A stretch of 64,000 nucleotides of DNA from Candidatus Bathyarchaeota archaeon (GTDB lineage: Archaea > Thermoproteota > Bathyarchaeia > Bathyarchaeales > Bathycorpusculaceae): positions 1-64,000 of the forward strand of contig CAWDYC010000003.1 of the NCBI GenBank assembly GCA_963806535.1, given 5' to 3'. Shown here in pieces: positions 1 through 64,000 of this stretch. Position 1 is the stretch's first letter. Every line of letters begins with the position of its first letter. The notes below the pieces were generated by a model, which searched no databases, had not been told where the DNA came from, and was given only the letters and a program-made list of their open reading frames with translations. Both the position numbers and the translations under genes were made by a program.

Positions 1-111
1 AAATTAAAATCTGAGTTTGGCAAATATAGTGAATAGTTAATTTTAATTAATTGCTTAACTATTGCAAAAATAAAAAATTAAGCTAAAAAAAGCATTAGTA
101 TAAACATAAGC

Positions 112-326
112 GCATTGAGTATAAGCATGAGAAAAGAGGTAAATGAAAATGTGTCAATTAAGAGCAGGTTTAGTTAAAAACTGCCGCAGGTGCAAATCGT
201 CTATTCGACTTAATTGCCCGATTAGAAAGAAAGTGAAAAAGAAAACCTACATAGACACCAAGAAGAAGGGCGAAAGTTAATAACAACTAAGAAGAGTGAA
301 GCCAAATAACAACCGAGAAAAAATTG
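112..326 (+). repeat. Left arm of ~215-bp inverted repeat (partner 3931-4146)
   Basis: Read directly: gcattgagtataagcatg...gccaaataacaaccgagaaaaaattg is the near-exact reverse complement of 3931-4146, with a few substitutions. Confidence 0.9.
143..280 (+). CDS. Small basic Cys-rich peptide (45 aa, MKMCQLRAGLVKNCRRCKSSIRLNCPIRKKV...), copy 1
   Basis: Manual translation; GAGGT RBS-like motif at 136-140; the ORF is also open in the inverted copy. Confidence 0.5.
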   Translation: MKMCQLRAGLVKNCRRCKSSIRLNCPIRKKVKKKTYIDTKKKGES

Positions 327-498
327 GATTAAGCTAATCAGCGTGTGCGCTGAAAAATAGCTTCACTTTCAGAAAATTGCCAAGTTTATATCTAAGAAAG
401 TGTCCTGACACCCTTACCGAATCACAATATGTTCTAATGATGTTGAGAGAACGGATTTAGTGCTTTTATCAGAAATATGTTTAATGGAGCGTTAAAGA

Positions 499-2667
499 TT
501 GAGCGAAGTTCAGCTGAAAGTTCTGGATTCCAGACAGACAGATGTGGCAAGAGGAATCGCTAGAATAGACCCGAGAACAATGCAAAAGTTGGGGGTTTCA
601 TCTGGAGACATAATAGAGTTCTCAGGGAAGAAAAAAACGTCTGCGATCGCTTGGCCAGCGTACTCTGAAGACCAGGATCCAGACGTTATGCGAATCGATG
701 GGGTCTTACGTAAAAATGCTGACGTATCAATAAACGATTACGTTGTAGTTCGCAAGGCTGAAGTTAAAAATGCCCTGAGCATAGTGCTTGCTCCAGTAGA
801 AATGCGATTGAACGTTGACGAAGACTTCGCAAATTTTGTGAAGAACAGACTTATCGATAGGACGTTTGTTGAGGGAGACACGACGTCCGTTATGATGCTT
901 GGTCATTCTGTTCAGTTCACTGTTACGAAAACGCAGCCCCAAGGAATAGTAAAGATGACCCACGATACTACATTGAAGATATTGACTGAACCTGCGGCGG
1001 AAACTAAAGGTGTACCACGTATCACCTATGAGGATTTAGGAGGCTTGGAGGAGGAGATTCAACGCATAAGGGAGATGGTTGAACTTCCAATGCGGCATCC
1101 TGAGATTTTTCAGACGCTTGGAATAGATCCTCCGAAAGGGGTTTTACTGCTCGGTCCACCCGGCTGCGGAAAGACACTCCTAGCTAGAGCAGTAGCGAAT
1201 GAGTCTGACGCAAACTTCTTCTCAATAAACGGGCCTGAGATAATAAGTAAGTTCTATGGGGAGTCGGAGGCGAAGCTTCGAGAAATATTTGAACAGGCTC
1301 ATAAAAGCGCTCCGAGCATCATACTTATAGACGAGTTGGACTCCATCGCGCCCAAACGTGAGGAGGTTACTGGTGAAGTGGAGAAACGGGTTGTCGCGCA
1401 GCTTCTATCTCTCATGGACGGATTGACTGGTAGAGGAAATGTCATAGTAATAGGTGCAACCAACAGGCCGAATGCCTTGGATCCAGCTCTCAGGAGGCCT
1501 GGAAGGTTTGACCGCGAGATAGAGATAGGGCCCCCAGACAAGCGGGGGCGTCATGAAATATTGTTGATTCATAGCAGAGGTATGCCCTTAGCCCGTGATG
1601 TTGACTTAAAGATGGTCGCTGAGCGGACGCACGGTTACACGGGTGCTGACTTGGCCGCCCTGTGTAGGGAGGCAGCTATGAAAGCTCTACTTAGGTATCT
1701 TCCCGAGATAAATCTGAAGGAAGAGCGAATACCTCCATGCGTCCTGGAGAAGATGGAGGTTCAGATAGATGATTTCATGAACGCCTTCAAGGAGATTACC
1801 CCTACAGCTATGAGAGAGATTGCTGTGGAAGTTCCAGTTGTTCATTGGGATGAAGTGGGAGGCTTGGAGGAGGTTAAAGAAAAGTTAAAGGAGGCTGTTG
1901 AGTGGCCGCTGAAAAATCCTGAAGTCTTCAAAAGATTTGGGATTCAGCCGCCTAAAGGTATAATGTTAATAGGCCCGCCTGGGTGTGGGAAGACAATGCT
2001 AGCTAGGGCTGTTGCAACTGAAAGCGAGGCAAACTTCATTTCGATTAAGAGTCCAGAGGTTTTCTCTAAGTGGGTTGGCGAATCTGAAAAGGCTATTCGA
2101 GAGATCTTCAGGAAGGCTAGAATGGCTTCGCCAGCGGTCATATTTTTCGATGAGGTTGACTCTCTTGCTCCAAGGAGGGGGCAGGGTGACGGCGACAGCG
2201 GAGTAACTGAACGTGTTATCAGCCAGCTTTTAACAGAAATGGATGGAATAATGCCCTTAGAAAACATCGTAGTTATAGCTGCGACAAATAGGCCCGATAT
2301 TGTCGACTCAGCGGTATTAAGGCCAGGCAGATTCGATCGGCTAATTTATGTTCCAGAACCCGACGAAGCGGCCAGGCTTGAAATCTTCAAGATTCATACG
2401 AAGAACATGCCACTCTCAAATGATGTTGACATCAAGACGCATCGCATGACGAAAGGTTACTCCGGCGCCGATATATCATCCGTATGCAGGGAAGCCGCCA
2501 TGAACGCTTTGAGAAGAGACATCAACGCAAAAGAGGTTACCTTCAGCGATTTTGAGAAAGCTATGGAGGAGGTTCCGCCGAGCATATCGCCAGAAATTGA
2601 GAATTGGTACAGGAGCTTTATGAATCAGGTTCGAAGGCTGCAGAAGCCTGCGCCGTTTGTAGTGTAA
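499..2667 (+). CDS. cdc48: Cdc48/VAT family AAA+ ATPase
   Basis: N-domain plus two AAA modules (GPPGCGKT twice, Walker B IDELD/FDEVD, RPGRFDR). Confidence 0.97.
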
Positions 2668-2681
2668 TTCCGGAAGGGACA

Positions 2682-2985
2682 GTTGACACTTTCCCGACTA
2701 AAGTCGGGAGATTCTTGCTTCCTCGACTAAAACTTGCTCTCGTTCGCTGACGAGAGTAGAGGTTTTAATTTCTGCAAGTGTTCTCGCACCCCTATCAGGA
2801 GCGGATGGTTCGGGTGTGCCCCACCCTACCACACTTAAATCTCGATGCTTAATGTTCTTTGCAGAATTATAGTCTCGTGGCATAACAACCCTTCAGAAAG
2901 GACACTTATGCGTTCTCTCCGAAAGCGTTTTCCACACCATTTCGCCACATACGCTGCACTCTTGCGACGTAGAGTTAGGCGCGCG
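2682..2985 (-). mobile_element. tnpB: IS200/IS605 remnant: TnpB C-terminal fragment plus right end/omegaRNA region
   Basis: Minus strand reads STSQECSVCGEMVWKTLSERTHKCPF*RVVMPRDYNSAKNI (TnpB Zn finger + RuvC-III RDxN motif, with an internal stop). Subterminal hairpin tcccgac-taaa-gtcggga at 2692-2709; minus strand ends in TCAAC at 2686-2682. Confidence 0.85.
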
Positions 2986-3087
2986 CTTAGAATAAATAAA
3001 AAACTTTGTTTTGCTTAGAACTGAGATAATAAACGTTAATTTTCAGAGCCAACGCTACTTAATCGATAGTATTAGATTTGAAGCTCA

Positions 3088-3294
3088 TCATCTGCAGAAG
3101 TATTCTAGTGGAACATACCAATAGACCGTGAATGTTTTTTTGCAATCTTGGTTTTTACACCTTACTCTCTTTTGAATGATTTTGCCATGGGAACTTTTTT
3201 GTGTTGGCTTTGCCGATGAGAATGCTGAGTGGAGTTTATCAGGCGCTTCGACTTCAAGGATTTCATTGCAGGATGGGCATTCAAGAACAGCCAT
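3088..3294 (-). CDS. Small Zn-ribbon protein (CPSC...CKNQDC)
   Basis: ORF track; two Cys pairs. Confidence 0.65.
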   Translation of the reverse strand: MAVLECPSCNEILEVEAPDKLHSAFSSAKPTQKSSHGKIIQKRVRCKNQDCKKTFTVYWYVPLEYFCR

Positions 3295-3567
3295 AATGCA
3301 ACATCTGTATCATTAATACGCTGAACTTTATTATAAATCCTGATGTTCTCGGAGGAATGTATTTTCGTTTGTTTTGGTTCTTGTTTCTGAGCCAGAAAGC
3401 GCCTGTTCCAACGTGTTTATGCGTCTTTCCAAGGATTTGAGTGCTTTTTGGCTATTTCTATGCTGTGCAGATTAAAGACTTTTTAATTAGGCAAAAACTA
3501 AAAACGTACAAGAGACAGGAGCTATACTTGCTTAAAAAAGAAACAATTTTGATGCAAAGTTCTTACA

Positions 3568-3759
3568 TCATCTTGCAAGAACTCTCTTTACAACTGGCGG
3601 TTTCGTCTTCTTTAAAACTCTGTATCCACATACGATACATTTGATTAAACCGTTTCTCTCCTCTATGTTCTCGCCCATCGTGGTTGCTCCGCACCGAAGA
3701 CACTCGTAAGTTTGATTGCTTCCCCAATTGCTACGTGGACCCCTAGTAGATTCGAACAT
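3568..3759 (-). CDS. rpo12: DNA-directed RNA polymerase subunit P (Rpo12)-like, copy 1
   Basis: YECLRCG...IKCIVCGYRVLKKTKPPVVKRVLAR matches the Rpo12/RPB12 Zn-ribbon signature. Confidence 0.85.
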   Translation of the reverse strand: MFESTRGPRSNWGSNQTYECLRCGATTMGENIEERNGLIKCIVCGYRVLKKTKPPVVKRVLAR

Positions 3760-3798
3760 GTAAAAATTTCCATTTTTTTCATATCATTACTTTAGCAA

Positions 3799-3933
3799 TT
3801 ATTTACAATACTTCTTATGCCTACCTTTTTTGTACCTCCCCATGCCACAATCAAGGCACTTAACGACATCTTCATCTTCTTCAAGGCGAGTGCTACCACA
3901 GTAAGGACACCTTGGACATAAAACGTTATTCAA
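3799..3933 (-). CDS. Small Zn-ribbon protein (44 aa, LNNVLCPRCPYCGSTRLEEDEDVVKCLDCG...), copy 1
   Basis: Manual translation from a TTG start; CxxC...CxxC; conserved in the duplicate copy. Confidence 0.6.
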   Translation of the reverse strand: MNNVLCPRCPYCGSTRLEEDEDVVKCLDCGMGRYKKGRHKKYCK

Positions 3934-4146
3934 GTTTTTCTCTGTTGTTATTTGGCTTCACTCTTCTTAGTTGTTATTTAGTTTCGCCCTTCTTCTTGGT
4001 GTCTATGTAGGTTTTCTTTTTCACTTTCTTTCTAATCGGGCAATTAAGTCGAATAGACGATTTGCACCTGCGGCAGTTCTTAACTAAACCTGCTCTATAT
4101 TGACACATTTTCATTTACCTCTTTTCTACATGCTTATACTCAATGC
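3931..4146 (-). repeat. Right arm of ~215-bp inverted repeat (partner 112-326)
   Basis: Reverse complement of 112-326. Confidence 0.9.
3974..4114 (-). CDS. Small basic Cys-rich peptide, copy 2 (MKMCQYRAGLVKNCRRCK...GETK)
   Basis: Manual translation; nearly identical to 143-280. Confidence 0.5.
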   Translation of the reverse strand: MKMCQYRAGLVKNCRRCKSSIRLNCPIRKKVKKKTYIDTKKKGETK

Positions 4147-4426
4147 TTTTTTTAGCTATGAAGCATTTGTATTCTGGATAGTGACCATTCTGCATCTTCG
4201 GGTTAACTGAACAAGTCTTAAAAGTGTGGCAGTTAGGACATATTCGTTTTACCATTTTTTTCACCTGCCTACCTTTTCATCTAAAATTTAATGAGTTGCT
4301 TAAATTTTCTTGGAAAATGAAGGCTTCACATTGATCTTTTAGTCTTTTCACACTATTATTTTTTGCCTTAGTGGGTCCTGTAAAGTCTCCGTCTGTTCCT
4401 TTTTTCTGTCAAAAATCGTCTGTTAT

Positions 4427-4860
4427 TCAAGTTCTTGTTTCTAAAAACTCATCCCATTTCGTTATACAAACAGAAGCTAAACTAAGAGGGTCATAATCAA
4501 TTCCGTCAATACAGAAAATATACTTCATTTTCTTGATTTTATTTTGTTCTATTGATTGAAAAATTGGCTCAATTGCAATGCTGCTTTTGCTTTGGGAATT
4601 TTTTAAGTTAAAGTGTTTTGTTCCATTACAAATATCAGCACAAATTTTCATACAATCATTATCATCTATGAATTTCTTAATTTCTGAAGACGTTCTTATT
4701 TTGTCCGTTAATACCCAATCTTTAAGATGATAGCAACTTTGGAAAGGCATAAACCACATCTAAATAATCAATAGGAAGTTTAGCATCAGTTTCATTACTA
4801 TGTAGCTTTTCTAACATTAAATGCCAACGTCTCATCCTATGGTATTGGCTTCTCCAATTT
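4427..4860 (-). CDS. Hypothetical protein, possibly HEPN-like (frameshift near 4745)
   Basis: Upstream frame NWRSQYHRMRRW...LDVVYAF joins FQSCYHLKDW...CADICNGTKH. Confidence 0.5.
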
Positions 4861-5019
4861 CTATGAAAAGGCGACTGATTAAAAGACAATTCTTACCATC
4901 CCTACGGCTTATTCATTGATTCTTGGTAAGAATTTATTGGTTGTCAGATGCCAAACTCTTACCCATTTTTAAAACCTATCCCCAACGCTTCAACACACTC
5001 TTGACGCATCATCCTCCTT

Positions 5020-6198
5020 CTATAGAGCCTTAAATGCTTCAAACCATCTGTCGTAAAGCGCCAGCATTTCAAGGGATACACTGGGCTTTCTTTCCTCGAG
5101 TATCTGCCTGAAATCCTCCATCGTCAACGGTCGTGGCTTGACCTTTCTGTCGCTTGCCTTACCTGACTCAAAGAATTCGCCAATGAGTTTCAGCTGTGCC
5201 GACTGGTTGAAATCTCTTATGTCGCTTCCTGAGAATCCCTCTGAGAGTCTCGCGAGCTCCTGCAGCTCGACATCTGGTGCAAGTTGAAGACCGGCAGTGT
5301 AGAGCTTGAACATCATCAATCGTGTATGGCGGTCAGGCAGTGGGACCAGAATTCTTTTCTGAAATCTTCTTATGAAAGCCCAATCCAAATCCCAAGGCTT
5401 GTTAGTCGCTCCAATCACGTACACGTGAAGGTTCTTGCCTTTGTCTACGATACCGTCCATCTCTTTCAAGAACTGGTTGCGAACACGGATTTCACCACCT
5501 ACTTCATTTGCGTGTTTTCCCATCAAAGAATCAAGCTCATCGACGAAGACTATTGCAGGCTTTCCTTCCAACGATGATTTTCTTACTTGACCAAATAGAC
5601 GTGCGACATTCTGTTCAGCTTCACCCAGCCATTTTGACATTATCGAAGCCGCGTCAATTGAGACGAAAGTAGCATCTATTTCCGTAGCGACGGCTGCTGC
5701 CAGCAATGTTTTCCCGCAACCTGGCGGCCCGAAGAACAATATTCCCCGTGGCCATCCTAATGGAAACAGGTCGGGTCTCTGAACAGGATAGATTATTGCC
5801 TCCTTCACCGCCTTCTTTGCGGATGCCAGTCCAACGACTTCCTCCCATTTCACATTGAGCTTCTCTGTGACTAACAGTTCTTCGTAACTGGACTTGCCGC
5901 CTGCACTCTTTTTGGTTTCACCCTCACTCCCGCCGTTTCTAACTTCTGCGTGAGGTTGTTCACGCAGTACACCTACGGCGCCTTGTATCGCCTTTATGCG
6001 TTCTTGGTAGGCAATCGCTTTTTGAACGTATACTTTGTTCAAGCCGTATTCAGGATAGAGTTTAACAAGTTGCAGTAGGCTTTCTATGGATTTCTGGTAC
6101 ATGGTTATTGCCATGCCCCTTGAGCCTTGCGTGTCCAAGCGCACTGCTTCCAATGCGTAGTTGGTTGCATTCTTCTCAAGTTCTTGGGAAGCACTCAT
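5020..6198 (-). CDS. cdvC: Vps4/CdvC-type AAA ATPase with N-terminal MIT domain
   Basis: MIT helix bundle (ALEAVRLD...YQERIKAI), [28 protein letters not shown]. Confidence 0.9.
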   Translation of the reverse strand: MSASQELEKNATNYALEAVRLDTQGSRGMAITMYQKSIESLLQLVKLYPEYGLNKVYVQKAIAYQERIKAIQGAVGVLREQPHAEVRNGGSEGETKKSAGGKSSYEELLVTEKLNVKWEEVVGLASAKKAVKEAIIYPVQRPDLFPLGWPRGILFFGPPGCGKTLLAAAVATEIDATFVSIDAASIMSKWLGEAEQNVARLFGQVRKSSLEGKPAIVFVDELDSLMGKHANEVGGEIRVRNQFLKEMDGIVDKGKNLHVYVIGATNKPWDLDWAFIRRFQKRILVPLPDRHTRLMMFKLYTAGLQLAPDVELQELARLSEGFSGSDIRDFNQSAQLKLIGEFFESGKASDRKVKPRPLTMEDFRQILEERKPSVSLEMLALYDRWFEAFKAL

Positions 6199-6435
6199 AA
6201 CCTCTATTCCCCCATCTGTAATTCAACTTTTATTTTTCCTTTTGACCCTAAATTTTCAAGGTGCGGACAGATTAAATAATTGTTTTAATGGGAGAGCCTA
6301 TTCCCCTCTTATGGGTATAGAATGAAGAGATCAGGTTCGCCCATGCTTCTATTCGAGAACTCGGATTTAACCTCTATCTGCTCCATCCTCTGGAAAACAA
6401 AGAAGGGGTTGATGTGCTGCCATTTTCAAGTAATC

Positions 6436-6606
6436 TTAGATCTTCTTTTTGCTTAGCGTGGTGCGGAAAGTTTTTTTGCATTTTGTGCAGTCAAAAAGTC
6501 CAATTTCCAACTGGGTTTTCTTTCCTGTTTTGTCGGCTTTGCCTGCCATAACCCATTTCTTCCTCGGTGAAGCGGCTTCTGTTCCGCATGTTTTACATTT
6601 TGCCAT
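6436..6606 (-). CDS. cren7: Cren7-like chromatin protein (56 aa)
   Basis: Manual translation MAKCKTCGTEAASPRKKWVMAGKADKTGKKTQLEIGLFDCTKCKKTFRTTLSKKKI; the KxW...IGLF...FR pattern is typical of Cren7; GGAGG RBS upstream; missing from the ORF track because of its size. Confidence 0.8.
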   Translation of the reverse strand: MAKCKTCGTEAASPRKKWVMAGKADKTGKKTQLEIGLFDCTKCKKTFRTTLSKKKI

Positions 6607-6861
6607 GAATTCGCCTCCATAAATGTGATAGTAGATTGACGAGTAGAACCATGAATAAAACTATTTGCTTAACAATCGATTATGAATAGAGGCGGAGGGC
6701 AGGGATAGACATTTCCTTCTTTGATATGTTACAACATCTGGAAACGTTGAGAGAAACTGAAAAGAAGATATAAAATAATTTGAACAAGAAATGTCTATGA
6801 ATTACATCAATGTATTGCGACCAGAAAGTAGCAAGTTTTATCTTTGTTTCGATTAACATAA

Positions 6862-7821
6862 ATGCCAGTGCTTGCCCCGATGATACTTCCTGATATTCAA
6901 AAAGAGAAAAAACCACAAGTTGAATGCCCCATACAGATGGTTGGAATAACGGGAGAAAAGCGTCTCGTCCATTTCAATAGTAAATATCAATCCAAGATTG
7001 GCGAAAATCCAGATTTCGAAATGTATTGCGATATCTCGGTTTTTACAGACTTATCTTCACATACTAAAGGAACACATATGTCCCGACTGGTTGAGGTTAT
7101 TGGAAAACACATCCAAGAAACCCACTCCTCAATAGAGGGGTTCGCGCAAGATTTAGCAAAGTCTACATTTAGCAGCTTGTATGATATTGGACTTACTCAA
7201 ACAATCGTTAAGGTTTCTGGGGACTTGACAGTCGAAAAATACACACCGGCAAGTCATTTGCCATCGCAAGAGACGCTTAGAGTATATACTGAAGTCATTT
7301 TCAATGGAAAAGATTCGAAATGCGAAATAGGGGTAACTGTTCCAGTGTTGCTTGTTTGCCCATGCGCTCAAGAGCTTGTCAAGCAACGCGTTAAAGAAAC
7401 GCTTTTGAATGAGAAAATTGATCAAAACCTTGTAAATAGGATATGTGAATTAGTTCCAATGGCATCTCACAATCAAAGAGGCTATGCATCAGTTTTTATT
7501 GAACTCCCTCCGGGAGCTGCAGTAGATTTTAGAGAAATAGCCAAAATAGTTCACGGAAGACTGAACCAAATATATAGCGTTTTAAAAAGAGAAGATGAAT
7601 TAGAAGTCGTTTATCAGGCTCACCTCAATCCAACCTTTGTTGAAGATGCATGCCGAGAACTGGCGAAAGGGGTTTACGATGCTTTTTTTGAAAGGCTAAA
7701 TCCAGAATCAAAAATGAGGATAGTTTTGGTCAGCAAAGAAAGCATTCATCAGCATGATGCCTTCGCCCAAATTGAAGTTTCATTTGAACAATTTAGAAAT
7801 CTTTTAAATTCTAAAAGTTAA
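6862..7821 (+). CDS. mptA: GTP cyclohydrolase MptA/FolE2 family
   Basis: PDIQ, KGTHMSR, CPC, SHNQRG, FVED, ESIHQH motifs. Confidence 0.9.
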   Translation: MPVLAPMILPDIQKEKKPQVECPIQMVGITGEKRLVHFNSKYQSKIGENPDFEMYCDISVFTDLSSHTKGTHMSRLVEVIGKHIQETHSSIEGFAQDLAKSTFSSLYDIGLTQTIVKVSGDLTVEKYTPASHLPSQETLRVYTEVIFNGKDSKCEIGVTVPVLLVCPCAQELVKQRVKETLLNEKIDQNLVNRICELVPMASHNQRGYASVFIELPPGAAVDFREIAKIVHGRLNQIYSVLKREDELEVVYQAHLNPTFVEDACRELAKGVYDAFFERLNPESKMRIVLVSKESIHQHDAFAQIEVSFEQFRNLLNSKS

Positions 7822-7941
7822 GCGCCTATTTGCTTGAGAAAGACTATTAGATTTTGTTTTGGGGTAACTCCACAATGAAGTCATGCCAACTTTTTTCTCC
7901 TAACAATTTACAGAGGGTGAACTTAGGCACCTAGCGTTAGG

Positions 7942-8560
7942 TTAAACTACGTTCTGTGGGTTACCTGAAACGAAAGCAGCTACGTTTTCTACTGTTGTTT
8001 CAAGTATTCTTTCCATGGCTTCTTTGCTGTAGAAAGCTATGTGAGGAGTAAAAACGACATTTTCTTTGCTCAGAAGAATGTGATCTTTAACTAAGTTTGC
8101 TAAGACTTCGAGGTTCTTAGGGTCGTATAACAGTTGTTTTTCCTCCTTTATTACTTCCTGACCTTCAAAGACGTCTAGCCCAGCACCGGACAAGATTTTC
8201 TTGTCAAGTGCCTCGATTAATGCTTCAGTGTCAACGATGCTTCCTCGTGCAGTGTTTATCAGAATAGCGCCTTTCTTTACAAGCTTGAGTGTATCTTTGT
8301 TCATGGGAGATGATGCGTGGCTTTAATGTAGGGTACGTGAAGCGTAATTACGTCTGATCTAGCTAATAGTTCCTCTAGCGGAACATATTCAAACTCTAAG
8401 ACCTCGGATAGGAGTCTGTTTTGTTGGACAGCATAAGCAACAACGTTCATGCCGAAACCTTTTGCAATCCTGATGACGTGCAAGCCGATTTGGCCAGTTC
8501 CGATGACGCCTATGGTTTTTCCTTTCAAGTCAAACCCCTCTAACCCATCTATTAAGAAAT
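7942..8560 (-). pseudogene. N-terminally truncated, frameshifted D-isomer 2-hydroxyacid (D-lactate) dehydrogenase
   Basis: GVIGTGQIG, LHVP, INTARG, LDV, TPHIAF split over two frames at ~8303; substrate-binding N-domain absent. Confidence 0.85.
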
Positions 8561-8705
8561 CTTGTTCAAAACGTCTAAGGCAGGTCTTGCAGATGTTATC
8601 TCGACAAGACCCATAAATGCGCGCATCAGAGGCAAGTCTACAAAGGTTCAAACAAAAAGTTCATTTGTGTCAACCACTAGCTTGAATCGAAGTTGGTTTG
8701 CAGCC

Positions 8706-9482
8706 ATGAATGTCGAAATCAAAATGCTAAAGGAGTTTGCGCCCAGCCAATTAATTCTCATATGCGGATTGCCTGGAACAGCTTACATTGGAAAACTTTC
8801 TGTTGACTACCTTATCCAGCAACTCAAAGCTGAACTGATCGGGGAAGTCTACTCAAAGTATTTTCCACCCTTTGTCGTTATTAACGAGGACGGACTTGTT
8901 GAGCTTCTTCGAAATGAGCTCCACCAATTCAAAGATGAATCTGGACGAACCATAGTTTTTCTCTCTGGTAACTCGCAGGCTTATTCACCTGAGGGCCAAT
9001 ACGAGATAGCTGATGCAGTTTTGGAGTGGGCAATCAACAATGGCGTACAAAGAGTATATTCCGTTGCGGCCTACGTAACGGAGAGACAATTTGAGGCGCC
9101 CAACGTCTATTCCACTACGACAACATTAGGTTTGCGTGAAGAAGCTAAGGTACATGGCGCTCAATTTCTGGATAATGGCGTTATCGGTGGCGAAAACGGC
9201 ATAATAACGGGTCTCGCCAAAAAGAGAAACGTGGAAGGCGTGTGTTTGCTTGCGGAAACTCATGGGTACCAGACTCCAACTGGAGAATATGTTATAGATC
9301 CACGGGCAGCGAAGGCGACTTTGAAAGTGCTAACTTCAATGTTGAATTTGAAAGTAGACATGGAGCCTATGGAAAAACAGGTGGTACAGATGGATGAGGC
9401 AATTGTTAAATTGGTCGAAATTGAGCGTCGAATACGAGAAGAAATGGCTGTTTCAGGTAAGAAGCCCGCCTACGTCACTTAA
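8706..9482 (+). CDS. PAC2 family proteasome assembly chaperone
   Basis: GLPGTAYIGKL, CLLAET...DPRAA motifs; start reassigned to the ATG at 8706. Confidence 0.85.
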   Translation: MNVEIKMLKEFAPSQLILICGLPGTAYIGKLSVDYLIQQLKAELIGEVYSKYFPPFVVINEDGLVELLRNELHQFKDESGRTIVFLSGNSQAYSPEGQYEIADAVLEWAINNGVQRVYSVAAYVTERQFEAPNVYSTTTTLGLREEAKVHGAQFLDNGVIGGENGIITGLAKKRNVEGVCLLAETHGYQTPTGEYVIDPRAAKATLKVLTSMLNLKVDMEPMEKQVVQMDEAIVKLVEIERRIREEMAVSGKKPAYVT

Positions 9483-9494
9483 ACTGAGGATAAA

Positions 9495-10178
9495 TTGATG
9501 GAAAAGGAAACGTGGATAGAACGTCGCGGCAACACTGAACTCATAGAACCCGTAGCTGTAGTTGGGTCGCCTGGGTTAAGGTCTATAGGTAAACTCGTTA
9601 TGGGCAGTCTTATAGCCAAAACCAAGGCAACGATAATTGCAGACTTGTATTCTACGCACATGCCTTCAATCTATGAAACCAAACCCTCCTACGCCGCTCA
9701 TCCAAGATTGCCTGGCACGGGAGGAGTTATCGTTGAATCAGGCGAAGCAGACTTTCCTAAAGTTCAGTTCTACGCTTGCTCCACTCCTTCTTTAATCATT
9801 ACAAAAGGATATCATTCAAATTTTGAAGGCCAATATGACGTTGCGATAAAAGTCTTAGATTTTCTAGCTGAAAACCACGTCAGGCGAATAATAGTCGTTG
9901 CAGGTTACGGTTCAAAAGACAAGAAAATATGCTGCGCCGCTACCAGCAAAGAATTACTCGCTGAGATGAAAGAAAAATATAGCATCGACATAGGATACAA
10001 AGGGCCCTTCATGGGTTTCTCAGGGTTGGTATTTGGTTTGTCAAAGCGGAAGGGCATAGAGGCACTATGCCTTTTTGCTGGCACCGAGCCAAAGGAAGAT
10101 GACCTTGAGTTTCCAGACAAAGAAGCATCAGACAGAGCTTTGGATACGCTCAATAAGATACTTGGCTTTCACGAATAA
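9495..10178 (+). CDS. PAC2 family protein (second paralogue)
   Basis: GSPGLRSIGKL, GFSGLV, CLFAGT...PD motifs. Confidence 0.8.
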   Translation: MMEKETWIERRGNTELIEPVAVVGSPGLRSIGKLVMGSLIAKTKATIIADLYSTHMPSIYETKPSYAAHPRLPGTGGVIVESGEADFPKVQFYACSTPSLIITKGYHSNFEGQYDVAIKVLDFLAENHVRRIIVVAGYGSKDKKICCAATSKELLAEMKEKYSIDIGYKGPFMGFSGLVFGLSKRKGIEALCLFAGTEPKEDDLEFPDKEASDRALDTLNKILGFHE

Positions 10179-10303
10179 GGTGATAGCGTCGATTACGTAA
10201 GTTAGCTTAATTCTTTTAAGCATGTGTTGTAGTTAATTCGCAATCACAAACGATTAAACACTTTTGCAGCGTTGTATAAGGACGAAGAGGAGTTTAACTT
10301 TAG

Positions 10304-10657
10304 GTGAATTTTATGAGTAAACCCGATCCGAAGAAGGCAAGTTCTTCAAGAATCTTGGCCGTAGTGGGTCAAGATCGTGGTTTTCACTTTTGCTTTGCAG
10401 ACCAAGATTACTCAATGGTGACAGCCACTAGCCTTTCAGATTTTGTCGAGAAACTGAACGGGATAGATGATAGAGCCATTCTGTTTCATTATCCACGCGG
10501 CGATTTTCAAGCATGGATACGAGAAGTCCTCGGAGACAACGAGCTTGCAAGTAGAATGTGCTTCATAACGACAAACCTTCCGGGAGAAAAACTCAGAAAG
10601 GAAATGCTAAGAATCGTGCAACAACGCATCAAGGAACTTACAGCCATACCTTTGTAA
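10304..10657 (+). CDS. DUF5752-like protein
   Basis: FHF...ATSLSDF...FH..RGDFQAWIREVLGDNELA pattern. Confidence 0.7.
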   Translation: MNFMSKPDPKKASSSRILAVVGQDRGFHFCFADQDYSMVTATSLSDFVEKLNGIDDRAILFHYPRGDFQAWIREVLGDNELASRMCFITTNLPGEKLRKEMLRIVQQRIKELTAIPL

Positions 10658-11190
10658 TGAGACTCAAAAGATCGGAAGAGCAGACAAAGCAATTTCGCCC
10701 ATGAACTTCAACACCAAATTTCGGGACAAGGCAGCGCGGTGTTTACCCTATATAGATGTGTTCATTTGTACTTTTCTTTTTTACAGCACTATATTTTCGG
10801 AAAAAATTCTGCAAACAACTCCAGAAGCTGCTTCTCAACTTCTTGAAAGCAAGCACCCGCGTGAAATTTTAATCCAACTAACGGTGTTTTTAATTAAAGT
10901 TAGCTGGTTTTAGAAACAGCTTTTTGACCGAATAGCCCCACATTTTTACACAAACAATTAGCAACGTCTCATTTTGATAAATCGGTTTCGTCTCAATGCA
11001 TCAACAAGAGCATTTATTATTAGTTGTCATTTTTAATCAGAATACCTGATATTTGGCGGTCTTTGCCAGTTTAGGTATTTCTACGCTATTCAGATTTAAA
11101 ATTTTTTACTTAACAAAAAACCAAAAACGTACAAGAGACAGGAGCTATACTTGCTTAAAAAAGAAACAATTTTGATGCAAAGTTCTTACA

Positions 11191-11382
11191 TCATCTTGCA
11201 AGAACTCTCTTTACAACTGGCGGTTTCGTCTTCTTTAAAACTCTGTATCCACATACGATACATTTGATTAAACCGTTTCTCTCCTCTATGTTCTCGCCCA
11301 TCGTGGTTGCTCCGCACCGAAGACACTCGTAAGTTTGATTGCTTCCCCAATTGCTACGTGGACCCCTAGTAGATTCGAACAT
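11191..11382 (-). CDS. rpo12: Rpo12-like, copy 2 (protein identical to copy 1)
   Basis: Translation identical to 3568-3759. Confidence 0.85.
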   Translation of the reverse strand: MFESTRGPRSNWGSNQTYECLRCGATTMGENIEERNGLIKCIVCGYRVLKKTKPPVVKRVLAR

Positions 11383-11421
11383 GTAAAAATTTCCATTTTT
11401 TTCATATCATTGCTTTAGCAA

Positions 11422-11556
11422 TTATTTACAATACTTCTTATGCCTACCTTTTTTATATTCCCCCATGCCACAATCAAGACATTTAACGACATCTTCATCT
11501 TCTTCAAGGCGCGTGCTACCACAATAAGAGCACCTTGGACATAAAACGTTATTCAA
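11422..11556 (-). CDS. Small Zn-ribbon protein, copy 2
   Basis: LNNVLCPRCSYCGSTRLEEDEDVVKCLDCGMGEYKK..., two amino-acid changes versus copy 1. Confidence 0.6.
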   Translation of the reverse strand: MNNVLCPRCSYCGSTRLEEDEDVVKCLDCGMGEYKKGRHKKYCK

Positions 11557-11630
11557 GTTTTTCACAGGTTGTTTATTCTCCTTACTTATATTTTATTTAC
11601 CTCATTTTGGTGTTCGGCTATTTCTCCTTC

Positions 11631-11837
11631 CTATCTTTTGGCAAGTGCTATGCGATAGTTTTCATATATGTCTGCTTGGGTAAGCCCGTAAAACTCTGCG
11701 CATCCCTGCACGCGTGCTTTCTTGTTTTCAAGGCATTCAGTATTAATACAGATGTACTCGCCGCAAACACCCTCTATTCGCTTAAGAATTTTATCGCAAG
11801 CAGGGCATTTCATAGTTACACCCAGGTTTACTCCCAT
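11631..11837 (-). CDS. Small Zn-ribbon protein (CPAC...CINTEC)
   Basis: ORF track; Cys pairs. Confidence 0.5.
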   Translation of the reverse strand: MGVNLGVTMKCPACDKILKRIEGVCGEYICINTECLENKKARVQGCAEFYGLTQADIYENYRIALAKR

Positions 11838-12185
11838 TCAAAGTCATGTTGCCACGTCCCCATATAGCAATTCACCAAAGTAATCGTTTTCACTCATGAA
11901 CTCTTTCAGTTGGACTTTCTCCTCTTTAACTACTGCCACACAATCTGTCTACTGGAGCACTCTGCGGTATAATGTCTTCGACGTTGTTAAGATGTCCTTT
12001 TGTTCCAATGCTTAATTGCCTTTCCCCCTAAACATAGAAGCTCGCGCGTTTATAAGAGTTCGAGCCGTACTTATAATACGGCAGCGTTTAGCGGTTTCGT
12101 GGCATCAAGTCCTCTTTATCCATGAATTCACGAAGTTATGAGAAGAGCTGCTAGATTCTGCTTTTAGGAGAAGGATGAAAAATAC

Positions 12186-12869
12186 ATGATTAAAGGAGGT
12201 GAAAAAAAAGTGTTGAGATTTAAGTATCCCATCGAATACGAATTGAACCCTACGGAGATATACAAAGGAGTGCAATGGCTAACATTGAGACTGAAAAACG
12301 CAGGAAATGAAACTCTTAAAAGACTTGACGTGGAATTGCACTCTCTAGACACCTTTCCCCTTACCCCTCTATTTCTTCCCTATGGAACAGGACACTACAT
12401 CGGAGAGCTTAAGCCAAATGAAGAAAGAGAAGAGGCTTTCCGAGTCAACGCAACCGGAGCAGCTGATGTATACGTCACTATCATCGCGCGTAAGGGTGGA
12501 GAAAACTTCTGGTGGGAATCCGGTTTTACGCATATCTCTGTAAGCGAGGAGAAAGCAGAACTTGAACGTCTAGTAGTGCTTTCACACCCGTATACGACAA
12601 TTGGAAAGACCCTCTCGGTCGAGGCAACCATTAAGGGCTTGAGAAAAGGTACGGGACTGAAACTGGAATTCTGGGTGGAAACCCCCTCAGGAAAGTTTGA
12701 AGAGCAAGCCAAAATAAATATAAAAGAACTTTCAGCTGGAGAGGAAGCCCGCTACACCGCTGAGTTCACACCCCATGAAAGAGGGCACTACAGCGTACAC
12801 GCATATTTATCAGATGAATGGATAAGAATTGGTCACAAAACAGATTTCGTTTTTGCACAGGAAGAGTAA
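12186..12869 (+). CDS. Hypothetical protein with two Ig-like/CARDB-like beta-sandwich segments
   Basis: LRLKNAG...GELKPNEE and KELSAGEE motifs typical of CARDB-like domains. Confidence 0.6.
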   Translation: MIKGGEKKVLRFKYPIEYELNPTEIYKGVQWLTLRLKNAGNETLKRLDVELHSLDTFPLTPLFLPYGTGHYIGELKPNEEREEAFRVNATGAADVYVTIIARKGGENFWWESGFTHISVSEEKAELERLVVLSHPYTTIGKTLSVEATIKGLRKGTGLKLEFWVETPSGKFEEQAKINIKELSAGEEARYTAEFTPHERGHYSVHAYLSDEWIRIGHKTDFVFAQEE

Positions 12870-14018
12870 CAGTAGCCAACGGGGACTTTAAAGCGCACCG
12901 CGCTATGGACTTGGCACTATTTCTCCTCTAAAGACATGGTAGCACCTGTCTGAGCAGAAGCCTTGAAAATCATTGTCTGGCATGAATAGTTTTCCACAAC
13001 TTTTACACTTTTGCTTAGCCTTTTTCTGCGTTCACTTCTTCCCCTAATCAGCAATTATCTTTTGACTGGTTATATTAAGTATAAGGTGAAGGTTAGTGCG
13101 GGTGCGAGTTATATACATCAGCATTATAATGGGGGCTCTTAGTCCCGCAGGTTCCACAGAATTTTCTCCGTTATGTCTATAGGTTTCTTGCATTTTTCGC
13201 AATCGTACGTAATTGCGTGCCACAATTCGCGAAGTATTTCTTATCCATGCTAATTGTTCCATATGAGCACCGAACCATACTCCACAAACTCTATTGTTAG
13301 TATTTGCCCGCGTCTTCTAAGTTATTCTACATGTCAACTAATGTTAAGACTCAATGTAGATACTACCAAAGAAACTACTCAGAAAAGTTAGGGCGCAAAC
13401 AATCGGGAAATTTTCTAGCTTTTTTGGTTGGAACATTGATGGCAATAAAAAAGCTTCGTTAGTTTCTTGGGTTTGGGTTGGATTAAATTTTAATCCAACC
13501 AACGAAAACGACCTCAAAAATGGCTCTTGAACGGACTTCCAGCCCAGTATACACGATTTAGACCACACTGGTATGGATAGATTCAGATGACAGGGAGTAA
13601 TAATTCAAGTCAATAGGGGCAAGAGTATTGTCGGAATCGAGTATACTCCCTATTGCCTGTATTCAGGTATTGTTGCCTGTTTCATGGCGCACTCTTTTTC
13701 ATAATGAATACGGATGCGCTACAAAGCTTTCAAACGTTATAGTGCAGTCTAAAAAATTAGGCTTTTATTTTTCATCCTTCAAAACGAACTTGTAACATTC
13801 ACATTTAGGTTTAGTACATACTCTATTTAAAAAATACGAATGCTCACTTTTGAGATGCTCACACGTGCACATTTCATCTTTAGTTTTAGCTTTATTCATC
13901 AGGATTTTTCCTTGTTAAATATACGACTTTAAGCTTCAAAAAGTTTTAGGTGTGGTTCAAATTAAATTTTAATAAGATAAGAATAAAGATAAGGAGATAT
14001 TCGGAACGTACCGAATAA

Positions 14019-14498
14019 CTACTTAATGATATATGATATGTCATTTCCGCCAGGCAAATTGTCATGTCTCCAAATTATATCGCGTGTTTGGAAGCTCCAA
14101 ATATGATTTTGATTAGCAACAGCATGATGTACCATTTCAATTACGGTTTCCTCAACTTTTACAACGGGCATAATGTGCCACCCATTGCCACTCCCTAAAG
14201 CTAAAGACATCAAACAAGGGGTTTGCTCGTTAATTAATTGCTTAATACGCTCCACTTTGTCATCACCATTAGCAAAAGTTTCCACCTGAATTTTTATAAA
14301 AGGGTAAGTTTGCACAATCTTCGCTGCAATATTAGTGAAGCTATTGGCTTGACCAAGGTCAAAGTCTTCTTGAAAAGTGCTAAGATTAACCCCTTGGATA
14401 TTCAGGTATCGGATTAACCACTCATAGCCCGTGGGAATGCATCCTGTTTCATGACGCTGAGTAACTGTGAAACTATTCCAATTTGCTAACGTTGGCAT
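14019..14498 (-). CDS. Papain-like/C39-like cysteine peptidase domain protein
   Basis: N-terminal Q-x5-C (TQRHETGC) and GWHIMPV His strand; family assignment is inferred from motifs only. Confidence 0.55.
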   Translation of the reverse strand: MPTLANWNSFTVTQRHETGCIPTGYEWLIRYLNIQGVNLSTFQEDFDLGQANSFTNIAAKIVQTYPFIKIQVETFANGDDKVERIKQLINEQTPCLMSLALGSGNGWHIMPVVKVEETVIEMVHHAVANQNHIWSFQTRDIIWRHDNLPGGNDISYIIK

Positions 14499-15696
14499 GT
14501 AGATTCCAATTTTTTATCTTACAACTGAAGGAAGTCCATTCATGTTTAAAGTGGTTTAAGAGTTTTTCCATAAAACAGATAGTGTGTGGGATTAAATTTT
14601 AATATCAAACCTTTAGTCATTGGTGACGTCCTAACAGTAAATTCAGAGAAAAGGAAACATCAACTATTTACTATGATTAGTTAGTTTTTGGGTGTCTCTC
14701 CATTTGAAATGGGTAAAAAAGTCTCAACTCTTTTGTTGGCGTTTTGATTTTTCTTCTGGACCTCTTTGAGTCTATATTTGAAGTCTTCTTTGGGTGTTAA
14801 CCTATTTTTTTTCGATTTTTTCGTTGTCATTCTTTTCTACCTCTAAAAATTTTTTGATTAGAAGAATTTGATTTCTTATCGGGCATGGAAACATTGTTTC
14901 CATTAATCCCCTATCTGATGCGGTAGTGTATAAGCAGTTTTCGGTTCTTTTTGATTTTGGTAAAAAAAACGTCAAGCAGGCAGTACATAATCATTAGTTT
15001 TCTTTCTATGCTTTGCAGATTTAATATTTTTGAACATGGACCTTATGTTAAGAAAGAGGCTTTAGCTTTCTTTATGTGTTCTAATCTTTCCACCAGCAAT
15101 CAGGTCTTTTTATTTCGGTTTCTTGAAGCTCAACTTTTCCATCTTTAACAACTATGGCATCAACTTTGCCAAAAAACTCTATAAAGCCAATCACTTTATT
15201 TTTTTCGGTCACAATTATCCTCTATCAATTTTGGTTTTTGCGCTTTTTTTCCAATTCTCCAATTTCTTCGTCAATTATATTTTATTCTTGTAAGTTTACC
15301 TTTCTTCTGACTTTTTTAGGCCATTTCTCTGCTAAGCAGATTTACGATTTCTTGCCACCAATGTTTTTCGGCTCAATAAAGAGAACACTGTCATTATGCA
15401 TTAATTCGCAAACCTTATTTAAACCATATTTTTCAACTTTCACTTCATAAGAGCCCATTGCAAGGTCATCAGTTACGTTACTATTAATATTTTATTCATC
15501 GAGAGAGCAAACCTTTTTGAAAAGCCCCATTTTTGAGATTTTTAGCCCATTGTTGGAGCGTTATTGGTGCCTTTCTAACCTGAAAACCTACTTTAACGTT
15601 AAATTATTGATCGGTTTATTTTGAAAATTAACTGCTCTGGCAACAAGCATGTAAGTTTTTTTCTGAAACGGGGTCAAATTTTGCAGGTTAAACTCG

Positions 15697-15993
15697 TTAT
15701 GGGATATACTCTTCGACAAGTTTCTCTGCTTGTTCTTTAGACAGATAGTCTGACAGATATAGCTGAAAGAGTTCTCTTAGAACATTTCTTCGTAGTTCTT
15801 TGTTCTTTTCATTATTTGAAGCATCATTAATGGAACTGTACTGGTTGTTAATCGCGCTATTTGGGTTGTTGATGTCGTAATTTGGATTGTTGATGTCACT
15901 GTTTGGCTTATTTAGGTAGCTGTTGGGATCAGTGTTTTGAGTTTGCAAATCTTTGACAATTCGTCTGAAAAGCGAACCTATTGTAGCAGGCAT
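15697..15993 (-). CDS. Small protein with Asn-rich 7-aa repeats
   Basis: PNSYLNK/PNSDINN/PNYDINN/PNSAINN/QYSSIND; GGAGTGA RBS-like sequence upstream. Confidence 0.6.
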   Translation of the reverse strand: MPATIGSLFRRIVKDLQTQNTDPNSYLNKPNSDINNPNYDINNPNSAINNQYSSINDASNNEKNKELRRNVLRELFQLYLSDYLSKEQAEKLVEEYIP

Positions 15994-16402
15994 AAAATCA
16001 CTCCTTGAACTGCTTTATTTCTAAATCAAAGCAGTTTATTAGTTTATCAGCTGACACAAGCCTAATAATCAAACTCAATCTCTTTTCCTCGCTGCTTTAT
16101 CTCTTGCATAGTTCTCGACGGTTCCCACAATTCTTTATTATATTCTAACATCCTTTTATCTACACAGTAAAGTTCTAATTACGCCATCTTGAAAAGGCAT
16201 CCACTTATCAAGTTTAACACTATCCGGATTTGAGCTGGGGTATAGAGCGCAAGTCCACTAGGCGCTCGTAGTGAATGCTGGGATGACGAGCTAACAGAAG
16301 AGATTGTTTTGGGTATGGCTTAATTCAGAATTGAACCTGTCACTTGTACTGCAGGTTAAAGTCGTGAAAACCTTAAATCATACATTGTGTCTTACGTAAC
16401 GT

Positions 16403-16627
16403 ATGACGATGAAGACGGTTAGCGTAAGAATATCCGACGAAGAAAAGCGCCAATTAAAGAAGTATGGCAGATTATCAGACACCCTAAGGGAAGGCATGAA
16501 ACTCTACCTAAACAAAAAGAAATCCGACGAGTTGCTATGCAAACTGGAAAAAATGCAATCTGAAAGCGAAATAAAAACCTCAATTGAGGAAGAAGTGAAG
16601 CTGATTCGAGAGGATAGAGAACGCTGA
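16403..16627 (+). CDS. vapB: Ribbon-helix-helix antitoxin (VapB-like)
   Basis: TVSVRISDE beta strand, C-terminal LIREDRE; overlaps the downstream PIN gene. Confidence 0.8.
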   Translation: MTMKTVSVRISDEEKRQLKKYGRLSDTLREGMKLYLNKKKSDELLCKLEKMQSESEIKTSIEEEVKLIREDRER

Positions 16628-17001
16628 TAGTTGCCGACAGCAGTTTCATAGTTGAAGGCCTCCTTAAGAAAAAAGAATTACTTGCAAATGACCAGATTGT
16701 GGCTCCTGAGTTAGTTGCCTACGAAGTCACAAACGCCATTTGGAAGCATGAACATCTTTTGAAGGACTTAGAAAACGGTAAACCATACATATCGATTTTC
16801 TACGGTCTAATAGAAGCTGGGAAAATAAGGATCCTAACTCCAAACGAAGAGTTGATGCAGAAATCATATTTGATTGCAAAAAGGCAAGGAATTACAATAT
16901 ACGACGCAGTTTTCGTTTCGCTGGCAATTAAATTAGGACTGCCCTTAAAAAGCTACGATAGAGTTCAAATTCGAGCTCTAGAATCTGAGAATAGCCGCTG
17001 A
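16624..17001 (+). CDS. vapC: PIN-domain toxin (VapC)
   Basis: Frame extends to an overlapping CTG start: IVADSS...APELVAYEVTNAIWK...ITIYDAVFVSLA...SYD. Confidence 0.85.
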   Translation: MIVADSSFIVEGLLKKKELLANDQIVAPELVAYEVTNAIWKHEHLLKDLENGKPYISIFYGLIEAGKIRILTPNEELMQKSYLIAKRQGITIYDAVFVSLAIKLGLPLKSYDRVQIRALESENSR

Positions 17002-17112
17002 AAACTTGCCGCCTTCACTGATACGGCTAAATGCACAGAAGTAGTATTTTTAGCTGATTCAGTAATTATTTATATGGTAGTACCTGTATTCATTACTTGA
17101 GAGAATATTAAG

Positions 17113-17340
17113 TTGCAGAAAACAGTAAAAGTTACCAGAAAAGGACAAACAACTATACCTGCCAGAATCAGAGAAGAACTGGGAATAAAAGAGGGAGACG
17201 ACTTGTCAGTCGAAGCTGTTGACCAAGCAGTGATCTTCAAACGCATACCCAAAATAGAGGATTGTGCAGGAATCTTTGCCGGTCACGCAGACGTGACAGA
17301 AATGAAAAAGGAAATCGACAAGCTTCGAGAGGAATACTAA
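17113..17340 (+). CDS. AbrB/MazE/SpoVT antitoxin
   Basis: VTRKGQTTIPARIREELGIKEGD. Confidence 0.9.
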   Translation: MQKTVKVTRKGQTTIPARIREELGIKEGDDLSVEAVDQAVIFKRIPKIEDCAGIFAGHADVTEMKKEIDKLREEY

Positions 17341-17343
17341 TCG

Positions 17344-17742
17344 TTGAAGCAAGTGCTTGACAGTCGATTCTTTGTGGAATACTACTATTCCCAAGACCCG
17401 ATCATTCGACAGAAAGTCAATCAGAAAATTAAAGAGCTAACCAAAAATAGTAGCGGCATAATACCAACCATTGTTGTTTGTGAAACAATTCAGCTGATCT
17501 GCTCACGAGAGGGCAAGCAAAAAGCAGAAATGATCTACCTATCAATCATTTCAAGTGGAATAAGAATCGAAAGTCTAAGCCCTTCAATTGCGAAAGAAGC
17601 AGGCATACTAAAAAGCGTATACAAACACATTCCAGTCGGCGACTGCATCATCGCCGCCACAGCAATCAGAAACCAAGCGAGAATACTCTCAGACGATTCG
17701 CACTTCGATGCAATAGAAGAAACAAAACGAATATGGCTTTAG
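17344..17742 (+). CDS. vapC: PIN-domain toxin (VapC)
   Basis: VLDS...E...GDCIIAATA...SDDSHF acidic PIN motifs. Confidence 0.9.
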   Translation: MKQVLDSRFFVEYYYSQDPIIRQKVNQKIKELTKNSSGIIPTIVVCETIQLICSREGKQKAEMIYLSIISSGIRIESLSPSIAKEAGILKSVYKHIPVGDCIIAATAIRNQARILSDDSHFDAIEETKRIWL

Positions 17743-18189
17743 AAGCTAAAGCTTAACAAAGAGACATCTTTCAGGTCATGTTCACACCCTTGAGCTGAAG
17801 AAAAAAAAGGAATTTAGAGTTGGCTGAAGAATTGGAGCAGTTTAGGGCATGGCTTGATTCAGAAGAGCAGAGACAATTCGGCATAAAATACGCAGAACAT
17901 GAAGCAGCCCGTTTCGAGACCGATAAATAGAAAACCAGTGTAACCAAGTGTGCTCCCCTTATTACTCACAATTAAGTAATGAAAAAAACACAAAAAGTCT
18001 ATCCTGTACATCGAAAATGATCGTCGATGGGATTTTAGGAAAGATTTTAATAATTTGTTAGTTTAGGGACATTTAAGATGGTTTTCTTTTTCGGTGGGTA
18101 AATGAGCAAGAAACAATCTAAGAAGCTTAATGTGCTTGTGAATAAAAGCCAGCCTTCTGAGCAAATGCTGCCGCGAAGAGCTTGCTCAA

Positions 18190-19531
18190 TTGATTCTTTC
18201 GCCGTTTGTCCACCTGTTCAATATTGATGAATCGACGAAGTGTCTTTTCAATTCTTTAACTCTAAAGAAAGTATACTTAACCAACAAAAAGTACGAAAAG
18301 GTTTTAGCAGATCTAAGTAAAGGCGAGCGCAGTAAGGACGTCAAAGAGTTAATTGAACTAAAATTTGTGGTGCCTCAGGGGTTTGATGAGGAAAAAGTGT
18401 TTGATACTGTTGCAAGCAGCTTGCTTAGAAAAAAACCACAAACCAACCTTGCCTACATTTTGGTGACTGACTTCTGCAATTTCAGATGCGGCTACTGCTT
18501 TATCGAAAACAATCTAAAAGGACCAAGTACCGCGATGTCTAAGGATTTGGCTGACAAAGTCATAAACGTCCTAATCAACGAGGCAAAGCAAGTTCCAGAA
18601 TTCAGGGTCACATTTTATGGGGGAGAGCCGTTTAGCAATAGCGAAATTGTTTTCTACATTATTGAGAAGCTTGAACAGGCATCTAAGAAATTCTTGTTTT
18701 CCTGCGTCACAAATGGAAGCCTAATAACCGAAGACATAGCTAAAAAACTTAAACAACACAACGTTGCCGTAGGATTATCGCTTGACGGATGGGCTAACAT
18801 TGACAAAAACCGTGTTTTCACTGATGGAAAAGAAACCTTTTACTCAGCACTCAAAGCCTTAGCTATTCTAAAAGAAGCAGGCGTAAACACAGGAATATCG
18901 TGCACAATCACAAAACAGAACTATGAGCACGCAGAAGAAATAGTAGAATTTATCCAGAAACTGGGAGTCAGAACCATAGGCTTCAACTTGTTGACCAGAC
19001 TTAAAGAGCCAAGCAAATTTGAGGTGCCTGATCCCAAAACAACTTGCCCATCATCTTTTTGCAGCTTACTTAAAAGCAAAAGAATTGCACATGTTTGAAG
19101 ATCGCATTGATAATCGGCGAGCAAATTATTTTTTCAAAGAAATATTTCATATTTACGATTGCCCCGCGTTTGGTCAACTACTATTTTTTTCGCCAACCGG
19201 AACAGTAGGACCTTGCCACGCGTTCTATCCGTCGGGGAAATATCAAATTCCAATCAAAGAGGATTTGAAAATTCAAGAAGAACCATTGTTTTACAAATGG
19301 CTGGAAATAGGCACTCTAAAAAATAAAGACTGTATGAGGTGTCCTGCGATTGGAATTTGCGGTGGAGGATGCGCTTACGATATCTATGTTAAAACTGGTC
19401 AACTTGGCATAAAAGAAGACTACTTCTGCACTTTTCAAAATGAAATACTAAAGCTCCTAATTTCATACAATTTCCTGCTGGAATCTCAAAATAAACATTG
19501 CAAAAACCAAAAGTTGAAGAATTTGTCCTAA
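18190..19531 (+). CDS. Radical SAM/SPASM peptide maturase-like enzyme (+1 frameshift near 19035-19040, likely a sequencing error)
   Basis: CNFRCGYC, YGGEP, SLDG in 18190-19098. The SPASM Cys array (CPAFG, GPCH, CMRCPAIGICGGGC, C) lies in the overlapping 19019-19531 frame. ~80-aa N-terminal extension. Confidence 0.9.
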
Positions 19532-19598
19532 TAATCCAGCCCCAGATTTACTTTACAATAAACATTAAATAAAACGACTTAATACATCAATGTAGTGA

Positions 19599-20021
19599 TT
19601 GTTTTTGTCAAAAAATAAATCTACACCTAACTCTTCCTCAAAAAAACCAACTACTGCTCCATCAGCAAAAAAATTGACTCCAGCACAAAAGAAACGTTTA
19701 CAGAAAACTTTGGCAAAAATGCCACCTATTGAAAAACTGGATCCTAAAATGTATGCAAAACTGCAGTCAACAATACGTGATGCCGTAGCAAAAACTTTAC
19801 CGGAATATCAGCAATGGGTAAATTCTTCATTGATAGCAGCCGATGATTGCCCGACAGAACTCTGTAGTTCATGCGGCAACCAATGTCCAGCAGAATTGTG
19901 CAGTGCATGCAGCAACCAATGTCCCACACCAATTAAAAGCATTGATGACATTGTCGTGAATGCTGTCAACGAGGCTATGATGGGAGCAATTCGTCAAGCT
20001 TTGAAAGAGCAGTTCAAATAA
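19599..20021 (+). CDS. Candidate RiPP precursor A with internal 7-Cys repeat core
   Basis: DDCPTELCSSCGNQCPAELCSACSNQCPTP between helical segments; paralogue of 21829-22230; lies between two radical SAM genes. Confidence 0.75.
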   Translation: MFLSKNKSTPNSSSKKPTTAPSAKKLTPAQKKRLQKTLAKMPPIEKLDPKMYAKLQSTIRDAVAKTLPEYQQWVNSSLIAADDCPTELCSSCGNQCPAELCSACSNQCPTPIKSIDDIVVNAVNEAMMGAIRQALKEQFK

Positions 20022-20143
20022 GAAGCAGCTTTGCGGTTCAGAAACCGAACGCTATCAACTGAAAAATAGTTCGCCTATTTACGCCATAAAGGTAGTAGCA
20101 TACCATAAAAACCAATGCCTATAGACAGTTCAGATGATCTAAA

Positions 20144-21733
20144 TTGTCTGTTTTTCTTTGCATTCCGCCAGTTTCTTCTTTAGTTCCATATCCTGCAATT
20201 CCATACTTAACAAGCAGCCTGAGAGCAAATAATCAAAAGGTAAGTACCTTTGATCTAAACATAAAAGCTTTTAACCTAACTCTTTTCCATCAGAGAATAG
20301 ATATCAAACCCGGAGAAATTCTAAGTAAAAGTAACAACACGAAAAGGGCAAAATGGAAAAGAGTTCCTAAAGCAGAGATTTATTCGACCATGCGAGAAGG
20401 CCAAGAAATTTTTGAAGAAATAATGTTACAAGAGGCTTATGATCAATTAGGCTATAACATCTCAAACTTAATGTTCAAAGATATTATCAGCGAAGAATCA
20501 AAGCAGGCAACGTTGTCGGATGTTTGGAAAATTTGTAATGATTGGTTTTTAGAAGTTGCCCACGATTCCAAAGAGCAAAATATAGTGGGATTTCATGTAA
20601 TAAGCCATACTGGTTTGATGTGGAGCATACTTCTGGCACGTAAATTAAAGAAAATTCAGCCCAGAATTTTGACAGTTTTGGGCGGTCCAGCATTCCTCTC
20701 AGCGCAAGAAGTTCTGTCTGTCAATTCAGAAATTGACGTAATAGTTCGAGGGGAGGGCGAGGTCACGATTTCTGAGATAGCTAATTCTTATGACGGTAGT
20801 TTGGAATCAATAAAGGGAATCGATGGAATTTCCTACAGAAATGGTAAAAACGGAATTGTTTCCAATGCTGATCGACAGTTGATTAAGTCTCTTGATGCTT
20901 TGCCTTTTCCCGATTACGATGATTTACCATTACATGAATATCCTCAGAATAAGTTTGGAATGCCTATAATGCCAGTTGTTGGCTCTAGAGGCTGTATTGG
21001 AGATTGTGTTTTTTGTGTTGAAAAACGTTTATGGGGCAACACGTATCGGATGCGGTCACCAGAAAACATCGTATCGGAAATCAAGAATATCAAAGAAAAA
21101 TACGGAACTTCCATCATTCGATTCAATGACAGCTCGATTAATTGTAACATCAAATCGCTAGAAAAACTCTGCGATTTATTGATTGAAGAGAATATCGGAA
21201 TGCAGTGGACGAGCAACGCCAGAATTCGTCCTGAAATGAACAACAAACTGCTTAGGAAAATGCGGCAAGCGGGTTGTATGGGCTTGTGGTTTGGCATAGA
21301 ATCTGGGTCCCAGAGAATTCTGCGTAAAATGAAAAAAGGGTATGATTTGGAAACTGCTAAAAACGTGATCCACGATACTGCAAAAAATGGCATTCGTGTT
21401 CAGATATTTATGATAGTAGATTTTCCGGGAGAAACTCTCAGCGATTTTAACAAGTCTGTTGCTTTCTTAGAGCAAAACCACCAATTTATTGATCAAGTCA
21501 GCGTTTCACGTTTTGGGGTTTTGCCTGATTCAGAAATTTCTCATAACCCCCAAGAATATGGAATTGAGCTGATCAAAGGAAAAACAGGGGTTAATTACAG
21601 TTATTTGTATTCGCCTACGCCCGATAGCTACCGATATGAAAATCTCCGTTCGGTTTGGAACCGCTTAAGCATGGAAAAAACAGCAGGCTCAAAAAGGAAT
21701 TATCTTCCAAAAATAATTGTTCCATATTACTAA
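20144..21733 (+). CDS. Cobalamin-binding radical SAM protein (class B methyltransferase-like)
   Basis: B12-binding domain (VLGGP, VIVRGEGE, LPFPDY), SRGCIGDCVFC, GIESGSQRILRKMKKG, FPGET. Confidence 0.92.
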   Translation: MSVFLCIPPVSSLVPYPAIPYLTSSLRANNQKVSTFDLNIKAFNLTLFHQRIDIKPGEILSKSNNTKRAKWKRVPKAEIYSTMREGQEIFEEIMLQEAYDQLGYNISNLMFKDIISEESKQATLSDVWKICNDWFLEVAHDSKEQNIVGFHVISHTGLMWSILLARKLKKIQPRILTVLGGPAFLSAQEVLSVNSEIDVIVRGEGEVTISEIANSYDGSLESIKGIDGISYRNGKNGIVSNADRQLIKSLDALPFPDYDDLPLHEYPQNKFGMPIMPVVGSRGCIGDCVFCVEKRLWGNTYRMRSPENIVSEIKNIKEKYGTSIIRFNDSSINCNIKSLEKLCDLLIEENIGMQWTSNARIRPEMNNKLLRKMRQAGCMGLWFGIESGSQRILRKMKKGYDLETAKNVIHDTAKNGIRVQIFMIVDFPGETLSDFNKSVAFLEQNHQFIDQVSVSRFGVLPDSEISHNPQEYGIELIKGKTGVNYSYLYSPTPDSYRYENLRSVWNRLSMEKTAGSKRNYLPKIIVPYY

Positions 21734-21784
21734 AAGTTTACTTTCAAGAAAACGTCTCCTAGCTAAGTCTTAATGTTAATCACT

Positions 21785-21850
21785 AAACCCATAAATATTA
21801 TCTTGAGAGATCATAAAGAGAGCAGTGATTGTTTTTGTCAAAAAATAAAT
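21785..21850 (+). promoter_or_regulatory. Duplicated upstream/promoter block (ccataaatattatcttgagagatcataaa), partner 22358-22423
   Basis: Same block directly upstream of precursor B and of the methyltransferase; contains an AT-rich TATA-like ATAAATATT. Confidence 0.6.
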
Positions 21851-22230
21851 TTACACCTAACTCTTCCACAAAAAACCTGACCCCAGCACAAAAGAAACGT
21901 TTAGAGAAAACCTTGGCACAAATGCCACCTATTGAAAAACTGGATCCTGCAGTTTATGCAAAGCTACAGTCATCGATACGTGATGCCGTGGCAAAAACTT
22001 TGCCAGAATATCAGAAGTGGGTAAATTCTTCTTTGATAGCAGCCGATGATTGCCCCCCGCCGGCACCTGTGTGTAGTTCTTGTGGCAACGATTGCCCCAC
22101 GCAGCTTTGTAGTTCATGTGGAAACGACTGCCCAACGCCAAATAGAAAACTGGACGATATGGTTGTTAATGCGGTAAACGAGGCTATAACGGGAGCAATT
22201 CGTCAAGCTTTGAAAGGTCAGTTCAAATAA
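21829..22230 (+). CDS. Candidate RiPP precursor B with internal 7-Cys repeat core
   Basis: DDCPPPAPVCSSCGNDCPTQLCSSCGNDCPTP; leader and follower highly similar to precursor A. Confidence 0.75.
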   Translation: MFLSKNKFTPNSSTKNLTPAQKKRLEKTLAQMPPIEKLDPAVYAKLQSSIRDAVAKTLPEYQKWVNSSLIAADDCPPPAPVCSSCGNDCPTQLCSSCGNDCPTPNRKLDDMVVNAVNEAITGAIRQALKGQFK

Positions 22231-22406
22231 GAGCGGTCAGAAACTAACATTCTCAAAAAATAGTTCACAGAATTACGCCACAAAAAGTAGCAGGTGCTAT
22301 AAAAAAATTGTCCTATGATTACACAAATTTATTTTCAAGAGTCTGTATGCCTTCAAAAAACCATAAATATTATCTTGAGAGATCATAAATAGAGCAGCGA
22401 TTATTT

Positions 22407-23511
22407 TTGCCAAAAAATAAACCAACAACCAAAACCCTCTCTAAAAAACCTACAAAAACCAAAAAGCAAAATCAACACCTGAACGCACCTTCGGAAAAAG
22501 ATCCTCATTTTGAAAAGTTGGATCCAGAAATTTATGCAAAACTGCAATCAACTATCCATGAAGTCATAGAAAAAACGTTGCCAGAGTACAAAGAATGGCT
22601 AAACTCTGCATTTGGCGAAAAAATCATAGGCAATGATTGTTCAAATGAATCCTTGCAGAACATCGACAAGATTGTGGTTTCGGCTGTCAACAAAGCAATG
22701 AAAACAGCAATTCCTCAAGCTTTGAAGGAATATGATGAGCAGCAGGGAATTATGGAAAAATGGTTTAAAATGAAATTTTATGATGACGTTTCAGACATAA
22801 GACCTGAAAGCCGAGCTTACTACAAATATTGTGTAGAAAATTTTGTTACACAATTTTTTACCAGAGAAAAAATATCTGGAAAGAAAATCCTCGATTTTGG
22901 ATGTGGACCAGGATATTTTTCCACGATTTTAGCCCAAACGTGGAGCACACATAACTGGAATTGACAGAAGTGCATTTCTGATTTCGAAAGCAAACGAACT
23001 CAAGCAAAGACTAGAACTTGAAAATGTAGAGTTTTTGCAGGGGGATTTTCTTGATTTTGCAAAAAATATGCCCTCTGAAAAGTTTGACTACATTGTCGCG
23101 ATAGATACGATTGTGAGTTTTGACTATTGTAGACAAACGCATAATCATAAGGATTTCATCCAGGCTTTAAGCGAAATTAGAAGAGTTATGAAAGATGAGG
23201 GTAGATTTTTTATTATTGAGGCGCATCCGTTTTTTGGTCAACTTGCGAAAGGAATAACTTTCTCAAAGGAAGGACATTTTCATGGTCGTTTACCTAATTA
23301 TAAAATAGAGTATAAGGCTAAGGATAATCCGCATCATTGGTTTACCCTTGATGAAATGACGAGTGCTCTTAGCGAGAACTGTTTGGCTATTTGCAGGATT
23401 TATGAGCCTGATCCAAGTGTTGAATTGGAAAAAGAAAATCCTCATTTGTACAGGTTTTACTTGAAGTATCCGCATTTGATTGTATATGAAATATGCAAAG
23501 TGAAAATCTAA
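22407..23511 (+). CDS. Class I SAM-dependent methyltransferase fused to a precursor-like leader/follower scaffold (frameshift near 22935)
   Basis: N-terminal EKLDPEIYAKLQSTI...KTLPEYKEWLNS...IDKIVVSAVNKAMKTAIPQALKE. ILDFGCGPG (motif I) continues after a one-base shift as RGAHITGID...LQGDF...FDYIVA...GRFFIIEAHP. Confidence 0.85.
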
Positions 23512-23677
23512 AAACTTGAACTGCCGATCCACTCTTTTTGTTTTTCAAGAAATTCCTTAACGTTTACCTCAACTAACTCAGAGAGATTGCTATCTATTTG
23601 TTTTGGATATTTCTAAGTAATGTAAGAGAGGAGTCTTCTTCATGGTTCATCGGTCAAATTTACTTCAATAAAATGAT

Positions 23678-23890
23678 TTACTCAATTGTTCGGCGGATAC
23701 CAGCGAATGTATCAAAGTCTTTGTCAAAAGAGTAAACCTTTTGAATTGCCCTTTTTTTCATCAGCACATAAGCAAGAGCAGCGTTAACTCCCACTCTCTG
23801 ATCTTCTGTAACTGATATTGCTTTCAAATAATCATCTTTGATAACCTCGCAGATCAAAATATTTTCACGAAACCAGTTTCACAATCATCT
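23678..23890 (-). pseudogene. vapC: C-terminal fragment of a PIN/VapC toxin
   Basis: Manual translation ...DYLKAISVTEDQRVGVNAALAYVLMKKRAIQKVYSFDKDFDTFAGIRR*. Confidence 0.7.
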
Positions 23891-24047
23891 ATTTCTCTTT
23901 CAGGCTAAGATGAAAAAAATTCAAACCCCGCTTTCTGGCTGAAGCATTCCAAACTTGGAATTTGCATCCGTTCTATATATTGGACAGCCTGTTCTTAGAC
24001 TTAGCATCATATAAAACCGTTGACTCTAGACAATCAGGTGAAAAAAT

Positions 24048-26249
24048 ATGGTTCAGAAAGAAGTCTTGAAGAAAACTAGAACTTATGGTTTAATTGCATT
24101 ACTTTTAGCTATAGTCCTTGTGGCGATGATTTATGCTTATGGAAATACAGGGATTTCTCCTGGAGCACCTCAGCAACCAGGGTCGTCTCAGGGAACATTG
24201 GCTCAGGGGAATTTGGGAACACAAACGGTTGGAACACAAACATCTTTGCAAACTTTTACTTCAATTAATGAACTCAAAAACTTCCTAAACCAAAGCAGCG
24301 GCTCAAACCCGTATAGGTATGCCTTCAACAACGCAGGCACTTATAACGAGTTAGCTCCCATGCCGGTACCCTCAACAGCACCTTCGGCGGCATCTTTAAC
24401 TGCGCAAAGCGCTTCAAATGACTATTCAACAACTAATATCCAAGTTGCCGGCGTCGATGAAGCAGACAAAGTGAAAACCGATGGGCAATACATCTACGTC
24501 ATAGGCAACAATAGCCAAGCTGTTTACATTTTAGATGCCAGCTCTCAAAACCCACAAAACGCCAAAGTTCTTAGCAAAATATTATTTGATAACGGTTATC
24601 CGCAGGGAATTTATCTTAGCGCAGACGGCAACAAACTCGCTGTTCTAGGAAGCAACAATGTACCTTATCAGGTTTATGGGAGGGTTCTTGGGTTATATCC
24701 GGCCAACATGATGTTTCCCAGTTGGACTGCCAGCACAAACTTCGTCTACGTTTATGATGTCTCAAACAAAGCTAATCCGGTACTTTCACGGAACTTCACG
24801 ATGAGCGGCAGCTACGTTAACAGTCGAATGATTGGTAATTATGTTTATGACATAATCTCAGAAAACTCTTATCTTTTAAATGGAACCGTTTTGCTTCCCA
24901 CAGTTTTTTCTGGTCAGCAACCCTCCGCCGTATCGCCCACAAGCATCTACTATGTTAACAATTCGGACGCAAGCTACATGTACACAACCATAGTTGCCTT
25001 AAACATCGAAAACAGTCAGGAACAAGGAGTAAGCACAACTGTCCTTATGGGCAACGCAGGAACAATATACGTTTCCCAAAGCAACATCTACCTAACTGAC
25101 CAAGTAACCACCTATCAACCCGTAAAAACACCTTTAGCCACGCCGTCTCAAACTGGCACAACTATTATGCCAATGCCAATCATTCCCGTGCAGCTTTATT
25201 GGCAGGGAACCGCCATTTACCGCATACAAATCTCAGGGCCATCTCTTACGCTTGCCGCTTCAGGAAACGTTACAGGCACCGTTATGAGCCAGTACTCGAT
25301 GGATGAATACAACGGGTACTTCCGCATAGCCACTAGCTCCTCCGATTACTCCCAAACCAGCTATTCGTCTACGCAACAGAATAACCTGTACATATTAGAC
25401 TCGAATCTGAAGGTCGTGGGAAAAATCGAAAACTTAGCCAGCGGAGAAGAACTGCATTCCGCCCGATTTATAGCTGACCGATGCTACTTAGTCACCTTCA
25501 ACCAAATTGACCCCCTGTTTGTCCTCGACTTAACTCAACCCACAAACCCCATGGTCCTTGGCAACCTAACAATACCTGGATACTCAGATTTCCTGCAGCC
25601 CTACGACGCAACACATCTGATCGGAATCGGTCAAGATGTAAATGCCAGCATTGATGCAAACAAAGTGGAAACTCCAGGTGACGTATATTACACCGCTGTT
25701 TTAGGCTTGAAAGTATCCCTATTCGACGTTAGTAACGTTGCAAACCCGAAGGAAACTTCAAGCATCGTCATAGGCGACAGCGGAACAACTTCAGAAGCCC
25801 TCACTGACCCTAAAGCCATCCTCTTCGATGCATCCAAAAACCTCCTAGTCTTGCCAATTGAACTGTACCTATCAACCAACAGCACGGCAACAACATCGCC
25901 GGGCGCCACAGGTACCGCAGGTAATGGAATAGCCGTTCCAGCCCCCGCGCCAATGATCCCAACAAACACTTATTATCCCCAGTTCGCATGGCAGGGAATA
26001 TACGTATTCAACGTTGACCTCACAAACGGCATCACAATTAAAGGCAACATAACACAGTTAGACAATGCATCAACATATCTCGCCAACCCGTCCCTTGCAA
26101 CAACAGGGTCATACCCGTGGGGAGAAAGCCAATACTTCATTGACCGCTCACTGTACATCGGCAATGTCCTATACACTGTCAGCCAAAGCAGAGTGCAACT
26201 AAACAGTCTAGGCAACTTCACCCTACTAGCTAAAGTAGATCTAAATTAA
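24048..26249 (+). CDS. Membrane-anchored secreted beta-propeller domain protein (Beta_propel family)
   Basis: N-terminal TM helix; YSTTNIQVAGVDEADKVKTDG, SMDEYNGYFRIAT, IDPLFVLDL, IPGYSDFLQP. Confidence 0.9.
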   Translation: MVQKEVLKKTRTYGLIALLLAIVLVAMIYAYGNTGISPGAPQQPGSSQGTLAQGNLGTQTVGTQTSLQTFTSINELKNFLNQSSGSNPYRYAFNNAGTYNELAPMPVPSTAPSAASLTAQSASNDYSTTNIQVAGVDEADKVKTDGQYIYVIGNNSQAVYILDASSQNPQNAKVLSKILFDNGYPQGIYLSADGNKLAVLGSNNVPYQVYGRVLGLYPANMMFPSWTASTNFVYVYDVSNKANPVLSRNFTMSGSYVNSRMIGNYVYDIISENSYLLNGTVLLPTVFSGQQPSAVSPTSIYYVNNSDASYMYTTIVALNIENSQEQGVSTTVLMGNAGTIYVSQSNIYLTDQVTTYQPVKTPLATPSQTGTTIMPMPIIPVQLYWQGTAIYRIQISGPSLTLAASGNVTGTVMSQYSMDEYNGYFRIATSSSDYSQTSYSSTQQNNLYILDSNLKVVGKIENLASGEELHSARFIADRCYLVTFNQIDPLFVLDLTQPTNPMVLGNLTIPGYSDFLQPYDATHLIGIGQDVNASIDANKVETPGDVYYTAVLGLKVSLFDVSNVANPKETSSIVIGDSGTTSEALTDPKAILFDASKNLLVLPIELYLSTNSTATTSPGATGTAGNGIAVPAPAPMIPTNTYYPQFAWQGIYVFNVDLTNGITIKGNITQLDNASTYLANPSLATTGSYPWGESQYFIDRSLYIGNVLYTVSQSRVQLNSLGNFTLLAKVDLN

Positions 26250-26257
26250 TCGTCGTC

Positions 26258-26282
26258 AACTTCTCTCCTTTTTTTATTTTTC
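26258..26282 (+). terminator. Oligo-T archaeal terminator-like tract
   Basis: cttctctcctttttttatttttt directly after the stop codon. Confidence 0.5.
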
Positions 26283-26600
26283 CCTAATAGAAAACTTGGT
26301 TACTACTAACCCATCTTTTTGTTTTTCAAGATATTCCAAAACATTTGTTTCAACTACTTCTAAGGTGCCCCCCATTTTTACTCACAATTGAGTAATCCTT
26401 GAAAATTCCTAGATGACCAGTTAACTGAAGAAACAGAAAGCGTGTTAAAGATCACTCGCGGAGAGAAATAGTTTTCGAAGTGTTACAAACAAATATTGAG
26501 ACATAAGACCTAGTGTATAGATAGAAGACAATTTAAAGCAAATTTTGCTCACAACAAAAGATAAATCACTTGCCTTGATATCAAATAATGAGAGAATTTA

Positions 26601-27086
26601 ATGGGAACAAGAGCTTTTGATTCAATGCTTGCTGGATTTATTCTGATAAGTCTGATTTTTGTGGGCAGCGTCATTTTGCTTATTGATATTCCTATATTTA
26701 ATTCTGTTAGCCAGTTTTCATTGGTGATAGTGGTTTTGGGCCTGTTCCTTGGCTTCGGTTTTGGGTTGTTTGCAGGGAGATGGTTTACTGTGGAGCAGCT
26801 AAGAATGTTAGCATTAAGCAATGAGTTTAAAGGACTTGGCTCAAGAAAAATAGTTATTGCGCTACTGTCGGGGATGACGGTTTTTCTTGTTTTTTCTTTT
26901 TATGTTCTTTATTTCAAAGTTGCGGTCTTGGGAGTCAGTTTAACATACTTTGTAGTATCAGCTACTTTTGCAATGTACATTGTGAGAATGAGGTTGATTA
27001 GTTCGTGGGAGAAGCATGAGGGAAAAATAGTTTTTATGGATTGGAAAAGAATCTATGCTCTTCCAAAGTCTGCTCCAACACAATAG
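26601..27086 (+). CDS. Hypothetical membrane protein (~4 TM)
   Basis: Four hydrophobic segments. Confidence 0.7.
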   Translation: MGTRAFDSMLAGFILISLIFVGSVILLIDIPIFNSVSQFSLVIVVLGLFLGFGFGLFAGRWFTVEQLRMLALSNEFKGLGSRKIVIALLSGMTVFLVFSFYVLYFKVAVLGVSLTYFVVSATFAMYIVRMRLISSWEKHEGKIVFMDWKRIYALPKSAPTQ

Positions 27087-27467
27087 ATCAGTCTTTTAAT
27101 CAAAGTTTTTTGTGAATTGTTTTCTTTTAGTCACAATTATTCCAAATAATAAGGCTAAAACCAAAACTGAGAATATTTTTTTGATATAATCCGATTCTGA
27201 AATATGCCTTTTAAGTCTTAAAGAGGTTTCCTTGTTTGAGGAGAAAGGAGAGCTTTTTAGAAAGGAGAAGAGGGAAAACTCCCTCTATCAATTTTAGTTA
27301 TGTTAGGATTAGCCTATATTTTATGGAATAATGGTTAGGGGAGGAGATTGATGAGGTTATTGGAGACTTGCTCCAAGACTCTTCTCCTAAGCCCTAAACA
27401 ATGAGAATTAAACAAAAAATATCTTTAACACTTATGAATTCAAAATTCACTATTTTTCTTTTGGTAT

Positions 27468-27650
27468 TTAGTTTTCGTCTATGGCTTTTATGATTGCTTT
27501 TAGGATTTCCTGGGTGAGGGTTTCTTCGGATAGGTCATGTCCAGTTGATTTTTTATGTTCAAAAAGATGATTTTTTATTGTTCTATTCATTTCGCGTATA
27601 TCTGGAGTGATTAAAATTTCGAATCCACATGAACAATTGAAAATGGGCAT
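27468..27650 (-). CDS. Small CxC...HxxxH metal-binding protein
   Basis: MPIFNCSCGFEILITPD...NHLFEH; start reassigned to 27650. Confidence 0.65.
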   Translation of the reverse strand: MPIFNCSCGFEILITPDIREMNRTIKNHLFEHKKSTGHDLSEETLTQEILKAIIKAIDEN

Positions 27651-27938
27651 TTTACTACTGTGATTCTTCACAATTATTTTTTCTGTCTCTATTCTGTTCG
27701 CCTGATTTTTGCTAATAAATATCACCCTGGATACTAAGGTACGCTGCTTGTATTCGTTTATCTCAAGATAACATTTTTTGCGAAGCACAATTCACTCTTT
27801 TGAGTAGGATGTTTCGCAAGGCTTGCGAAGGCAGATTAACAAATTTGTTAACTCTACTTCCTACCAAGAAATTTACTGATAACATGTAAATAATACAGGC
27901 TGATAAGGCCTAAGTGAAAATAAAATGAAAAATTGACA

Positions 27939-28205
27939 TTAGTTTTTGCTGGTTGCAACTTTTATTAAAGGTTGGACATTGAAAAACTTTAGAATCTCAG
28001 TGCCTTTTTTTGTGATAGTGTAAGTCACAATGGAGTTGCTGCTTTTTTCTTTAATCATCTTTTGAGCGCTAAAAAATTTCACAGGTTCATTCAATGTGGA
28101 AGGATTTACTTTTAAGAACAATGCCAAGTCATTTACACTTAAAGGTCCGTGCTTATTCACTGTTTTAACAATTTCAACATACAGCTTCAGCTTATTTAGC
28201 GGCAT
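27939..28205 (-). CDS. Winged-helix DNA-binding protein
   Basis: HTH followed by the wing YTITKKGTEIL. Confidence 0.75.
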   Translation of the reverse strand: MPLNKLKLYVEIVKTVNKHGPLSVNDLALFLKVNPSTLNEPVKFFSAQKMIKEKSSNSIVTYTITKKGTEILKFFNVQPLIKVATSKN

Positions 28206-28382
28206 ATCTGAAACCTTTCGTAAATCTTTAAACTTAAGATATATATAAGCTCTTTTATTTGAGTCTTAACCAGACACGCTTTTTTTGTAAAAACGGCATA
28301 TACCGCAGCGTTATCTTTCAATTATAAAGATTGGAAGGCGACATATTTGATTGTTCATAACGGCACATTCCTAAAATGCTTG

Positions 28383-28645
28383 TCATAAAATACCCGGGAT
28401 TACTCCTTCAAGATTATTAGAACTTCTTTTGCTGATTGATATAAGGACTTTTTGTGCTAATAACTCTTCGATGCGGCAATATTCAGCTTCTGCTTTTTCT
28501 GGGTCATTTTCGTTCTTCTCATGGGTTGTGGCGTGTGCCGCGATGCAACGCGCCAATTCATCCAGATCTGGAACTACAAGTAGTTGAAGCCGCATTCACA
28601 AACAACCAGTGGCAACTTTTCATCTGAGCTTGTTATATTAACCAT
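28383..28645 (-). CDS. CxC...HxxxH small protein, paralogue of 27468-27650 (frameshift near 28585)
   Basis: LPLVVCECGF/LLVVPDLDELARCIAAHATTH. Confidence 0.6.
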
Positions 28646-28770
28646 CTCATTCAATTAGCTAAGGTTTCTTCAAGAGAAAAATGAAAATTAATAAAACTAT
28701 CTCCAATCAAAGTTTTTACTTCCAGTAAACAATTTAAAAGAGAAAATAGACTAGATAAACGTGAAAAGAT

Positions 28771-28995
28771 ATGGGTTTTGCAAGGTTTATTGGAAGTATA
28801 GTCCTCGGCATATTAGCAGTTTTATTAGCATTTTTAGGATTTGTAATTCTATTAGGGTTTTTTGGATTTATCCCGTCAAGCTTTGACATCCCATTAGGAA
28901 TAATTGCGTTGATTGCAGCTCTCTTTCTGTTCGTTTACGGATGGTATTCTTACAAATCAGCACAGCCAAAAGGAACAGTAAGAGTGGAAAAATAA
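28771..28995 (+). CDS. Small 2-TM membrane protein
   Basis: Two hydrophobic helices. Confidence 0.65.
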   Translation: MGFARFIGSIVLGILAVLLAFLGFVILLGFFGFIPSSFDIPLGIIALIAALFLFVYGWYSYKSAQPKGTVRVEK

Positions 28996-29154
28996 ATTCA
29001 GCTTTTCTTATGCTTGAAGTATTCCACTTGCCGAAGTCTCTTTTCTGCTTCTTCTCTGGTCTTGTAGGGTCCGCCCAAATTCTTTTCTGTTTTTTCCGAA
29101 AGGACATAGTATCCGTCTTCACGCTTGACAATCATAAGGGATATTCCCTCTAAT

Positions 29155-29240
29155 GTTTAGGTTTCATTGATGCCAAGAGTTCTTCAAGGCGATCGTATGA
29201 TTCATTTATTCCTTCTTCCATACCGCTTTGTAGCATTCTT
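29155..29240 (-). pseudogene. C-terminal remnant of an SRPBCC/AHA1-like protein
   Basis: Manual translation MLQSGMEEGINESYDRLEELLAS. Confidence 0.5.
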
Positions 29241-29420
29241 GTAATCGCAAGTATCAATTCAGATCAAATTAGAAAATAAGAGGTTGCTATCTGCCAGCCT
29301 AAAAAGGTTCTCTGTACGAAAAATATTCAAAAGCGCAAAATGGCCTCGAAGCATCAAAGATATAGCGCATTATTATTTATTATAACGAATATAATATTTT
29401 TGTGGAGGAACTATGACACG

Positions 29421-29708
29421 ATGCGCAAATGGTCCAAAAAAGTTACCGAGACTAGCAATGCTCTCGATTTGGAACAAGGTGTCTTTGGTTTCAAAGAGCC
29501 AAAAAAGATTGCCCTGTCACTTAAAAAATCTGCCGAGGAAAGCAAAAGGCGTAAAGGAACACCATACCAATCAGCTATGAGCATGCTTAACTTCTACATC
29601 AACCGCGCCGGTAAGAACTTATCCGATGAGCATAGGAAAACCTTAGAGCAAGCAAAAATCGAACTTAGGAAACTATTCCAAGAATCAACTAATTCCACAA
29701 TTTCATAA
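29421..29708 (+). CDS. DUF3175 family protein
   Basis: KWSKKVTETSNALDLEQGVF...SAMSMLNFYINRAGKNL. Confidence 0.85.
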   Translation: MRKWSKKVTETSNALDLEQGVFGFKEPKKIALSLKKSAEESKRRKGTPYQSAMSMLNFYINRAGKNLSDEHRKTLEQAKIELRKLFQESTNSTIS

Positions 29709-30067
29709 TGATTTCCAAAAAAACCGGGGATGCCGCTGGCTAAGCTGATATTGCGAGTTAGTAATGATCATTGTGGCGTTACTGTTATAGCTGAGACTGG
29801 ACAGATATTAGCTGCTTCTTGATCATCAGCCAGTTGATTGTCGTCGAAAACATTGGTCGATTTTGACTGGTCTGTTTGGCCGCCAATAACGTTGGACTAC
29901 TGGTTTTTGCCTGATTGAAAATGTACCCTATCAGCTGCATAGCATGCTCCTGTCGAAACACATGTTTTCAAGTGAACTTCAACTTTATTTAACCATTCAA
30001 AACACTACTCAAATCTTTATCAAAGTAAGTTAATTAAACATTTTCTAAAAAGTAAATTGCAATCACA

Positions 30068-31243
30068 CTATTTGATTTTTTTTCGTTTTATGATTATCAT
30101 AATTAGGGAAAGTAACTCAGTAACAATCATTATAGTCAGGAAAGATGGAAACTCTGGTACAGTTGGAACGGGGAAAAGATCAATAGTGCTGGTAGGTTTA
30201 GATGTTGGATTTTGAGTTGGTGATGTGTTTTGACTTGATGTTGGGTTAAGTGAGACTGTGGGATTAGAGATGGGACTACCTGTGGGAGTTGGAGGAACAG
30301 CATCCGTTGGAATAAGAGTTGGGCTAGTGCTAGGTGAGGGACTTGGGCTTGGAGAAGGCGTAGGTGTTAGTGTTTGGGTTGCAGAGTTTAAGGAAAAGAC
30401 TATTGTTCCATAAGTGTAAGTGCCGTAAGTGATTATGCTGTTGCTTGCTAGTATGTCAAGTGTCTGTTGAGTAGGATGCCCATAGGGATTATTGATTCCA
30501 GCACTGATAACGGCATAAGTGGGGATAACAGCACTTAGAAATGCTTGAGAGGTACTTGTGCTGCTTCCATGATGCCCTACTTTTAACACTTGGCTTTGCA
30601 GATTATAACCGGAAGAAAGGATGCTTTGTTCGGTATCAAATTGTGCATCTCCTGTTAAAAGGACGCTTGTGTTGCCGACTTGAAGTTTCATAACAATGCT
30701 CTCAGCGTTTATGTCGCTAAATTGAAGGGGATTTGTTGGACTTAAAACAGTGAAGTTTATTGTTGGTGACATTGCATAGATTTGATTTCTGCTGGCTTGA
30801 GTTAAGTTATGTGCCAATGCCAATGTTTTCCAGGTGTTGAAGGTTTGAGTTGTGGTGTAGTTGTACCCGTTATAGATGATGTCTTGAATTGGTATTGTTG
30901 ACTGTAAAACGGCTATTAAGCCGCCTATGTGGTCTTCGTGGGGATGAGTGGCAACCATTAAATCAATTTTTGTTACATGATAAGCATTCAGGTCATTTAG
31001 TACTGTGGTTCCTGCGTCCGTTGGTCCTCCATCAATCAATATGTTCTTAGAAGGAGTCTTCACCAGAATTGAATCGCCTTGACCCACATCCAAAAAATAA
31101 ACAGTTACGTTGTCGGCGCAAGTGGTCGTTAAAACTATAGGTGAAAAGGTTGCTGAACCAAATGATTGTAAATTAATTTGGACTAGTACAACAAATATTA
31201 TTGAAATAATCAAGAATACTGAAATTTTTTTTAACCAGTACAT
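30068..31243 (-). CDS. Surface-anchored ComEC/Rec2-type MBL-fold hydrolase with PT linker and PEF-CTERM-like tail
   Basis: LDVGQGD, THPHEDHIGG, LTGD, KVGHHGS, YGHP; C-terminal VPEFPS + TM + basic tail. Confidence 0.88.
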   Translation of the reverse strand: MYWLKKISVFLIISIIFVVLVQINLQSFGSATFSPIVLTTTCADNVTVYFLDVGQGDSILVKTPSKNILIDGGPTDAGTTVLNDLNAYHVTKIDLMVATHPHEDHIGGLIAVLQSTIPIQDIIYNGYNYTTTQTFNTWKTLALAHNLTQASRNQIYAMSPTINFTVLSPTNPLQFSDINAESIVMKLQVGNTSVLLTGDAQFDTEQSILSSGYNLQSQVLKVGHHGSSTSTSQAFLSAVIPTYAVISAGINNPYGHPTQQTLDILASNSIITYGTYTYGTIVFSLNSATQTLTPTPSPSPSPSPSTSPTLIPTDAVPPTPTGSPISNPTVSLNPTSSQNTSPTQNPTSKPTSTIDLFPVPTVPEFPSFLTIMIVTELLSLIMIIIKRKKIK

Positions 31244-31350
31244 CCTTTGTAGGTTAGAAATCTTTTTGCTTAAGAGTTTTGGGATGAACAAAACTCCTCT
31301 TGAAAACAAAAAGTTACTATGGCGTTTACAGCTAAAATTTTCAAGGAAGC

Positions 31351-31555
31351 TTATAGCGATGGCGTCTGTGCGTGTCTTTCTGAATGCAATTGTCCGCCTG
31401 TTGCCCAATTGCTTTTTGGCGCTTCATAAATAACGATTTCAACTGCTTCCTTTGGGAACTCCTAAATCTACAAAAACTTTAGTTATCCCTTCAACTGTTT
31501 TCTTCTTGTTCTCAAGAGTCATTCCTTCCCAAACAGAAACTTGAACTATTGGCAT
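31351..31555 (-). CDS. 4-oxalocrotonate tautomerase family (frameshift near 31455)
   Basis: MPIVQVSVWEG...GITKVF...EAVEIVIYEAPKSNWATGG; Pro-1. Confidence 0.8.
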
Positions 31556-31715
31556 TCCATTTTCCCTCAAATAACACTTTGCTATTTTACCTAATTAATA
31601 TGTTCTATTCATACAGTTTTTAGGTTTCACTGCCCACTATAGAAGACTAATTAACTCGGAATATCACTAACTAGATTTAGTGAACTGTTTCTTTAGCTCA
31701 AGAGGAGTTTGATTT

Positions 31716-32876
31716 GTGTTGGCGTCATTTTCTATGAATCAGGAAAAAGGTTTAGCCCAGAATAAATCAGAAAGGTACGTACGTCCTGTAAACGAATTGT
31801 GGGAAATGTGGAAACCTCGAGCAAAAATGAGAATTTACCCTTTTACTTATGCCCGCTACGAAGACGTGGAGAGGGTGATGACTAGTCTCACTTCCTATGA
31901 CAGAGAAATGTGGGCGTCCGCTTGGAGTTCCATAGCTAAGCCTTACGAAGAAAGAGCTATCCAAGCAGAAAAAGCAGGGGACACCCAAAGTGCCAAAGAA
32001 AACTATCTTCTCGCCTACCAATACTACAGGCTTGCCCGTTTCCCCACAATTAATTCGGAAGGAAAAAAGCAAGCGTACAAAAAATCACAAAATATGCTAC
32101 TGAAAGCAGCCCGATACTTTGACGTTCCAATAGAGCGGGTAGAAATACCCTTCAAGCCCGAAGGCAACGAAGGAAACTGCATAATTGCCTATTTGCGAGT
32201 TCCCAAAACGGGAGATGAGCCTTTTCCACTACTTTTCAGTTGGGGCGGAATAGACGGCTTTAAGGAAGAACAGTTAAATGACGAGGTTTTGGCGCATGGC
32301 TTAGCGACGCTGGCAATTGATGGTCCCGGGGTAGGTGATTCTCCCCTTAAGGGTTCTGAGAACGCCGAAAGACTTTTTGAAGCAGTGCTTAACTGGATTA
32401 ATACACGCAAAGAATTGGACACGAAGAAAGTGGCAATCTGGGGTTATAGCACAGGTGGCTACTGGGCGGTAAAAGTGGCTCACGTCTACAAAGACAGGAT
32501 AGCTTGTGCAGTGAGTCAAGGCGGACCTGTCCATTTCGGTTTTGAACCTGAATGGATTAGCCGGCAAGAACGGGGAGAATATGCGTTTGAAGTTTTTGAT
32601 ACTCTTGCTTTTGCTTTTGGCAAGTCAGGCTACGAAGAATGGGCCGAATATGCGCCTAAGCTGTCTCTTCTAAAACAGGGAATCTTGGATAAGCCATGCG
32701 CCCCCCTGCTGCTTATTAACGGAGTGCACGATTCGCTTTTCCCGATCAAAGACTATTATTTGTTATTTGAACATGGCAGTCCAAAAAGCGCTAGATTCTT
32801 TGAAGCTGGACACATGGGATTCACCAAAGATACCAACAAAATAATCACCGACTGGATTTACGAAAAATTGATTTAA
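31716..32876 (+). CDS. Alpha/beta hydrolase (FrsA/DUF1100-like)
   Basis: GGIDGFKEE, DGPGVG, nucleophile elbow GYSTG, GHMG. Confidence 0.85.
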   Translation: MLASFSMNQEKGLAQNKSERYVRPVNELWEMWKPRAKMRIYPFTYARYEDVERVMTSLTSYDREMWASAWSSIAKPYEERAIQAEKAGDTQSAKENYLLAYQYYRLARFPTINSEGKKQAYKKSQNMLLKAARYFDVPIERVEIPFKPEGNEGNCIIAYLRVPKTGDEPFPLLFSWGGIDGFKEEQLNDEVLAHGLATLAIDGPGVGDSPLKGSENAERLFEAVLNWINTRKELDTKKVAIWGYSTGGYWAVKVAHVYKDRIACAVSQGGPVHFGFEPEWISRQERGEYAFEVFDTLAFAFGKSGYEEWAEYAPKLSLLKQGILDKPCAPLLLINGVHDSLFPIKDYYLLFEHGSPKSARFFEAGHMGFTKDTNKIITDWIYEKLI

Positions 32877-33110
32877 CGATTCAAATATTATCGGCCTGAT
32901 TTGCCCGATTTTAAACAAATTAATCGGCGTCGGGGGATTTTATTGATTAGCCCTCCTTGTGAAAAGAAGAGTTGCATAAACTTGAACGACATTGTTCAAT
33001 TGAAGAACCAGAGAAAACTGAAGAGTCTTGTTTTGATTTTTAGGATGCAATGGATTCTCTGAGACTCAAAGTAGTTGCTATTAGAGGAACCCTCGGCTAA
33101 AAATAAGCGC

Positions 33111-33560
33111 TCAGTTTTCTGTTATGCCTCTTTCTTTCAACCATGCTTTTGTCTTTTCGTTGATTTTGTCTCGAACTTCTCTGAATTTAGCTAACTTTTC
33201 TTCTTCTGTTCCTTGATATGCTGCTGGGTCTTCAAAGGGCCAAAATAATCTTGTGCCAACTCCAGGTATAGTGGGACAGGACTCTTCTGCTTTTACACAT
33301 ACTGTTATGACTATTCCGAAATGTATCTTTCCAAGATAGTCAGACAAATTCTTCGAATGTTGACCAGTTAGATCATAGCCCAACTCTTTCATCACCTGAA
33401 TAGTGTAGGGGTGAATGGGTCGAGACTCGAAGCCTGCACTGTAAACCTCAAAATAATCACCAGCATATTTCCTCAGAAAAGCTTCAGCCATTTGACTTCG
33501 CGCCGAATTGCCTGTACATAGAAAAATAACTTTGGTCTTTTTCAGCTCACGCTTACTCAA
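33111..33560 (-). CDS. arsC: Arsenate reductase, LMW-PTP type
   Basis: CTGNSARSQMAE P-loop, FEDP. Confidence 0.92.
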   Translation of the reverse strand: MSKRELKKTKVIFLCTGNSARSQMAEAFLRKYAGDYFEVYSAGFESRPIHPYTIQVMKELGYDLTGQHSKNLSDYLGKIHFGIVITVCVKAEESCPTIPGVGTRLFWPFEDPAAYQGTEEEKLAKFREVRDKINEKTKAWLKERGITEN

Positions 33561-34021
33561 TTAACAAACCTCTCCATAATCCATTTTTTCATTTCATCCC
33601 TTGTACGACGAAAAGCCTCAAGTTTTTCTTCTTCAGTTCCCTGTGCTTCAGACGGATCCTCGAAAGGATGGTCCAAATAATCTTTAGCCTTAGGCAGTCT
33701 TTGGCGGATCAACTCAGGCCTACCCATGACTATCGGCGAAGCACAAATGGCACAATTTATCTTTGAACCGCTACGACAAACTGACACAACCAAGTCGATA
33801 TCGACATCTTTGAAAACATCGAGACTTTTAGAATATTGCTTAGAAATATCTATCCCGATTTCATCCATGACCTTAATAGCTAAAGGATTGACCTGCGTGG
33901 GATTTGTTCCGGCACTGAAAACATCGTACTCATCTCCATACAAGTGTCTAAGCAATCCTTCAGCAATCTGAGACCGAGCTGAATTATGAGTACACAAAAA
34001 CAAAACCTTAGTTTTAACCAT
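33557..34021 (-). CDS. arsC: Arsenate reductase, LMW-PTP type
   Basis: CTHNSARSQIAE, FEDP. Confidence 0.9.
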   Translation of the reverse strand: MVKTKVLFLCTHNSARSQIAEGLLRHLYGDEYDVFSAGTNPTQVNPLAIKVMDEIGIDISKQYSKSLDVFKDVDIDLVVSVCRSGSKINCAICASPIVMGRPELIRQRLPKAKDYLDHPFEDPSEAQGTEEEKLEAFRRTRDEMKKWIMERFVN

Positions 34022-34102
34022 TAAGACTCATCCTTATACGTTGCTTTTTGAACCATAAAAACATAGTCAATATATTCTTTATAGAAATAATTGTTTCATC
34101 TT

Positions 34103-34441
34103 TCAAATAGTCCAAAAAGAAAACACCTCAACGTTCTCCTTTTCAAATTCCTTCTTCAAGATACTTTTCACTTCATCCTCATCTAGATTCCAAAATCCTA
34201 GTTTGTCTTTGCGCAAAGGAATTTTTGTTTCTCTAAGGGATTGGCCTTTAGGAAAATCAAGAAAGATGTAGTAACGCGCCTCATGCATCAATATTATTCT
34301 TAAAGTTGTAAGTTCTTTGTTTGGCGAAAGAGCATTTTGCTCAAGAATGAAAACAATCGACTTTGGCTTCTTTTCGCTAACTAAACGCTTGAATTCTTCC
34401 CAATCCCTAATTCTAACGTGACCATCACTCATTTTCTTCAA
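34103..34441 (-). CDS. Hypothetical protein in ars operon
   Basis: Overlaps the end of arsC; no recognised motif. Confidence 0.7.
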   Translation of the reverse strand: MKKMSDGHVRIRDWEEFKRLVSEKKPKSIVFILEQNALSPNKELTTLRIILMHEARYYIFLDFPKGQSLRETKIPLRKDKLGFWNLDEDEVKSILKKEFEKENVEVFSFWTI

Positions 34442-34820
34442 TTAACCTCTTGACCCTGTTTTCAATGTCATCTCTGATTTCTCGGACTTTTTCTATTGGC
34501 TTTCCTTTCGGATCTTCAAGTTTCCAATCGATTGTTGGTTTAAAGAAGGGTCCAGGGCATATTCCTTGATCGTTGCAGCCCATTGTGACAATTAGGTCTG
34601 AATCCTGAGCCATCTGGAAAGTAAGCAATTTCGGCTTATTTGCAGAAATATCAATGCCTTTTTCTTTCATGACTTCCACAACCACAGGGTTAACTGTTTC
34701 CGCAGGCTTGTTGCCAGCACTAAAAATAACAAACTTATCTTTTCCGTACTTGTTGGCGAAAGCCTCTGCCATTTGGCTTCTGCCCGCATTCTCTACACAG
34801 ACAAACAGTATTTTTTTCAT
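34425..34820 (-). CDS. arsC: Arsenate reductase, LMW-PTP type
   Basis: [20 protein letters not shown]. Confidence 0.92.
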
Positions 34821-35903
34821 GCTTCATCCTCCTTATCTTTATAGTATTTCTTTCTTATCCAGAGGGCCACATTCACTAAACTTATCATGACTGGTACTTC
34901 TATTAATGGTCCTATAACTGCTGCGAAGGCTTCCTGTGAAGCTAAACCGAAAACCGCGACGGCTACGGCTATGGCTAATTCAAAGTTATTGCTGGCTGCG
35001 GTAAAAGAGAGCGAGGTTGTTCTTTTGTAACCCAGTTTAGAATAGTACCCTATGGCGAATGCCACCGAGAACATTATTATGAAGTAGACTAAAAGCGGAA
35101 TGGCAACTCTGACAACATCCAACGGCAAACTTACAATGTACTGTCCTTTGAGCGAAAACATAACAACAATAGTGAATAGCAATGCTATGAGTGACACGTG
35201 GCTTAGTTTATGCATTAGTTTGTGTTCGTACCATTCCTTGCCTTTGGTTTTTAGGAAGTAGTATCTGGTTATGATTCCGGCGAAGAATGGGATGCCTAAG
35301 TAAATCGCCACTGATTGTGCAACTTGTATTATGGAAATGTTTACGATTTGTCCTGAGCCTGAAATCCAACGAGCTGGCTATGGTTATGTAAAAGTATGCA
35401 AGAACCGAGTACATTACTATCTGAAAGATGGAGTTAACTGCAACTAGTATGGCTGTCCATTCGTTGTCGCCTTCTGCAAGGTTATTCCATACGATAACCA
35501 TAGCGATACATCGTGCTATGCCGATGAGTATTATGCCGTTTCTGAGGTCAGGATAGGCACCAAGGAATACCCAAGCTAAAACAAACATCAACAAAGGTCC
35601 AATTACCCAGTTAAGAGTAAGCGACTCCGTGAGCATTGTCTTTGAACCTTTGGAAGTTACCACTTTTTTTAGATCTTCGTATCGTACTCTTGCAAGCGGA
35701 GGATACATCATCAAAATCAAGCCTACAGCTATAGGAATTGAGGTGGTTCCAATACTCAAAGAGCCTATGTCACTGGATATCTTAGGATAGATGTAGCCTA
35801 TTGCAACCCCAATGGCCATTGCTAAGAATATCCAGACTGTGAGAAACTTGCTCAACAACGAGAGATGAGGCTTAGGCTTATCAGGTTTAGAAGGGATACA
35901 CAT
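34817..35903 (-). CDS. acr3: ACR3 arsenite efflux transporter (frameshift near 35370)
   Basis: [40 protein letters not shown] over two frames. Confidence 0.92.
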
Positions 35904-35904
35904 T

Positions 35905-36207
35905 TTAACTGCCTGATGGTGTTTCTCGAAGTTTTCTGATTAATTTTCGTGTCTCTATTTTGGAAGGGTGTTTGATTGCTTTGGCTGGGCATATTGCATC
36001 GCAGCCATTGCATAGTATAACGCAATTGTTTGGATTTTTCACAATTGGCATCTTTTTGCCTTTGATTTCTTCAAATTCGTAGGTTCCGAGTTTGCAGTAT
36101 TCTACGCATTTTCCGCAGCTTACACATTTTTTATAATCTATTGTTGGGTACCAAGGTATCTTGCTTCGGGGAATTCCATGCCAAGTTTCTTCAGACATAT
36201 CTGTCAC
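35905..36207 (-). CDS. 2x[4Fe-4S] ferredoxin family protein
   Basis: CVSCGKCVEYC and CVILCNGCDAICP. Confidence 0.9.
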   Translation of the reverse strand: MTDMSEETWHGIPRSKIPWYPTIDYKKCVSCGKCVEYCKLGTYEFEEIKGKKMPIVKNPNNCVILCNGCDAICPAKAIKHPSKIETRKLIRKLRETPSGS

Positions 36208-36245
36208 CTTATTTCATCTGAAATATTCATAGCAACTTTTAAATA

Positions 36246-36599
36246 TTGTTATCTACACTTAAACAAACCATGTTTGCAAAAGTGGAAAACCAGAATCGCT
36301 TCAAATCAACAGTTTTCTACGCTCTCTCCGATCCAATCCGACTCGAAATAATAGCATATTTGCGAGACGGAGAAAAATGCGTCTGCGAAATCGTTCCACA
36401 TTTAAACCTAATTCAACCACTCGTTTCACGCCACTTAAGAATCCTCAAAGAAACCGGAATAGTCAGATGCCGAAAAGAAGGAACAAAACGAATGTATTCA
36501 ATTGTCGACCCCAGAATACACATTATTGTTGACGATTTAACACCAGAGTTTGTTAATGCCTTAACAAAAGAGATTCTGGACCAAATGACTTGCAGATAA
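36246..36599 (+). CDS. arsR: ArsR/SmtB transcriptional regulator
   Basis: ALSDPIRLEI, EKCVCEI, VSRHLRILK. Confidence 0.92.
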   Translation: MLSTLKQTMFAKVENQNRFKSTVFYALSDPIRLEIIAYLRDGEKCVCEIVPHLNLIQPLVSRHLRILKETGIVRCRKEGTKRMYSIVDPRIHIIVDDLTPEFVNALTKEILDQMTCR

Positions 36600-36613
36600 A
36601 AAGGTGAAACAAA

Positions 36614-37441
36614 TTGAAAGAAGAAAAAATCAAGAAACTTGTAAGAAATCGATACGCCAAAGTTGCCAAAACCAACGGCTCTTGCTGCGCCTCAAATATT
36701 AGCTGTTGCTCAGCCCCGACAAACGAGCAAGTAAGCAAAATGATCGGTTACAGTGAAGAAGAGATGAGTGCAGTTCCAGAAGGTGCCAATCTTGGTTTAG
36801 GCTGTGGAAATCCAACCGCTTTAGCGTCTTTGAAAGAGGGCGAAAGAGTTCTGGATTTAGGGTCAGGCGCAGGTTTTGACTGCTTTTTGGCTGCAAAGAA
36901 AGTCGGCAAGCAAGGCAAGGTGATAGGCGTAGACATGACTCCTGAAATGCTCGACAAAGCTAGAGCAAACGCAAAAAAAGGCAAATACACAAATGTCGAG
37001 TTTAGATTGGGAGAAATTGAAAATCTGCCTGTCGCAGACAATTCAGTCGACGTTATAATATCAAACTGTGTAATCAACCTCGCCCCAAACAAGAAGCGAG
37101 TATTTGAAGAAGCATTCAGAGTTCTTGCTCCAAACGGTCGATTGATGGTGTCGGACATTGTTCTCTTAAAAGAGCTGCCTGAATCCATTCAAGAAAATGT
37201 TGAAGCCTATGCCGGATGCATTTCTGGGGCAGAGCTTAAAGAAAAATATCTTGAACTAATGCGAAAAGCTGGATTCCAAGAGGTAAAAGTCATAGAAGAA
37301 AAGACTTACCCGCTTGAATATATCATAAGTGAATCCACATTGAAAGAAGCAATCAAAATGTCAAACATGACAGAGGAAGAGGTAAAAGAAGCAGCCAACA
37401 TTGTAGTAAGCATAAAGGTATCCGCAGTGAAAACAAAATAG
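36614..37441 (+). CDS. arsM: Arsenite methyltransferase
   Basis: [32 protein letters not shown]; N-terminal CC motifs. Confidence 0.93.
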
Positions 37442-37478
37442 CTCAAGCTAAAGACAAAACGTTAAGGAGATTCGTACT

Positions 37479-38045
37479 ATGAAAAAATCTTTAGGCGCAA
37501 ACACCATCGTTCCCACGACACCTGTTTGGGTTGTTGGAACTTATGATCGAGAGGGAAAACCAAATGTTATGACTGCTGCTTGGGGAGGAGTTTGTTGTTC
37601 TCAACCGCCATGTATCTATGTGTCTCTGAGAAAAGCCACGTATACCTACAAAAATATTGTGGACCGCAAAGCGTTTACGGTAAGTATTCCATCCGAAGAC
37701 TATGTCAAGGAAGCTGATTATTTTGGCATGGTTTCGGGGAAAACGGTGGATAAATTCGCGGCAACAGGGCTTACTCCAGTGAAAAGCGACCTTGTAGACG
37801 CACCCTCCGTGAAAGAATTTCCTCTCATTATTGAATGCAAACTTCTAAAAACAGTTGAAATTGGGCTTCACACGGAGTTCATAGGTGAAATCATGGACGT
37901 CAAAGCTGATTCTATTGTGCTTAATGAAAAGAAACTTCCAGACATTGAAAAAATGAAACCTATAATCTGGAATATGGCGGGAATGACATATCATAAAGTT
38001 GGGCAACCCGTGGGACAGGCATTTGCAATTGGAAAAGAGAAATAA
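37479..38045 (+). CDS. Flavin reductase family (flavoredoxin-like)
   Basis: [29 protein letters not shown]. Confidence 0.88.
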
Positions 38046-38460
38046 CCTGTAAAATGTAACGTCTCTTCCTTTTTTAGAGCAGCTTTGATATAGGCTACAA
38101 AGATGGGTGTCTAAGTGCGATATCGCTGAGTAAAAATGAATCGAAGATCAAATAGTTATTTTCAGATTCTTTCTTTTTGAAAATATACGTGACATAGCAC
38201 GAAAAAGTTGGTTGGGCAATACGAAAATTATTGCCAATTAGAATGTTATGGTGTAATTTTGGTGCTAAATGATTCCAGCGAAGATAGCGTTTCTCCAAGC
38301 CCATATTTCTGACAAAACGGTCATTAAGAAAATAAAGCGTTGGAAGCGACCTGACCCTCACAGCTCACGTTTTCTACAATAGAAAGAAACTGCTATTTTC
38401 TGCTTCCAAGATTAAGACTACTTTTTCGTGACCAAACTCGAAGAAAATGAGCTGCATTTG

Positions 38461-38928
38461 TTATGTTTGTGGCGACTTCGTTTTAACGTTATCTGCGCTG
38501 GTATTTGCAGCTGCGTCGATAACTCCCTTTAAAGCAATTCCTGCTACGAAAGGTGCTGAAAGAAGTTTCGGATCAAATGTGGTAGAAACTACACCAGAAG
38601 AGTAAGCGATGAAACCCGCAGCGCCACCCAAAATAATCCCTAAGATCCATCCTAAGTAGACACCTTCACCAGTTGTGCTAGGATAAAGTATGACTGCTTT
38701 GTTCTGTATAAGATCGTGTATGAGTCCACCAACGGAACCGACAACAATACTCAACAAAAGAAATGACGTCGTTAGAGAACCAGCAATGCCAAGAATGAAA
38801 AGAAATGCTATGACCAGAGTTGCCATGACTGCTTGAGATAATTTTCCAAAAGCCTTCTTTTCTTTATCTGCAGAAGCCACAGTTGCCTCAGGTTTATTTA
38901 CAGCCCCTAAATCTACGGTCCCTGACAT
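38461..38928 (-). CDS. Hypothetical membrane protein
   Basis: Several Gly-rich TM helices. Confidence 0.7.
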   Translation of the reverse strand: MSGTVDLGAVNKPEATVASADKEKKAFGKLSQAVMATLVIAFLFILGIAGSLTTSFLLLSIVVGSVGGLIHDLIQNKAVILYPSTTGEGVYLGWILGIILGGAAGFIAYSSGVVSTTFDPKLLSAPFVAGIALKGVIDAAANTSADNVKTKSPQT

Positions 38929-39816
38929 GAATATTGTATAGGAAGAGTTGCCTTTTAAGTTTTTAGCGCGCTTAAAAACAAGACCCTCTATAGCAAACAG
39001 AAAGGCTAAATACAGGTCATTTTGCGGAATAAGGACAAAACTTACCTTTTGAAAAAGAGTTGTGAAGGGGACTCGCTCTATTATCGAAAAAGGTTGTGCA
39101 AATTGCTAAAAGTGGCCCCCATTATGCTGAACAATTGAGTAGTCCTGCGACAAATATGCACTTGCAACTGCCTGTTTCAGACTAACTGTGATAGTTGTGC
39201 TACAACACATAAATCTTAAATTCTGTTCTTGACTATTATATTTTAGAAGGAAAGAGCAAAAACAAGAAAGAAAAAGCACTTTCCAAAACAAAAAACAAAA
39301 AGTATCTAATGAAATTGGTAAGAAAATAGCACCGAATACTTTGCTATTAAAGAAAGAGTAAAGATATGCTCTTTCCTTCTTCCCATTTTTTATACTTAAC
39401 TCAACCACAGTCATTAAAGTGCTTTGCATTTCATCTGCAATTTTTGATTAACCTAGTCTACTGAAAGAACTAAAACAATAAGTACTTAATTTTAAGTTAG
39501 AAAACTGCGGTTTCGCCATTTGCGAATTAGAGTTGACAAGAGGCAAAGGCTGCTTCGCAGATTCAGCGAATTAGCGTTCTTAAAAAGTGTTATTTAACCG
39601 TTAAAGATAAAATGCCAACCTAACGGAAGCCAAACTATGAGCAAACGCAAAACTCCTCTTGAAAACAAAAGTTACTATGGCGGCATCTATTATTTTTTGC
39701 TTCATCGCAAAGAAGACAAAAGTTCCAACAAATAGGAAAGTTATAAGTGGGCAGGTTCGAGCTAGGAACGGAAATGATATAAACGCTCTGAGCAGTGGTC
39801 ACTCTGGGGCATTGCT

Positions 39817-40795
39817 TTGGAGAAATGGCAGAACCTTCTAAGGTACGACCCGTTACCTATTTTGCTCTCGTCAAAGAATCCAGCTATTATGTTCTTCACA
39901 AAGCGTGACCTGCAAAACGAAAATGTCAATCAAATAGAAACTCTCTGGGAACAGCCTTCTAGTCAAAAAGATTGTGAGCAACCAGCAGCCTGATGGTTCA
40001 TGGAGATATCCTGGAGCAAAGCTGAACATCCGTTCCCAGCAGAACTACAATCAGATTGAAACTTACCGAATCGTCGGAGAACTCGTCGAAAAATACGGCT
40101 TCAACAAACCGCAATAATGCTATACGAAATGCAGCTGATTTCCTGTTTAGTTTCCAAACACAAGAAGGAGATTTTAGAGGAATATATGGAAACCAGTATT
40201 CTCCAAACTACACCGCTGCGATTATGGAGCTTTTGATAAAATCAGGCTACCAAAACGATCTCCGAGTTGAGAAAGGTTTTCGTTGGCTTCTTTCTATCCG
40301 ACAGAATGATGGAGGATGGGCAATAGCAAGCCGAACAAGAAACGTGAAAATTAACTGATTTTCTGTTTCAGGCAGAAACGATGCAGCCTGACAGGACAAA
40401 GCCGTTCTCGCACCTAGTGACCGGCGTCGTGTTACGCGCATTTGCAGCTCACCCCAAGTATCGCCAATTAGACGAGGCAAAAGCCGCTGGAAACCTCTTA
40501 GCGTCAAGGTTCTTCAAAAAAGACGCTTATCCAGACCGAGGAACAGCTGCTTTCTGGACAAAATTCTCCTTTCCATTCTGGTTCACAGACATTCTTGTCA
40601 TCACTGGATTCTTTGTCGCTTCTGGGTTTCAAAATGCAAGAACCACAAATCAAAAAGGCAATTGATTGGCTCATCAACGCACAAGATGAAAACGGTTTAT
40701 GGAATGTGCATCTGGTTAGGGGTAAAGACAAGGATTTGAATCTCTGGATAGCCTTGGCAATCTGCCGCGTTCTCAAAAGATTCTGCCTAAATTAA
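39817..40795 (+). pseudogene. Prenyltransferase/squalene-cyclase-like (QW repeat) protein, multiple frameshifts
   Basis: QQPDGSW, QTQEGDF, RQNDGGW, QDENGLW repeats spread over several frames. Confidence 0.7.
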
Positions 40796-40885
40796 CCGAA
40801 GAAGCAGTTCTCATTAATTCTTTTAAAGAATAAAAAGAAGGGAAAATTCCAAGATTTTCCATTTTTCTCGCAGTTTAGTATGTTA

Positions 40886-41998
40886 CTATCTGAGGGATTT
40901 TCTTGTTCTGACTTTTAATGTAACTGCGGAAACGGTCAATACGATCATGGCTACAACAACTGAAAGGAGAACTGCACTACTGAACTCTGGAACTGTTGGA
41001 GTTGAAGTAGATGAGGCAGAACTGGTTGGACTGGCAGTTGAAGGAGTACCTGAGGAAACTGGCGTCACAGTTACTGTGCCTGGATCGTTACTATTAGTTA
41101 CATAGATTGTGGCTGTGCCTGAATCGTAAGCTATGCCAGCGGGGCTGGTTCCAACATTAAGGGTTGCTGTAACGGTGTTTGTGCTGTCAGATATGACTTG
41201 GCCGCTGCTGGCGATTATTTTGCCATCGTTATTATCATAAACTAAGTTACCTGCAGATCCCACATTTTTGATTTCTTTATAGATTGAATTGTCGCTTTCT
41301 GAGATGACCGTAACGTCGGTGTAGTTTGTCACGTATATCCTGCCTTTGGCAGAATCATAGGCTAAGCTTCCCGGAGGATGGTAAGGATTCGAAGCCACCT
41401 TTATGGTTTTAGTGACCTGGTTGTTTTTGTCGGATATGATAGAAACGTCGACTCCTATTGTTACGGAAACGTAGATTGTGCTCTTAGCTGAATCATAGAT
41501 TAACTGTCCTGGGTAAGAGTCTATGGTGATGTTTGCGACGATGGTGTTGGATGTGTCTGAAATAACTGAGACATTCATGGTGTAGGAATCGCAAACGAAT
41601 ATCTCACCCTTTCCTGAATCATAGGCTATGCCTGTGCAACCCCGAGCGACGGGTATAGTAGTAGTAACCGTGTTGGAGTTGTCCGGTACAACGTATATTC
41701 CGCCACTTGAGGAAACGTACATCTCGTGTTGACCTGAATCATAAGCCATTGCAAAGGGAGTGGATGTCAACCCGCTTACAGTTCGAACGACGGTGTTTGT
41801 GCTGTCTTGAATAACCGATAGGGTGCCAGCGTCGGGATTAACCACGTACAACTCATTCGTGCTTGGATCGTATGCTACCCCAGTTGGGTAGACTCCTATT
41901 CCAACTGTAATTGGTGTTTGGGCATGAACTGAGTTGGCTGACAAAACAATGACCATGATTGTCAACAACCCCATTAGTTTCCAAATTTTGGTTTTCAT
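40886..41998 (-). CDS. YncE/YVTN beta-propeller surface protein with PEF-CTERM-like tail
   Basis: Signal peptide; repeated P.GIAYD...IYVTN; VPEF + TM + basic end. Confidence 0.88.
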   Translation of the reverse strand: MKTKIWKLMGLLTIMVIVLSANSVHAQTPITVGIGVYPTGVAYDPSTNELYVVNPDAGTLSVIQDSTNTVVRTVSGLTSTPFAMAYDSGQHEMYVSSSGGIYVVPDNSNTVTTTIPVARGCTGIAYDSGKGEIFVCDSYTMNVSVISDTSNTIVANITIDSYPGQLIYDSAKSTIYVSVTIGVDVSIISDKNNQVTKTIKVASNPYHPPGSLAYDSAKGRIYVTNYTDVTVISESDNSIYKEIKNVGSAGNLVYDNNDGKIIASSGQVISDSTNTVTATLNVGTSPAGIAYDSGTATIYVTNSNDPGTVTVTPVSSGTPSTASPTSSASSTSTPTVPEFSSAVLLSVVVAMIVLTVSAVTLKVRTRKSLR

Positions 41999-42224
41999 AT
42001 GTATTCATTAACCTTTCGTTTTATAGAGTGCACTTGATGCATACAAGTTACTTCTAAGTCTGTTAGCTACGAAATGCTATAAAAAACTTACCAGAATTTT
42101 CAAAATGTTTTCACCGCTAACATTCTCAATGAACAAACGAAGATGAACATTTTCTCAAGGATCCTAACATTACACAATAAAAATAAACTAAAAATCTTAT
42201 TTTTCTTTAAAAAATTCTTTTTTT

Positions 42225-42689
42225 TTACGTTAGGGTTGCTCCACAGTTAACGCATTTAGAAGCATCTGGCGTATTTTTAGTTCCACAATATGAACAAATT
42301 ATCATTGCTGGAGTTGTTTCTTCTGTTAAAGCCTGTGTTTGAGCTTTGCTGATGTTTTCTCTGATTATTCTGTAAGCATTTTCTGCGTCAGCTTTGGGTA
42401 TGTCAATTAGTATGAGGGGTGGTCCCTTGAGCTTAAATGTGCATTTAATTGTTGAACGTAGTATGCCTTTGTCAATGATTACGTCTTCGAAGTCTAAGTA
42501 GTTGTAGTCGGTGTAGTCTTTTTTTAGCCCGAGGGCATGGGGATGGCGTAAAATTACTCTCTGGTTGGTTATGACAACCGAGTCAATGTCAATCGCGAGA
42601 TGATAAAACTTCTGTTTAATGTAGAGTTCAACGGTTTCGTTTGGATCGAGGATATCTTTTAAATCGTCAGGAGCCGCCATAAAAATCAC
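42225..42689 (-). CDS. Bacterial-type PH domain + C-terminal zinc ribbon protein
   Basis: ITNQRVI PH motif; CSYCG...CVNCG. Confidence 0.8.
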   Translation of the reverse strand: MIFMAAPDDLKDILDPNETVELYIKQKFYHLAIDIDSVVITNQRVILRHPHALGLKKDYTDYNYLDFEDVIIDKGILRSTIKCTFKLKGPPLILIDIPKADAENAYRIIRENISKAQTQALTEETTPAMIICSYCGTKNTPDASKCVNCGATLT

Positions 42690-42822
42690 TATTGATAAGA
42701 AGCTTGCACAATTATTTATTCCTTAAACAAAGTACACAAGCACCCGCGTATCCTAACAATCAAACTGCAAACAGAATCTTTATAATTACTACTCTTTTTA
42801 AAAGATGCCAAAGTGAAATCAA

Positions 42823-43056
42823 ATGACTGAATCGATAGAAATGAAAGTACAAAAAGCGCTTAACGAAATAAGACCTCAAATCCAAGCTGATGGTGGAGAC
42901 GTCGAACTTGTTGCAGTTGACAAAAAGACTGTGAAGGTTCGCTTGACTGGTGCTTGTGCCGGTTGCCCAATGTCGGCGATGACACTTAAGCAGGGTGTTG
43001 AGGCTCTTGTCAAACAGAGAGTTCCAGAAATACTAAAAGTGGAAGCGGTACAGTAG
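42823..43056 (+). CDS. NifU C-terminal domain (Nfu) protein
   Basis: IRPQIQADGGDVELV, GACAGCP. Confidence 0.92.
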   Translation: MTESIEMKVQKALNEIRPQIQADGGDVELVAVDKKTVKVRLTGACAGCPMSAMTLKQGVEALVKQRVPEILKVEAVQ

Positions 43057-43104
43057 CAAGCGTGTTTCTGAAAATATCAATTTTTTTGATATAGGTGACT
43101 TAAC

Positions 43105-44098
43105 ATGAGTGGAGATTTGGTAATTGAGACAAAAGGGCTTCGAAAAACTTTCATTTCTAAAGAGAGGGGTGGAAAGAGACGGAAAAAAAGAGGTAGAGGC
43201 AGTTAAGGGTATAGATCTCACCGTTAGGAAAGGGGAAATCTTCGGTTTTCTCGGTCCAAATGGTGCTGGCAAGTCTACCACACAAAAAATGCTTTCCACA
43301 TTGCTATGTCCAACTGGTGGAGAAGCCAAGGTTCTTGGATATGACTTAGCAAAACAGCAGGAACAGATTAGACAAAACGTTGGATGCGTGAGTCAAGCAG
43401 GCGGAGCAGACCTGGGTTCAACAGGTATTGAGAACCTAGTCCTTCAAGCTCAACTATATGGCGTGGATACTGTGACTGCAAAGAAATACGCAGCCGAATT
43501 CGCGGAGCGTTTCCAGATGACCTCATTCATAGCGAGACCAGCCCAGTCCTATTCTGGTGGTCAAAAACGCCGTTTAGATATTGCGCTTGGAATGATTCAC
43601 CATCCACAACTGCTTCTTCTCGATGAGCCGACAACAGGCCTTGATCCACAAAGTAGAGCATATTTGTGGGGAGAAATAAAAAAACTGAAAGCTGAGGGCG
43701 TTACCATCTTTTTAACCACTCAATACATGGATGAAGCTGACAAACTCTGTGACACAATAGCGATTATAGATAACGGAAAAATTATTGTAACTGGAACTCC
43801 GGCGGAATTAAAAAGCTCCGTTGGCGGCGACACGATTGTTTTTAGTTTTCTATCGGAGGAAACCGCTCGCAATGCTGAAACTTTGTTAACCGAGAAGGTT
43901 AAGGTAGAGAAAATTCAAACTATCAACAATTCAGTCCATCTAACCATTAAAGATGGAGAGAGAATGATGCCTGATCTTTTGCGCTCGCTTGACGCAAAAA
44001 ACTTGGAGGCGCAAAGCGTAACGTTGTCTAGGCCAAGTTTAGATGATGTTTTCCTAAAGTACACAGGCCGTTCACTAAGGGAGGATATAATAAAATGA
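43105..44098 (+). CDS. DrrA-type ABC exporter ATP-binding protein (5' frameshift; likely start 43105)
   Basis: GPNGAGKS, YSGGQ, LLDEPTTGLDP, C-terminal PSLDDVFLKYTG. Confidence 0.92.
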
Positions 44099-44857
44099 AA
44101 ATTCTACATGACACAAAATTGATGTTTATTCGCAATATGCAGCATACGCTTCGGAGCCCCGTTTTTGTTTTCGTGAGCATGTTCCAGCCCCTTATGTATT
44201 TGCTCTTGTTTATGCCGCTTCTCAACGGTCTTGGCGGTGTTCCTGGATTGCCATCTGGAAAAACAGTAGATGTTTTCATTCCCGGACTTTTGGTTCTGCA
44301 AGCGCTCTTCGGCACAGCGTTTGTTGGATTCTCACTTATTGATGATATTAGATCTGGAGTTATAGAGCGATTTTTGGTATCTCCAGTGAATCGCTCAGCA
44401 ATTCTTTTAGGCAGGGTTTTGAGGGATGCGTTTGTTCTTCTTGTTCAATGTGTTTTGATTACGTTAGTTGCTATTCCATTTGGACTGAGTGTAAATGTCG
44501 TCGGATTTTTGCTGTCTCTATTGCTATATGCTTTGATCGGAATTACTATGGCATCTATTTCATACGGTTTCGCTCTTATTTACAAAATTGAGGATGCCCT
44601 CGCTCCTACGTTAAACACGATAACTCTTGCCTGTTTCTCTGCTTTCAGGCATTATTCTTCCTCTCGCGCTTGCGCCTATTTGGCTTCAGGATCTAGCAAA
44701 GATTAACCCATTCTCATACGCAGTTGACGCTACTCGCGCATTATTCGCTGGGAATTTTCAAAACTTCGGAATCCTTGAAGGCTTCGTCGTCATCGGCGTG
44801 CTTGCAGTTCTTGTTTTCCTGTGGGGGTTGAGGTCACTTAAGAAAATGGCATCATAA
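44095..44857 (+). CDS. ABC-2 type permease (frameshift near 44630)
   Basis: QPLMYLLLF, GVIERFLVSP, NPFSYAVDA. Confidence 0.9.
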
Positions 44858-45004
44858 CTATTGTTTAGTCTGCAAATATTGACGAAAAAATTAGAACTTA
44901 GTCCAGAAACCCAGCACAAAAACACGAAATAGACAAGCCGCTGGAGATCATTTTGTTGTCACATTCATGCAACAACACAGCCTTAACTATCTTGTCGAGA
45001 GTAA

Positions 45005-45274
45005 ATGCGAAACAAAGAGGATCAATATATGATATCTGCAGTATTATTTGTAAATACAGAATTAGGGTCATCTCAAGACGAAATCATTGAAAGTCTAAAA
45101 CTTATTGAGGGAGTAGAAGAGGCACACGCATTATACGGTGTGTATGACTTAATGGTCAAAATCAAAGCTCTAACCCTTGACAAGTTAAAAGATATAATTA
45201 AATTGCATATAAGACAGTTAGCCGGCGTAACCAGCTCACTGACACTTATGATAGTTGACCTCCAAAACAAATAG
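45005..45274 (+). CDS. Lrp/AsnC ligand-binding domain protein
   Basis: EAHALYGVYDLMVK. Confidence 0.88.
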   Translation: MRNKEDQYMISAVLFVNTELGSSQDEIIESLKLIEGVEEAHALYGVYDLMVKIKALTLDKLKDIIKLHIRQLAGVTSSLTLMIVDLQNK

Positions 45275-45305
45275 GTCCTTTCTTTTTTTAAATTTACTCA
45301 GTTTT

Positions 45306-46019
45306 TTACTGGTGCCCTTTTGTTTCATGATGTGTTGTGTCTCTGTGTCTCTCCATTTCCGAGTGACTTTGGAAGGTTCTTCCGCAGTCTGGACATTGGA
45401 CCTGATTAGGTTCTAAACCTCTCAATGGTGTCTCTTGAGATGAAATACCTGACATTGGTTCCGCGGCTTCTTCAACTACGAGCATTGGCTCAGCTGGCGA
45501 CATAGGTTCTGTTTCCTTCTCAGCGACATGACCCATTTTAGTGTGAGCGTTCAAAGCGTCCATTGTCATGAAACCAATCCCGCATACAGGGCAAGTTAGC
45601 TCCATATTTGGCATAAGCACTTTATCTAAAACATGAATCATGCCGTTGTCTGTAATGAGGTTGTAATTTGTAATGTTTGCATCATTAATTTTCGGGTTCA
45701 CATGAAGATGCCATTTATGGGCGTCAATTTTGAATTCTTGGCCTTGAATTGTTTTGGCCGTATTCATCTTACTGATTTCGTTAATTTCATGTTTTCCAGC
45801 AACTATATGATACATTAGAACTGCCTTTAACTTTGGAACGTCTTTTAGAAGATCGTCAAAAGCTCCTTTTGGGAGTTTGGAAAATGCTTCATCGTTTGGG
45901 GCAAAAACAGTGAATGGCCCAGTACTTCTTATTGTATCAACCAGCTCGGCTGCTTGAATTGCTGAGACTAACATCTTGAAAGTTCCAGCCTCAAGAAAAA
46001 TGCTCATAATATCTTTCAT
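45306..46019 (-). CDS. Fasciclin (FAS1) domain protein with two C-terminal C2H2 zinc fingers
   Basis: FTVFAPNDEAF, LMYHIV, NGMIHVLDKVL; CPVCG..H..H and CPDCG..H..H. Confidence 0.88.
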   Translation of the reverse strand: MKDIMSIFLEAGTFKMLVSAIQAAELVDTIRSTGPFTVFAPNDEAFSKLPKGAFDDLLKDVPKLKAVLMYHIVAGKHEINEISKMNTAKTIQGQEFKIDAHKWHLHVNPKINDANITNYNLITDNGMIHVLDKVLMPNMELTCPVCGIGFMTMDALNAHTKMGHVAEKETEPMSPAEPMLVVEEAAEPMSGISSQETPLRGLEPNQVQCPDCGRTFQSHSEMERHRDTTHHETKGHQ

Positions 46020-46328
46020 TCATTTTTTCCTCCTAACTTAACCATTTCTTATATTCTTCGTCCTGAAAGTAATTGGACGAATATTGTGATGAGGGCTATG
46101 ACAAGCAAAGCCTCACTTAGCCTTAACTTGGCTGAGGCTATTTTAAGATGTGTGACTGTCAATAAACAACTACAACTTCATCAATCTTTTTAATTCCAAA
46201 TCTTAACATAGACGTGATTGTCAAAAAGGCAGTTTTTCTTTTTCGAACCGCGCCTATGATTGAATAGACTTTTATTTATCTTGACATTCATTTTTAATAT
46301 ACTTCTAAGAAGCTGAGGAACAAAAATT

Positions 46329-48470
46329 TTGGTGTCTACCGCTAAACCGGCTGAAAAAAATACATCACCGAATGAACAAGAAGGCAAACTAAAACAATTC
46401 TACTTGCAAACTGACGTTAACCGGGCTAAACTCGGATTAATAATACTAATAGCTCCAATACTTGCCTTGCTTTTGAATGATTTTGAGCTATTTGGAATAT
46501 CCACCCAATTTTACGGTCTTTTGGCTTTAAGGCTGGGGCTTCTGGCTTACACTATAATTCAACTTTGGTATCTAAGTCGCATCAATAATTATCGAGCTTA
46601 CGAAAGATCCATCACTGCATGGGGTTTCGTTTCAGTCGCATCTATCATAGCCGTAAATTTAACTAGACCCGCGAGTTTCATTCCAACACAAATAATTACA
46701 GTAATATTGTATATTTTCATTATTTTGCTGGTTATTCCCAACCGCTTTCGCAACCAACTCTTCTTATCCTTAATTGTAACCCTCGGTGAAGCATCAATAA
46801 TTATTTTCTCCGTAAATTCGCTCACACTGGCCACACTAGTAACTAACCTCTTTAGTCTAACTCTCACATTCGTTATAGGCGCATTAAGTTCTTGGCAATT
46901 GAACAGTGACCGCCACAGAGGATTCCTAGAAATTAATGAACGTAAAAATGCGGAGAATTCACTACAGACTTCATTGAGTCGCCTATACAATATTCTTTCA
47001 AGCATGCATGGAAGCATTTTACTTGTATCAGCTGAAGGTCGAGTGGAATTTGCCAACCAATCATTCTGTGACCAGTTCAGCTTAAAAGAATCTCCAACCG
47101 AACTAAAAAACCTCCCTTCAGAAGAAATGATCGAAAAAATAAAAAACGGCTACATGCATCCTGATCAAGAAGTCAGTCGAATAAGAGAATTAGTGGCGAC
47201 TGGAAAAATTGTAACAGGCGAAGAAGTTGCAATGCAAAGCAACAGAACATTCATTCGAGATTTCATTCCCTTCTCTGCAGATGGATCAGCATTTAGTCGA
47301 TTATGGCATCACTTGGAAATAACTGAACGCAAGAAAGCCGAAGAAGCAGTTAGAGAAAGTGAACAACGTTTGAAGTTCCATGCTGAAAATATTCCTCTTG
47401 CGGTGGTTGAGTGGGACAGCAATTTTGTGGTTACTCGTTGGGCTGGCGATGCCCAGAAAATGTTTGGTTGGAAAGCGGATGAGACAGTTGGTAAGCCAAT
47501 AATGGATCTGCATTTGATTTACGAACCAGACATTCCAATAGTTGAAAAAACAATGGCAAAGCTAACTAGCGGTGAAACTAAAGTTGTTTCTGCAAACCGC
47601 AATGTAACAAAAGATGGCGATGTGATTCATTGTACATGGATTAACTCAGTTTTGCTTGATCCGAGTGGGAAAATGGTTTCAGTTCTTTCATTTGTTGAAG
47701 ATAATACTGCAACGAAAAACGCAGAAAAGGCACTTGAAGAAAATAACCGAAACTTGGAGAAGATTGTTGAAGAACGTACGAAGCAACTTAAAGATACTGA
47801 ACGATTAGCGGCTATCGGCGCCACCGCAGGCATGGTTGGACACGATATTCGTAATCCGCTGCAAGCTATCATCGGCGATATCTATTTAGTTAAATCAGAA
47901 TTAGCTTCAACACCTGAGAGCGATGAGAAAATAAGTGCGTTAGAGAGCCTGCAAGAGATTGAAAAGAACATTGATTATATTAACAAGATTGTGGCTGACT
48001 TGCAAGATTTTGCTAAACCACTTAGGCCTCACGAAGATATAGCAGACTTAAAACTTCTTATTGACAGGTTGCTGGAAAAAAATGGTTTATCCCAGAACAT
48101 AGCGATAAAGGTGGCTGTGGAACCTGACGCTCAAAAGGTTGTGGCTGACGCCGATTTCATAAATCGGATCTTATACAATTTGGTTATTAATGCTTCTCAA
48201 GCTATGCCTGAAGGCGGAAAACTAACCATAAAAACATACAATGAAGCCAGCGACGTTGTTATTTCGGTTAAAGACACAGGTGTAGGTATCCCAGAAAAAG
48301 TTAAAGATAAGTTGTTTACCCCGATGTTTACAACTAAATCCAAGGGGCAAGGCTTCGGCTTAGCCGTTGTAAAACGTATGACGGAAGCGTTAGGCGGGAC
48401 CGTAAACTTTGAGAGCCAAGAGGGGAAAGGAACAACATTCATTATACGTTTACCCCAAAAAAACAATTAA
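46329..48470 (+). CDS. Membrane PAS-domain sensor histidine kinase
   Basis: TM region, two PAS domains, HDIRNPL H-box, N/G1/F/G2 boxes. Confidence 0.93.
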   Translation: MVSTAKPAEKNTSPNEQEGKLKQFYLQTDVNRAKLGLIILIAPILALLLNDFELFGISTQFYGLLALRLGLLAYTIIQLWYLSRINNYRAYERSITAWGFVSVASIIAVNLTRPASFIPTQIITVILYIFIILLVIPNRFRNQLFLSLIVTLGEASIIIFSVNSLTLATLVTNLFSLTLTFVIGALSSWQLNSDRHRGFLEINERKNAENSLQTSLSRLYNILSSMHGSILLVSAEGRVEFANQSFCDQFSLKESPTELKNLPSEEMIEKIKNGYMHPDQEVSRIRELVATGKIVTGEEVAMQSNRTFIRDFIPFSADGSAFSRLWHHLEITERKKAEEAVRESEQRLKFHAENIPLAVVEWDSNFVVTRWAGDAQKMFGWKADETVGKPIMDLHLIYEPDIPIVEKTMAKLTSGETKVVSANRNVTKDGDVIHCTWINSVLLDPSGKMVSVLSFVEDNTATKNAEKALEENNRNLEKIVEERTKQLKDTERLAAIGATAGMVGHDIRNPLQAIIGDIYLVKSELASTPESDEKISALESLQEIEKNIDYINKIVADLQDFAKPLRPHEDIADLKLLIDRLLEKNGLSQNIAIKVAVEPDAQKVVADADFINRILYNLVINASQAMPEGGKLTIKTYNEASDVVISVKDTGVGIPEKVKDKLFTPMFTTKSKGQGFGLAVVKRMTEALGGTVNFESQEGKGTTFIIRLPQKNN

Positions 48471-48579
48471 CAATGCAACAGCGAGACAACTCTTTTTCGA
48501 AATGTCTACCTGCGCAAAGTTCCTGGATAAGCAAACATTAAATTCCTGAAGAAAATAAGGATATTATAGGCGAATTTTT

Positions 48580-49143
48580 ATGAGTGAAAAGAAAAAACCA
48601 GCCGAAGGAGAAGCCGCTTCTAAAAAAACCGAATTATCAGTCACAAAGAAGAAGCCAATTGCTATAAGTAAACCCCAAAAGAAACCAGTCACCTTAGCTA
48701 CACCTACCCCCCAAGACCTCTACGAAGCCTTTGACGACACCTTTGAAAAGTTCAGAAACGATTTTGAAGACCTCCTGTTTCCTTCAACTTGGGCTAACAC
48801 CTTTTCAATAATGCCCGAAACCCGAGTTCCAACCATGGATCTAGAAGACAATGAAAAAGAATATCTCTTAAAGGCGGAGATGCCTGGCTTCAAAAAAGAA
48901 AACATCGAAATCGATGTGCAAGACAACTATGTAGTAATATCTGGTGAGGTAGGTTGGAAATATGACAAGAAGGAACATGAATATCTCTGTAAGGAACGCG
49001 CGTGCAAAACATTCTACAGAACAGTTGACCTGCCTGAGGAAGTAGATGTCAACGGAGTCACCGCCAACCTAAATGATGGTGTACTGGAAATCTGTCTTCC
49101 CAAAAAAACACCAAAACAAAAAAGAAAAATCAAACCAAAATAA
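48580..49143 (+). CDS. Hsp20/alpha-crystallin small heat-shock protein
   Basis: AEMPGFKKENI, ANLNDGVLEICLPK. Confidence 0.92.
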   Translation: MSEKKKPAEGEAASKKTELSVTKKKPIAISKPQKKPVTLATPTPQDLYEAFDDTFEKFRNDFEDLLFPSTWANTFSIMPETRVPTMDLEDNEKEYLLKAEMPGFKKENIEIDVQDNYVVISGEVGWKYDKKEHEYLCKERACKTFYRTVDLPEEVDVNGVTANLNDGVLEICLPKKTPKQKRKIKPK

Positions 49144-49258
49144 AATAATCATCCTTTTTTCTTTTTATTTGCTAAATCCGTTTTGTTTTGGTTTCTTTAA
49201 TCTTATAAACTTCCAAATGTCTCAAATAGAACACAAGTATAGTTATTTGTGACATAAA

Positions 49259-49562
49259 AGTCACAATATTTAAGAGTGTGCCTCCACAATAACATATTTA
49301 CAGGCTGGGGAGCACGCTTTAAGATGTGCGTTGAGGCACGGAGTGTATCAGTTAAAACAGCTGAAAATTGATATGCGACTAAGACCTTACCTCCACGGGC
49401 TGGCCATAACAAGCGTTTCAGAGAGGCTTTGAGCTGTGTGGTCAAAACGGTGAAAGACCATGCGGCGATAAAGACATTGCCTCATTGGACCGTGGACGCA
49501 TTAAGGCTTAGACTCAGCCTGCTCTCGCTAATTTTATGACGGATTCCCGTAGTCACAATATT
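49259..49562. ncRNA. Candidate structured non-coding element bounded by 12-bp direct repeats
   Basis: GC-richer intergenic island with several complementary pairs; AGTCACAATATT at 49259 and 49551; family not recognised. Confidence 0.45.
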
Positions 49563-49684
49563 AAAATAAGATTTCAATGTAAACTAATTAATTTAAGCAT
49601 GAAATACTCCTATTCCGTCAAAGTATGTGTGAATGATGCAGTTTTGAGGATCAATCGAGTGTTTTTTGAAAGAGGCATAAGTAG

Positions 49685-50044
49685 ATGTCAGAAAAAATAT
49701 CAATAAGAGAAATATTAAAAGCAATTCTAAACGAGATCAAAGGCGTTATTAAAGAATATATGAATGAGGCGGAAACTGCCGTTAAGAAGCGCCTAAAAAA
49801 ACTGATCATTTTCAGCGTAGTTACAACTGTTTTGATCTCGCTGGGGATTTCATTTGCGGGTACTGCTTCGCTGTTCGTACTTGTTGGTTCGTTCTTCTAT
49901 CTTCATCAAACAATGCCCACGTGGGAAGCCTTGTACATTATGGCTATCACCTCAGCCATTATAGCAGCTGCATTGTTCTTTGGGCTCTATATCATAATAA
50001 GAAACCAATTGAGGTCTTCCCAAAAGCCTGGTAACCAAAAATAA
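49685..50044 (+). CDS. Small 2-TM membrane protein (holin-X/YqjE-like topology)
   Basis: Amphipathic N-terminal helix followed by two TM segments. Confidence 0.65.
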   Translation: MSEKISIREILKAILNEIKGVIKEYMNEAETAVKKRLKKLIIFSVVTTVLISLGISFAGTASLFVLVGSFFYLHQTMPTWEALYIMAITSAIIAAALFFGLYIIIRNQLRSSQKPGNQK

Positions 50045-50192
50045 GAGGTCTATTCTGAGATTTTTTGAGAATTAAAATTTGCTAATTTTGAAGAGTAACG
50101 AGGCTAACAAGAACAGATCCTTTCTATTAAAGAAAGGACTAATTTTTTCAAAATTCGTGATTCGGTTACCATTCAAAAAAACAATTCCAGTA

Positions 50193-50456
50193 TTAAGTCC
50201 CGCATTTTGGACCTTTGGGAGCGCTCAATACAATTGAAGTTACTGTGCTCTTAACGCCATTGATCTTCATTATTCTATTTTTCAAGACATCTCTAAACGA
50301 CTCAATATCCGAGGCTGAAACAAGCGTTACGATGTCAAATTCTCCTGTTACTTCGTAGAGTTCTTCCACTGCATCTATCTTGGAGAGGGCTTCAACCACT
50401 TCATCGAAGAGCGATGTCTCCACGAAAACGTTTACAAAAGCGTGTAATTCATGCAT
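50193..50456 (-). CDS. Lrp/AsnC ligand-binding domain protein
   Basis: LYEVTGEFDIV. Confidence 0.9.
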   Translation of the reverse strand: MHELHAFVNVFVETSLFDEVVEALSKIDAVEELYEVTGEFDIVTLVSASDIESFRDVLKNRIMKINGVKSTVTSIVLSAPKGPKCGT

Positions 50457-50595
50457 CTAATTCACCAGTAATCTGTATTGGTCTCCTTAAATTCTAATGG
50501 CCAATGTGAGTTTTGTATTTTTCTATGCGATTCACAGCCGCGAATTGCAATTTTTACAAAACTCTTATACGGTTGTTTCCAATTCTTTTAAATTG

Positions 50596-51030
50596 ATGCC
50601 AAAAGTAAAAGATTTTATGACAACCAACGTTATCACAATTAATGTTGATAGGAATGTGCTTGAAGCTGCAAAGCTAATGCATCAACAAGATGTAGGAGAC
50701 CTTGTAGTAATGGACGGCGTTGAGGCTAAGGGCATTATAACTGAAAGAGACTTGGTTAGAAGGGTAATGGCGATGAAAAAACCGCTCGATACCAAGGTCT
50801 CTGAAGTGATGTCAAAACCACTAATAACAATCGAGGAAGACACCCCGCTCAGGAATGCCGCAAGACTAATGGTGAAGTACAAAATTAGGCGTCTTCCAGT
50901 TACGAAGGATAGCGTGTTGGTGGGTATAATTGCTACTAATGATTTTGCTAGGCACGTTGGCAAAAAAACCTTTAGTGAAGTAATGCTTGCTGCAATGACA
51001 AGGTATCCATTAGCTGACAACAGCCGATAA
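50596..51030 (+). CDS. CBS domain pair protein
   Basis: VKDFMT, GIITERDL, IRRLPV; start reassigned to MPKVKD. Confidence 0.9.
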   Translation: MPKVKDFMTTNVITINVDRNVLEAAKLMHQQDVGDLVVMDGVEAKGIITERDLVRRVMAMKKPLDTKVSEVMSKPLITIEEDTPLRNAARLMVKYKIRRLPVTKDSVLVGIIATNDFARHVGKKTFSEVMLAAMTRYPLADNSR

Positions 51031-51056
51031 ACATTAAATTTAACTCAAGAAAGAGC

Positions 51057-51700
51057 TCAAATGCGCCTGCTTAACCCTTGACTTATCTTTAGTTTTCTTC
51101 TGATTCTCCGATAACAAACCAAGTTTCTTAAGAAGGGGTACAGACAGTTTTCTGGAGCGTAACCGTGAAAGTGATTATTAAAAAAACCATAAACCACCCT
51201 GACTTTGATAATGGTATCCTGAACTTTAGGTACCCACTTATCTAATTCTTCTTTAGAATAGCGGTAATCAAACCAAAACGTTCTCGCCTCTGCCATACCA
51301 CCGGAAATGAGCAAAATCAGCTGTCAAATGCACCTCAGGAGGAAGCAACGGCTCATCAACGGTCGTGAAGGCAACCTCGTATTTCTTGAGTAAATCCCAA
51401 GTCTCTTGCTTCAACCAAGAAACGTTGCGGAACTCGATCGCATATTTGATCTCGGGGTCAAGCATTCCAAAGAAAGATTCAAGATTCTCCAAATTACAAT
51501 CGCATTTTGGCGGTAAACACGAAGTCGGTTGGCGAATATTTTAGCCAGTCCATAACTGTGCCTTTGGAGGGATTACGGTAGAATGTTGAATCTATCTCGA
51601 CGATTTTGAAGACATGGAAGTAAGCACGAAGCTTGAGTTTCTCTCCTTTTTTGTAGAACGGGCCTTCCCACTCCTAGTAGCTCCAGCGGATGTACCCAAA
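51057..51700 (-). pseudogene. DUF72 family, fragmented
   Basis: EIDSTFY, AIEFRN, YRYSKEEL, FNNHFHGYA across frames, with stops. Confidence 0.8.
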
Positions 51701-51706
51701 TGAATG

Positions 51707-52294
51707 TTAGAGTCGCTCATTCTTGAACCGGGCAGAGGTCTTTATTTCTTGATCTTTTCCTATGTCCCAAGCTTTGGCAACTTTCTTTCCCAAACTCCAG
51801 TAACTCCGGTCATTCATAACAAACAAGAGCGGTTGTACCTTACCAAAATCTACAGACCCTTCACTCAAAACCTCTTGATCACAGAAAGTAGCAACTATCT
51901 TGCCTACGAAGACGTCATGGTTTGGAAAATCAACTGTTTTTATCAATTCGCATTCCATGTTTACAGTGCACTCTTCGATCATTGGAGCTGTTTTCAGTTT
52001 TCCGTAAAAAGTCTTAAACTGTAGAGCTTTGTCTTCGATTTCTCCTGAAACCAAACCGCAATAGTCAGTTTTCTTGACCATTTTTACTGAGGGAATGTTA
52101 ATGCTGAATGTTCCGTTTTCTTTTATTCCCGCATTTGTGTAATGGTTTTTGTTCATTCCAAGAGAAACCGAGCCTAAATCCATTATGCCCACATGCGCGA
52201 TAGTGATGTAGTTTGGTTTGCCGCTTACTAATGCCCCAACCAAGGTTGTTGGGAGTGGATAGAGACAGTTTTTTGGTCCTATTTCAATTTTCAT
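51707..52294 (-). CDS. Flavin reductase family protein
   Basis: DYCGLVSG, APMIEEC, HDVFVGKI. Confidence 0.88.
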   Translation of the reverse strand: MKIEIGPKNCLYPLPTTLVGALVSGKPNYITIAHVGIMDLGSVSLGMNKNHYTNAGIKENGTFSINIPSVKMVKKTDYCGLVSGEIEDKALQFKTFYGKLKTAPMIEECTVNMECELIKTVDFPNHDVFVGKIVATFCDQEVLSEGSVDFGKVQPLLFVMNDRSYWSLGKKVAKAWDIGKDQEIKTSARFKNERL

Positions 52295-52359
52295 TTTTAG
52301 AACCCGACCTTCAAGGAACTAGTAATATTTGCCATCAATTAAGGTTTTAAATGACTTAC

Positions 52360-53279
52360 CTTACAGCGCGGACTTTATCAAACCGATGACTCCGTCCAGT
52401 GAAGAATAAGTTTTGTTAGGAATTTTAGGCAATAATTCAGATAGGTGAACTCGTTTTTCAGCCGATAAGTTCACAACTTTCCACCCATAATCAGTCATCA
52501 GGGACTTGCTTTGTAGCGGGAAAAACTGCGTCCTCAGAAAGAACAGCCTTGGCAGAATCCAACCCGGTGTAAGCTGTTACTGGAAGAAAGTTGCCGGTTA
52601 GCTTGTAACTGTTTAAAACGGAGTGCATCAGTGCTCATTCTTGCTCCATGATAAGACATTGCAACGACTTTTGTTTTGGTTTCTGAGGCGTTATTATCGA
52701 TTTCTTGAAGTTCTTGGTCGGTGAATTGGTATATGTTGTGTTTGCCTTTGCCAAAGAGCCTTGTGTAACCGATGTCTGACCAGTCAGTTGGCTTTTCTTT
52801 AGAAATGTCTACACAGTGGATTATGTTGAAATCCCTCATCAAATCAACAGCTGTACTCTGTTACGGGTGCTCTTATTTCCCAAACAAGCCTAACTCCATG
52901 CAAATTTACAGAAGCAAAAAAATCCCTAGCAGAGCTAACTGCACTTTGATTAAGAACGTAGCTTGGTGGTGTTTCTAAAACAAGAAAAGGCGAATCAAGC
53001 AATCTGCAGTAAGTCACCATCTGACCAAGCACCCGATAAGCTTCATCGACGGGTTTAAAGCCGATTCTATGGGTTAAGATCTTGGTGGCAACGAACTGAA
53101 AAAGTGAAATCTCGGGGTACGGTTTTTCGCCTTCCCTCTAATAGCCGAGTGTTAGGGTACTGGTAGAATGTGTAGTTGACTTCCACAAAATTGAAAACTT
53201 CAGAATATGCCCCAAGTGAAGGCTTGTTTGGAACTTTGAAGTAAGCCCAGCCGCCAGTGCCAACCAAATAATCAGGCAA
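52360..53279 (-). pseudogene. DUF72-like protein, several frameshifts
   Basis: VGTGGWAY, FVEVNYTFYQYP, LVWEIR, YTRLFG over several frames. Confidence 0.7.
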
Positions 53280-53844
53280 ACAAATACCTAAATTATCCTT
53301 CTATGTTTTGATTAATTAGAGTATCTTTTGCTTTGAGATCGATATTTATAGCATTAAGATTCAGGAACATCCCCGTAGACCACCACGAAATGTGCATTAA
53401 TACAAAAACAAATTGTGCATTAGTAATGACAATTTTTGAATTATATCGTATGAACGATCCTCGAGTTATCCTACGTGTTTTTTTGGCTTGTTTCTCAAGT
53501 CTTGAAATCCGATGGGCTTCTAAGATTTCTCGGTCAGAAATCTCCTTTCCCTTATTTTGTTTATCAATTTCAGTAGAAAGACTTTTTAATTCTTCTTTTA
53601 AAGGCGGTACAGTAAGTTTGGTTAATACAATTTTATCCCTTTTCTGTAAACGATGTTTTGTTTTGAAGTAATTTTTAATTCTTTTCTGAGATATTGAGGG
53701 ATAACAATTTGACCTTTTTTCCGACAATTGCGATCTCAAGTTCTTCTTGTTCCTATTTCGTTACCCAAAAGTATAGTTTTCATAGTACATTGTTATTCAA
53801 CCTTAAGAACAAAAAAAGAAATGGAGAGTCTATTCAAGACTCAT

Positions 53845-54054
53845 TTATGGCTTCTTATAAAAGAACCTTAAAGCAGCAATCACCAGCAACAGGAAACCTA
53901 ACACGCTAAAAATGGTACCGAATCCTGAGCCTCTCAGGGGAGCGCCATGAATAGTTATTATTGCTAATCCAACGATCAGCAAGATTATTCCTAGAACTCC
54001 CAGAATGATCGCATGCATGTTTCGGTTGCTATTAGGTTTTGTATTTTCTCCCAT
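53845..54054 (-). CDS. Small 2-TM membrane protein (frameshifted paralogue at ~56280-56486)
   Basis: MHAIIL...RGSGFGTI shared with the 56.3-56.5 kb region. Confidence 0.65.
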   Translation of the reverse strand: MGENTKPNSNRNMHAIILGVLGIILLIVGLAIITIHGAPLRGSGFGTIFSVLGFLLLVIAALRFFYKKP

Positions 54055-54227
54055 TTCAATGCCTTCTTAATCCACATCGTTTCTTTACGTATATAAGCTT
54101 ATAATCAAAAAGAATAGCCATTTGAACACATTCACTAGTGCCACCTATACGGTTGTAGTAGTGGGGCTTATTATGGTTGATAAATCAAAAGGAAAGGGGC
54201 TCTTGAATTTCAGCGTAAACAGATCCA

Positions 54228-56178
54228 TTATATAAACAGTAGCCAGGCGACGAAGATAGCTAAGGTAGCGATGAAGAGACCTGCCCAAAGACTTTTGCTA
54301 TGCTTGAAAATGTCTTTTCCACTCATCGGCGAAACGGGGAATGTGCCGAAGAAGGAACCGATTACGCACATTGATAATCCTGCATCTCCAACAGCGGTAT
54401 ATCCTCCTTTTAACAGTAGGAAGAATAGTCCTGCGAAAGCTAAGCTGATAAGGATTTCAGATGTTGCTACTATAGCTCCTAATCGTTCAGTGAATTTTTT
54501 GGAGTGTGTGCTTCGTGTTGGTGAGGAAAATGGAACTCTGAAGGCAAAGGTGGTGAAGAGGAAAAGGATAAGTCCCAAAGGCCAAATCGAGTGTTCACTC
54601 CACACGCCTTTGCTTCGCAAGTAAGCTATGGATACGAACTTTTGTATGAACCCAACGATCACGCTTGTTAGAATGAACACGGGTAGCAGAGCCCAAATTT
54701 GGCTAAGAGTGATAACTTTAACGTAGGCGAAGGAAATTCCAAGAACAACTATTGCAACGATGTAAGCTAGAACTTCTGTCCCTGTTGGCTTAAAAAGCGA
54801 GCCTACTTTTTCGGCAGCTTCAGCTTCGCGTCTGGATGAGATTACTTCTTCAAGCCACTCCTTTAAATTATCCGGGATTAGACCTTTTGCTTTTTCCTCA
54901 GGTGCTCCACCCTCTTTTGCTAAGGGGTTACTTATTGCAGAAAGAATTGCAGCGAATACTGCTATTACAGCAGCTGATACACCAACGGCTACAGCTGTAT
55001 TTGTCTGGTTTAGGAACCCAGACCTGTTGAAGAAGATCTGACCCAGATGATGGAGTTGATGATCGAGTCGGACTTGTTGATGGGGATGCAGATGATGACG
55101 GGGACGAGGAAGCCCCAGGATTTGGAGAAGCAGAAGTGCTTGGGCTTGGCGATGCAGACGAGCTAGAAGAATCCGGTATAACAGAGACTGTGTTGTCACC
55201 CATGTTGGTTACTAATATTTCTCCTTTAACAGAATCATAAGCGACGCCTGCTGGGGTGGTTCCTACAGGTATAGTTGCAACAACGGTATTGTTGGTATCT
55301 GAAATTACTGAGACAGAGTTGGACCCGTGATTTGATACGAATATCTCGCCGGTACCTGAATCATAAGCTACGCCGTAGGGAGTGGTTCCAACAGCTATGG
55401 TAGCTACAACGGTATTATTGTTGTCTGATATCACCGAGACTGAATTGAACCCAGAACCATAATTAGCCACGAAGAGCTCACCTTTACTGGAATCATAAGC
55501 TGCACCAGCAGGGGAAGTTCCTACAGTTATGATTGCAGTCACCAGATTGGTTCTGTCATTTATTACCGAAACTGTGTTGTAACCAGAATTGGACACGAAG
55601 ACTTCATTCATTGTTGCATCATAGATTACTTTATTGGGATTTGTTCCGACAGATATGTTTGCGACAACGGTGTTAGAGATGTCTGATATTACTGAGACAT
55701 TGTTGTCTCCGGAATTAACTACGAATATTTCATTTGCGCCAGGATCATAAGCTAGGTTATTTGGGGTTGTTCCGACGGGTATTGTAGTTAGCACACGTCG
55801 GGTGCTGTCGGATATTACTGAGACTGAGTTGGAACCGTGGTTGGTCACGAATATCTCTCCTTTAACAGAATCATAGGCTATACCTGTTGGAGAGGTTCCC
55901 ACAGTTACGGTTGCCAACACAAGTTTAGTGCTGTCTGAAATAACCGTGACTGTATTGTAACCAGAATTAGCTACATATATCTCGCCTTTGCCTTGATCAT
56001 AAGCTACGCCTGTGGGAGAGGTTCCTACGGTTATTGTGTTGGTGACACCGATAGCTCTAACCAAGTTAGCTGCTGAAAAGGCAAAAATTAAAATTAGAAA
56101 TAATCCCAAAAGCTTCCAGACTTTAACATTCATCAACCTTCGCCTTCCTTTCTCCCCAAGCGCTCGCTTTAGTTTCAA
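54228..56178 (-). CDS. YVTN beta-propeller fused through a Ser/Pro linker to a multi-TM C-terminal domain (frameshift near 55030)
   Basis: Seven P.G.AYD...IFV.N repeats, S/P linker, then a TM-rich frame at 54228-55030. Confidence 0.8.
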
Positions 56179-56544
56179 ACATTTCCTAACTTATAATGTT
56201 AGTGTGATTTGGGACTCATAAGGTTCAATTATAAGCAGCAAAAAAAGAAAGATGGATGAGTCTACAAAAAAAGACTCAATGCACCTTCATACTAAATCTA
56301 ATAGAGAAATAACCAGCAATACAGCGCCAATTACAAGTGAGATTGTGCCAAACCCTGAACCTCGAGACTGCTATGAATAGTTATTATTCCTACCCCAGCA
56401 ATCATTAGGATTACTCCAATCACGAGCAAAATAATTGCGTGCATTTTGTTGTTGCCAGTAGATTTTGCATTTTCCGTTTCAGCCATTTTCAAATTCTTCT
56501 TTACTCGACATTATTGATTCAGACAGAATTACGCGAGTTTTCAT

Positions 56545-56850
56545 TAATCTTATTCGAAATGGAATTGAAGCAATCTCACAAGAAGGGGCAAATTCAATAA
56601 CTGCAAAAACACACTAAACAGCATAGAAATCGCATTCAACGACACAGGCACGGGAATTTCTGGCGACGTTCTACCCAAAATTTTCTCACCAGTCGCCCCT
56701 AACAAAGCTCAAGGCGGAGGTTTCGGTTAAGCCATATCCAAGCGCATAATCTATGATCATGCTGGAACAATTACCATTGAAACGACTAAAACAAAAGGCA
56801 CAACCTTCACTATCACTTTGCCAATTAAAGCCACTTCTAAGATTGAGCGC
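56545..56850 (+). pseudogene. HATPase_c remnant of a histidine kinase
   Basis: NLIRNGIEA...DTGTGI...KIFSP...GGGFG*AISKRII..H.G.I...GTTFTITLP with an internal stop. Confidence 0.75.
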
Positions 56851-57013
56851 GAAGTGGAAAGGCAAAATCGAACTGATATTGGAGAAATCAATTCATGATT
56901 GCTTGGGATTATTCAATTGTTCAGAATCAGGCAAATGCAGTGAATATAAAAAATGCTTAAAAAAGTATTTGCTCGCTGAAACAAGGAACGAGAACTTGAA
57001 ATTGTAATTTTTT

Positions 57014-58004
57014 TTATATCCATCCTCTATGTTTAAAAATCAACGCGAGGCTTGAAGCTATGGTAATCATTATTGCAATCATAATGTAGAAGCCGAAAGG
57101 ACTGGTCACTTCTGGAATCTGTCCTGGTTTGAAGTTTGTGCCGTAAATTCCAGCGATCAAAGTCAACGGTAGAAAGATGGCTGAGATTATCGTTAGTACT
57201 CTGATTATGTTGTTTGTGTTTATATTTTGAACGTTAACCAGGATATCTCTGATGTTACTCATTTCCTCACGATGAGCGTCAACCACATCTACCAACTGGA
57301 TTGTTCTATCGTATAGATTTCCGAAACGAGGAAGATTTATGCCAGATATTAGCGCAAATTCACCCCTTGTTATTCTCCCCATAATTTCGCGAAGAGGACT
57401 CAAACTCTGTCTAAGAGTCACTAATTTCTCTCTAATCTTCAGAACCTTAACCGTGAACGTGCTGTCAATCTTTCTTGTCCCTTGCCTAAAAAAGCCTAAG
57501 GCTTCTTGGCTCAGCAGTTCTATCCGTTCAAACACCGAGTCTGAAACTGGATAATACTCACTGGTGACCAAATCCAACAGAATGTACAATATTATATCAG
57601 TTGAAGGAACAAGAGACAAAGAAAAATATCCGTGAGTGCCTATTTTCTTGTAAACAGAGCACGTCAACTCAGAGTAGCCTTTATGAACGGTTATTATCCA
57701 TCTCGAACAAACAAGCATCGCTAAGCGTTCCATCTTCCCATCAGAAATAAAGCCTTCTCTATGAGGAAAATTTAGAAGACAAAACACTGCGATCTTCATG
57801 TTCATCTATTCGTGAATGTTCTCCTTCTTCAGTAAGTTCTTGTAGGTTGTGTTCATCCAAGCTAAAATAATCTTTCAGCTCATTCATTTCAGCATCAGTG
57901 GGGTCTTGGGCATCTACCCAGAGAACCTGCTCTTTACTGATGTCTGCAGGTAACGCTTCCAGATTTTCGGATTGCCATCTACCTTCTTCATGCTGCTTAA
58001 GCAA
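57014..58004 (-). CDS. corA: CorA-family Mg2+ transporter (frameshift near 57790)
   Basis: WVDAQDP, LTIISAIFLPLTLIAGIYGTNF (GMN-like motif is GTN here). Confidence 0.85.
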
Positions 58005-58124
58005 AGTAACAGTTAGCAGGTACTATCTCCGAGTTACTAAATGAGAATCCTATTTGTAAACCTAACCATAATTTTACTGATCTCTCAGCATAAATGGAGG
58101 CCGTAGGTAAGGGAAGGAGAAAGA

Positions 58125-58536
58125 TTAGATTGCCCGCATGCGATTGTTTCTCGGGTTGTGTTCAACTTCCGCTTTTCCCATAGCTTCTAAGATTGGCGGA
58201 ATATAGTTTGCAAAGCGACCCCGCAAACCTTTTTTCATCCCGTACCATCCCCCTACAGGGTTTTCAGGTGACCTGCCCCAAGCCTCAACTGTTCCTTCTT
58301 CAGCGGGCTTCTGCTCGTCTACACTGCCCAGCGGCATCCAATCTCTTTTCGCCTTCAACATTTTATACAAATCGTCCAAGCATCTAAGCTGGTATTTGAG
58401 TTCTGTTTTGCCTACCCACACAACGACTGCTGGCGGATTTGCGGTCTTCATCGCGGTAAGCTTTGAATTCAGAAGTGCCTGGTGGAGTTTTAAGAATCCA
58501 AGGATCAGTTTTTGTTCCTTTTTCTTTTGCTGTCAA
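58125..58536 (-). CDS. Conserved hypothetical protein (frameshift near 58445)
   Basis: DPWILKTPPGTSEF joins VGKTELKY...GSVDEQKPA..GTVEAWGRS..NPVGGWYG...RGRF. Confidence 0.7.
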
Positions 58537-58614
58537 ATAATATCCTATTTAGTTAGCGGTAATTGCTGTTAATAACGATGTGTTACTGTTATACTACAGT
58601 CACAAAAATTGTAG

Positions 58615-59938
58615 TTATTTTTTGGAGAAGGTTCTTGCATTTCTTATTCGAACTTGTCCATGTTTGTATCTCAAAAGAGCGGCAAAGCCTCCTAAAGCTG
58701 TAAGCTTCGCTTTTTCCTCTGATTCTGGAGATATTACCTCAACTCTTGCATTTGTTTGTGAAGCACCATCTTCCAAGACATCTATTATATCCTTCTCGTC
58801 AACTTCATATTCAACTGCGCCGCACCTTTCACAGGGGATCGATATCATTTCCTGGATTGTTTGAACCTTTTGCCCCTTTATCACTATCTTCGTCTTGGAT
58901 AAAGAACATTTTTTGCACATTGCAACAATTTCAATCATATCAGTGGTATCTGTAACTAATGCAATTTCCACTTCACCGGTCTTAAGCGATTTCAAAACTG
59001 AATCTAATCCGTAGAGTAGCCAAACCATTTTGCTTGGCGATATCTGATAGAAGGCGCTGAACAACACTTTTCTGTTCTGGCAAACACATATTCTTCAGTG
59101 AATCAAATGATTTGTCAAGCACCTCTCTTACTCCTTCTCTGCCAGCGGATTGTGTATCCACTTTGCCCAGAAACACATTTTTTAGCTCATAGTGAAGAAA
59201 ATCGCCGTTTAAAAAATCCTCTTTTGTTGTACCTGGTCCTCCAACGAGCAACACGTTAACTTTATGGTTCTCGAGAAATGCTTTGGCTGCATGTTCTGCA
59301 ACTCTATGGAAATAGTGTGTGAGTTCCGTGTCGCGTTCTCTTTCATATCTTCTTTGGCTTGACCCACCTTTTCCAGATTTTCCATGAATTCCAGAGGTGA
59401 TATTTTCTATGAATTCGAATCGTTCACCATTAAGCAGACCAAAGCTAGCCTCCTTTGAATCTAAAGCGATTAGACCCACAACTTTTAGGTCTCTAAGCAT
59501 TTCTCTTAGTGGCTCTAACTGGAAATAGTTGTTAACCTCCAACAAAAATGAAGTAATCGGTTCTGGTGGAACTACTTCTTCGACATTTAAAGATGCGTTT
59601 TCCAATTCGTTCGCAACGAAAGTTCCGGCAAATATCGCAATTCCATTCTCTGGAATTTCCCTCAGCAACCTTAAACGCTGAATCACATTCCTGATTGCGT
59701 CTTGATGATGGTCCACACTTTTGGACCTCGTGGCAACAGAATCAGATTCCGCTTTAAGAATTGCGATTACCTCATCTATGGATTTTTCCCGAGGTACGTA
59801 TAGCGAGATAAATTCAATGCCGAGTCCCTCCCTTTCTGATAGCCATGCTATGAGCTTCTTCAGCTTATGCTGTTTCACAGAATTAGTTGTTGCTATTTGG
59901 CACCCGTGAAAATGGGCCGCTGCTTTTTCAGTTACCAA
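58615..59938 (-). CDS. aRF1/eRF1-family paralogue with GGS in place of GGQ (frameshift near 59010)
   Basis: ISLYVP, GKSGKGGSSQRRYERER, VGGPGTTKEDF, YGLDSV, Zn-ribbon CKKC/CERC, GGFAALLRY. Confidence 0.85.
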
Positions 59939-59947
59939 CTCTGCACC

Positions 59948-60262
59948 TTACTTTTCGGTTGTCAAAACTTCTGCAGCAATCGTTGTGACTGCATCGAGGT
60001 CAACTTCTTCGGTTTCTTTTACGCAACCACTCGGCCTATAAACTAAAATCAATTCCTCACAAGTTCTTCCTTCGGGCTTGCCTAATTCTGTGCATGCTCT
60101 ACTTTGCGCTTCATCTTCTGACATACTGCATGTTTTAACACTTGCCTTGTCTAGTTTTAACAAAGTGTTATCATTTTTCAAAATATACGTTTTAACTTTT
60201 ACTTCGCCAACTCTTTTTCCTTTTTCCTGACCCATAAACAAACCTCCAATCAACTTGCTCAT
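59948..60262 (-). CDS. Hypothetical protein
   Basis: ORF track; GGAGG RBS before the internal MGQEK start. Confidence 0.55.
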   Translation of the reverse strand: MSKLIGGLFMGQEKGKRVGEVKVKTYILKNDNTLLKLDKASVKTCSMSEDEAQSRACTELGKPEGRTCEELILVYRPSGCVKETEEVDLDAVTTIAAEVLTTEK

Positions 60263-60372
60263 CTACAATAATTATCTCGTCTATCTGGTTAAAAACCTAA
60301 ACTGTATAAAACTCTTTTTAACTCATAAAAGTAAGCCTTTGAATTTAGAAAAATCACAGATTCGAAACTTAA

Positions 60373-60982
60373 TCAGAACCCCAATTTTTCATTTACAAAA
60401 ATTAGAGTAATTTTCCTAAAGGGCAAGGTTTCTTTTTCAAATACCAGTATTTTGACTATTGTACTGCCTTTTAATCCAGCTTGTTTCATTCTCTGATCTT
60501 CAAGAGGAAAAACACAATCACGTTTTCGTTTCATGGCTTCCTCGAAGTTAGGAACGATTTTTTGTGCACCTTCAACCCAAATTACATTGTTTGTTGGGTA
60601 AACGTAGGAAGACAATTGACTGCCTGTTGCGCTAGCAATGATTAGTTGCCCCGACTGCGTAATGGCGTGAACACTTCTTAAAAATATTCAGCTGTAATAC
60701 TTTTTTTACACATTTCAGCTTGTTTTTTAGGATCTTTTCTGAGACTATCTTTTCTTTGAGGTTATTCCTTGAGTGTTTACCCGAACTCAAGAAGTCAACA
60801 AAACCAATTTCTTTAAGAGTTGTTGAACTGCCAGTCATAACTTCGGCTCCTAAAGGAACAAGATTTTTCAATCTTTCTAATGCTTCTTGTTTGTTATTTA
60901 GGAATTCAACGTGGAAACATCTTCCTTCAAGGGCTACGCCAGTACTGCTAACTACGGCTTGATCAGCTAATTCAACCCACAT
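60373..60982 (-). CDS. LUD-domain (lactate utilisation C-like) protein, frameshifted
   Basis: GSSTTLKEIG, ASATGSQL, GAQKIVPN, KITLIFVNEKLGF. Confidence 0.75.
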
Positions 60983-61282
60983 ATTGACAATCACGATTGT
61001 TTTTTGCAAAACTCTACTAAAGAAGTTGCCGCTAAGTCCCGACACTAATTCTTTAGAAAGCAAATAGCATTTTTAAGTCCTCGAACTAAATATTCAAAAA
61101 CATTAAAGTTTTGAATCAACAACCTCAAACGTTCTGTTATCAAACCTTCAACTTACTCAAAAGTGCCCCCTATAAATTTTTAGAGAAATGAAGAATCCTA
61201 GTCAAATCTTTTGCACAATTAAAATTAAAAAGAATCCAAGTTATCAACTACCTTAAATAGGCTTGAGTCAAAAACAAAGGGG

Positions 61283-62803
61283 ATGCTGCCTAAAGGGAAA
61301 CCTCAAGAAGAATTACAAATCTTCTCGTTAGCTGTTGAAATGTGTACTGATGGAATAGTAATTGGAGAGCTAACTGGAAAAATCACTTATGTAAACCAAT
61401 CTTTACTTAAAATGTACGGATCCACAGACAAAACTGAACTTATTGGAAAACATATTCTTGAATTAATTGCCAAAAAAGACCAAGCGAGGACGACTCAAAT
61501 TTCTAATGAATGTATCAAAACGGGCCAATGCGTCGCTACAGAATTTGCCGCATTATCTAAAGATGGAGTTGAAATTCCTGTTGAAGCTACCATTGCAGTC
61601 ATAAAAGCCGATGATGGAAGAGATATAGGATTCATAGATGTTGTAAGAGAAATTAAAGAACGCAAGAAAGCCGAAGAAACGCTAAAAAAACAAGCTCAAT
61701 TAATCAACCTAAGCCCCCTCGCCACAATTGTCAAAAAAATAGATGACACTATTGTTTTCTGGAGTCAAGGAGCACAAGACCTTTACGGATGGACCAAAGA
61801 GGAGGCTATCGGAAAAAAAAGTCGAGAACTCTTCAAAACAGAGTTCCCAGAGTCTTACGAAAAAATAATCGGTTATCTGGAAAAAGCCGGGTGCTGGTCA
61901 GGAGAGAAAAAACAGCAAACAAAATTCAATCAACAGGTTTCGGTTAGAAGTCGGTGGCTCGCCAGCTACAACAGTGAAGGCAAAGTTGAAGAAATACTTG
62001 AAACAAACGTTGACATAACTGAGCTAAAATTTATGCAAGAAAAACTTGAGGAATATTCCAAGGGACTTGAATTTACAGTTCAAGAACGAACAAAAGAATT
62101 AGTTGAAACACAAACACGCCTTGTGAAGTCAGAACGCTTGGCCACTATAGGTGAATTAGCAGGCATGGTTGGACATGATTTGCGTAATCCACTTGCGGGA
62201 ATTAAGAATGCAAATTATTTCCTCAAGAAAAAATACAGCTCGTCTTTGGATGACAAAGGCAAAGAGATGCTTGCCATAATTGACCGCTCAGTTGAGCATG
62301 CGGATAATATTGTTGGGGACCTGCTGGATTACAGTCGGGAAATAAAGCTAGAGCTTGAGGAATATTCGCCTAAGTCGCTAATTGATTATGTATTGCTTTC
62401 CATTAAACCGTCAAGCCGCATCAAAATAATAGATCGCACAGAAAGTTTCCCAGCTATTTGGGTAGATGCAAACAAAATCGAAAGAGTATTCATCAATCTT
62501 ATCAAGAATGCTATTGACGCTATGCCTGAAGGCGGTACAATTGAAATAACCAGCCGACAAAACGGGGAAAACATAGAATTAGCTTTTGCAGATACAGGCA
62601 TGGGCATGTCATCTGACGTGATAGCAAAAATCTTCACTCCACTTTTCACCACCAAAGCACAGGGAATGGGTTTAGGATTAGCAATTTGCAAACGAGTAGT
62701 TGAAGCACATCATGGAAAAATAACTGTGGAGAGCACACTAAACAAAGGAACAATCTTTACGATAGCTTTACCAATTAGCCAAGAATCAAACAAGAAAGAA
62801 TGA
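61283..62803 (+). CDS. Cytoplasmic PAS-PAS histidine kinase
   Basis: Two PAS domains, HDLRNPL, NAIDAM, DTGMG, GMGLGL. Confidence 0.93.
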   Translation: MLPKGKPQEELQIFSLAVEMCTDGIVIGELTGKITYVNQSLLKMYGSTDKTELIGKHILELIAKKDQARTTQISNECIKTGQCVATEFAALSKDGVEIPVEATIAVIKADDGRDIGFIDVVREIKERKKAEETLKKQAQLINLSPLATIVKKIDDTIVFWSQGAQDLYGWTKEEAIGKKSRELFKTEFPESYEKIIGYLEKAGCWSGEKKQQTKFNQQVSVRSRWLASYNSEGKVEEILETNVDITELKFMQEKLEEYSKGLEFTVQERTKELVETQTRLVKSERLATIGELAGMVGHDLRNPLAGIKNANYFLKKKYSSSLDDKGKEMLAIIDRSVEHADNIVGDLLDYSREIKLELEEYSPKSLIDYVLLSIKPSSRIKIIDRTESFPAIWVDANKIERVFINLIKNAIDAMPEGGTIEITSRQNGENIELAFADTGMGMSSDVIAKIFTPLFTTKAQGMGLGLAICKRVVEAHHGKITVESTLNKGTIFTIALPISQESNKKE

Positions 62804-63375
62804 CTGAATCTCAATGATAGATGCCTCGAATTTTGTGGACATCTTTTAGAGAACTATTTCACCATTAATGTGGCTTAGAACCAACAAAAGAAATCTTGAA
62901 AAAAATCTATTACTAAAAGATGAGACTATTTGTTCTGATTATTTCAAGAAATTTTTCCAACTATTCTTTGAGTTGTACCTTCGCATACTTCGGGTTTCCA
63001 AGTGCAAATGCCGGCGATTATCTCATCAAGATAGTGGGCCAACTCTTCATTTGTTACACCTTTAGAACAATTAACATTGTATTCGATTTCTCCATTTACT
63101 CGTCTTACCGTTATATCAACCAAAGAATCATTATCCATAACTCACGCCTCTTCCAGACAATCTTAAATAATAAAATTTAAACTTTCATGTTAGCCTTAGA
63201 CTCGCTAAAGTGTTAGCGTTAAGTCGTTATTCTTTATTTTGGTAACTTATTAAAAGTTAATTTTCCTCTCTTATCAGGAAGATCTATCGAATATGTAAAA
63301 ACTAAAGACATAAATTATTCCGTCCATAATTCTCATCAACTCATTAACGCCATTTAATGGGAAGTACTGGTTTGT

Positions 63376-64000
63376 ATGAAATTGAAGCTTTGGAAAGCCA
63401 GCAGCCTTCTTGTGTGCCTCGTTCTAGCAGTTTTTGTCATGTCAGTCGTTTCGGCTGCGAACTACGAAAAAACTTTTAGTATCCAGGCTCCATCTGGACT
63501 TATTAATCGTCAGTATAAGTTTATCAGCCATCAATCGGACCTCCTCAGTGGACTCTACAACCAAAAGTTGTACATTTCCATTACGCCTTCGCTCTACAAT
63601 TATTACAGTAACATGAGCCACACTGTAAATGAGGACAGTGATTACGCAAAATTCATAACACCACAATCCGTAGCACCCATCGCGGAGAGCATACAAAAAG
63701 TTACGGATAAACTGCCTCACAGCGACGAACAGTTTGCTGACGCTGTTTTAATGATGGTTCACCAAATCCCCTATGCTATTACTGAGCCAAAGTATCCTAT
63801 TGAAACTCTAAAAGACAATTATGGAGATTGTGTTGAACTTTCTTTTCTTGCAGCTTCTATCATGAAGGCTGGAGGTTTAGATGTTGTTCTGATTCATTAC
63901 ACAGGAATCAGATCCTGAGCATTTGAATGTTGGAGTTTACTTGACCGACAAACCCGTTTACCACACTCTAACGAGCCCGCTTACCGGCTTTGAATATAAC
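63376..64000 (+). CDS. Secreted transglutaminase-like protein (frameshift near 63910; runs off the window)
   Basis: Signal peptide; VHQIPY, KYPIETL...GDCVELS catalytic Cys motif; EHLNVGV follows in a shifted frame. Confidence 0.7.

Follow-up and report, generated by a model that had tools for sequence, protein, structure and literature searches.

A patchily distributed gene cluster of Bathyarchaeia with a predicted role in radical-SAM modification of small Cys-repeat proteins

An array of five co-directional genes (18102-23511, plus strand, about 5.4 kb; Table 1) in the 64,000-nucleotide stretch of DNA analyzed here (hereafter, the window) probably encodes a self-contained, RiPP-like pathway that would modify whole small proteins through thioether cross-links and methylation. 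Open reading frames and domain assignments bear out the composition given in a preliminary description of this locus, that is, a radical-SAM/SPASM enzyme, precursor A, a B12-type radical-SAM enzyme, precursor B, and a class I methyltransferase, in this order and on the same strand. The tailoring pathway proposed there is supported by the outcome of those refutation tests that could be run computationally, with the chemistry itself predicted, and the suggestion of a Bathyarchaeia-like host agrees with the source record of one close homologue, Candidatus Bathyarchaeia archaeon. The identical gene order was found in 22 loci from 19 genomes, and the precursors are under purifying selection, so that the cluster is more than a chance arrangement.

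Table 1. The five genes of the cluster and their coordinates in the window
Feature	Position	Strand	Remarks
Radical-SAM/SPASM enzyme	18102..19531	+	about 471 aa if read through; broken at about 18169 and about 19036
Precursor A	19599..20021	+	140 aa; Lys/Ser-rich tail, three helices, two 12-residue repeats
B12-type (class B) radical-SAM enzyme	20144..21733	+	529 aa; intact, relatives align over 1-529
Precursor B	21829..22230	+	133 aa; paralogue of A, shorter tail, two repeats
Class I SAM methyltransferase	22407..23511	+	367 aa in relatives; broken by an extra A at 22936

The tally of loci covers 33 loci, from 22 genomes, that encode the precursor scaffold. The full layout, namely, the SPASM gene, a precursor gene, the B12 gene, an optional second precursor gene, and the methyltransferase gene, all co-directional, is present in 22 of the 33 loci, and the second precursor (precursor B) in 8 of these 22. 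Two loci combine the SPASM, precursor, and methyltransferase genes without the B12 gene, and four consist of the SPASM and precursor genes alone, with neither the B12 nor the methyltransferase gene; the B12 and methyltransferase steps are therefore dispensable. The other five loci are orphan precursors, and every genome that hosts one of them has a full cluster elsewhere. Scaffold homologues lacking radical-SAM neighbors had been named in advance as evidence against the proposed pathway; the finding that the scaffold gene adjoins a SPASM gene in 28 of the 33 loci, with all five orphans in genomes that carry full clusters, favors it.

The cluster is patchily distributed, being carried by 22 of the 120 genomes of one Bathyarchaeia genus, which comprises soil and peat archaea, and a scan of 360 genomes representing 130 other Bathyarchaeia genera detected no member of the scaffold family. 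The family is small, with 20 representatives among 1.84 billion proteins. In the flanking regions of 24 loci (6 kb on each side), no gene family is shared by more than four loci, and no transporter, protease, or immunity gene recurs; the absence of a transporter and a protease, noted earlier for the cluster itself, thus extends to its neighborhood. The variable flanks include transposases.

The precursors of this family are proteins of 133-165 aa, and precursors A and B are 80% identical. In precursor A, the helices comprise residues 28-39, 49-79, and 115-138, and the Cys loop spans residues 81-111 (approximately nucleotides 19839-19931), with a 36-nucleotide tandem DNA repeat at 19855-19924 within the gene. 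In the AF2 model of this protein, confidently predicted helices (pLDDT >90) lie on either side of a disordered Cys loop (pLDDT <50). The loop consists of one to about four tandem 12-residue repeats (Cys-Pro-x3-Cys-Ser-Ser/Ala-Cys-x-Asn-Asp/Gln) followed by a closing Cys-Pro-Thr-Pro; it contains 3n+1 cysteines spaced as C-x4-C-x2-C-x3-C-P and includes the C-x-x-D/Q/E motif. Across the family, the scaffold is conserved, with the C-terminal helix as conserved as the N-terminal one, and the core differs in the number and type of the repeats, being very different in the divergent members. Purifying selection is evident in the precursor genes (median dN/dS of 0.295 over 36 pairs from 9 orthologues) and applies to both parts of the protein (scaffold, 0.27; core, 0.21). 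The precursor family was not recognized in the preliminary description and indeed matches no Pfam or NCBIfam model, the Fer4 and other metal-binding models included. A profile search with the precursor returned only its own family, a Foldseek comparison of the precursor model with the PDB produced nothing at E ≤0.001 (best E 4.5), and the ESM Atlas contained no usable match to precursor A.

The composition of the loop brings up an alternative function, under which the Cys-repeat proteins bind metal or Fe-S clusters, serving as carriers, stores, or small redox proteins, and the neighboring radical-SAM enzymes either do not modify them or only tune them. The C-x2-C-x3-C-P part of the loop spacing is similar to that of ferredoxin-type cluster-binding motifs, the count of 3n+1 cysteines is compatible with such a role, and so is the absence of export and cleavage genes from the loci. 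Two observations in the available text of a study of Methanococcus voltae (PMC13692751) point in the same direction: most archaeal Cys-rich proteins are predicted to bind metals, and the genes of the Crp system, discussed below, are up-regulated on pyrite. We nevertheless consider this explanation unlikely because the metal-binding models fail to match the precursors, because the scaffold is encoded next to a SPASM gene of the peptide-maturase type in the great majority of the loci (28 of 33), and because repeats varying from one to about four, along with divergent cores, would be unusual for a defined cluster-binding site. The loop could bind metal instead of, or besides, being cross-linked.

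The SPASM gene was previously taken to begin at 18190, but its start is the ATG at 18102. In the relatives, the protein carries a Lys-rich extension of 29 residues at its N-terminus, which in the window lies in another frame due to an extra base, not found in the relatives, at about 18169. The gene calls of the relatives, which start with the Lys-rich tail, are 469-479 aa long. The enzyme is recognized by both the Radical_SAM model (PF04055, 82.6 bits; cut-off, 29.5) and the model of the C-terminal SPASM domain (TIGR04085, 46.6 bits; cut-off, 27), and the CX3CX2C motif of the radical-SAM cluster (C96, C100, C103) and all seven SPASM cysteines, which serve the two auxiliary clusters (C324, C342, C381, C384, C390, C394, C413), are invariant in 14 orthologues. 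The nearest solved structure is that of CteB, the SCIFF thioether synthase (5wgg, E 1.3e-26), and the top NCBIfam matches are maturases of thioether-containing or Cys-rich peptides, namely, FibroRumin, PapB, CefB, CcpM, and SCIFF. The scores for these families are far from the respective cut-offs, with 192.4 bits against 400 for FibroRumin (TIGR04136) and 150.6 against 340 for PapB (NF047865), both obtained with an intact SPASM orthologue, and 107.8 against 425 for SCIFF/CteB (TIGR03974); for TIGR04463 (cut-off 525), the fragment from the window scores 89.2 bits and the intact orthologue 93.3. A match to an already defined TIGRFAM maturase system would have counted against the original proposal; neither of the two radical-SAM enzymes attains the cut-off of any NCBIfam maturase family, which speaks in its favor.

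The maturase models align to the SPASM enzyme from model position 1-3 onward, and this N-terminal alignment to other maturases suggests that an RRE might be present at the N-terminus; the Pfam search of residues 1-95 for an RRE (PqqD-like) gave chance-level matches only (E up to 10). A scan of the genome collection for P0203, a distant SPASM relative fused to a GNAT domain, produced only bacterial radical-SAM genes with 21-28% identity.

The second radical-SAM enzyme scores 72.3 bits with the Radical_SAM model and 31.5 bits with the B12-binding model PF02310, just below the cut-off of 32.1; among the 25 NCBIfam matches listed for this protein are B12-type families whose alignments cover the B12-binding domain. 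The top match is ApyD (NF050148, 159.5 bits against a cut-off of 750), and the matches also include TIGR03975, a RiPP C-methyltransferase subfamily (158.1 against 281.85), and the MCR glutamine C-methyltransferase TIGR04014 (104.3 against 360). These families combine an N-terminal B12-type domain with a radical-SAM core, a layout that the enzyme from the window probably shares; it falls below the cut-off of each family, and its gene here sits between precursor genes. The relatives in the PDB are 9ccb_A (6.5e-17), CysS (9n1b), and TokK (7kdx), and the Pfam search of the N-terminal region for an RRE gave chance-level matches only. The score for the hopanoid enzyme HpnJ (156.7 bits) is approximately equal to those for the RiPP methylases, and there is a match of 96.6 bits to TIGR04072, a lipid-related B12/radical-SAM family; furthermore, there are papers on archaeal GDGT-modifying radical-SAM enzymes that mention Bathyarchaeota and SPASM. 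Accordingly, the substrate of one or both radical-SAM enzymes might be something other than a protein, for example, a tetraether lipid of archaea or a hopanoid-like compound, with the Cys-repeat proteins as accessories. This scenario seems highly improbable: the HpnJ and TIGR04072 scores are far under the cut-offs (577.6 and 360, respectively), the B12 gene has a precursor gene on either side within a module of co-directional genes, and the top matches of the SPASM enzyme are all peptide maturases.

The methyltransferase is encoded in the relatives by open frames of 364-410 aa. An intact orthologue matches PF13847 with 90.9 bits (cut-off 27), and no variation was seen among 17 orthologues at D163, G165, G167, and G169, which belong to the glycine-rich motif I of the Rossmann-type methyltransferase domain. 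The first 110 or so residues of this protein constitute yet another copy of the precursor scaffold, the third in the cluster and 53% identical to precursor A, which lacks the Cys repeat and in which the loop Cys is not conserved. The preliminary description overlooked this fusion. Complex prediction for the methyltransferase and the precursor yielded a score of 0.47, compared with 0.00 for the best of three controls. Of 80 solved complexes, 58 pass the mark used, as do 2 of 110 mismatched pairs, and passes at scores ≤0.60 comprise just 7 of the 80 solved complexes plus both of these mismatches. The runs share at least 54% of the contacts, and the partner pLDDT is at least 59. The modeling thus lends weak support to docking of the methyltransferase on the precursor via the scaffold. 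Helical hairpins are readily placed side by side in complex predictions.

Under the scheme that we favor, the precursor proteins are the substrates, and the three-helix scaffold presents the exposed Cys loop. The SPASM enzyme would recognize the scaffold and turn the loop cysteines into intramolecular thioethers, likely ranthionine-type Cys-x-x-Asp/Gln/Glu links similar to those in the products of CrpC. In a second step, the B12-type enzyme would methylate unactivated carbons of the loop, and in a third one, the class I methyltransferase would put on a further O-, N-, or S-methyl. Given that a copy of the substrate's scaffold is part of the methyltransferase itself, this enzyme might be recruited through scaffold-scaffold pairing. 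More specifically, homotypic docking by the degenerate scaffold copy could position the catalytic domain at the Cys loop, with a full-length, thioether-stapled, methylated loop-on-a-bundle protein inside or on the cell as the product; we advance this version only tentatively, as a possibility that is somewhat doubtful. If true, homotypic docking would represent substrate-mimic recruitment, distinct from the recognition of a leader by an RRE.

Because the module encodes no protease or exporter, the product is most likely the mature modified protein that is kept with the cell; the absence of transporters and proteases nearby likewise fits a modified protein better than a secreted peptide. The location of the core between conserved helices and the absence of a protease are departures from the classical RiPP layout, in which a protease cleaves off the leader and a short mature peptide is set free. 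SPASM enzymes are also known to produce PQQ and mycofactocin and, by analogy, the cluster might make a classical small RiPP or a peptide-derived cofactor, in which case the loop would be cut out by a protease encoded elsewhere and then exported or employed as a cofactor, and the scaffold would be only a leader plus a follower. Conservation of the scaffold along with variability of the core would be compatible with this, as would the orphan precursors at separate genomic loci, such copies being typical of RiPPs. We find such an origin improbable nonetheless: neither proteases nor transporters nor immunity genes are found repeatedly in the 6-kb flanks of the 24 loci (a protease might be encoded elsewhere), and the C-terminal helix is both as conserved as the N-terminal one and retained in the methyltransferase fusion, which suggests that the folded scaffold itself matters.

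The preliminary description counted two frameshifts in the cluster, whereas there are three (at about 18169, 19036, and 22936), each being a single extra base that is found only in the window and is absent from all seven aligned relatives. In public sequencing runs, where the share of the sampled words that a run contains is at most 0.29, so that the source strain was not found among them, the extra base at 19032/19033 is missing from the relatives' contigs in four runs, and that at 22936 is missing in two DNA runs. In the same window, the essential gene for aRF1 is split by a one-base insertion, with intact counterparts of 434-445 aa in three relatives, and the gene for an SBF transporter is split as well. 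Judging from these sequence comparisons and, above all, from the equivalent break in an essential gene, the three cluster frameshifts most likely are assembly errors rather than signs of gene decay. A decaying pseudogene array with real frameshifts in this genome could be invoked on the strength of three breaks within 5.4 kb, the patchy presence of the module in the genus (22 of 120 genomes) amid variable, transposase-containing flanks, and the piecewise alignment of one or more enzyme genes in half of the full clusters (11 of 22, with the assembly-error explanation examined for the window only). Decay is quite unlikely, however, considering that aRF1 and the SBF transporter are broken likewise, that the breaks in the cluster and in aRF1 are all single-base insertions, that the cluster genes otherwise show no stops or deletions at 87-92% identity to the intact orthologues, and that the dN/dS of the precursors is about 0.3. 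A programmed-frameshift signal, CCCAAA, present at two of the sites, was rejected since it is missing at the third site and in aRF1, and the relatives read straight through.

The closest characterized system is Crp of Methanococcus voltae, which consists of CrpA, CrpB, and CrpC (PMC13692751). Going by the available text of that paper, Crp resembles the present cluster in being archaeal, in the juxtaposition of a SPASM enzyme with proteins of at least 100 aa that carry tandem C-x-x-D/Q Cys repeats, in the presence of two neighboring proteins with a common conserved N-terminal region, in the lack of a protease and an exporter, and in that a protein, not a short peptide, is modified. The same text treats C-x-x-D/Q as a hint that thioethers are formed by a radical-SAM enzyme, and it reports -2 Da modifications mapped in Crp to motifs such as CAVD and PCAGD (PMC13692751). 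The differences are equally clear. CrpC is described as a member of TIGR04463, for which the SPASM enzyme analyzed here scores 89-93 bits against 525; the repeats of CrpA are C-terminal, 17 residues long, and occur 10 times, whereas those of the precursors here are 12 residues long, occur 1-4 times, and lie in an inter-helix loop; and Crp, as presented there, includes neither a B12 radical-SAM enzyme nor a methyltransferase, both of which are present here. The precursors of the two systems show no sequence relationship, the profile search having returned the precursors' own family only. The PapB, SCIFF/CteB, and FibroRumin maturases are similar to the SPASM enzyme in combining a radical-SAM domain with a complete seven-Cys SPASM domain; their substrates, like the one predicted here, are Cys-rich repeats. 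More generally, ranthipeptide and sactipeptide maturases are its best relatives by both sequence and structure, albeit below all family cut-offs; they modify leader-core peptides, in contrast to the predicted substrate here, a folded protein that is about 140 aa long and has its core in the interior of the sequence.

No cluster of this kind was found in the public literature on radical SAM, RiPPs, ranthipeptides, and SPASM in Bathyarchaeia and archaea (the supplementary tables of PMC13692751, PMC12144867, and PMC13642348 lay outside the scope of this search), nor was the pairing of these enzymes with a scaffold-fused methyltransferase found in the literature on cobalamin radical-SAM and SPASM thioether enzymes. 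Radical-SAM thioether chemistry on whole archaeal proteins was shown only recently, as far as the available text on Crp (2026) indicates. To this chemistry, the cluster would add another substrate family, unrelated to the first, as well as a new layout in which the core loop is clamped by conserved helices, two methylation steps, and a tailoring enzyme that contains a copy of the substrate's scaffold, all from an uncultured lineage of Bathyarchaeia. The compactness of the cluster (4-5 genes, about 5.4 kb) and the availability of intact orthologues make it directly testable by co-expression.

In runs X2, X15, and X16, cover is missing around 21928-22283, which is among the parts of the cluster that lack cover in some of the runs. 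In two peat RNA libraries, contigs 88-99% alike span most of the cluster; this is a weak hint that it is expressed, although DNA carry-over in RNA libraries could account for these contigs.

The five co-directional genes within 18102-23511 on the forward strand are best classed as a variant radical-SAM (RiPP-like) protein modification system. Domain scores agree with the gene order given in the preliminary description (see table). The SPASM enzyme matches Radical_SAM with 82.6 bits and the TIGR04085 SPASM domain with 46.6 bits (cut-off 27), and all 14 orthologues keep its CX3CX2C motif and its seven SPASM cysteines unchanged; the B12-type enzyme reaches 72.3 bits for Radical_SAM and 31.5 bits for the B12-binding domain (cut-off 32.1). 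The SPASM gene, previously taken to begin at 18190, starts instead at the ATG at 18102: the relatives' gene calls are 469-479 aa long, and their proteins open with a 29-residue Lys-rich tail that the window carries in another frame. Similar Lys/Ser-rich tails (S-K-K/N-Q/K-S... type) open both precursors and the methyltransferase as well, and are missing from the B12 enzyme. Six more distant SPASM relatives, at 35-48% identity (P0195-P0197, P0203, P0205, P0207) carry a fused C-terminal GNAT acetyltransferase domain.

Features of the module, its flanks and split genes elsewhere in the window
Feature	Positions	Strand	Basis or remark
Two toxin-antitoxin-like pairs	16403-17742	+	directly upstream of the cluster
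Radical-SAM/SPASM enzyme gene	18102 (ATG start)	+	first of five genes; domain matches
Lys/Ser-rich tail regions	18102-18190, 19599-19670, 22407-22500	+	sequence likeness
Precursor A, 140 aa	19599-20021	+	ORF
B12-type radical-SAM enzyme, 529 aa	20144-21733	+	domain matches
Precursor B, 133 aa	21829-22230	+	ORF; 80% identity to precursor A
Class I methyltransferase	22407-23511	+	PF13847, 90.9 bits for intact orthologue
PF09826 beta-propeller protein, 733 aa	24048-26249	+	family match; hydrophobic N-terminus
SBF-family (sodium/bile acid symporter) transporter	34817-35903	-	two overlapping ORFs, profile positions 2-118 and 136-190
aRF1, essential release factor (eRF1 domains 1-3)	58615-59938	-	split at residues 313/314

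The precursors belong to a previously undescribed family. A word-indexed search produced 132 proteins at E ≤ 0.01 out of 144 candidates; the 120 homologues listed are 100-163 aa long and nearly devoid of names, one being assigned by NCBI to Candidatus Bathyarchaeia archaeon. When 1.84 billion representative proteins were searched with a profile, only 20 reached E ≤ 0.001, and, among the 14 of these inspected, three were unrelated repeat proteins and the other 11 family members, including one methyltransferase fusion. Between 4 and 12 cysteines occur in each core, which is built from 1 to about 4 tandem copies of a 12-residue repeat, C-P-x3-C-S-S/A-C-x-N-D/Q, visible in the DNA as a 36-nt tandem repeat; the array ends in C-P-T-P. 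In divergent members the Cys core differs and the C-terminus is longer. With the family alignment as input, AF2 predicts helices at residues 28-39, 49-79 and 115-138 (pLDDT > 90) and a poorly defined Cys loop at 81-111 (pLDDT < 50). The model had no Foldseek match in the PDB, and the precursor had none in the ESM Atlas. For nine orthologous 140-aa precursors (36 pairs), the median dN/dS is 0.295 overall, with 0.27 for the scaffold and 0.21 for the core; the N-terminal tail, at 0.71, evolves almost neutrally.

The cluster is a real, conserved, genus-restricted module. The scaffold profile is present in 22 of the 120 genomes of the window's genus (10 of the 73 with completeness of 90% or more and contamination of 5% or less) and in 4 of 401 genomes sampled evenly across the class, all four in this genus; it was not found in 360 genomes across 130 other genera of the class, and 24 genomes of the same order but of other genera had no scaffold match. 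Contigs 88-99% identical to the cluster occur in metagenomes of permafrost and peat and in two peat RNA libraries. We mapped the four gene types around every scaffold match, 33 loci in 22 genomes. The association of the scaffold with radical-SAM genes seen in the preliminary description recurs, the SPASM gene adjoining in 28 loci. Twenty-two loci in 19 genomes keep the order and direction SPASM, precursor, B12, optional second precursor (present in 8), methyltransferase; two comprise SPASM, precursor and methyltransferase, and four only SPASM (partial in one) and precursor. The remaining five are orphan precursors, each accompanied by a full cluster at another site in its genome.

The B12 gene is missing from loci L029 and L053. 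Contigs from the public runs X2, X16 and X1 join 19856 to 22108, which links the cores of precursors A and B, or 20192 to 22354, which links the beginning of the B12 gene to sequence upstream of the methyltransferase. Such contigs represent natural variants without the B12 gene and probably arose by recombination between the precursor paralogues.

In the flanks of 24 loci, examined to 6 kb each way, no gene family occurs in more than four loci, and no transporter or protease recurs, in line with the absence noted earlier for the cluster itself; transposases, histidine kinases and ClpB are sporadic. The window's own neighbours, VapBC-type toxin-antitoxin pairs upstream and the PF09826 protein downstream, are absent from the first nine relatives' loci examined. 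The module is thus self-contained, in variable surroundings. Of the two toxin-antitoxin-like pairs, one consists of a small ORF and a PIN domain, the other of an AbrB/MazE-type antitoxin and a 132-aa, putatively PIN-like ORF; the PF09826 gene stretch has a GC content of 0.45, against about 0.38. In 4 of the 24 loci (L031, L032, L039, L041), a transposase-like ORF (about 488 aa) lies within 6 kb, consistent with a location in variable, possibly mobile, regions.

Three frameshifts, near 18169, 19036 and 22936, interrupt the cluster, rather than the two originally reported. Each is a single extra base missing from 7 of 7 aligned relatives; in four public runs, contigs of related strains are without the base at 19032/19033, and in two DNA runs without that at 22936. 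The window strain itself was in none of the public runs searched (highest share of sampled words, 0.29). The cluster could be truly decaying in this genome, and 11 of the relatives' 22 full clusters likewise have one or more enzyme genes whose alignment is fragmented, which speaks against an assembly artefact. Against decay, the extra bases are missing from relatives, and aRF1 and the SBF-family transporter are split too. A single extra base near 59017 splits aRF1, whereas three relatives have intact frames of 434-445 aa, which speaks for indel errors in this 12-contig assembly; the transporter probably contains another frameshift. On these alignments, we read the cluster breaks as assembly indels. 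At 54228-56178 on the reverse strand, an ORF of 323 aa and one of 416 aa overlap; the upstream one has NHL-repeat/beta-propeller matches, and the two are possibly another frameshifted gene.

Neither radical-SAM enzyme reaches a curated maturase cut-off; a match to an already defined maturase system would have gone against the preliminary description. The nearest families of the SPASM enzyme, FibroRumin, PapB, CefB, CcpM and SCIFF, are thioether or Cys-rich peptide maturases, and its nearest solved structure is CteB; those of the B12 enzyme are ApyD, TIGR03975, HpnJ and the MCR glutamine C-methyltransferase, with 9ccb_A, CysS and TokK as PDB relatives. The closest characterised system is Crp (CrpA/CrpB/CrpC) of Methanococcus voltae (PMC13692751); it shares with this cluster archaeal origin, a SPASM enzyme, a protein-sized Cys-repeat substrate and an N-terminal region common to neighbouring proteins, and likewise has neither protease nor exporter. 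Crp is a different family, however: its core is C-terminal, whereas the one here is internal, and neither a B12 enzyme nor a methyltransferase is part of Crp. The precursors have no sequence kinship, and the SPASM enzyme scores 89-93 bits against TIGR04463, the Crp-type maturase (cut-off 525). No description of this cluster was found in the literature searched.

Each precursor repeat contains C-x-x-E/Q/P and C-x-x-D/Q. In the Crp study, C-x-x-Q/D is taken as suggestive of thioether formation by radical-SAM enzymes, and -2 Da modifications were located in motifs of the Cys-rich CrpA, among them CAVD and PCAGD (PMC13692751). From the maturase kinship, these motifs and the Crp data, we propose three steps: the SPASM enzyme would staple the loop internally by thioethers, the B12 enzyme would C-methylate it, and the class I methyltransferase would add further methylation. 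We also considered that the Cys loop binds metal or Fe-S, that the product is a classical excised RiPP or cofactor, and that the radical-SAM enzymes act on non-protein substrates; RiPP-like radical-SAM protein modification seems to us the fairly likely general mechanism, and we hold the specific chemistry and the docking described below less firmly. The orthologous SPASM-precursor-only loci L043 and L050 have another, D/Q-free Cys core, a single evolutionary event that hints at methylation of the N-D/Q positions.

The precursor scaffold occurs a third time, as residues 1 to ~110 of the methyltransferase (53% identity to precursor A). Both conserved helices are kept there, and the Cys repeat gives way to a short loop with a single, non-conserved Cys. 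Because the enzyme thus has the scaffold but not the substrate cysteines, it may dock on the precursor scaffold-to-scaffold. The predicted complex, which lends this weak support, scores 0.47 (best of three controls, 0.00), with run agreement of at least 54% of contacts and partner pLDDT of at least 59; among 80 solved complexes, 58 attained the score mark, as did 2 of 110 mismatched pairs, and passes at 0.60 or under comprise only 7 of the 80 solved complexes and both mismatches. Modelled alone by AF2, the methyltransferase has a confident Rossmann core and two long N-terminal helices of low confidence.

Follow-up and report, generated by a model that had tools for sequence, protein, structure and literature searches.

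Our analysis of a 64,000-nucleotide window of a Candidatus Bathyarchaeota genome, the whole stretch of DNA under study, identifies two paralogous proteins in which a Cys-repeat loop lies between conserved N- and C-terminal blocks. Their genes stand in one cassette with a radical-SAM/SPASM enzyme, a B12-binding radical-SAM enzyme and a class I methyltransferase that carries a core-less copy of the same scaffold. We favor the reading that a CteB/PapB-like thioether-forming enzyme acts on these proteins, precursors A and B, as its substrates and that they probably stay protein-sized, as in the CrpA/CrpC and QhpC/QhpD pairs. The Cys-repeat loop between conserved helices, together with a conserved enzyme cassette, suggests that the products are probably enzyme-crosslinked mini-proteins.

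Architecture and conservation of the Cys-repeat precursors

All features described here are on the forward strand. Precursor A is a 140-residue ORF (19599-20021) composed of a Lys/Ser/Thr/Pro-rich N-terminal tail (residues 1-40), a helix-1 block (41-83), the core (84-111), a variable linker (112-116) and helix 2 (117-140). Core A (19848-19931) translates to CPTELCSSCGNQCPAELCSACSNQCPTP, two 12-residue units followed by CPTP with seven Cys in total, and its DNA has a tandem period of 36 nt (19855-19924, 1.9 copies, 85% matches in Tandem Repeats Finder). Precursor B (21829-22230) is a 133-residue paralogue with 79-80% identity to A and a shorter N-terminal tail. Its core (22051-22140) translates to CPPPAPVCSSCGNDCPTQLCSSCGNDCPTP and also has two units, of which the first carries a 2-aa insertion, then CPTP, and seven Cys. 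The units of both cores follow the pattern CP-x3-5-C-S-x-C-x-N-D/Q. The two-unit, seven-Cys cores ending in CPTP that a preliminary description of this DNA had reported are exact by translation and lie inside the 140- and 133-residue ORFs. The core is also internal, as had been proposed, with residues 84-111 placed between conserved N- and C-terminal blocks that AlphaFold2 predicts to be helices.

The precursors belong to a narrow family. Homologues of precursor A number 132 at E<=0.01, with 55-95% identity among the 120 listed, and a profile search over 1.84 billion representatives returned only 17 clusters; these searches set the limits of the family at the level of sequence. Comparison of the precursors with Pfam and NCBIfam gave sub-threshold chance matches only (e.g. 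LppA and FYVE_2), and residues 41-140 of precursor A found no usable match in an ESM Atlas feature search. We found no description of the family in the literature on Bathyarchaeia radical SAM RiPPs or on follower peptides with SPASM, and the papers found on Bathyarchaeota and SPASM all treat lipid enzymes. Among the matches listed, 116 precursors could be parsed into units (one unit in 4, two in 83 and three in 29), with 4 of the 120 left out for not fitting the unit pattern. Across close homologues the number of units is 1-3 and rarely higher, and this recurrence indicates that the repeat core is not a chance feature. The Cys count follows 3n+1, or 3n where the first Cys has been lost, as in the six-Cys precursors (14 of the 116 parsed, among the matches listed). 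In addition, acidic motifs border the core, with AADD on its N-terminal side and IDD on its C-terminal side.

The preliminary description had held the flanks to be near-invariant and the core variable. This stands for the A/B pair, in which the upstream block is identical at 38 of 42 positions and the downstream block at 21 of 26, while the core has 9 substitutions over 28 aligned positions as well as the 2-aa insertion (manual count); the flanks are therefore better kept than the core in this pair. It also stands for distant members, the only ones in which the core motif changes while helix 1 is retained. Within the close family it does not stand, as the Cys/Pro/Asn skeleton of the core is constrained as strongly as helix 1. 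In an alignment of 124 sequences, mean column entropy was lowest in helix 1 (0.55 bits), followed by the core (0.64) and helix 2 (0.67), and reached 1.0 in the N-terminal tail and 1.81 in the five-residue linker after CPTP. The core is thus on a par with helix 1, and the outcome that had been named as counting against a substrate loop, a core more conserved than its flanks, is not seen. In the same alignment, C92, C96, P97, C101 and C104 are 100% conserved, and the first core Cys, C84, is conserved in only 86%. The Asn, Asp and Ser residues that had been put forward as plausible thioether acceptors are indeed conserved, N94/N106 at 93-98%, together with S90/S102 and D/Q95. Consistently, seven orthologues (21 non-independent pairs) gave dN/dS values of 0.14 in the core and 0.17 in helix 1, so purifying selection acts on both alike. 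Many antimicrobial RiPPs have hypervariable cores, whereas the core of precursors A and B is not hypervariable, a point against the favored reading.

The AlphaFold2 model of precursor A (pTM 0.30) places helices at residues 28-40, 49-81 and 113-138, and the core (83-111) has pLDDT <50, so the core is predicted to be disordered between helices. At this pTM the helical hairpin envisaged earlier is not established, and the hydrophobic moments do not differ significantly from those of shuffled sequences (0.07 for helix 1 and 0.33 for helix 2), so neither a hairpin nor a docking role draws direct support from these results.

The putative modification enzymes and the scaffold copy

The cassette runs in the order radical-SAM/SPASM enzyme, precursor, B12-radical-SAM enzyme, (second precursor) and class I methyltransferase fusion. 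The arrangement is the same in 19 of 20 Bathyarchaeota loci and in all three same-genus relatives that have the precursor protein. A radical-SAM/SPASM enzyme with an N-terminal extension adjoins the precursor in 20 of 20 Bathyarchaeota loci, and in 19 of the 20 the B12-radical-SAM gene stands between the precursor and the methyltransferase gene. Because a radical-SAM/SPASM gene stands beside the precursors at every related locus, a substrate role is the best reading of precursors A and B, and we regard it as likely. The genes flanking the cassette vary among genomes. No other ORF family occurs in more than 5 of 21 loci, save antisense ORFs within the B12 gene, and no protease or exporter is common to the 21. 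A protease for the cassette could be encoded elsewhere. Extra precursor genes distant from the enzymes occur in genomes that also have the full cassette (L020-L022).

The radical-SAM/SPASM maturase gene (18102-19531) encodes a Radical_SAM domain (Pfam E=4.6e-23) and a SPASM domain (TIGR04085, 46.6 bits against a cutoff of 27). Its translations contain CNFRCGYC and CMRCPAIGICGGGC, placing a radical-SAM enzyme with a CxxxCxxC motif and a SPASM auxiliary-cluster domain directly beside the precursor. Intact relatives are 471-499 residues long, and among solved structures CteB (5wgg/5why, E=1.8e-26) comes closest. Among NCBIfam models, an intact relative scored highest with the FibroRumin maturase (181.7 bits), followed by PapB (150.4), CefB, QhpD and the SCIFF maturase, all under their curated cutoffs. 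As every enzyme model falls below its family cutoff, the reaction type has to be drawn from relatives, and these indicate an enzyme of the Cys-crosslinking, CteB/PapB-like kind. By the same analogy to enzyme relatives, thioether chemistry on the Cys loop has roughly an even chance of being correct.

The B12-binding radical-SAM enzyme (20144-21733, 529 residues) has Radical_SAM and B12-binding domains (Pfam E=6.8e-20 and 1.7e-07) and is a putative C-methyltransferase. It misses the cutoffs of the closest models, with 158.1 bits for the window gene and 160.8 for a relative against 281.85 for the RiPP radical-SAM C-methyltransferase model TIGR03975, and 159.5 bits against 750 for the ApyD model.

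The third enzyme gene (22407-23511) encodes a class I SAM methyltransferase of Rossmann type (Methyltransf_31, E=4.4e-22 on an intact relative; intact relatives 363-367 residues). Its N-terminal ~110-115 residues (22407-22751) align with precursors A and B and form a core-less copy of their scaffold, a feature newly found here by sequence comparison. About 45 fused homologues keep this copy, and the core remnant within it decays from DDCSNDCPTP through GNDCSNES to GNDSSNGS, holding 0-2 Cys. Since the methyltransferase bears the core-less scaffold of the substrate, it could form an assembly with the precursors, or bind the radical-SAM/SPASM enzyme where they do. A complex prediction for methyltransferase residues 30-125 with precursor A residues 41-140, run without controls, gave scores of 0.01 and 0.05, with 0.32 as the mark, and carries no weight either way on binding. 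In a three-way DNA alignment, the region upstream of precursor B (21789-21828) and that upstream of the methyltransferase fusion (22361-22406) are near-identical duplicates, and they look like a promoter or 5' leader.

Taken as a mechanism, precursors A and B would be the substrate proteins of a self-contained modification cassette of 4-5 genes in one Bathyarchaeial genus. The modified site would be the Cys-repeat loop, with 1-3 and rarely more units of P-x3-C-S-x-C-x-N-D/Q-C, and the adjacent CteB/PapB-like radical-SAM/SPASM enzyme would modify it, most likely by Cys-to-carbon thioether crosslinks. The B12-radical-SAM enzyme and the class I methyltransferase would then carry out further methylation. 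The flanking helices would be a functional docking scaffold and not a disposable leader, and the methyltransferase would retain its scaffold copy even as the core remnant loses its Cys; we hold this docking role as possible but tentative.

Cleavage, metal binding and gene decay as alternatives

Given that the cassette brings neither a protease nor an exporter along, its product would probably stay a crosslinked mini-protein like CrpA or QhpC and not become a cleaved peptide, although taken by itself the uncleaved product has slightly less than an even chance. The corresponding alternative is a classical RiPP in which the helices serve only for enzyme recruitment and are cut off, as leader and follower, by a protease encoded elsewhere. 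What is released would be the crosslinked Cys loop as a whole or, as with multi-core precursors, small cyclic peptides of one 12-residue unit each. Such processing would suit the range in unit number, the conserved AADD and IDD borders of the core and the precursor genes that stand apart from the enzymes, as well as an RNA-library contig that lacks exactly one 36-nt unit (19844 joined to 19881). It fits poorly with the missing common protease or exporter, with a core that is not hypervariable and with the helix 1 and follower helix kept on the methyltransferase, where there is no releasable product, and we judge it unlikely. Alternatively, the Cys loop may not be a substrate at all but a cofactor site, or a metal or sulfur store, for Fe-S, Zn or another thiophilic metal, in a protein that serves the radical-SAM enzymes as electron or cluster donor. 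The core spacing, C-x4-C-x2-C-x3-C-P, differs from the canonical CxxCxxCxxxCP. We take it nonetheless to resemble the ferredoxin spacing C-x2-C-x2-C-x3-C-P, and C-x-x-C-G presumably resembles rubredoxin knuckles; both motifs could hold metal, and the Cys positions are near-invariant. In addition, the Crp proteins of Methanococcus voltae are reported to be upregulated on pyrite (PMC13692751). Against metal binding, the core matched no Fe-S or zinc family in Pfam at E<=0.01, the sole weak metal-family match of the precursor being FYVE_2, which at 14.7 bits (E=0.037) stays below its cutoff of 27.2. Cys counts of 3n+1 or 3n misfit sets of four ligands, the loop has low pLDDT and a varying number of units, and a RiPP-type radical-SAM/SPASM enzyme with an N-terminal extension always adjoins. 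This makes a metal site quite improbable, more so than cleavage.

A further alternative concerns this copy of the cassette only. In the window, the radical-SAM/SPASM gene falls into three frames owing to single extra bases, one near 18170 and the other near 19033-19040, and a further such base, near 22936, splits the methyltransferase gene. These bases are evident against three relatives, and tblastn with an intact radical-SAM/SPASM relative covered 18102-19528 in three frames. If the frameshifts are real, the cassette copy in the window would be inactive, and the three single-base insertions across two enzyme genes would mark a decaying remnant whose precursors are no longer modified here. 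However, neither precursor is disrupted, nor is the B12 gene, and two of the three insertions fall in C/A homopolymer runs. Split genes also occur in 9 of 20 related loci, and the gene affected varies, a pattern consistent with assembly error. The extra bases are also missing from RNA-library contigs of relatives, which have one base fewer at 18168 and at 19032/19040, and we therefore give decay very little credence. These contigs come from four peat and wetland runs (three studies) and cover cassette relatives, precursor A included; they are a weak sign of transcription, as DNA carry-over is possible in RNA libraries. The precursor B region (~21740-22300) had no cover in the four runs, which does not imply that it is absent.

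Relation to known systems and implications

Several known systems come close to this cassette. The precursors of ranthipeptide and SCIFF systems (PapB; CteB/thermocellin) are short and have their core at the C-terminus, behind an N-terminal leader. They are Cys-rich, with acidic or amide residues near each Cys, as here, and CteB and PapB are respectively the closest solved structure and the second-best NCBIfam model. In contrast, the proteins described here have 133-140 residues and an internal core (84-111) followed by 29 conserved residues that include a follower helix, which sets them apart from short leader-core precursors, and the enzyme misses the cutoffs for PapB (NF047865, 150.4 against 340) and the SCIFF maturase (TIGR03974, 109.7 against 425). 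The FibroRumin maturase model, TIGR04136, is the best curated match for both the archaeal enzyme and a Bacillota analogue, nearly over the full length including the N-terminal domain, but at 181.7 bits the archaeal enzyme falls short of the cutoff of 400. We found no paper containing the word FibroRumin, so the family gives no guidance on chemistry. QhpD, also a radical-SAM/SPASM enzyme, crosslinks internal Cys to Asp/Glu in the small protein QhpC, the thioether-crosslinked gamma subunit of quinohemoprotein amine dehydrogenase, which stays in a folded assembly. The QhpD model is among the top matches of the enzyme (114.4 bits, below its cutoff of 453); unlike the Qhp system, the cassette has no dehydrogenase subunit genes, and the precursor lacks similarity to any curated family. 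In borosins and engineered leader-fused lanthipeptide synthetases, the tailoring enzyme is covalently joined to precursor-derived sequence. Here, the fused part is a scaffold with no usable core, N-terminal on a Rossmann-type class I methyltransferase, and the core is borne by separate precursor genes.

The Crp system of M. voltae offers an archaeal comparison. According to its report, CrpC puts ranthionine crosslinks into the protein-sized CrpA, CrpA and CrpB have a common N-terminal domain, substrate engagement exceeds simple leader binding, and a C-x-x-D/Q spacing in CrpA/CrpB is called suggestive of thioether formation (PMC13692751). The core of precursors A and B matches this spacing. Both systems are archaeal and pair a protein-sized Cys-repeat substrate with a radical-SAM/SPASM enzyme that has an N-terminal extension, and in both the N-terminal domain of the substrate is common to a second protein of the cluster, a likeness by analogy and not homology (PMC13692751). 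They differ in that CrpC belongs to TIGR04463, whose cutoff of 525 bits the enzyme described here, at 91.8, does not reach. CrpA has ten repeats of 17 residues at its C-terminus (PMC13692751), rather than 1-3 units of 12 residues between two helices. Moreover, the scaffold-sharing protein here is a methyltransferase enzyme, and a B12-radical-SAM enzyme is also present.

Similar logic is found outside the close family. At a distant locus (L023), a different core with PxPACWSCGTG units lies beside a 64%-identical radical-SAM/SPASM enzyme and two extra radical-SAM genes, which suggests from sequence that enzyme and substrate diverge in parallel. Bacterial cassettes with homologous enzymes occur in Bacillota (L042-L044) and Alphaproteobacteria (L046), where the methyltransferase is 53-54% and the radical-SAM/SPASM enzyme 27-29% identical to the archaeal proteins. 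Their precursors have internal Cys repeats followed by a conserved C-terminal helix; one bacterial analogue has a precomputed match to PF27846, and the Bacillota radical-SAM/SPASM analogue scores 228.5 bits with the FibroRumin maturase model, below the cutoff of 400. Homology between the archaeal and Bacillota precursors was considered and not adopted, as profile-profile comparison of their alignments gave a probability of 17% over 13 columns in the Lys-rich tail only. The recurrence of an internal core and follower helix in bacteria without detectable precursor homology suggests a wider, undescribed protein-stapling class. In its fullest form, this proposal makes the helices an autonomous docking domain on both substrate and tailoring enzyme, with a stapled helical mini-protein as product and a wider protein-stapling class around it, and in that form we consider it speculative and rather unlikely.

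Thioether stapling of protein-sized substrates has only recently been shown in archaea, for CrpA/CrpC in 2026. The cassette described here would be a second, unrelated archaeal case, from uncultured peat and wetland Bathyarchaeia, with the distinct architecture of a loop between two conserved helices, a loop length that changes in clean 12-residue steps and a scaffold-bearing tailoring enzyme. If the docking role is true, the methyltransferase with its scaffold copy would parallel, in nature, the leader-in-cis RiPP enzymes built by engineering. With ~100 structured residues and three enzymes, this is a compact, testable system that can address how RiPP enzymes recognize folded substrates and whether substrate mimicry serves to assemble the enzyme complex. 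The bacterial analogues further suggest that precursor-finding tools expecting a terminal core miss a class of substrates.

Cassette organisation and enzyme kinship

The two small Cys-repeat proteins are encoded on the forward strand within a cassette, in the order radical-SAM/SPASM (rSAM/SPASM) enzyme (18102-19531), precursor A (19599-20021; a 140 aa ORF), B12-binding radical-SAM (B12-rSAM) enzyme (20144-21733), precursor B (21829-22230; a 133 aa ORF) and class I SAM methyltransferase (22407-23511). Their cores, at 19848-19931 (+) in A and 22051-22140 (+) in B, translate as CPTELCSSCGNQCPAELCSACSNQCPTP and CPPPAPVCSSCGNDCPTQLCSSCGNDCPTP, in agreement with the preliminary description, and core A was detected independently as a tandem repeat with a period of 36 nt (19855-19924; 1.9 copies, 85% matches). 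In the best-supported reading, A and B would be substrates of the rSAM/SPASM enzyme next to them.

The intact rSAM/SPASM enzyme has its closest solved structure in CteB (5wgg/5why, E=1.8e-26); 8vpo and anSME come next. Among curated models, the FibroRumin maturase fits it best (181.7 bits, cutoff 400); the PapB ranthipeptide maturase (150.4 bits, cutoff 340), QhpD (114.4, cutoff 453), the SCIFF maturase (109.7, cutoff 425) and TIGR04463 (91.8, cutoff 525) score lower, and the nif11-type maturase and CefB are also among the top models. From the solved-structure match and these scores, we place the enzyme in the peptide/protein-modifying SPASM group, which is rich in Cys-crosslinking enzymes, and in no curated family. 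For the B12 enzyme, the RiPP C-methyltransferase subfamily comes closest, with a score under its cutoff; every enzyme assignment here is one of sub-threshold similarity.

Compared with three relatives, the rSAM/SPASM gene has one base too many at two sites, near 18170 and around 19033-19040, and is divided by them into three frames; the methyltransferase gene has one extra base near 22936, which divides it into two. It is possible that these bases reflect real inactivation of the window's copy of the cassette. Two of the three fall in C/A homopolymer runs, and RNA-library contigs of relatives have one base fewer at 18168 and at 19032/19040. Because 9 of 20 related loci (long-contig MAGs) contain comparable splits that hit different genes, the three extra bases are probably assembly errors rather than decay.

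Two toxin-antitoxin-like pairs immediately precede the cassette, one a small ORF with a PIN domain (16403-17001) and the other a MazE-type antitoxin (E=1e-11) with a PIN domain (E=3.5e-12; 17113-17742), and a PIN fragment lies downstream on the reverse strand (23678-23857). These neighbours fit a variable, island-like setting, and the genes flanking the cassette vary from genome to genome. Just downstream, a 733-aa protein (24048-26249) combines an N-terminal hydrophobic segment with a Beta_propel domain (PF09826, E=4.7e-146). As just one of 20 related loci, L041, also has this protein, it falls outside the cassette.

Conservation and predicted structure of core and flanks

Near-invariant helical flanks around a variable Cys core had been proposed for these proteins. 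Between A and B this holds, with 38 of 42 identical positions in the upstream block and 21 of 26 in the downstream block, against 9 differences over 28 aligned core positions plus a 2-residue insertion. It also holds at long range, where helix 1 (EKLDPxxYxKLQSxIxExxEKxxPEYxxW) is still recognisable in distant clusters and the core motif is swapped for CPxPxCDCxxCP, CMECDCDCTNCSSCGSCGSC or PxPACWSCGTG. At short range, however, the proposal fails. In a 124-sequence alignment, mean column entropy came to 0.55, 0.64 and 0.67 bits in helix 1, the core and helix 2, to 1.81 in the five-residue linker that follows CPTP and to 1.0 in the N-terminal tail; dN/dS from 7 orthologues (21 non-independent pairs) was 0.17 in helix 1, 0.14 in the core and 0.58 in the linker plus helix 2. 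The core is therefore no more variable than the flanks within the close family, where variation lies in the x3 segment, the number of units and the linker. C92, C96, P97, C101 and C104 are invariant in the same alignment and N94/N106 are kept in 93-98% of it. The first Cys, C84, is substituted in 14% of sequences, and P-x3-C-S-x-C-x-N-D/Q-C, with its three Cys, thus describes the essential unit better.

The AlphaFold2 model of the precursor (124-row alignment; mean pLDDT 61, pTM 0.30) places helices at 28-40, 49-81 and 113-138, with the core (83-111) below pLDDT 50. This prediction supports a helix-loop-helix layout but not the packed hairpin that had been suggested. Helix amphipathicity showed no significance against shuffles.

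Related loci and the methyltransferase fusion

Searches returned 132 precursor homologues at E<=0.01 (77-245 aa), with 55-95% identity among the matches listed (120 of the 132) and the source name Candidatus Bathyarchaeia on one homologue. Among the 116 of these 120 that fit the parsing pattern, 4 contain one unit, 83 two and 29 three; one sequence with extra CPPxD pieces reaches 12 Cys. A profile search of 13 trimmed domains against 1.84 billion representatives yielded only 17 clusters at E<=0.001, with the methyltransferase fusion as the only long form. Of 401 genomes sampled from the class, 4 contain the precursor protein, all four within one genus (the window's genome and 3 of 40 others), and the only copies in the window's genome are the three of this cluster.

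The order rSAM/SPASM, precursor, B12-rSAM, (second precursor), methyltransferase fusion is kept in three related genomes. The same order occurs in 19 of 20 Bathyarchaeota loci fetched via the methyltransferase, which come from closely related, non-independent MAGs; the twentieth lacks the B12 gene at that position, and six have a second precursor between the B12 gene and the methyltransferase. No further ORF family was common to more than 5 of 21 loci, save antisense ORFs lying inside the B12 gene. Within the same genus, one genome contains a second, diverged cassette (L023:3920-10049) with an rSAM/SPASM enzyme at 64% identity, two further 330-aa radical-SAM genes, neither a B12 enzyme nor a methyltransferase, and a 193 aa precursor with a different core of PxPACWSCGTG units and a long C-terminal extension. 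Orphan precursor genes stand away from the enzymes at L020:7667-8098, L021:7494-8009 and L022:8078-8506, in genomes that also hold a full cassette. Those of L020 and L021 each adjoin the gene for a PQQ_2/Big_3_5 beta-propeller protein of 821-841 aa (the two proteins share 32% identity), and a Beta_propel gene likewise follows the window's cassette; this may be coincidence.

Metatranscriptome contigs from four peat or wetland libraries (three studies) match the rSAM/SPASM, precursor A, B12 and methyltransferase genes at 90-99% identity, and two of them span the rSAM/SPASM gene into precursor A. Since DNA may be present in RNA libraries, they support transcription weakly. Two natural variants occur among them: one is shorter by exactly one 36-nt unit (19844 joined to 19881), and the other passes from the end of the B12 gene straight to a point shortly before the methyltransferase gene (21733 to 22357), without precursor B.

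Over its first ~115 residues, the methyltransferase can be aligned to the precursors across the Lys-rich tail, helix-1 block and helix 2, without repeat units, and its gene and that of precursor B are preceded by nearly identical stretches of ~45 nt. The fusion thus resembles a precursor gene that was duplicated together with its 5′ region and joined to a methyltransferase. As a core remnant it retains DDCSNDCPTP in distant forms, GNDCSNES in the window and GNDSSNGS in the related locus L018. Helices 1 and 2 are kept while this remnant decays, which argues that the flanks have a function independent of being modified; we infer that they dock to the enzymes or assemble together with the precursors. 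In a model of the intact fusion (81 rows), the catalytic domain is confident, whereas pLDDT is only about 50-68 in the helices of the N-domain (40-65, 68-74, 82-124).

In their opening stretches (19599-19718, 21829-21921 and 22407-22499), all three scaffold-bearing genes encode a conserved (F)LSKNK/PKNK motif that leads into a Lys/Ser/Thr/Pro-rich tail, each from a TTG start immediately behind an in-frame stop. Gene callers dispute the start site, with database forms of 100, 115, 138 and 140 aa.

The scaffold fusion was found only in Bathyarchaeota records. Relatives of the catalytic domain (signature WFxMKFYDDxSD; 250-330 aa, 53-62% identity) have other N-terminal extensions and no scaffold. 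Homologous methyltransferases (53-54% identity) occur in cassettes of three Bacillota MAG loci (L042:2896-5880, L043:6923-9800, L044:6902-9799) and one alphaproteobacterial locus (L046:4931-7774), adjoining a FibroRumin-like rSAM/SPASM enzyme (27-29% identity to the archaeal one; TIGR04136, 228.5 bits) and an ORF of 104-181 aa in which an internal Cys-rich stretch precedes a C-terminal segment free of Cys. The Bacillota ORFs, a family of only about 4 convincing members, contain seven NC(H/A)SDCG(S/T) units and, behind them, a conserved helix-like tail, RLDxLYDRLDRIESxVDxRFGDVEKILERIS; their N-termini are Lys-rich, as in the archaeal proteins, to which they have no detectable sequence homology. 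An internal Cys core with a conserved C-terminal segment thus recurs with homologous enzymes.

Putative maturation and relation to known systems

In the proposed pathway, the Cys loop would be crosslinked by the rSAM/SPASM enzyme, most likely through thioethers, and then methylated. The QhpC product stays protein-sized. No protease or transporter accompanies the cassette in the 21 loci, and the follower helix is conserved; this argument, partly from absence, suggests less strongly than the rest that the product here would likewise stay protein-sized, as reported for CrpA (PMC13692751). The cassette would work in a similar way to ranthipeptide/SCIFF maturation and to the recently published, protein-level Crp system, but it stays below the membership cutoffs of each. 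The C92-x-x-D/Q95 spacing of the precursors equals the C-x-x-Q/D motif noted for CrpA/CrpB in PMC13692751, where the screen is described as selecting proteins with at least 10% Cys, a threshold that the present precursors, at 5% Cys, would fail. No published account of the precursor family was found in the literature searched. The family is unusual in its internal core between conserved helices, in a loop that varies by whole units, and in a tailoring enzyme that is fused to a core-less copy of its presumed substrate's scaffold.

Follow-up and report, generated by a model that had tools for sequence, protein, structure and literature searches.

A central question for ribosomal natural products is how tailoring enzymes locate the peptides or proteins that they act on; the answers known to date are RRE domains, direct binding of a leader, and fusion of substrate and enzyme. 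In borosins, the core itself is fused to the enzyme, C-terminally, and the enzyme, which has a methyltransferase fold distinct from class I, N-methylates the backbone of its own tail or that of its dimer partner. In engineered leader-in-cis enzymes, which are laboratory constructs, a leader peptide is fused to lanthipeptide or microviridin enzymes, and these act on leaderless cores. Among archaea, the Crp system of Methanococcus voltae consists of CrpA, CrpB and the radical SAM/SPASM enzyme CrpC (PMC13692751). In the sections of that report drawn on here, CrpB shares the N-terminal 47 residues of the substrate, co-expression of CrpB raised modification, and the authors suggest that domain-domain contacts, besides RRE-leader binding, engage the substrate (PMC13692751).

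Here we analyse a stretch of 64,000 nucleotides from a Candidatus Bathyarchaeota archaeon (contig CAWDYC010000003.1, positions 1 to 64,000; hereafter the window), which, by gene content, appears to contain a cluster for the maturation of Cys-repeat proteins. One of its enzymes, a class I methyltransferase (MT), begins with a copy of the scaffold of the neighbouring precursors that lacks the Cys-repeat core. We consider it somewhat probable that this N-domain is a core-less precursor paralogue kept as a leader-mimic docking module, the docking role being what we infer. If true, a natural, conserved enzyme that bears a degenerate version of the frame by which its substrate is recognised would be an additional answer to the recruitment question, and would suggest a simple design rule: attach the frame, recruit any enzyme.

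Gene content of the cluster

The cluster (Table 1) comprises a radical SAM/SPASM enzyme, a B12-binding radical SAM enzyme, two precursors and the MT, and delimits a family of Cys-repeat proteins, uncharacterised to date, with three modifying enzymes. Its closest named relatives are Candidatus Bathyarchaeota MAGs, and contigs with the protein family come from soil, peat and permafrost metagenomes. Within the phylum the cluster is rare and patchy, with matches in none of 400 other genomes sampled, including none of 10 from the same genus.

The precursors share a helix-loop-helix frame with 12-residue repeats of the CPxxLCSSCGND type in the loop. Repeats such as CPxELCSxCxNQ and CPTPLCSSCGND are present in 2 to 4 or more copies; a short way after a Cys they have an acceptor residue (Asp, Glu, Asn or Gln), as ranthipeptide and Crp-like substrates do. 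In the AF2 model of precursor A, helices at residues 49-78 and 113-138 have pLDDT values of about 85-91, and core residues 81-111 values below 50; helix 2 is highly conserved among precursors. None of the 132 clusters of the precursor family has any Pfam domain, and searches of the precursors against NCBIfam and Pfam gave nothing meaningful (rows for LppA and FYVE_2 scored below their cut-offs and were taken as compositional). Precursor A had no usable match in the protein atlas, and the precursor model no Foldseek match at E <= 0.001. Among the loci compared, only the window has a precursor in the position of precursor B.

The B12-binding enzyme is probably of the C-methyltransferase type; it scores 158 bits against TIGR03975 ('RiPP maturation radical SAM C-methyltransferase', NCBIfam), below the cut-off of 282. 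For the SPASM maturase, an intact 437-aa homologue in genome G077 gave sub-threshold NCBIfam matches to the FibroRumin and PapB ranthipeptide maturases, aligning end to end with both models (residues 27-400 and 67-383, respectively). All NCBIfam family scores for this maturase type lie below their cut-offs, the best being FibroRumin (174.5 against 400), with PapB (NF047865) at 144.9 against 340 and TIGR04463 at 96.8 against 525. Pfam found no RRE or PqqD-type domain at the N-terminus of the maturase. Of the 10 informative loci with the fusion, 9 have a radical SAM/SPASM gene, which, as in ranthipeptide and Crp-like clusters, lies beside a substrate gene.

Table 1 Features of the cluster in the window, with positions counted from the first nucleotide of the window
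Feature	Position	Strand	Description
Radical SAM/SPASM maturase gene	18190..19531	+	Two overlapping ORFs, 18190..19098 and 19019..19531; Pfam Radical_SAM 4.6e-23
Precursor A, 140 aa	19599..20021	+	Lys-rich tail, short helix, helix 1, two CPxELCSxCxNQ repeats, helix 2
B12-binding radical SAM enzyme	20144..21733	+	Pfam Radical_SAM 6.8e-20, B12-binding 1.7e-7; probable C-methyltransferase type
Precursor B, 133 aa	21829..22230	+	79-80% identity to precursor A
MT upstream region	22330..22406	+	AT-rich TATA-like box ATAAATATTA; GATT(A/G)TTTTTG at start; homologous to precursor upstream regions
MT residues 1-34	22407..22508	+	Lys-rich tail, predicted disordered, common to precursors (xKNK...); pLDDT <50
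MT residues 35-70, helix 1	22509..22616	+	FEKLDPEIYAKLQSTIHEVIEKTLPEYKEWLNSAFG; best-conserved part of N-domain
MT residues 71-85, loop at former Cys-repeat site	22617..22661	+	EKIIGNDCSNESLQN; Cys78 in 12 of 33 orthologues
MT residues 86-112, helix 2	22662..22742	+	Homologous to the C-terminal helix of precursors; relaxed in enzyme
Class I SAM-dependent methyltransferase domain	22743..23511	+	Two frames in this assembly; Pfam Methyltransf_31 4.4e-18 on 3' piece
+1 frame break in MT gene	22933..22938	+	cccaaa; one base more than orthologues

A precursor scaffold at the N-terminus of the methyltransferase

Several lines of comparison support the N-domain being a true paralogue of the precursor scaffold. 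MT residues 1-112 (ORF at 22407) are homologous to both neighbouring Cys-repeat precursors, with the repeat core shrunk to a short loop. The ORF (22407..22964) matches precursor A by BLASTP at E 2e-27, with 57 identities in 136 columns, and a 33-residue gap in this alignment falls at the site of the Cys repeats. When the window's own genome was searched with precursor A, only three places matched, namely precursor A, precursor B and the 5' part of the MT ORF. The original prediction, made from the letters of the DNA, had proposed such a copy and quoted two alignments, both of which we find in the sequence as written; the homology that it placed at residues ~35-110 is real, but starts at the Lys-rich N-terminus (xKNK) rather than near residue 35, and DNA alignments extend it 5' into the start-codon context and an AT-rich box. 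This upstream region, a putative promoter or ribosome-binding site, is also conserved before the MT genes of three other loci (L015, L016, L019). The single-Cys loop segment that had been pointed out (IGNDCSNES) is present here, yet its Cys varies among orthologues (Table 1), and in one orthologue subclade the loop holds a vestigial half repeat, CSNNCPTP. The junction between scaffold and motif I does lie in one frame, as had been stated: the N-domain through DFGCGPG forms a single, uninterrupted open frame, and the fusion is independent of the frameshift downstream.

The N-domain is predicted as two long helices, in an AF2 model of low confidence (pLDDT 50-69), and no Pfam domain beyond the methyltransferase families explains it. 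We rejected its identification as an RRE (PqqD-like) domain, given that no Pfam profile of this kind matched at E up to 0.1 and that two long helices are predicted, not a winged-helix fold with a three-stranded sheet. Its helix-1 motif, EKLDPxxYAKLQSTI...LPEY..W.NS, is common to all precursors, including those of a minimal cluster consisting of a radical SAM enzyme and a precursor. The genome with this minimal cluster had no MT gene in the 3.2 kb examined, and the MT part of the query was unmatched elsewhere in the genome; since the motif is kept in a cluster of this kind, it must be read by something besides the MT.

Conservation and origin of the fusion

The fusion is not unique to this genome, whereas uniqueness was what the original prediction had named as counting against it, and several observations indicate that it is not a local accident. 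In the database search, 42 of 91 matches were full-length fusion orthologues (42 clusters, 358-402 aa, 62-91% identity); of 6 genome loci, 4 (L015, L016, L017, L019) have an unbroken ORF, all three metagenome contigs (L104, L105, L107) have it in frame, and a separate precursor with an intact core adjoins the fusion in each of the 10 informative loci. In a tree of 33 MT N-domains and 28 precursors, the two sets are split by a branch with support 100/98, and by this tree the fusion has a single origin. Across 33 orthologues, helix 1 and the first stretch of the catalytic domain (residues 113-125) have the same mean majority fraction, 0.88, and helix 2 of the MT has one of 0.63.

Substitution rates indicate that the fusion is under purifying selection. 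Values of dN/dS are 0.28-0.54 for the N-domain, below 1 in all 10 pairs, and 0.10-0.19 for the catalytic domain, with 0.15-0.18 and no relaxed constraint in the pairs that include the window. Within the N-domain, the tail (residues 1-34) gives 0.37-0.82. For helix 1, the four closer genomes form six pairs, four of which give 0-0.21 and the remaining two 0.46 and 0.17; against L017 the values are 0.28-0.52. Helix 2 gives 0.24-0.64, apart from one pair at 1.83, on 27 codons.

No other enzyme was found to carry the scaffold: a profile search of 1.84 billion representatives matched 21 proteins, among which the only true fusion was this MT family. The scaffold therefore does not serve as a docking module for enzymes in general. 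Four proteins (P0227, P0229, P0230, P0231) match through repeats only, and three of these (P0229, P0230, P0231) were inspected.

The catalytic domain and its scaffold-less relatives

Motif I (DFGCGPG) lies in the 5' piece of the MT gene and is invariant across 44 sequences; the remaining Pfam match falls on the 3' piece, which scores 65.8 bits against PF13847 (cut-off 27) and 40.6 bits against PF08241 (cut-off 21.2). The AF2 model has a Rossmann core with pLDDT of about 80-96 (strands at residues 160-165, 181-186, 207-211 and 226-232, with helices between them), and its Foldseek matches include TleD, ToxA and UbiG at E of about 1e-11. Searches of solved structures and folds place the domain among generic class I enzymes only, and its family matches are likewise to class I, with none of the borosin type. 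As a guess, the methyl acceptor could be Asp carboxylates or free Cys, given the Asp-Cys common to unrelated repeat types.

Related MTs without the scaffold (P0058-P0088; L096, L098-L103) have catalytic domains 47-62% identical to this one, including a WFxMKFYDDxSDIRPE segment, and their genes likewise lie in clusters with a radical SAM/SPASM enzyme, directly abutting its gene. This neighbourhood is constant in other lineages, several of which must be involved given that G+C content at the loci ranges from 0.34 to 0.65. Four of the clusters (L096, L099, L102, L103) contain a Cys-rich repeat protein whose repeats have Asp-Cys. The N-terminal extensions of these MTs, 25-70 residues long, are unrelated to the scaffold, and comparison by eye revealed no likeness to their own neighbouring precursors. 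Related MTs of other lineages work without the scaffold, which is a point against the docking reading.

Frame breaks in the assembly

Two genes of the cluster are broken by an extra base. In the MT gene, one base too many is indeed present near 22935, as had been suspected, but it is best read as an A in the run 22936-22938 and not as the C originally proposed. An orthologue of 91% identity reads ILAQRGAH across the site, and related contigs leave out one base at 22936 (8 contigs, in 4 of 4 runs); the extra base may still be a C, since a few orthologues read LAKRGA here. As the extra A is absent from orthologues and from the 8 related metagenome contigs, the break probably arose in assembly or as a lesion of very recent date, and it has no bearing on the architecture of the fusion. 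The MT sequence that we read through the break (P0001), with GCCC read as A at one place, is one residue off the likely original (K for Q). In the maturase gene, one extra base lies near 19032-19040; four related contigs from 3 runs leave out a base at 19032, and in L015 both halves are in one frame. These reads are those of relatives only: no sequencing run contains the window's strain, the best has 0.28 of the window's sampled words, and parts of 21964-22331 were without cover in some runs.

Two further genes in the window are split. The loci of sister MAGs are also interrupted, at positions of their own (in L015, for example, the B12 gene falls into four pieces), with the pieces 94-100% identical, a pattern that looks like assembly error. 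A split eRF1-family gene was considered as proof of such error in an essential gene and discarded, because this genome contains three loci of the eRF1 family and the split copy could be a paralogue that it can do without, which leaves the argument weak.

Possible roles of the N-domain

MT residues 1-112 are an old paralogue of an entire precursor gene, down to the context of its start codon and the AT-rich box before it; this copy lost its Cys repeats and came to be joined in frame to the enzyme. The MT has no recognisable peptide-binding domain of its own. Most likely, the core-less copy is a docking module that mimics a leader, and its strongly conserved helix 1 would draw the MT into the assembly in which the precursors are handled. 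There are two possible routes, in which the N-domain would either pair with the precursor's own hairpin or occupy a reader site for precursor helix 1, for example on the radical SAM maturase. That substrates are recognised in this manner by self-likeness, the core-less frame copy pairing with the precursor or plugging into a maturase reader site, is a tentative proposal that we find plausible but somewhat short of probable. If true, the same address label would sort enzyme and substrate into one assembly, a natural 'leader in cis' principle distinct from both RRE recognition and borosin-type fusion.

The first route in its strict form, which is a more specific version of leader-mimic docking, corresponds to the homotypic co-oligomerisation originally predicted: the hairpins of enzyme and precursor would form a mixed four-helix bundle that holds the Cys loop near the active site. 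We regard this as possible but doubtful. The predicted complex of N-domain and precursor A reached an ipSAE of 0.41 (runs 0.37, 0.41 and 0.42) against 0.00, 0.00 and 0.01 in three controls, although the tool's calibration makes a value of this kind likelier to be wrong than right in the absence of a good prior, and at 0.60 or below the mark was reached by only 7 of 80 solved complexes and by both mismatches that passed. The runs agree in at least 80% of contacts, partner pLDDT is about 60, and the verdict is one of weak support. A bundle would be consistent with the confident prediction of the precursor frame as two long helices, and upstream signals common to the MT and precursor genes would suit matched expression. 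However, helix 2, so well conserved in precursors, is poorly conserved in the enzyme, which is not as a symmetric four-helix-bundle interface predicts, and strong constraint limited to helix 1 would be expected for a helix that some partner recognises at least as much as for a two-helix bundle interface. That partner may be another enzyme, with MT helix 1 binding the site for precursor helix 1 on the radical SAM/SPASM (or B12) maturase, so that the maturase would carry the MT, which would modify the loop while it is being processed. The confinement of strong constraint to helix 1, and the conservation of its motif in the minimal cluster, would agree with this arrangement. So would the gene order of MT-only loci (L096, L098-L100, L102, L103), where the MT gene is directly 3' of the radical SAM/SPASM gene, and a database protein (P0065) that has a SPASM C-terminus and an MT in one call. 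In L096 the MT start even overlaps the radical SAM stop (coordinates 6001 and 6004), and overlaps of this kind are common for partners that form a complex. Yet a mimic in the reader site would compete with the substrate, and Pfam detects no RRE or PqqD-type reader in the maturase N-terminus; we judge enzyme-enzyme docking rather unlikely.

Two readings dispense with docking. The enzyme could methylate its own N-domain, as the real product or as a self-regulatory switch, much as in the borosin-like cis leader-enzyme alternative of the original prediction. The N-domain retains the tail and both helices, with a vestigial half repeat in one subclade, and a methylation site could lie within the precursor frame; nevertheless the repeats are lost, most orthologues lack the loop Cys (12 of 33 have it), all 10 loci encode free precursors whose cores are intact, and the fold is of class I and not that of borosin enzymes, so a cis substrate appears very unlikely. 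It is also conceivable in principle that the N-domain is a functionless relic, a tolerated by-product of duplication in a gene, and perhaps a cluster, that is decaying in this genome, as the two frame breaks in the cluster, the two other split genes and the patchy distribution would suggest. Conservation of the fusion over 62-91% identity with a nearly invariant helix 1, N-domain dN/dS below 1 in every pair, and the unrelaxed catalytic domain in comparisons with the window all argue otherwise, as do relatives without either extra base and the differently placed breaks of the sister MAGs, which look like assembly error; we therefore consider a relic most improbable.

Relation to described systems

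Searches of the literature (PMC open-access and bioRxiv full text) found no description of a family of Cys-repeat precursors with a fusion MT, and no natural leader-like domain on a tailoring enzyme; the fusion of precursor scaffold and MT is thus without a close described counterpart. The Crp system resembles the present cluster in being archaeal and in having a radical SAM/SPASM enzyme act on a Cys-repeat protein with C-X-X-Q/D motifs (PMC13692751), to which CGND, CSNQ and CPTE in the window's repeats are comparable. As far as the sections drawn on extend, the two differ in that the sequence shared with the substrate belongs, in the Crp system, to a protein without enzymatic function (CrpB) and, here, to an MT; in that CrpC belongs to TIGR04463, for which the maturase type here scores far below the cut-off; and in that the CrpA repeats are C-terminal, whereas those of the window's cluster lie in a loop between two conserved helices. 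The same sections describe no methyltransferase in the three-gene Crp cluster (PMC13692751).

Ranthipeptides and sactipeptides (PapB, CteB) likewise pair a radical SAM/SPASM enzyme with substrates made of Cys-rich repeats, where Asp, Glu, Asn or Gln comes shortly after Cys. In contrast, the maturase here scores far below all family cut-offs (including that of PapB), and its presumed substrates are proteins of 130-180 aa with N- and C-terminal helices, with no RRE found by Pfam. Borosins (OphMA, split borosins) share with our locus a methyltransferase and substrate-derived sequence in one polypeptide, but the part fused here is N-terminal and core-less, the repeat core having been deleted from the N-domain, free precursors are present and the fold is class I. 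Engineered leader-in-cis enzymes are similar in that leader sequence is attached to the enzyme itself; unlike these, the fusion described here is natural and conserved, and the substrates retain leader-like helices of their own.

Gene cluster and its surroundings

The cluster comprises five genes on the + strand between 18.2 and 23.5 kb of the window (Table). Pfam gives no real match for the two Cys-repeat precursors, nor for residues 1 to ~110 of the methyltransferase (MT), and the MT catalytic domain matches generic class I enzymes only. The radical SAM enzyme has an intact homologue of 437 aa in G077, a genome of the same family with a minimal cluster. From end to end this homologue can be aligned to peptide maturases of the SPASM type, FibroRumin and PapB among them, albeit with all matches far under the family cut-offs. 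An antitoxin ORF and a PIN-domain ORF directly adjoin the cluster on its 5' side. The 733-aa protein 3' of the cluster has a hydrophobic stretch close to its N-terminus, and was not found adjoining the MT in other loci, as far as tblastn queries could show.

Table. Features of the cluster and of other regions of the window
Feature	Position	Strand	Size	Pfam or remark
Further ORF 5' of cluster	16699..17001	+		PIN-like by eye
Antitoxin ORF	17113..17340	+		MazE/AbrB-type
PIN-domain ORF	17344..17742	+
Radical SAM enzyme, first ORF	18190..19098	+		Radical_SAM (split gene); overlaps next ORF
Radical SAM enzyme, second ORF	19019..19531	+		same split gene
Precursor A	19599..20021	+	140 aa
B12-binding radical SAM enzyme	20144..21733	+		B12-binding + Radical_SAM
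Precursor B	21829..22230	+	133 aa
Methyltransferase, first frame	22407..22964	+		N-domain, linker and motif I
Methyltransferase, second frame	23035..23511	+		class I methyltransferase families
Protein 3' of cluster	24048-26249	+	733 aa	Beta_propel, E 5e-146
SBF-family transporter gene	34817-35903	-		split into overlapping ORFs
eRF1-family gene	58615-59938	-		split into overlapping ORFs

Homology of the methyltransferase N-domain to the precursors

Our analysis confirms that the MT begins with a precursor-like domain (the N-domain, residues 1-112, consisting of a tail, helix 1, a loop and helix 2). The alignment quoted in the original prediction is correct against the sequence, and the MT ORF matches precursor A in BLASTP (E 2e-27). 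In this alignment the MT has a gap of 33 residues at the exact place of the Cys repeats of precursor A. Only three copies of the scaffold exist in the 2.95-Mb genome (precursors A and B, and the MT N-terminus). A single frame contains the N-domain, the linker and motif I (DFGCGPG), so that the fusion is, as had been proposed, independent of the frame break downstream. The homology is wider than first described: it begins at the Lys-rich N-terminus (xKNK) and extends 5' across the start context (GATTGTTTTTG), reaching an AT-rich box ~45 nt upstream, which may be a promoter, and a matching upstream region precedes MT genes in three other genomes. Given that the similarity includes these elements, the source was an entire precursor gene together with its signals, and the N-domain is a core-less paralogue of the precursors.

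Precursor B is preceded by the region that elsewhere precedes the MT gene (window 21729-21848, against 7901-8020 in both L015 and L019, two genome loci with the fusion), and the MT of the window retains a shorter copy of this region. This suggests that precursor B arose by local duplication, with the MT-type upstream region copied along with it.

Frame breaks

An extra base had been suspected near position ~22935, and this is partly borne out: a 91%-identical orthologue has ILAQRGAHVTGID across the site, and related-strain contigs from four metagenome runs have one base fewer at 22936 (8 contigs), although these are relatives' contigs: the window's strain is in none of the runs, the best of which contains 0.28 of the sampled words. 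The radical SAM/SPASM gene is likewise split by one extra base (overlap 19019-19098, break near 19032-19040), with one base fewer at 19032 in 4 related-strain contigs from 3 runs. In sister MAG loci the breaks fall at different places while the pieces remain 94-100% identical, the B12 gene of L015 being in four pieces, and the catalytic domain of the window has no relaxed constraint (dN/dS 0.15-0.18). The MT frame break probably stems from an assembly error, or else from a lesion that arose very recently. Elsewhere in the window, the break in the eRF1-family gene is apparently a single extra base outside any homopolymer run. Three eRF1-family loci are present in the genome, so the split copy is a paralogue.

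Conservation and origin of the fusion

The fusion is not unique to this genome; uniqueness would have counted against the original prediction. Among 91 database matches to the read-through protein, 42 have at least 98% coverage at 62-91% identity (358-402 aa), a further group are fragments of these orthologues, and 31 (P0058-P0088) have the catalytic domain alone in common. The fusion occurs in six GTDB species representatives, labelled Candidatus Bathyarchaeota MAG, and on three short metagenome contigs; its ORF is open in L015, L016, L017 and L019 and in frame on the three contigs (L104, L105, L107), with frame breaks in L018 and L020. A separate precursor adjoins the MT in all 10 informative loci (L116 and L119, which begin inside the MT, were left out), the radical SAM/SPASM gene is present in nine (L105, a 3-kb contig, being the other) and the B12 enzyme lies between precursor and MT in seven. 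L020 has no B12 gene at that position, and the 4920-nt contig L104 has the order precursor, MT fusion, radical SAM/SPASM, without a B12 enzyme on the contig.

A maximum-likelihood tree built from 61 scaffold sequences separates 33 MT N-domains from 28 precursors by a branch with support of 100/98, a pattern consistent with a single ancient fusion and vertical inheritance since then. The N-domain is conserved and of single origin. Repeated gene conversion does not fit this tree. The cluster is rare: none of 400 further genomes drawn from the phylum, including 10 of the same genus, gave a match.

Relatives of the scaffold and the methyltransferase

Few proteins belong to the scaffold family: among 1.84 billion representatives a profile search returned 21 matches, and the MT family is the sole genuine fusion among these. 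Inspection covered P0229, P0230 and P0231, whose similarity is through repeats only; the match of P0227 (1,265 aa) is confined to profile positions 83-125. In three divergent precursors (G077, P0214, P0216) helix 1 is nearer the MT version (WLNSAF/EYG...), yet all cluster with the precursors in the tree. G077 has a radical SAM gene and a precursor, with no MT gene in 3.2 kb at the locus and the MT part of the query unmatched elsewhere in the genome, so that something other than the MT must read the helix-1 motif.

In six loci (L096, L098-L100, L102, L103) the scaffold-less MT comes immediately 3' of a radical SAM/SPASM gene that is only distantly related (30-35% identity), the MT start overlapping the radical SAM stop in L096; in L101 radical SAM-like matches lie downstream instead. 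Other Cys-rich repeat proteins are encoded upstream of the MT in four of these (L096:3760-4344, L099:3-281, L102:3-362, L103:3843-4373). In several lineages (locus G+C 0.34-0.65) this MT family consequently accompanies, with some regularity, the maturation of Cys-repeat proteins by radical SAM/SPASM enzymes, the scaffold copy being restricted to one clade whose six named genomes are labelled Bathyarchaeota. The repeat types beside scaffold-less MTs (CAPPVDCA, CDCYCPCSD, GGDC) all contain Asp-Cys, as do those of the window, and the helix motif RFGDI..IL is common to the C-termini of the proteins of L096, L099 and L102, with KFGDI in L103. In the database protein P0065 (412 aa), the SPASM C-terminus of a radical SAM enzyme and an MT of this family form one chain; either the fusion is genuine or the gene was called across an overlapping stop and start.

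Constraint, predicted structure and possible function of the N-domain

That the N-domain is a functionless relic is unlikely, and the least probable reading, given its pairwise dN/dS of 0.28-0.54 among five genomes (catalytic domain 0.10-0.19). The strongest constraint falls on helix 1 (dN/dS 0-0.52), where the mean majority fraction over 33 orthologues (0.88) equals that of the first catalytic segment; the corresponding values are 0.63 for helix 2 (dN/dS 0.24-0.64, except for a single pair whose value over 27 codons is 1.83), 0.69 for the tail (0.37-0.82) and 0.71 for the loop. The borosin-like cis substrate that had been proposed as an alternative is scarcely more probable: a half repeat (CSNNCPTP) is still visible in one MT subclade, but the Cys-repeat core is gone, the loop Cys is present in only 12 of 33 orthologues, and free precursors accompany the fusion at every informative locus.

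We somewhat favour the reading that the N-domain is a docking module, which would work by mimicking the address helix of the precursors. Its partner may be the precursor hairpin, as originally suggested, and this is possible though doubtful. AF2 predicts for the precursor a short helix and, after it, two long ones (49-78 and 113-138, pLDDT about 85-91) flanking a disordered Cys core, and for the MT two matching helices at pLDDT 50-69 before a confident Rossmann core. Predicted complexes in which MT residues 30-125 were paired with residues 25-140 of precursor A, each supplied as an alignment, give weak support for binding: ipSAE was 0.37, 0.41 and 0.42, against 0.01 for the best of three controls, in a range (up to 0.60) that in calibration held just 7 of the 80 solved complexes and both passing mismatches; partner pLDDT was about 60 and contacts agreed at least 80% between runs. 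Docking on the maturase's reader site seems rather less likely, and is favoured by the helix-1 motif kept where the MT is absent and by the relaxed MT helix 2; the precursors' helix 2 (AIRQAL..Q.K) is nearly invariant, unlike that of the MT. In the MT, then, helix 1 is still constrained, whereas helix 2 has been released from much of its constraint. Of the original interpretation, the scaffold paralogue and the conserved, frameshift-independent fusion stand, the cis substrate is unlikely, and homotypic docking is weakly supported.

Comparison with known systems

In borosins, enzyme and core are fused, whereas the MT described here has lost the core; laboratory leader-enzyme fusions are the closest in concept. 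Neither a natural leader-like domain on an enzyme nor a paper on this family was found in open-access PMC and bioRxiv text, and we found no description of the MT architecture there. The nearest described system is Crp of Methanococcus voltae (PMC13692751), in which a radical SAM/SPASM enzyme installs thioethers in a Cys-repeat protein with C-X-X-Q/D motifs, and a second protein with the substrate's first 47 residues increases yield. Relative to Crp as described, the present cluster differs in its maturase family (96.8 bits with TIGR04463, for which the cut-off is 525), in placing the substrate repeats in a loop between helices, in having two additional enzymes, and in fusing the substrate-like part to an enzyme.
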